Assembly (NCBI GenBank): GCA_030637655.1 | Contig: DAOWGI010000096.1 | Coordinates: 1-13,008 of the forward strand | Reading direction: 5' to 3' | Source of the DNA: a candidate division FCPU426 bacterium | GTDB lineage: Bacteria > Oederibacteriota > JAAXVQ01 > JAUVAV01 | DNA length: 13,008 nt | Shown: positions 1-13,008 of the stretch, in pieces | Numbering within the stretch: position 1 is the stretch's first letter | How the letters are laid out: each line of letters opens with the position of its first letter | Position numbers and translations under genes: made by a program | Notes under the pieces: generated by a model | Databases searched by the model: none | Told to the model about the DNA's origin: nothing | The model's input: the letters and a program-made list of their open reading frames with translations, nothing else

Positions 1-152
1 CAAGGTTCGCCCCTACAGATTCATTTTTATCTTACCAGGCGGACACAGGGGTCCGCCCCTACGGATTCATTTTTATCTTACGGGCGAACACAAGGTTCGC
101 CCCTACAGATTCATTTTTATCTTACCAGGCGGACACAGGGGTCCGCCCCTAC
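1..152. repeat. Tandem array of GTAG-family REP hairpins (BIME-like); two alternating variants with a 90-bp period; truncated at window start
   Basis: 1-62 is identical to 91-152. Variant A: GGGCGAAC-acaag-GTTCGCCC-CTAC (82-106; partial at 1-16). Variant B: GGCGGAC-acaggg-GTCCGCC-CCTAC (38-62, 128-152). Near-identical linker (a/g)gattcatttttatcttac at 17-35, 63-81 and 107-125. CTAC reads GTAG on the minus strand. Confidence 0.9.
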
Positions 153-170
153 ATTTATAACCATTTTCTT

Positions 171-198
171 CTCTGCGTCCTCTGCGACTCAGCGGTGA
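171..198. repeat. Short tandem CTCTGCG-type repeat just downstream of the ogt stop
   Basis: CTCTGCGtc-CTCTGCGa-CTCaGCGgtga: three imperfect 8-9 nt units. Confidence 0.55.
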
Positions 199-201
199 AT
201 A

Positions 202-720
202 TTACGCCAAGATCGTGCCTTCCAACCTCAGCAACTTACTCTTCATTTCCGTTCCGCCGCCGAAGCCGCCCAATTTTCCCCGCACGGCAATAATCCGATG
301 GCAGGGCACGAGCAATGGGATGGGATTGGCATTCAAGGCCTGACCCACAGCCCGGCGCGAATCCGGATCACCGATTTTTTCCGCTATCCAGCCATAGGTC
401 TGTTTGCTGCCAAACGAAATGGTCCGTGCTACACACCAAACCTGGCGTTGGAATACAGTGGCAATGTTATAATCCAGTTTATAACTAAACTCCACCAACT
501 GACCGTTGAAATAATTTTTAAGCTGCCCGGCTAATTTCTTGAGAATTAAGTCCTTGTTGTCCGGCACGAGTTTCTCATCCCGCACTTTATTGCAAAGCAC
601 ATTAAACGCCTCTTCTTTACTCGGCTGCGGCAAAATCAGATGACGTATTCCCTGCTTGCTGATCGCCGCAGCCACATGTCCCCACGCGGTGGGCATAATA
701 TTGAATCGTAATTTTTCCAT
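202..720 (-). CDS. ogt: Methylated-DNA--protein-cysteine S-methyltransferase (O6-alkylguanine DNA alkyltransferase)
   Basis: Active-site PCHR (295-306), RAVGQALNANPIP HTH motif, TVFQRQVW, GKLGGFGGG and K..LL.LEG C-terminus. SD-like AAGGTG upstream of ATG. Confidence 0.95.
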   Translation of the reverse strand: MEKLRFNIMPTAWGHVAAAISKQGIRHLILPQPSKEEAFNVLCNKVRDEKLVPDNKDLILKKLAGQLKNYFNGQLVEFSYKLDYNIATVFQRQVWCVARTISFGSKQTYGWIAEKIGDPDSRRAVGQALNANPIPLLVPCHRIIAVRGKLGGFGGGTEMKSKLLRLEGTILA

Positions 721-735
721 AAATACACCTTACTG

Positions 736-763
736 GTAGGGAACGGTCGCGACCGTTCCCTAC
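736..763. repeat. 28-bp perfect GTAG...CTAC REP palindrome
   Basis: GTAGGGAACGGTCG|CGACCGTTCCCTAC between the murJ stop and the ogt RBS. Confidence 0.9.
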
Positions 764-766
764 ATA

Positions 767-2377
767 CTATTCAATCCATGGTTCTGTGGAACCTGCCAGA
801 CCTACTTTGGTTTTTACCAATTTCCAGACCCGTTTTTGTTCCGGCACTTTAAAGAACCAGGCAAAAGCCACATAGGCAAAAATTCCGAAAATAATCAAGC
901 CAAATACTTTCAACGCCAATTCCCAGCGCACCATGCCTGCCCCGCCGGCCGGCATCCAACCCCGGCTTCCTTGCCAGATAAGAAATCCCATACCCAATCC
1001 AGCTAAACACACCCGCCAAAAAGAATTCAAAATCCGTTTGCCGTCCAAGCGCCCGACCCGCTTGCGTAAGCGAACAATCAGGAAACTGAGATTCACCACT
1101 GCTGCCAACGAGGTAGCCAGTGCCAAGCCACGATAGCCCATGGGGTTCATCAGCAACAGATTCAAGGAAATATTTACCAGCACTGCCGCCACAGCGGCCA
1201 TTACGGGTGTCTTGGCATCATTGAGAGCGTAGAATGTGGGCGCCACCACTTTCACACCGGCAAATGCCACCAATCCAAGAGTATAAAATATCGAGGCTTG
1301 CGCGACCGCGCTTATAGCTGCCGGATCAAAACGACCGTATTCAAACAACAAGCGATTGATCGGTTCTGCCAACACAATAATTCCTACAGCTGCCGGAACG
1401 ATGATCAGCAACAACAAACGCAGACCAAAGGAGAGTGTCTCGATAAATTTATCGTGCTCACCCACAGCCAGATGTTTGGATGTAACCGGCAAGAGTGCGG
1501 TGGCAATGGCTACTCCAAAAACGCCCAAGGGTAATTGCATAATACGATTGCCATAATATAAATAGGTCACTGATCCTTCCGGCAAAAACGAGGCAATCAA
1601 GGTATTAATAAAAAGGTTAATCTGGGTTACTGACAATCCAACAATGGCCGGTAACATCAAGGTAACAATCCGGCGCAAACCGGGATCTTTCCAATTGATA
1701 ATCGGTTTCCAACGAAATCCCTGTCTCATAACTGCAGGAATTTGAATTGCCATTTGCATGAAACCACCGGCCAAAGCACCCCACGCCCAACCAACGACCT
1801 GTTTTTCCGGTTCTTCACCAAACAATGGGCAAAGAAAGAGACCAACAGCAATCATAGTCAGATTCAGCATGACCGGCGCGAACGCCGGAAACCCGAATCG
1901 CTCACGTGAATTCAGAATACCCATCAATACTGCAGCCAGGGAAATAAAGGATATAAACGGCAATAAGATACGGGTCAAATGCGTGGTTAATGCCAACTTT
2001 TCCGGAATGGCGGCAAAACCAGGGACAATGACGCGGACAATATAAGGGGCACCCAGTTCTCCCAAGAGAACAACAGCCAGCATAATTAAAACAACCGCAT
2101 TGATTACCACTGAGGCCAATTGCCAAGCCCGGGCATTGCCTTCCTGAACCGCAGTCTTGGTAAAGGTCGGTATAAAGGCAGATGAGAGTGCGCCTTCGGC
2201 AAAGAGATCGCGTAAGAGATTAGGGATACGAAAAGCAGCCAAATAGGCATCATTGGCCAAACCAGCACCTAAAATGGCACCGCCCAAACCATCCCGGATA
2301 TATCCGAAAATTCGGGAAATCATGGTAAATCCTGAAATCACGCCAACTGTTTTTGCTACCTGTTTATTACGCGCCAT
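767..2377 (-). CDS. murJ: Lipid II flippase MurJ (MviN)
   Basis: SRIFGYIRD, AAFRIPNLLRDLFAEGALSSAFIP, RIMQLPLGVFGVAIAT, FYALNDAKTP and GLALATS motifs; about 14 hydrophobic segments; 536 aa. Confidence 0.97.
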   Translation of the reverse strand: MARNKQVAKTVGVISGFTMISRIFGYIRDGLGGAILGAGLANDAYLAAFRIPNLLRDLFAEGALSSAFIPTFTKTAVQEGNARAWQLASVVINAVVLIMLAVVLLGELGAPYIVRVIVPGFAAIPEKLALTTHLTRILLPFISFISLAAVLMGILNSRERFGFPAFAPVMLNLTMIAVGLFLCPLFGEEPEKQVVGWAWGALAGGFMQMAIQIPAVMRQGFRWKPIINWKDPGLRRIVTLMLPAIVGLSVTQINLFINTLIASFLPEGSVTYLYYGNRIMQLPLGVFGVAIATALLPVTSKHLAVGEHDKFIETLSFGLRLLLLIIVPAAVGIIVLAEPINRLLFEYGRFDPAAISAVAQASIFYTLGLVAFAGVKVVAPTFYALNDAKTPVMAAVAAVLVNISLNLLLMNPMGYRGLALATSLAAVVNLSFLIVRLRKRVGRLDGKRILNSFWRVCLAGLGMGFLIWQGSRGWMPAGGAGMVRWELALKVFGLIIFGIFAYVAFAWFFKVPEQKRVWKLVKTKVGLAGSTEPWIE

Positions 2378-2391
2378 AGAACATCTTTCCC

Positions 2392-2418
2392 GTAGGGGCT
2401 GCCAATAGGCGTCCCTTC
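2392..2418. repeat. Degenerate GTAG REP (27 bp)
   Basis: GTAGGGGCTGCC-aata-GGCGTCCCTTC. Preceded by TCTTTCC(C/G), the same flank as the REP at 2438. Confidence 0.6.
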
Positions 2419-2437
2419 TTTTTCAATACTCTTTCCG

Positions 2438-2495
2438 GTAGGGGCACGGCATCCGACGTCGCTAAAGTGATGTCGGACAAGCATCGTGCCCCTAC
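2438..2495. repeat. GTAG REP interrupted by a 30-nt second hairpin repeat
   Basis: Outer arms GTAGGGGCACG (2438-2448) and CGTGCCCCTAC (2485-2495). Inner stem TCCGACGTCGC-taaa-GTGATGTCGGA (2452-2477) followed by CAAG. Confidence 0.85.
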
Positions 2496-2521
2496 ATTAA
2501 TTATTAAAATAATATCCCAGA

Positions 2522-2550
2522 AATATACCGCAAAGTTCTCCAATGCGCAA
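2522..2550 (-). promoter_or_regulatory. Putative sigma70 promoter for murJ-ogt
   Basis: Minus strand TTGCGC (2550-2545), 17 bp, TATATT (2527-2522). Confidence 0.5.
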
Positions 2551-2563
2551 AGAAAATATATAT

Positions 2564-2591
2564 GTAGGGGCGTATTGCAATACGCCCCTAC
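2564..2591. repeat. 28-bp perfect GTAG...CTAC REP palindrome
   Basis: GTAGGGGCGTATTG|CAATACGCCCCTAC, between the divergent murJ and rpsT promoters. Confidence 0.9.
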
Positions 2592-2608
2592 AATACACTA
2601 TCTTTTTG

Positions 2609-2637
2609 TTGACATTATTTGCCTAAAATGATAAATT
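2609..2637 (+). promoter_or_regulatory. sigma70 promoter of rpsT with extended -10
   Basis: TTGACA (2609-2614), 17 bp, TAAATT (2632-2637) with TG at 2629-2630. SD GAGGAGGGG at 2688-2696. Confidence 0.8.
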
Positions 2638-2705
2638 AGCCCGGTTTTAAAACCGCAATTTCCCGGAGTTTTCCGGATTGTATCTACGAGGAGGGGCAGC
2701 TTTCT

Positions 2706-2954
2706 ATGCCGAGGATTAAATCATCTGTAAAAGACGTACGTAAAAATCAAAAACAGCGCGCGATCAATCGTGCTAATATGTCTACTTTAAAGACCGCGTT
2801 GCGTAAAGCACGGAATAGTTCAAGCGAAGACAAACCCACAACCACAAAAACAGCTATTAAAACTATTGATAAAGCAGTACAAAACAAATTAATTCCTAAA
2901 AATACGGGAGCACGATACAAATCCCGTCTGACTAGAATTAAAAAAACGGCCTAA
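2706..2954 (+). CDS. rpsT: 30S ribosomal protein S20
   Basis: 82 aa, basic. MPRIKSSVK..R.N, S.LKTA, IDKAV...IPKNTGARYKSRL signature. Strong SD and promoter. Confidence 0.97.
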   Translation: MPRIKSSVKDVRKNQKQRAINRANMSTLKTALRKARNSSSEDKPTTTKTAIKTIDKAVQNKLIPKNTGARYKSRLTRIKKTA

Positions 2955-2991
2955 TTATTAATTCGTATTTTAAATTTGGTAACAATCGTAT

Positions 2992-3019
2992 GTAGGGGTT
3001 CGAAATTTTGAACCCCTAC
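2992..3019. repeat. 28-bp GTAG REP palindrome between convergent rpsT and holA; may act as a terminator or 3' stabiliser
   Basis: GTAGGGGTTCGAAA|TTTTGAACCCCTAC (one G-T pair), followed by GTTTATTT on the + strand. Confidence 0.88.
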
Positions 3020-3021
3020 GT

Positions 3022-4041
3022 TTATTTATAGGTGTATTGGCGGCATATTTTCAAAATAGTCATTTCTAAAAACATTTCCCAATGCGTTTTTCCAGTCTTC
3101 AAATGTACATCCAATTTGAGTAATTCCTGAAATATCTTTGCAAAAGCCTGTTTTGAATAGGTAGTAGCCTGTAATTGCATTTCACGGCGTGCCTGGGGAT
3201 TCCGAATGTTACCAACGATCTTATCCAGGTCCTCGCCACCATCCAAGCGTTTCCGAATACTATGTAGATTCCGAAAGTGCCAGGCTATCGCCCCCAGCAT
3301 CTGAATCGGACGAATTCCTTCATCTAAAACATGTTTCACCAAACGTACGGCCGCGCTGCCATCTGCCCGGCCCAAGGCCAGATTCAATTCATGCATAGTA
3401 TTTTGCCGGATGTGTCCGGCCGCAGCCCTGATATCCGCTGCCTCTATCATGGGCTTTTGACCGATATAATTTACAAGTTTATTGATCTCATTATCAATAT
3501 CCGCCAGAGTCTGACCAACGCGTTCAATTAGCAATTGCACTGCCTCGCGGGCAATACGCTTGCCATGTTCACCCACCCGGCGTTCCACCCAAGCCGGCAC
3601 TTGATTATCAAACAAAGGATAGCATTCCACATGATACGTGAGATTGGCAAAATTTTTCCAATTGGTCTGTTTTAGACGTTCTTCCTGAGAAGATATAATC
3701 AATACAGTAGTGGGCGCAGGATCTTTAAGATAAGTATCCAAGACATTCAAATCTCCGGCACGCCACTTCTCCGCTTGTCGAACCAGTATCACGCGGCGTT
3801 TTGCTATAAACGGCAGGGTCATGGCTCGTTCTTTTACCTCTTGCCCGGAGACATCCGTTCCTGCATACAAACTTTCAAAATTCATACTTCGTTCAGCCGG
3901 GGGAAGTACTTTATCAATAATGGTTTGTATTCCCTCTTCTTTAAGAAACGTTTCCGCTCCAGTAAAAAAGTAGACCGGTTTTACACTCCCGGAATCCAGG
4001 CTCCGTCTGAACTCTGTATAATATATTCTTTTTTTCGGCAC
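3022..4041 (-). CDS. holA: DNA polymerase III delta subunit
   Basis: KPVYFFTGAE.FL, TLPFIAKRRVILV, LIERVG..L..I.NEINKL and LL.LD..LKTG motifs. The GTG start directly abuts the lptE TAG. Canonical leuS-lptE-holA synteny. Confidence 0.93.
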   Translation of the reverse strand: MPKKRIYYTEFRRSLDSGSVKPVYFFTGAETFLKEEGIQTIIDKVLPPAERSMNFESLYAGTDVSGQEVKERAMTLPFIAKRRVILVRQAEKWRAGDLNVLDTYLKDPAPTTVLIISSQEERLKQTNWKNFANLTYHVECYPLFDNQVPAWVERRVGEHGKRIAREAVQLLIERVGQTLADIDNEINKLVNYIGQKPMIEAADIRAAAGHIRQNTMHELNLALGRADGSAAVRLVKHVLDEGIRPIQMLGAIAWHFRNLHSIRKRLDGGEDLDKIVGNIRNPQARREMQLQATTYSKQAFAKIFQELLKLDVHLKTGKTHWEMFLEMTILKICRQYTYK

Positions 4042-4569
4042 CTAGAACCCCTCTATGACTTTGGAAATAATACGTTGTGAAAGTTGTTTGACCAGGCGTC
4101 TCCTGGCAGTCGGTTCATCTTCCGGAGTAATCCCCAGATTGTTGGCCACATAGTAAGTAGTACTCTCTTCAAAGGCATCCTCTGTCCAGAGACTCCGGCC
4201 GGCTTTGGTGTCCTTTAATGAGAGCCGCAAAATCAGCCGCATTTTATACTGTTGGGGTGTATTGTGCACATCCAACAAGAGTGGCTCGAGCAAATATTGG
4301 ACTATGATTCCTTCCAGAATGGCATTGGCTTTATCAGTATCCGTCAGTTCCATACGGCCATCCACCAGAAAATCCTGATTGACTTGTTGGGTCAATTCGT
4401 TCTCGATCTCAGGTTGGGCCGTGCGATTTTGAAAGACAGGTACGGATAACTTACTCATATAATCCGGTAATCCCGGCCGCACAGCCACATCCGAGCATCC
4501 TGTTAAAAAATAACCGACTGCCATCATGCTTGCCAGCATTACTATTCCTATTCTTTTCTTTACCGCCAT
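4042..4569 (-). CDS. lptE: LptE-family LPS-assembly lipoprotein
   Basis: Signal peptide MAVKKR plus hydrophobic stretch plus lipobox LTG-C; VPVFQNRT..P.IE..LT and A.AILEG.I motifs; lies between leuS and holA. ATG 4569 (SD GGGGTG) preferred over 4596. Confidence 0.85.
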   Translation of the reverse strand: MAVKKRIGIVMLASMMAVGYFLTGCSDVAVRPGLPDYMSKLSVPVFQNRTAQPEIENELTQQVNQDFLVDGRMELTDTDKANAILEGIIVQYLLEPLLLDVHNTPQQYKMRLILRLSLKDTKAGRSLWTEDAFEESTTYYVANNLGITPEDEPTARRRLVKQLSQRIISKVIEGF

Positions 4570-4601
4570 AATCAACACCCCCGTTTTTTTATTCATGTCA
4601 C

Positions 4602-4646
4602 GTAGAGACGCGATTAATCGCGTCTCTACAATTGCGCGTCTCTACA
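4602..4646. repeat. 28-bp perfect GTAG REP (4602-4629) followed by an extra half-REP
   Basis: GTAGAGACGCGATT|AATCGCGTCTCTAC. CGCGTCTCTACA occurs at 4619-4630 and again at 4635-4646. Confidence 0.9.
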
Positions 4647-4653
4647 GCCTGCA

Positions 4654-7137
4654 TTAAAACACAATATTCACTAATTTATTCGGTATCACAATTACTTTTT
4701 TTGGTTTTCGACCTTCTGCCAAATTCCGCACCCTGTCATCGGCCAAGGCTTTCGCCTCAACTTTTTGTTTATCCATATCCGGAGTGGTCTCCAACCGGCT
4801 CCGTACTTTCCCATTCACTTGAATCACAATGGTTACTTTTTCTTCTGCTGCGCCGGCAGCATCACATTTCGGCCATCCGGCTGCAAAGATGGTTCCAGTA
4901 TGACCCATTTGTTGCCACAATTCTTCAGCCAAATGCGGAAAAAACGGAGCACACAATTTGGCAAAGTTCAGACAGACTTCTTTCATCACAGACATTCGTC
5001 CGGCAGCCTCCTCGGGCGAGGGTTCTTTCACGGTGTTGAGGTCATTCATCAATTCCATCATCGCGGCAATGGCAGTATTGAATTTAAAATCATTTTCCAG
5101 ATCAACAGTAATCCGTTGGATGGTCTGATGCAGTTTGCGCCGAATCTCACGGTCTTTTTCAGGCAAGCCGTCCGGTATCTTATTTGGAGTATTTGTCAAG
5201 AGTGGAATCCAGCGTTCGTAGAGGAGCCAAACCCGGCGCAAGAAACGGAAGATTCCTTCCACCCCCTGATCGCTCCACTCAAGTTCGCGTTCCGGCGGCG
5301 CGGCAAATAAAATAAAACCCCGGGTAGTATCAATGCCATAATTTTCTACCATATAATCAGCAGATACTGTATTGCCCTTGGATTTGGACATGACCTGACC
5401 GTCTTTTAAGACCATGCCTTGGGTAAAGAGCGCTTTAAACGGTTCATCAAACTCAAGCAAACCTTGATCATGCAATACTTTGGTGAAAAAACGCGAATAC
5501 AACAGATGCAAAATAGCGTGTTCAATACCGCCAATGTACTGATCCACAGGCATCCAGTATTTAACGGCTTCCGGATTAAAGGCATGCTCTTGATCGCGAG
5601 GCGAAGCATAGCGGAGATAATACCAGGAAGAATCAATAAAGGTATCCATGGTATCCGTCTCGCGGCGAGCCTTTTTCCCGCACTTGGGGCAGGTGGTTTC
5701 CGCAAAATCCCGGGCTGATTCCAGCATACCGGAAGGCTGATACGGTATATCCAAAGGCAAGGTAACCGGCAGCTCCTTTTCCGGAACCGGGAGAATACCA
5801 CAGTCATCACAATATATCATTGGAATCGGGCAGCCCCAATACCGTTGCCGGGAAATCAACCAATCCCGCAAGCGATAATTGATCACCTTTTTACCAATCC
5901 CCTCTTGTTCCATCCAGGCGGCAATTTTTTGCATGGCCTCGCGGTTTTTCATACCATCAAACTGACCGCTGTTCACCTGCACCCCATCTTCCACATAGGC
6001 TTCAGTCATCCGGTTGGCAGCCAGGATTTGTCCTTCGGGTTGAATAACCACTTTGATGGGCAAATTGTGATTCTTGGCAAATTCAAAATCCCGCTGGTCA
6101 TGCGCCGGCACAGCCATGATAGCTCCGGTCCCGTATTCCATCAGAACATAATCCGCCGCATACAACGGCACCTTTTCACCATTGACCGGATTAACCAGAC
6201 GCAGTCCGGTATCAATACCCTCTTTAGGTTTTTCCGTGGAAGCGCGCTCAATCTCGGACAACATTTTCACTTTTTCAGCAAAAGCTTTCACTTTAGCTGC
6301 TTCCGGTTTACCGGCCAACAATTCCTTAAGCAAAGGGTGCTCAGGCGCAATGGACATATATGTAATACCGAAAACCGTATCAATACGCGTGGTAAAGACT
6401 GAAAGTTCTTGGTCTGTGTTGTCAATTTTCAGTTTAAACTCAATACCTTCCGAGCGTCCGATCCAATTTGCTTGCATAGTTTTCACGCGTTCGGGCCATT
6501 GTTTGAGTTTGTCCAAATCCTGCAACAAACGTTCCGCATAATCCGTGATTTTTAAATACCATTGGTCCAATTCTTTTTTAACTACCAATTCTTTGCAGCG
6601 CCAGCAAGCACCCTCAATTACCTGTTCATTGGCCAGCACAGTATGACAGGTTTCGCACCAATTCACCGGATGCTTTTTTTTATACGCCAGACCGCGTTCG
6701 TAAAATTTCAGAAAAATCCACTGAGTCCAGCGATAATATTCCTCATCACAGGTAGCCAGTTCACGATTCCAATCATAAAGAATATCCAAAGCCAGGAGTT
6801 GTTTGGTCATCACACCTATGTTAGTACGGGTATATTCATTAGGATGAATGTTGTTTTTAATCGCCGCGTTTTCCGCCGGCAAGCCAAAGGCATCCCAGCC
6901 CATGGGACTTAACACATTGAATCCCTGCATCTTTTTGTAGCGTACGATTACATCACCAATAGTATAGTTCCGCACATGTCCCATGTGCAGATTCGATCCG
7001 GATGGGTACGGAAACATGACCAGGCAATAATATTTAGGTTTGTCGGAATCCTCTGTCACACGAGCCGGCTTTTTCTGCTGCCAAATGGCATGCCATTTTT
7101 CCTCAATGGATTGAAAGGGATATTGTTGTTCTTCCAC
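4654..7137 (-). CDS. leuS: Leucine--tRNA ligase (827 aa from GTG 7137)
   Basis: MFPYPSG, HMGH (HIGH), [34 protein letters not shown] editing domain, [11 protein letters not shown] and MSKSKGN. The true start is likely GTG at 7137 with GGAGG at 7148-7144. The ORF-track ATG at 7203 lies inside a REP. Confidence 0.98.
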
Positions 7138-7182
7138 TAATTGCCTCCAAAAACAGCATATATTCCTGCATGATTTCAACCT

Positions 7183-7210
7183 GTAGGGAATGGTCGCGAC
7201 CATCCCCTAC
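7183..7210. repeat. 28-bp GTAG REP in the leuS 5' leader
   Basis: GTAGGGAATGGTCG|CGACCATCCCCTAC (one mismatch). The stem extends to 7179-7214 (ACCT...AGGT). Confidence 0.9.
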
Positions 7211-7262
7211 AGGTATTATGTCCATTATGCAATATCTGCATTTTTCCATATAAATTGGGTGG

Positions 7263-7292
7263 ATTATAGCACAGGCAAAAAGAAAGGGTCAA
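7263..7292 (-). promoter_or_regulatory. sigma70 promoter of leuS-lptE-holA
   Basis: Minus strand TTGACC (7292-7287), 18 bp, TATAAT (7268-7263) with extended -10 TGc. Confidence 0.8.
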
Positions 7293-7327
7293 ATGTATTT
7301 ACCGGTTGATTGTAACAGGGGCAGATT

Positions 7328-7503
7328 GTAACAGGTCAGTGAACTGCGGTTAAACAAAGGTTGTCATTCCCGAGGGTTTAATCGGCCCCGACCGGTAAAG
7401 ATATATAGGGACGCCTTCGGCAGGAATCTGGTTTTTTAAACCATATCCCCGATACAAGCATTCGGGGATGACAAACAAAAAAAACGCATGACTGACCTGT
7501 TAC
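7328..7503. mobile_element. Non-autonomous MITE with IS66-like ends (176 bp)
   Basis: Perfect 13-bp TIRs GTAACAGGTCAGT (7328-7340) and ACTGACCTGTTAC (7491-7503). The 8-bp right flank GGTTGATT (7504-7511) matches 7304-7311 exactly and 7320-7327 (GGCAGATT) at 6/8. No coding capacity. Confidence 0.7.
7361..7474. repeat. GTCATTCCCG...CGGGGATGAC inverted hairpin doublet (REPIN-like) inside the MITE
   Basis: TTGTCATTCCCGA (7361-7373) and TCGGGGATGACAA (7462-7474) are inverted with one mismatch. The right hairpin ATCCCCGA-9nt-TCGGGGAT (7445-7469) is intact. The left hairpin is split by a 38-nt insert (7386-7423). Confidence 0.75.
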
Positions 7504-7553
7504 GGTTGATTGTAGCCTGAATATCATTCCCAGATTATCGTGCTAGGATCGAT

Positions 7554-10500
7554 CTACACCGCTCGCTCTGGAATACGATTTATCAGACGAGGCCGGTCAA
7601 ATAAATCTTTTTTATTTTTAATAAATCTTATACCTGGAATTTTCCACAAAATATCAATAATCGCTCCCAATTCCCCGGGAAATTCTCGCAAACTTAGAGG
7701 CGCAAATATATCTTTATCATTCAATTCTCCTACTTTAGCTACATCGAACACGGCTATTTTACTTAAAATATCCAGGAACGCTATCACAAATTTATTTTGT
7801 TCTACCTGTAATACCCGCGCTTTTTCCAAGTCCCCTGTTTTTTTCAGCCTCTCTATCTCACGGCTTTGTGCTTTCAGCCTGGCTGTCATCTTCCGTATAA
7901 GTAATTCATTCATTTTGTCCGGCTCTTTCGCGTATTTCAGATAGTCCTTACCCCTGGATATATTTTCGAGCAATGCTTTTAAACGTGGTTCAATTACGCC
8001 GTCAAGTACAACCTTGATATACATTTCCGGATTTATACTCTGACACAGCTTATATAGCACGTTTTTTATGCCTCTGGGCAAGGTCTCATTGGCATCCAAT
8101 AGGCGTTTTATTGCTGTCTCAACCAGGACCTCTGCACGAATATGGTGGTAATGAACATTACTCTGAAGTTCAAGTATTTGTCCTAACCGCTCGGTAGCCA
8201 AACTCACAACCACACGTTTCCAAGCTGTATCAGCTTGTGCTCGTGGTTTTTTACCGGTTAATTGCACTAGTATAGTCAGGATGGATCGAGACACATAGAC
8301 AACCGGCCTGCTTATTCCGGCTGCATCCTGCACATCTTTATAATAATGTCCAAACAGCAGCCCTTTTAAATAATTCCAAGTACCCACTCCCCTGTTCAAC
8401 ACCCGGATCTCCACCTGATCCGGCGCAAAACGAATTACCGTCGCATCGGTTTCCGGGAAATGTGCCAACTTGAGGGCCCTGATCAAAGGATGGCGGTTTA
8501 TGGTTTCAGTACTTAGATCCACGTGCTCATTGCTTCGATCCACAGCCATACCCAGCGACCAGGATGCAGCGCCCAGCATCAGCAGCCATCCGTAGCGCAA
8601 CAACGGCCAGCGGTCGAGCCAATTATGCCGTTGCAGAATGTGGGCGTTAGGTGCGTGCTTCATCCTTCGTGTTAACCTACCGGATTCTCTGTTATCCAAA
8701 GTTTCCATTTTTTCATCCTTGCCTACCGGCCCGGACTGATAACCGGAGACTTTACCAGCCCGAACAACAAACGGCCAATTGTGATAGTCTTTCAGCTCCA
8801 ATTGTACTGGTCCTTGTTCAGATTCCAGCCCAACATGGTTGAGGAGGTCAACAATATCTTTTCTGGAAAAAAGCCGGATATTTTCCCTGTTCAAAGCTGA
8901 CCGATCATAGAAATGTCGTCCAATGTCTTCCTCGAGATTAATCCACTGTGACATATCATTGGTTTCATGGGTGGAAAAAACTTTAAAAACTAATTGCCCG
9001 CCTGGGTTTAAACGTTTTGTAAACAGTTCGAACAATCTCAGAATTTCTTCCCAAGAAAAATATTGCAGCGACAGATGGGCATGGATAATGTCAAAGGAAT
9101 GAGGAGTATTTTCAAGGTAGGATAGAAACTCCCCTGCTTGGCCGTCTTTTAATTCCACATTATCTAATCCCAAACTGCTGATACGGGTTCGAAAGGCCGC
9201 AACTGCATTTTCGGAAAAATCCAATCCCACATACTGTTTGAAACCCCTGGTTGCCAATTCATATGACCCGCCATAGCCGTCTGCGCATCCCATATCCAAC
9301 ATAGTCATTGTGCCGGGATCGCGGGTGCCAATAATCTTTTCAACTTCATTCAACATGGTTATCTGAGGTCTATACCAGTTGACCTTGCCGGTTTTAGAGT
9401 AACTCCTCTCAAAAAAAGCATGAGTATTATTTTTGCTTGTGAGTTCTGAATCCCGTGCATTGGTTTCATCTAAATGAGTTTGATTAAGTATTCCCGTGGC
9501 CACCGCTTCCTTGATGGAATACTGGTTATCCAAAAATTTTAATTCCATATAGGTCTGCCCGGCCTCAACCGCATCAAGGAAATGTTCCAATGCCTGCCCA
9601 AAACCTTGATATCCCACATTGTCTTTACCCTTTTCATCGCGCGCCGTAATCACTTGAGCGTGGCCGGCCATGGTGCCGGCTGTACTCAAAGAGATCGGAA
9701 AATAAGGATCTGTTTGAACATCTTTATATAAAAATTTATCTAAAGAGCTATCACCCAGCGCAAGCGTCGCGCCCTCTGTTTCAATAGCAGCGAGGTAGTC
9801 TTGCACTTCTTGAGCTTTGCATAATTTAGTAAAGAGCATGAATTCATCCCCGGAGGTTGCCTGGATTCCCCGGTCTGCTAAGGAAAATCTACGTGCTTCA
9901 AGAATTTTTAATGCCCGCTGGAGAGCCTTATTGCCATTAACCAAACCACCGGGTTCGACCAAATCCAGAATTGCATTCATCCGCCAAAAACCGGCGGGGG
10001 TGTGATCTTTTACAGTTGCATTAAAGATATCAATTATTTCAACTGTGTTGTTTGTCCGACTGATGGCTGCCAGCGCTTCTGAAAAATCCAATTGCTTGAT
10101 CTCCGCTAATTCCTGCAAATAACCCATTGCTGCGGCACGGGACAATTCTATTTGGCTTACAGGATCCAAAGCCTTGCTTTGGTCTTGGTCAGCCTCAACC
10201 AAATAATTGCCTTTTTTGTCAAATACCAATCGCTCACCACCTAGGCTGCCTTTAATCGTCAATTTCTGTAAATACGATTCATCACCTGTCCGGCGGAAAT
10301 CATCACGGATGGCTTTAACCACATGGTCTTCAAGTGCAGCGAATGAAGAATCCCGTTTACGCACCACAAAATCATCAGGATCTTCAGATTGGTATAGAAG
10401 TATCTTGCCTTTTTTTAACACGGGACTGCCGCTAATTAACAAAACCGGGATTCCCATTCGCAAAGCCTGTTTGATTTGCGCCAAATTCACACCGTCAGGT

Positions 10501-13007
10501 TTGCTAGTTGAATTCATAGTAAACGTTGAATAAATATCTGCCACGATCGCTTTGATTTTAACTTTGTCGTTTAATGGCAATTTCCGAGGTATTTGACGGG
10601 CACAACGCAGCGTAGCCTGTTTTGTAGCAAGGGATGAATGGATTATACGTTTAAAATCCAATGTTGGAATATGTGGCGGTAATTCATCAACCGGCGCAGG
10701 CGTATCTTTTGCATTTTTTTTATTCTTTGAAAGAACATCGTCTTTGTTTGCATTCAGATTCAATTGCGCTTTGTCAGCCGGTATCAATCCAGTCGAATCG
10801 CTTGCTTTGACCTGCATGTGATACATAACGTGTTCCCCAGGAGCATCAGTCAATTTAATGTTAAACAAGTTATCCACCATCACATCAATCCAGGTTTCAG
10901 GATCAGCAATATGCAATGTACCGAATACAAAGTAATTATTAGAATTATTGCGGATCTGTTCTTTCAATTGCGCTTTATCAATCCAATGACGACCTTCCAG
11001 CGCTTGTACGTTTTGATTTAAAAGATCAGCTAATGCTTGCCAAAACACACGCTGAATAATTTTCCGTTTTTTCGTCTCACTCTCGGTTCCTTTAATCACA
11101 AACCTTTGAGCATAACTTTCCGGTATCTTGAGATTGGCCAATATCGCTTCACTCTTAAAATTAATGTAATTGTAAAAGTGTAGGCTGGATAATTTCTGTT
11201 CTCCGGTCCGGTCGGCAACATACTCATTTTCTTGTATAATTGCCGCCAATACTTTCTGGTTTTTTCTTAGCTGATGCAGTAAAAAAGCAAAATTGACCTG
11301 ACTGGTTGGTTGGCCGCCTCTGGTTCGGACCATAAACCGGCCGTTTAATTCGTATGTTGTCGAATCAGCAAAAAGATCGCCGGTTAACAGCATGTTCATC
11401 AAAACAGCTGTTTCATCAGCCCCGGGTTTAAGGCTGTCCGCAGAAACAAAGCCATAATCGGATATATGAAGATAACCACCTCTATCCAAATCCAGCATCT
11501 CAATAGCATGCTCTAAATTCTTGACAGCATTAATATTCAATGGAAATTTACATCGCTCAATGCCTTCGGTCCAAAACATTAAAAAATCAGCATAGGGATA
11601 TTCTGCCAGATTAATCGGCTTTTCCGCGCGTTTTTCTTCAATATTAAATTCCTTCAAAAAGCCGGGTTTTAATTCTTGTAGCACAACTGAACCGCGCAAC
11701 TTATACTCCAAAGCCAGTTCCTCAGCGCTGATAAAGCTGCCATCTTGTTTTTCAAATTGAGCTGTTCGCGGCCAGCGTATTCTGGCTTGAGTAGTATAAA
11801 ATTCATTCCCTTGCTTTTGTATCTGCTCTACCCCGCCCAGATCATCATAGAGTTCATTGAAGCGAATAAGCATGGCACTCCGGTCCGACCAAGGCAAGGA
11901 TTCATTGGCATCAAAGCGGGTATAAGCAAGAACGGGTTGATGGCTGGACAGGCAAGAATTATTCCGGACCAAATCCAGCATTTCCTGTGAATAATCACTA
12001 ATCACGCATTGCAAACGTGAATAATAAATATTTTCATTGTCCAGTCTCTTAAACGTATCCAAAAAATCAGCCACATATCTGCCGTCCCCTGCACCCCAAT
12101 GATGAATAGTAATTATTGAGGGTGTGTGTTTAGCCGGATCAGTATTGCCATCCATGGTTTTAAGTCGCTGATAAAACTCCTGGGCATCAATTTTCGCTAC
12201 CAAAGGATCTCGAGAAACCGAGGTCGCAAAATGTTGGTGAATATCCTGAGTACTGGTTTGATAATAAATTTTGTTCAGCTTGCGGTAAATATCACCTAAA
12301 GCCTGAAATTCAATGCCTTCCGGATAAATCCATTGCTCATCCATGTTTTCTGTCAACTGCGCCCAGGGGACAAGCATATTATAAACACCATGCATGCCCA
12401 GGAAGCTCAGCACCGTAGAAGTTATTGGTACCAAAACCGCAGCCGGTCCCATAGCTCCCAGGGCCGCGCCCAGGCCTGGGATGGCATAGACTGCCAGCAT
12501 TGGTACAGTAAATATGCTGGTGTACATATTGACAATGCCGATAAAGCGCGAAATCAGTTTAAAGTAATCTCTTGTTCCATCAGATTTTCTATTACCATGT
12601 TCGCGCAGCCATTTGATTGGAGCAAAAAAGTTTTCACTGCTGAACTCCTGCCAGGGACGCGCAAATACACCGCGCAAGTATTGTTTGAAGGATATTTTAG
12701 TACGGGATACAACCTGGTTCACATACCAATGAATAATGAGTGAAGCGGCAAATATCAGGGGCAGAGGTAAGGATGTAAATAACAACGCTGAATTGACAAC
12801 GGCAATAATAGCGGCCGGTATCCAGACGGCTTTCGGAGGCGCGCGGCCTCTAAAAAGCATTTGCGCAAAATGGAGCAAAAAGAAAATCGGCCAGGCAGCC
12901 AAATAACCTGCTTGCCAGAACAGCTCAGGACTTACCGCACCCACTGAGATTAAGGCCATAGACGCAATCGATCCTGCAAGCAGGGATATTCCATTTTCCG
13001 CCAGCCA
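7554..13007 (-). CDS. Giant multidomain membrane-associated protein, 5'-partial (at least 1817 aa): TM module, MidA/NDUFAF7-like MTase, Cof-type HAD-like domain, class I SAM MTase, unknown C-terminal region
   Basis: The frame is open from TAG at 7554 to the window edge (WLAENGISLLAGSIAS precedes Met 12959). Motifs: HWGAGDG, NELYDDL, GGYLHISDYG, TSQVNF; IKAIVADIYST, GIPVLLISG, CK, ALGDSSLD; LDMGCADG, GLDFSENAV, FDII, LNPGGQL. Confidence 0.9.
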   Translation of the reverse strand, partial: WLAENGISLLAGSIASMALISVGAVSPELFWQAGYLAAWPIFFLLHFAQMLFRGRAPPKAVWIPAAIIAVVNSALLFTSLPLPLIFAASLIIHWYVNQVVSRTKISFKQYLRGVFARPWQEFSSENFFAPIKWLREHGNRKSDGTRDYFKLISRFIGIVNMYTSIFTVPMLAVYAIPGLGAALGAMGPAAVLVPITSTVLSFLGMHGVYNMLVPWAQLTENMDEQWIYPEGIEFQALGDIYRKLNKIYYQTSTQDIHQHFATSVSRDPLVAKIDAQEFYQRLKTMDGNTDPAKHTPSIITIHHWGAGDGRYVADFLDTFKRLDNENIYYSRLQCVISDYSQEMLDLVRNNSCLSSHQPVLAYTRFDANESLPWSDRSAMLIRFNELYDDLGGVEQIQKQGNEFYTTQARIRWPRTAQFEKQDGSFISAEELALEYKLRGSVVLQELKPGFLKEFNIEEKRAEKPINLAEYPYADFLMFWTEGIERCKFPLNINAVKNLEHAIEMLDLDRGGYLHISDYGFVSADSLKPGADETAVLMNMLLTGDLFADSTTYELNGRFMVRTRGGQPTSQVNFAFLLHQLRKNQKVLAAIIQENEYVADRTGEQKLSSLHFYNYINFKSEAILANLKIPESYAQRFVIKGTESETKKRKIIQRVFWQALADLLNQNVQALEGRHWIDKAQLKEQIRNNSNNYFVFGTLHIADPETWIDVMVDNLFNIKLTDAPGEHVMYHMQVKASDSTGLIPADKAQLNLNANKDDVLSKNKKNAKDTPAPVDELPPHIPTLDFKRIIHSSLATKQATLRCARQIPRKLPLNDKVKIKAIVADIYSTFTMNSTSKPDGVNLAQIKQALRMGIPVLLISGSPVLKKGKILLYQSEDPDDFVVRKRDSSFAALEDHVVKAIRDDFRRTGDESYLQKLTIKGSLGGERLVFDKKGNYLVEADQDQSKALDPVSQIELSRAAAMGYLQELAEIKQLDFSEALAAISRTNNTVEIIDIFNATVKDHTPAGFWRMNAILDLVEPGGLVNGNKALQRALKILEARRFSLADRGIQATSGDEFMLFTKLCKAQEVQDYLAAIETEGATLALGDSSLDKFLYKDVQTDPYFPISLSTAGTMAGHAQVITARDEKGKDNVGYQGFGQALEHFLDAVEAGQTYMELKFLDNQYSIKEAVATGILNQTHLDETNARDSELTSKNNTHAFFERSYSKTGKVNWYRPQITMLNEVEKIIGTRDPGTMTMLDMGCADGYGGSYELATRGFKQYVGLDFSENAVAAFRTRISSLGLDNVELKDGQAGEFLSYLENTPHSFDIIHAHLSLQYFSWEEILRLFELFTKRLNPGGQLVFKVFSTHETNDMSQWINLEEDIGRHFYDRSALNRENIRLFSRKDIVDLLNHVGLESEQGPVQLELKDYHNWPFVVRAGKVSGYQSGPVGKDEKMETLDNRESGRLTRRMKHAPNAHILQRHNWLDRWPLLRYGWLLMLGAASWSLGMAVDRSNEHVDLSTETINRHPLIRALKLAHFPETDATVIRFAPDQVEIRVLNRGVGTWNYLKGLLFGHYYKDVQDAAGISRPVVYVSRSILTILVQLTGKKPRAQADTAWKRVVVSLATERLGQILELQSNVHYHHIRAEVLVETAIKRLLDANETLPRGIKNVLYKLCQSINPEMYIKVVLDGVIEPRLKALLENISRGKDYLKYAKEPDKMNELLIRKMTARLKAQSREIERLKKTGDLEKARVLQVEQNKFVIAFLDILSKIAVFDVAKVGELNDKDIFAPLSLREFPGELGAIIDILWKIPGIRFIKNKKDLFDRPRLINRIPERAV

Positions 13008-13008
13008 C

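What the first reader, a model, noticed from the sequence alone, without database searches (positions are those of the whole stretch)
7554..13007. Giant polyprotein-like ORF linking unrelated enzymes and membrane modules
Seen: a single open frame of at least 1817 codons running off the window. Numbering from Met 12959, it has hydrophobic helices (aa ~1-200), a methyltransferase (aa ~222-720), a low-complexity linker (aa ~720-765), a HAD-like domain (aa ~800-1130), a second methyltransferase (aa ~1178-1403) and an unknown region. Established: each of these families normally occurs as a stand-alone protein of a few hundred aa, and they share no pathway. Giant proteins mixing TM segments with diverse enzyme domains have been reported in candidate lineages with proposed predatory or host-associated lifestyles, such as Omnitrophota. 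Inference: this may be a delivered or processed multi-effector protein in a diderm, sitting next to core genes. It is the best candidate here for an undescribed system.
Basis: partly seen in the sequence, partly recalled or inferred. Interest (0 to 1): 0.82.

Follow-up and report, generated by a model that had tools for sequence, protein, structure and literature searches.

The report
Giant membrane-tethered multi-enzyme protein
The open frame is the real tail end of a roughly 4,600-residue membrane protein that strings unrelated enzymes between repeated membrane anchors, one of dozens of such giants in an uncultured cold-seep bacterium and of a kind already reported in the neighbouring phylum Omnitrophota.

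Summary
Window 7554-13007 (-) is one open frame of 1817 codons with no stop or indel in four metagenome runs. It is only the C-terminal 40% of the gene. The contig end overlaps another contig of the genome by exactly 127 nt in frame, which gives a gene of about 4,568 aa.

Anatomy of the whole protein, N to C:
- signal-anchor
- exported "head" of about 440 aa
- two unknown modules, one with an invariant HExxH...E motif
- 6-helix membrane module
- unknown region
- second copy of the membrane module (the window starts here)
- MidA/NDUFAF7-type methyltransferase
- linker
- Cof-type HAD domain, with its general-acid Asp replaced by Tyr
- class I methyltransferase
- two modules of unknown fold, the last always C-terminal

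The head occurs 28 times in this genome. It was found in 14 of 14 genomes of the same order and in 0 of 26 from the rest of the phylum. Distant copies sit in giants labelled Omnitrophota, Auribacterota and Elusimicrobia. A relative carries the same frame with other cassettes.

Best reading: an inner-membrane-tethered, cytoplasm-facing enzyme string. Delivery as an effector is not supported, and processing remains open. It is a new member of a known kind. This scan had already met the shared head on another piece of the same genome.

The parts
12363..13007 (-). Membrane module, copy 2 (aa 1-215 of the open frame). It forms six helices as three hairpins. Its first ~30 conserved residues lie on contig C57.
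   Evidence: It is 63% identical to copy 1 in the C57 part. The AlphaFold model of copy 1 has pLDDT 81 and shows 6 long helices. K/R residues sit only in alternate loops and in the flanks. E-N, FxxxH, RAPP and HxxxN are nearly invariant in 22 copies.
10803..12305 (-). MT1: MidA/NDUFAF7-type (PF02636) SAM methyltransferase domain with a C-terminal extension (aa ~235-735).
   Evidence: Pfam PF02636 gives E 0.004, below the cut-off. Of 8 stand-alone homologues scanned, 7 pass the cut-off. The GAGDG, NELYDDL, SDYGF and TSQVNF blocks align with them.
10626..10802 (-). Low-complexity linker rich in D, K, L, P, A and N (aa 736-794).
   Evidence: Sequence and composition. No homologue stretch covers it.
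9468..10625 (-). Cof-type (cap C2) HAD-superfamily domain (aa 795-1180). Motif I is DIYST at window 10524-10538.
   Evidence: Alignment A1 shows SGSP, an invariant Lys and GDSxxD. DxDxT is present in 8 of the 9 rows that cover motif I, and the window's row is the exception. The profile hits solved Cof-type HAD phosphatases: 1wr8 at E 2.4e-5, and 4qjb, 3niw and 3mpo at about 0.005.
8748..9452 (-). MT2: class I SAM-dependent methyltransferase (aa ~1186-1420).
   Evidence: Methyltransf_25, _12, _31, _11 and _23 all score above their cut-offs, with E from 2e-13 to 4e-9. Solved small-molecule and protein MTases match at E down to 7.8e-5. A giant of genome G003 holds a copy 70% identical.
8112..8735 (-). 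Module M5 (aa 1425-1632). It opens with a Trp-rich hydrophobic helix followed by a small alpha/beta unit. The fold is unknown.
   Evidence: Homologues at 25-45% identity occur inside giants of relatives, often straight after a membrane unit. The model has pLDDT 76. Foldseek gives no hit at E <= 0.001 and VIA gives no Z >= 8.
7557..8111 (-). Conserved C-terminal domain (aa 1633-1817). The stop codon is at 7554-7556.
   Evidence: It is 72% identical to the C-terminus of the C3 giant. All 10 copies fetched from own and related genomes end at a stop codon right after the domain, and most relatives end ...RRRxxFR[ST]xxQAA.
7204..7553 (.). Intergenic gap between the giant gene's stop and leuS. It holds a high-copy repeat element and is not part of the protein.
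   Evidence: Summed depth is 52-1521 there against 0-22 beside it in four runs, with many loose ends and joints. Inverted repeats are visible in the sequence.

Best explanation
The open frame is the C-terminal 1,817 residues of one gene of about 4,568 codons, split by the assembler across contigs C57 and C12. The product is an inner-membrane protein of a large paralogous family.

Family layout: an N-terminal signal-anchor, an exported head of about 440 aa, then a very long tail. In the tail, unrelated enzyme cassettes are strung between copies of a conserved hairpin membrane module, and the tail ends in a conserved C-terminal domain.

Inferred topology and function:
- Each membrane module crosses the membrane an even number of times, with only 3-5-residue turns outside. 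The cassettes on both sides therefore stay on the cytoplasmic face.
- In this protein the cassette in the window is a MidA/NDUFAF7-type methyltransferase, then a Cof-type HAD domain lacking its general-acid Asp, then a class I methyltransferase.
- It most likely works as a membrane-tethered string of cofactor-dependent enzymes acting on membrane-proximal substrates. The periplasmic head is the only large exposed part.

Shown: the frame, the join evidence, the domains, the paralogy, the module shuffling and the distribution. Inferred: the topology, cytoplasmic action, and that it acts uncleaved. Substrates are unknown.
For: Frame and join:
- The frame is open and free of indels in four runs.
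- The end overlap is exactly 127 nt and in frame. The terminal 60-mer occurs only in C12 and C57 among 120 contigs.
- The join completes the conserved start of the membrane unit, GGIxPWLKA...YDRWVAW.
- A contig of run X3 runs 1,131 nt past the window end.
- A relative's single-contig 3,500-aa frame (G002:C32) carries the same order. Head, modules A and B, and membrane unit 1 are 43% identical over 1,832 aa. A second membrane unit follows, then M5 at 45% identity, with different cassettes in between.

Family:
- The head was found in 29 frames of this genome and gave 28 matches there.
- It was found in 10 of 10 genomes of the same family and 4 of 4 of the sister family, with 6-43 matches each, and in 0 of 26 other genomes of the phylum.
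- 137 longer-range head homologues carry tails with kinases, methyltransferases, glycolytic enzymes, SecA-like domains and more.
- Seven of 13 paralogues scanned carry assorted enzyme domains.

Topology:
- The model shows six helices in three hairpins.
- K+R counts are 3, 2, 9 and 4 in the N flank, loop 2-3, loop 4-5 and the C flank. They are 0 in the three hairpin turns.
- Most paralogues have a strong hydrophobic segment right after the head.

Domains.

Context: no secretion genes lie beside the gene.
Against: - The join is not seen in any single assembled protein. No protein of 3,181-5,000 aa matching the query was found (weak evidence). The last ~500 nt of the window are fragmented into short unitigs with a variant.
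- In this protein the segment after the head that should bring the chain back into the cytoplasm is weakly hydrophobic and holds a Lys and an Arg. If it does not span the membrane, the whole tail would be periplasmic.
- The topology rests on a hydropathy scale, a predicted model and the positive-inside rule. No dedicated topology predictor was run.
- The nearly invariant polar residues inside the membrane unit (E-N, H, H...N) suggest it does more than anchor.
- Nielsen & Lui read SP+TM giants of Omnitrophota as exported and anchored on the outer face (section 9 read). That is the opposite of my topology.
- The HAD motif I lacks Asp+2, so one 'enzyme' may be inactive.
Confidence: 0.55

Rival explanations
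1. Self-processing membrane polyprotein. The giant precursor is cut at or near the membrane modules into separate membrane-anchored enzymes. The cutting agent would be the embedded HExxH...E module, the membrane unit itself, or a host protease.
For: - An HExxH motif followed 22 residues later by E..AD is invariant in 5 of 5 homologues at 21-36% identity. It lies ~200 aa upstream of membrane module 1.
- The membrane unit carries nearly invariant E-N, FxxxH and HxxxN. Their order and spacing recall (from memory) the CPBP/Rce1 intramembrane proteases.
- A GG pair precedes about half of the membrane units.
- West-Roberts et al. raise cleavage of Omnitrophota giants as an open question (passages).
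Against: - The HExxH module has no Pfam hit (0 of 5 members) and no solved-structure sequence hit better than E 1.1.
- PF02517 (Rce1-like) does not hit the membrane unit.
- No C39 peptidase was found in the genome, which is 91.6% complete.
- No conserved leader-like sequence precedes the GG pairs.
Confidence: 0.2
2. Delivered multi-effector. The protein or its pieces are exported and act inside a host or prey cell, where SAM and phosphorylated substrates are available.
For: - Head homologues occur in phyla with proposed predatory or episymbiotic members (for the literature).
- The N-terminus looks like a signal peptide or signal anchor.
- The hydrophobic segment after the head is weak in this protein. 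A fully exported tail is therefore not excluded.
- MidA/NDUFAF7-type enzymes methylate a protein arginine in mitochondria (recalled), an activity known among effectors in general.
Against: - Twelve or more hydrophobic helices in two hairpin modules would hold the chain in the producer's membrane.
- No VipB, VirB4 or FHIPEP marker was found. Only two secretins were found.
- The neighbours are housekeeping or signalling genes.
- Family members carry glycolytic and sugar-metabolism enzymes rather than toxin domains.
Confidence: 0.07
3. Assembly or bin artefact, or a decaying pseudogene. On this reading the fusion of domains is not a real single gene.
For: The gene is split over two contigs, and the window's last ~500 nt are fragmented in the assembly graphs. 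One paralogue (C103) has an in-frame TAG.
Against: - A 5,068-nt unitig spans every domain junction from MT1 to the stop with 0 differences, and two other samples agree.
- There are 1,817 + 2,793 codons without a stop.
- All modules have conserved homologues.
- The same order lies on one contig in a relative.
Confidence: 0.03

Closest known systems
Multi-enzyme, transmembrane-punctuated giant proteins of Omnitrophota (West-Roberts et al. 2023, bioRxiv 10.1101/2023.11.21.568195; Nielsen & Lui 2026, bioRxiv 10.64898/2026.06.07.730766)
   Same: - Very long single frames in small genomes, with many transmembrane helices spaced between unrelated enzyme domains.
- Methyltransferase (PF08241) and HAD (PF13419) domains are among the commonest there (section 8 read).
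[quoted passage not shown]
- N-terminal regions are without identifiable domains, and whether the proteins are cleaved is an open question (passages).
- The head of this protein has homologues in proteins labelled Omnitrophota/Omnitrophica.
   Different: - Size: about 4.6 kAA here, against the >= 10 kAA catalogued there.
- Lineage: relatives are labelled Firestonebacteria or FCPU426.
- No SecA-like or C39 domain is present in this protein.
- The shared head, the conserved hairpin membrane unit, M5 and the C-terminal domain are not mentioned in the passages and sections I read. I did not read either preprint whole, and their supplements were not seen.
MidA / NDUFAF7 family (Pfam PF02636, Methyltransf_28)
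   Same: MT1 aligns with stand-alone 347-461-aa homologues that pass the family cut-off. It keeps the GxGxG, NELxDDL, DYG and TxxVNF blocks.
   Different: It is embedded in a giant membrane protein and has a ~100-aa C-terminal extension. Its direct Pfam score is below the cut-off. The substrate is unknown.
Cof-type (subclass IIB) HAD phosphatases, e.g. solved chains 1wr8, 3niw, 3mpo, 4qjb
   Same: The nucleophile Asp, the motif II Ser, the motif III Lys and the motif IV GDxxxD are present, with a large cap between motifs II and III. The profile hits these chains.
   Different: Motif I is DIYST, so the Asp+2 general acid/base is Tyr. Eight related copies keep DxDxT. The cap is ~200 aa long and has no detectable relatives.
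MARTX-type modular toxins (recalled, not tested by sequence)
   Same: Conserved terminal regions frame a variable set of enzyme cassettes that differ between relatives.
   Different: No RTX repeats or cysteine protease domain were detected by Pfam. The hairpin transmembrane modules and the housekeeping-type cassettes also set it apart. No type I secretion genes lie beside the gene.

Membership tests
Class I SAM-dependent methyltransferases (MT2) | Profile match above the curated cut-off | tested here: met
   Scores against cut-offs: PF13649 51.3/27, PF08242 50.9/30, PF13847 47/27, PF08241 40.6/21.2, PF13489 36.9/27 bits.
Class I SAM-dependent methyltransferases (MT2) | Glycine-rich SAM loop and an acidic residue at the end of strand 2 (motif names recalled) | tested here: met
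   LDMGCADG at aa 1237-1244 and VGLDFS at about aa 1260-1265. The loop has Ala in place of the middle Gly.
MidA/NDUFAF7, PF02636 (MT1) | Profile match above the curated cut-off | tested here: not met
   17.1 bits against a cut-off of 23.3, E 0.004, covering aa 296-411 only.
MidA/NDUFAF7, PF02636 (MT1) | Homology to proteins that pass the cut-off, with the conserved blocks retained | tested here: met
   Seven of 8 stand-alone homologues scanned pass (31-55 bits). They match MT1 at E from 2e-29 to 4e-12. The blocks align.
HAD superfamily, Cof-type | Motif I nucleophile Asp, motif II Ser/Thr, motif III Lys, motif IV acidic pair | tested here: met
   D824, S859-G-S-P, an invariant Lys (K270 of A1) and G1085-D-S-S-L-D. 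The profile hits solved Cof-type HADs at E 2.4e-5.
HAD superfamily, Cof-type | Asp at nucleophile+2 (the general acid/base of phosphatases) | tested here: not met
   The window has Tyr (DIYST). Eight of the 9 rows that cover the motif have Asp.
Omnitrophota-type multi-enzyme giant membrane proteins | Several unrelated enzyme domains in one frame, separated by transmembrane helices | tested here: met
Omnitrophota-type multi-enzyme giant membrane proteins | Length >= 10,000 aa (catalogue threshold) and phylum Omnitrophota | tested here: not met
   About 4,568 aa. Relatives are labelled Firestonebacteria or FCPU426.
Head-bearing giant family (earlier finding e1-4545756) | N-terminal hydrophobic segment followed by the conserved head of ~440 aa | tested here: met
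   P0002 aa 41-484 is 29-54% identical to 20 paralogues, with 37 invariant columns.
TIKI/TraB/ChaN/erythromycin-esterase superfamily (proposed for the head by the earlier finding) | Fold or profile similarity | tested here: inconclusive
   One of 21 heads hits PF04187 at E 0.06. The head profile finds no solved chain at E <= 10. No structure was predicted here.
CPBP/Rce1 intramembrane proteases (considered for the membrane unit) | Profile or fold similarity | tested here: inconclusive
   PF02517 does not hit the unit. Fold searches with the model gave nothing clear.
Zincin metallopeptidases (considered for module B on contig C57) | HExxH plus a downstream third ligand; profile or fold similarity | tested here: inconclusive
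   The motif is invariant in 5 of 5 homologues. There are no Pfam or solved-structure matches, and the fold was not predicted.

The most novel reading that the evidence does not exclude
The repeated hairpin membrane unit is not a passive anchor. It would be a new intramembrane catalytic or gating module, with buried and nearly invariant E-N, FxxxH and HxxxN residues. Together with the invariant HExxH...E module, it would cut or thread the giant chain. On this reading the head-bearing giants of this order, and their relatives in Omnitrophota, Auribacterota and Elusimicrobiota, are bacterial membrane polyproteins built on a common frame of head, membrane units, M5 and C-terminal domain. Enzyme cassettes would be swapped into that frame.
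Probability: 0.1. Interest if true: 0.85.

Novelty: new member of a known kind. Interest (0 to 1): 0.55.

Why it matters
Giant genes take up 16% of this 3.3-Mb genome: 63 frames of 1,200 aa or more. What they do is an open question for Omnitrophota and its neighbours.

This case adds three usable handles:
- A conserved frame (head, hairpin membrane unit, M5, C-terminal domain). It lets family members be recognised and aligned even though their tails are unrelated.
- A relative with the same frame but other cassettes. This shows cassette exchange inside one gene.
- A protein of about 4.6 kAA. It is small enough to express in parts for topology mapping and for cleavage and enzyme assays, which the 10-150 kAA Omnitrophota proteins are not.

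It also extends the phenomenon to a lineage for which my four literature searches listed no report of giant genes.

Tried and rejected
- CPBP/Rce1 idea for the membrane unit. PF02517 finds only two ordinary genes in the genome. Foldseek against the PDB gave no hit at E <= 0.001, best 0.6. VIA-align over 48,161 chains gave a best Z of 5.7 on generic helical hairpins. Not supported, not excluded.
- Fold of M5 plus the C-terminal domain. Foldseek best E was 0.4. The VIA best Z was 7.1 on three-helix bundles. The protein atlas gave one hit at 0.77, below the usable range.
- Atlas search on C57 aa 1950-2750 gave no usable hit. An NTase-like GGS...DFD motif seen by eye there has no Pfam support.
- Head fold. 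The profile found nothing among solved chains. PF04187 found nothing in 31 genomes, but it also rang in none of the controls, so that search is uninformative.
- Looking for a full-length copy in other assemblies. No protein of 3,181-5,000 aa matched. In the 999-3,180 aa range only 4 partial relatives appeared.
- The search for related loci with the whole protein found nothing. With the HAD alignment it gave 4 loci, which supplied organism labels.
- Expression: no RNA holder was listed among 7 runs.
- Run X4 leaves parts of the frame without cover.
- C39 peptidase as a processing enzyme: not found in the genome.
- The joined 4,568-aa sequence was never sent to a tool. The two parts were analysed separately.
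Full report
**1. The observation**

The window is a whole contig, C12 of a 3.28-Mb, 120-contig genome that is 91.6% complete. On the minus strand, 7554-13007 is open for 1,817 codons and runs off the contig end.

Contigs from four metagenome runs of one cold-seep study were laid on 7000-13008.
- One 5,068-nt unitig of run X1, which may be the source of this DNA, covers 7467-12534 with no difference.
- Pieces from two other samples (X2, X3) also show no difference there.
- The only indels listed lie at 7352 and 7477, outside the frame.

The frame is therefore not a run of missed stops.

**2. The gene is longer than the window**

The 3' end of contig C57 and the reverse complement of the C12 end overlap by exactly 127 nt. 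The terminal 60-mer occurs in no other of the 120 contigs. The overlap is in frame with a 2,793-codon frame on C57 that starts at an ATG. Joined, the gene has 2,793 + 1,817 - 42 = 4,568 codons.

Three further observations support the join.
- It completes a conserved module. Its first ~30 residues (GGIxPWLKA...YDRWVAW, conserved in relatives) lie on C57 and the rest on C12.
- A contig of run X3 continues 1,131 nt beyond the window end.
- In genome G002, of the same family, one 3,500-aa frame on one contig has the same order of parts.

Against the join: no single assembled protein spans it (weak evidence). The last ~500 nt of the window are broken into short unitigs with a variant.

**3. Anatomy**

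On C57 (P0002):
- aa 1-41: basic N-terminus and a hydrophobic segment.
- aa 41-484: the 'head'.
- aa ~655-675: a weakly hydrophobic segment, at the place where most paralogues have a strong one.
- aa ~700-1710: two unknown modules. The second has HELGH followed 22 residues later by QEHFAD. These residues are invariant in 5 of 5 homologues at 21-36% identity, but the module has no Pfam or solved-structure match.
- aa 1712-1949: membrane module, copy 1.
- aa 1950-2750: unknown.

On the window (P0001):
- aa 1-215: membrane module, copy 2, 63% identical to copy 1.
- aa ~235-735: MT1.
- aa 736-794: linker.
- aa 795-1180: HAD domain.
- aa ~1186-1420: MT2.
- aa 1425-1632: module M5.
- aa 1633-1817: C-terminal domain.

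**4. The domains in the window**

MT2 is a plain class I methyltransferase, with five Pfam families above their cut-offs.

MT1 scores below the cut-off for PF02636. A search of 1.84 billion representative proteins with aa 230-1180 found 118 relatives at E <= 0.001. I scanned 16 of them. Seven of the 8 stand-alone MT1-type proteins (347-461 aa) pass the PF02636 cut-off. MT1 keeps their GxGxG, NELxDDL, DYG and TxxVNF blocks.

The third domain has no Pfam hit, but it shows the four HAD motifs when aligned with nine relatives. Its profile hits solved Cof-type HAD phosphatases, with 1wr8 at E 2.4e-5. Motif I is DIYST here, whereas the 8 other rows that cover it have DxDxT. The general acid/base of phosphatases is therefore missing. 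From memory, DxYxT is the motif of 2-haloacid dehalogenases, so the domain may be inactive or may perform other chemistry.

**5. The membrane module**

Twenty copies were fetched from giants of nine related genomes and aligned with the two own copies.
- A core of ~130 aa recurs many times per protein in relatives.
- Nearly invariant residues are Y-D, E-N, W..F...H, R-A(PP), N and H...N.
- The model (pLDDT 81) shows six long helices in three hairpins, with amphipathic helices between hairpins 2 and 3.
- Lys+Arg counts are 3, 2, 9 and 4 in the N flank, loop 2-3, loop 4-5 and the C flank. They are 0 in the three hairpin turns, which are 3-5 residues long.

By the positive-inside rule both flanks are cytoplasmic. 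That fits enzymes needing SAM and phosphorylated substrates.

The polar motifs recalled CPBP/Rce1 proteases to me. Neither the Pfam profile nor two fold searches support that, so the fold is unassigned.

**6. The C-terminal modules**

M5 and the C-terminal domain have homologues only inside giants of relatives.

All 10 C-terminal-domain copies fetched end at a stop codon directly after the domain. Most relatives end ...RRRxxFR[ST]xxQAA, while this protein ends ...DRPRLINRIPERAV.

The model (pLDDT 76) has no significant fold match.

**7. The family**

- The head occurs in 29 frames of this genome, always at the N-terminus where the frame is complete. It gave 28 matches there.
- Twenty paralogous heads are 29-54% identical to this one, with 37 invariant columns that include D..H-C, E-G and G-G.H.
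- The tails are almost all unique within the genome.
- Seven of 13 paralogues scanned carry one or two enzyme-type Pfam domains: AAA_5, LRR, GH99, PMI, metallophosphatase, protein kinase, aldose epimerase, HATPase_c and GT1. Six carry none.
- Frames of 1,200 aa or more number 63 and take up 15.9% of the genome.
- The head is found in 10 of 10 genomes of the same family and 4 of 4 of the sister family, with 6-43 matches each. It is found in 0 of 26 genomes from twelve other families of the phylum at E <= 1e-10.
- In the 5.8-billion-protein collection, 137 proteins of 1,536-4,888 aa match the head at E <= 1e-5. Source labels where given are Firestonebacteria, Omnitrophica/Omnitrophota, Auribacterota, Elusimicrobia/Endomicrobia, one Desulfobulbaceae partial and 'bacterium'. 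Their tails include SecA-like, kinase, radical-SAM, glycolytic, PGM, ROK and sigma-factor domains.

On the lineage: relatives in the same GTDB order carry conflicting NCBI labels, Candidatus Firestonebacteria and candidate division FCPU426. I therefore name the lineage only as one of these candidate phyla.

**8. Cassette exchange**

The G002 frame is 43% identical to this protein over head, both unknown modules and membrane module 1 (1,832 aligned residues). It then has a second membrane unit, M5 at 45% identity and, by eye, the C-terminal tail. It lacks MT1, the HAD domain and MT2, and it has no Pfam domain at all.

Where the window's cassettes do recur:
- MT2 is 70% identical to a copy inside a 6,246-aa frame of G003.
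- The HAD module is 34-39% identical to copies inside frames of up to 12,659 aa in seven relatives.
- MT1 was not found in any of the 41 genomes searched. It does occur inside other giants in the representative library.

The frame is thus conserved and the enzyme cassettes are exchanged.

**9. How it most likely works**

I commit to a membrane-tethered, cytoplasm-facing enzyme string (confidence 0.55). The signal-anchor and the post-head segment would expose the head to the periplasm. Everything after is held at the inner face of the membrane by hairpin modules.

This agrees with the even helix count, the charge distribution, the cofactor needs and the housekeeping character of cassettes across the family.

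It is weakened by three points.
- The post-head segment is feeble in this protein.
- No dedicated topology predictor was run.
- The preprint authors read signal-peptide giants as lying on the outer face.

Rivals:
- Self-processing polyprotein, 0.2. For it: HExxH...E and the polar membrane-unit residues. Against it: no family or fold support and no C39 peptidase.
- Delivered effector, 0.07. No VipB, VirB4 or FHIPEP was found, only two secretins. The neighbours are patatin, GGDEF, a hybrid kinase and a small HAD upstream, and leuS-lptE-holA downstream.
- Artefact, 0.03.

**10. Comparison with what is known**

Two preprints describe the kind.
- West-Roberts et al. 2023 (passages seen). All full-length giants of Omnitrophota have many transmembrane regions, their N-terminal regions lack identifiable domains, HAD_2 and SAM-methyltransferase-like domains occur, and cleavage is an open question.
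- Nielsen & Lui 2026 (abstract, outline and sections 8 and 9 read). [quoted passage not shown]

This protein fits that kind and shares its head with proteins labelled Omnitrophota, so I file it as a new member.

Term searches in both texts for N-terminal, C-terminal, TraB, erythromycin and polyprotein did not turn up the head, the membrane unit, M5 or the C-terminal domain.

None of the 19 papers that mention Firestonebacteria and none of the 7 that mention both FCPU426 and 'giant' concerns giant genes in these lineages, judged from titles, abstract starts and one set of passages.

**11. Earlier work of this scan**

Finding e1-4545756, on another piece of this genome, reported the shared exported head and proposed a TIKI/TraB/ChaN-type hydrolase fold. 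I confirmed that the head is shared and N-terminal. I could not confirm the fold: 1 of 21 heads hits PF04187 at E 0.06, and the head profile finds no solved chain.

**Verdict**

The open frame is real and well observed, and its domains were correctly called. It belongs to a described kind of giant membrane protein, not to an undescribed system. Its interest is moderate. It lies in the recognisable frame, the cassette exchange, and a size that makes topology and cleavage experimentally testable.

Noticed in passing
window 4-153, and the end of contig C63: A 46-nt unit is repeated 3.3 times at the start of the contig (85% matches). The first 60 nt of the window recur at window position 91 and at the last ~90 nt of contig C63. 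This contig end therefore also sits in a repeat that broke the assembly.
   Followed up: partly
window 7204-7553: The gap between leuS and the giant gene holds an element with inverted repeats (TGTCATTCCCGA ... TCGGGGATGACA). Its summed contig depth is 52-1521 against 0-22 beside it in four metagenome runs, with many joints and loose ends. It may be one of the small mobile hairpin elements noted earlier in this genome.
   Followed up: partly
L006:9535-10896 (contig C57, aa 1187-1640 of the same protein): HExxH followed 22 residues later by E..AD is invariant in 5 of 5 homologues at 21-36% identity. This is a zincin-like signature without any Pfam or solved-structure match.
   Followed up: partly
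L006, about aa 2550-2575 of the C57 part: By eye, a GGS...DFD motif resembles the nucleotidyltransferase-fold signature. No Pfam family supports it, and no relative among those searched shares this stretch.
   Followed up: partly
G000:C103:1-1203 onwards: One head-bearing paralogue (3,286-aa reading) is interrupted by a single in-frame TAG inside the head. It could be a pseudogene, a sequencing error or read-through.
   Followed up: no
proteins P0156, P0123, P0172, P0205: Head-bearing giants elsewhere carry enolase, triose-phosphate isomerase and phosphoglycerate kinase in one chain (P0156). Others carry SecA-like domains (P0123, P0172) or a sigma-70 factor (P0205).
   Followed up: no
window 3022-7203 and 7554-13007: The giant gene lies directly upstream of leuS-lptE-holA on the same strand. 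Whether they are co-transcribed is unknown.
   Followed up: no
L019 and P0240/P0241: Genomes that the search tool places in one order with the window's genome carry two different phylum labels in their public records: Candidatus Firestonebacteria and candidate division FCPU426.
   Followed up: partly
L017 and L018: Copies of the HAD-type module (32-36% identity) lie on contigs labelled Deltaproteobacteria and Methanosarcinales in metagenome bins. This may reflect mis-binning or transfer.
   Followed up: no
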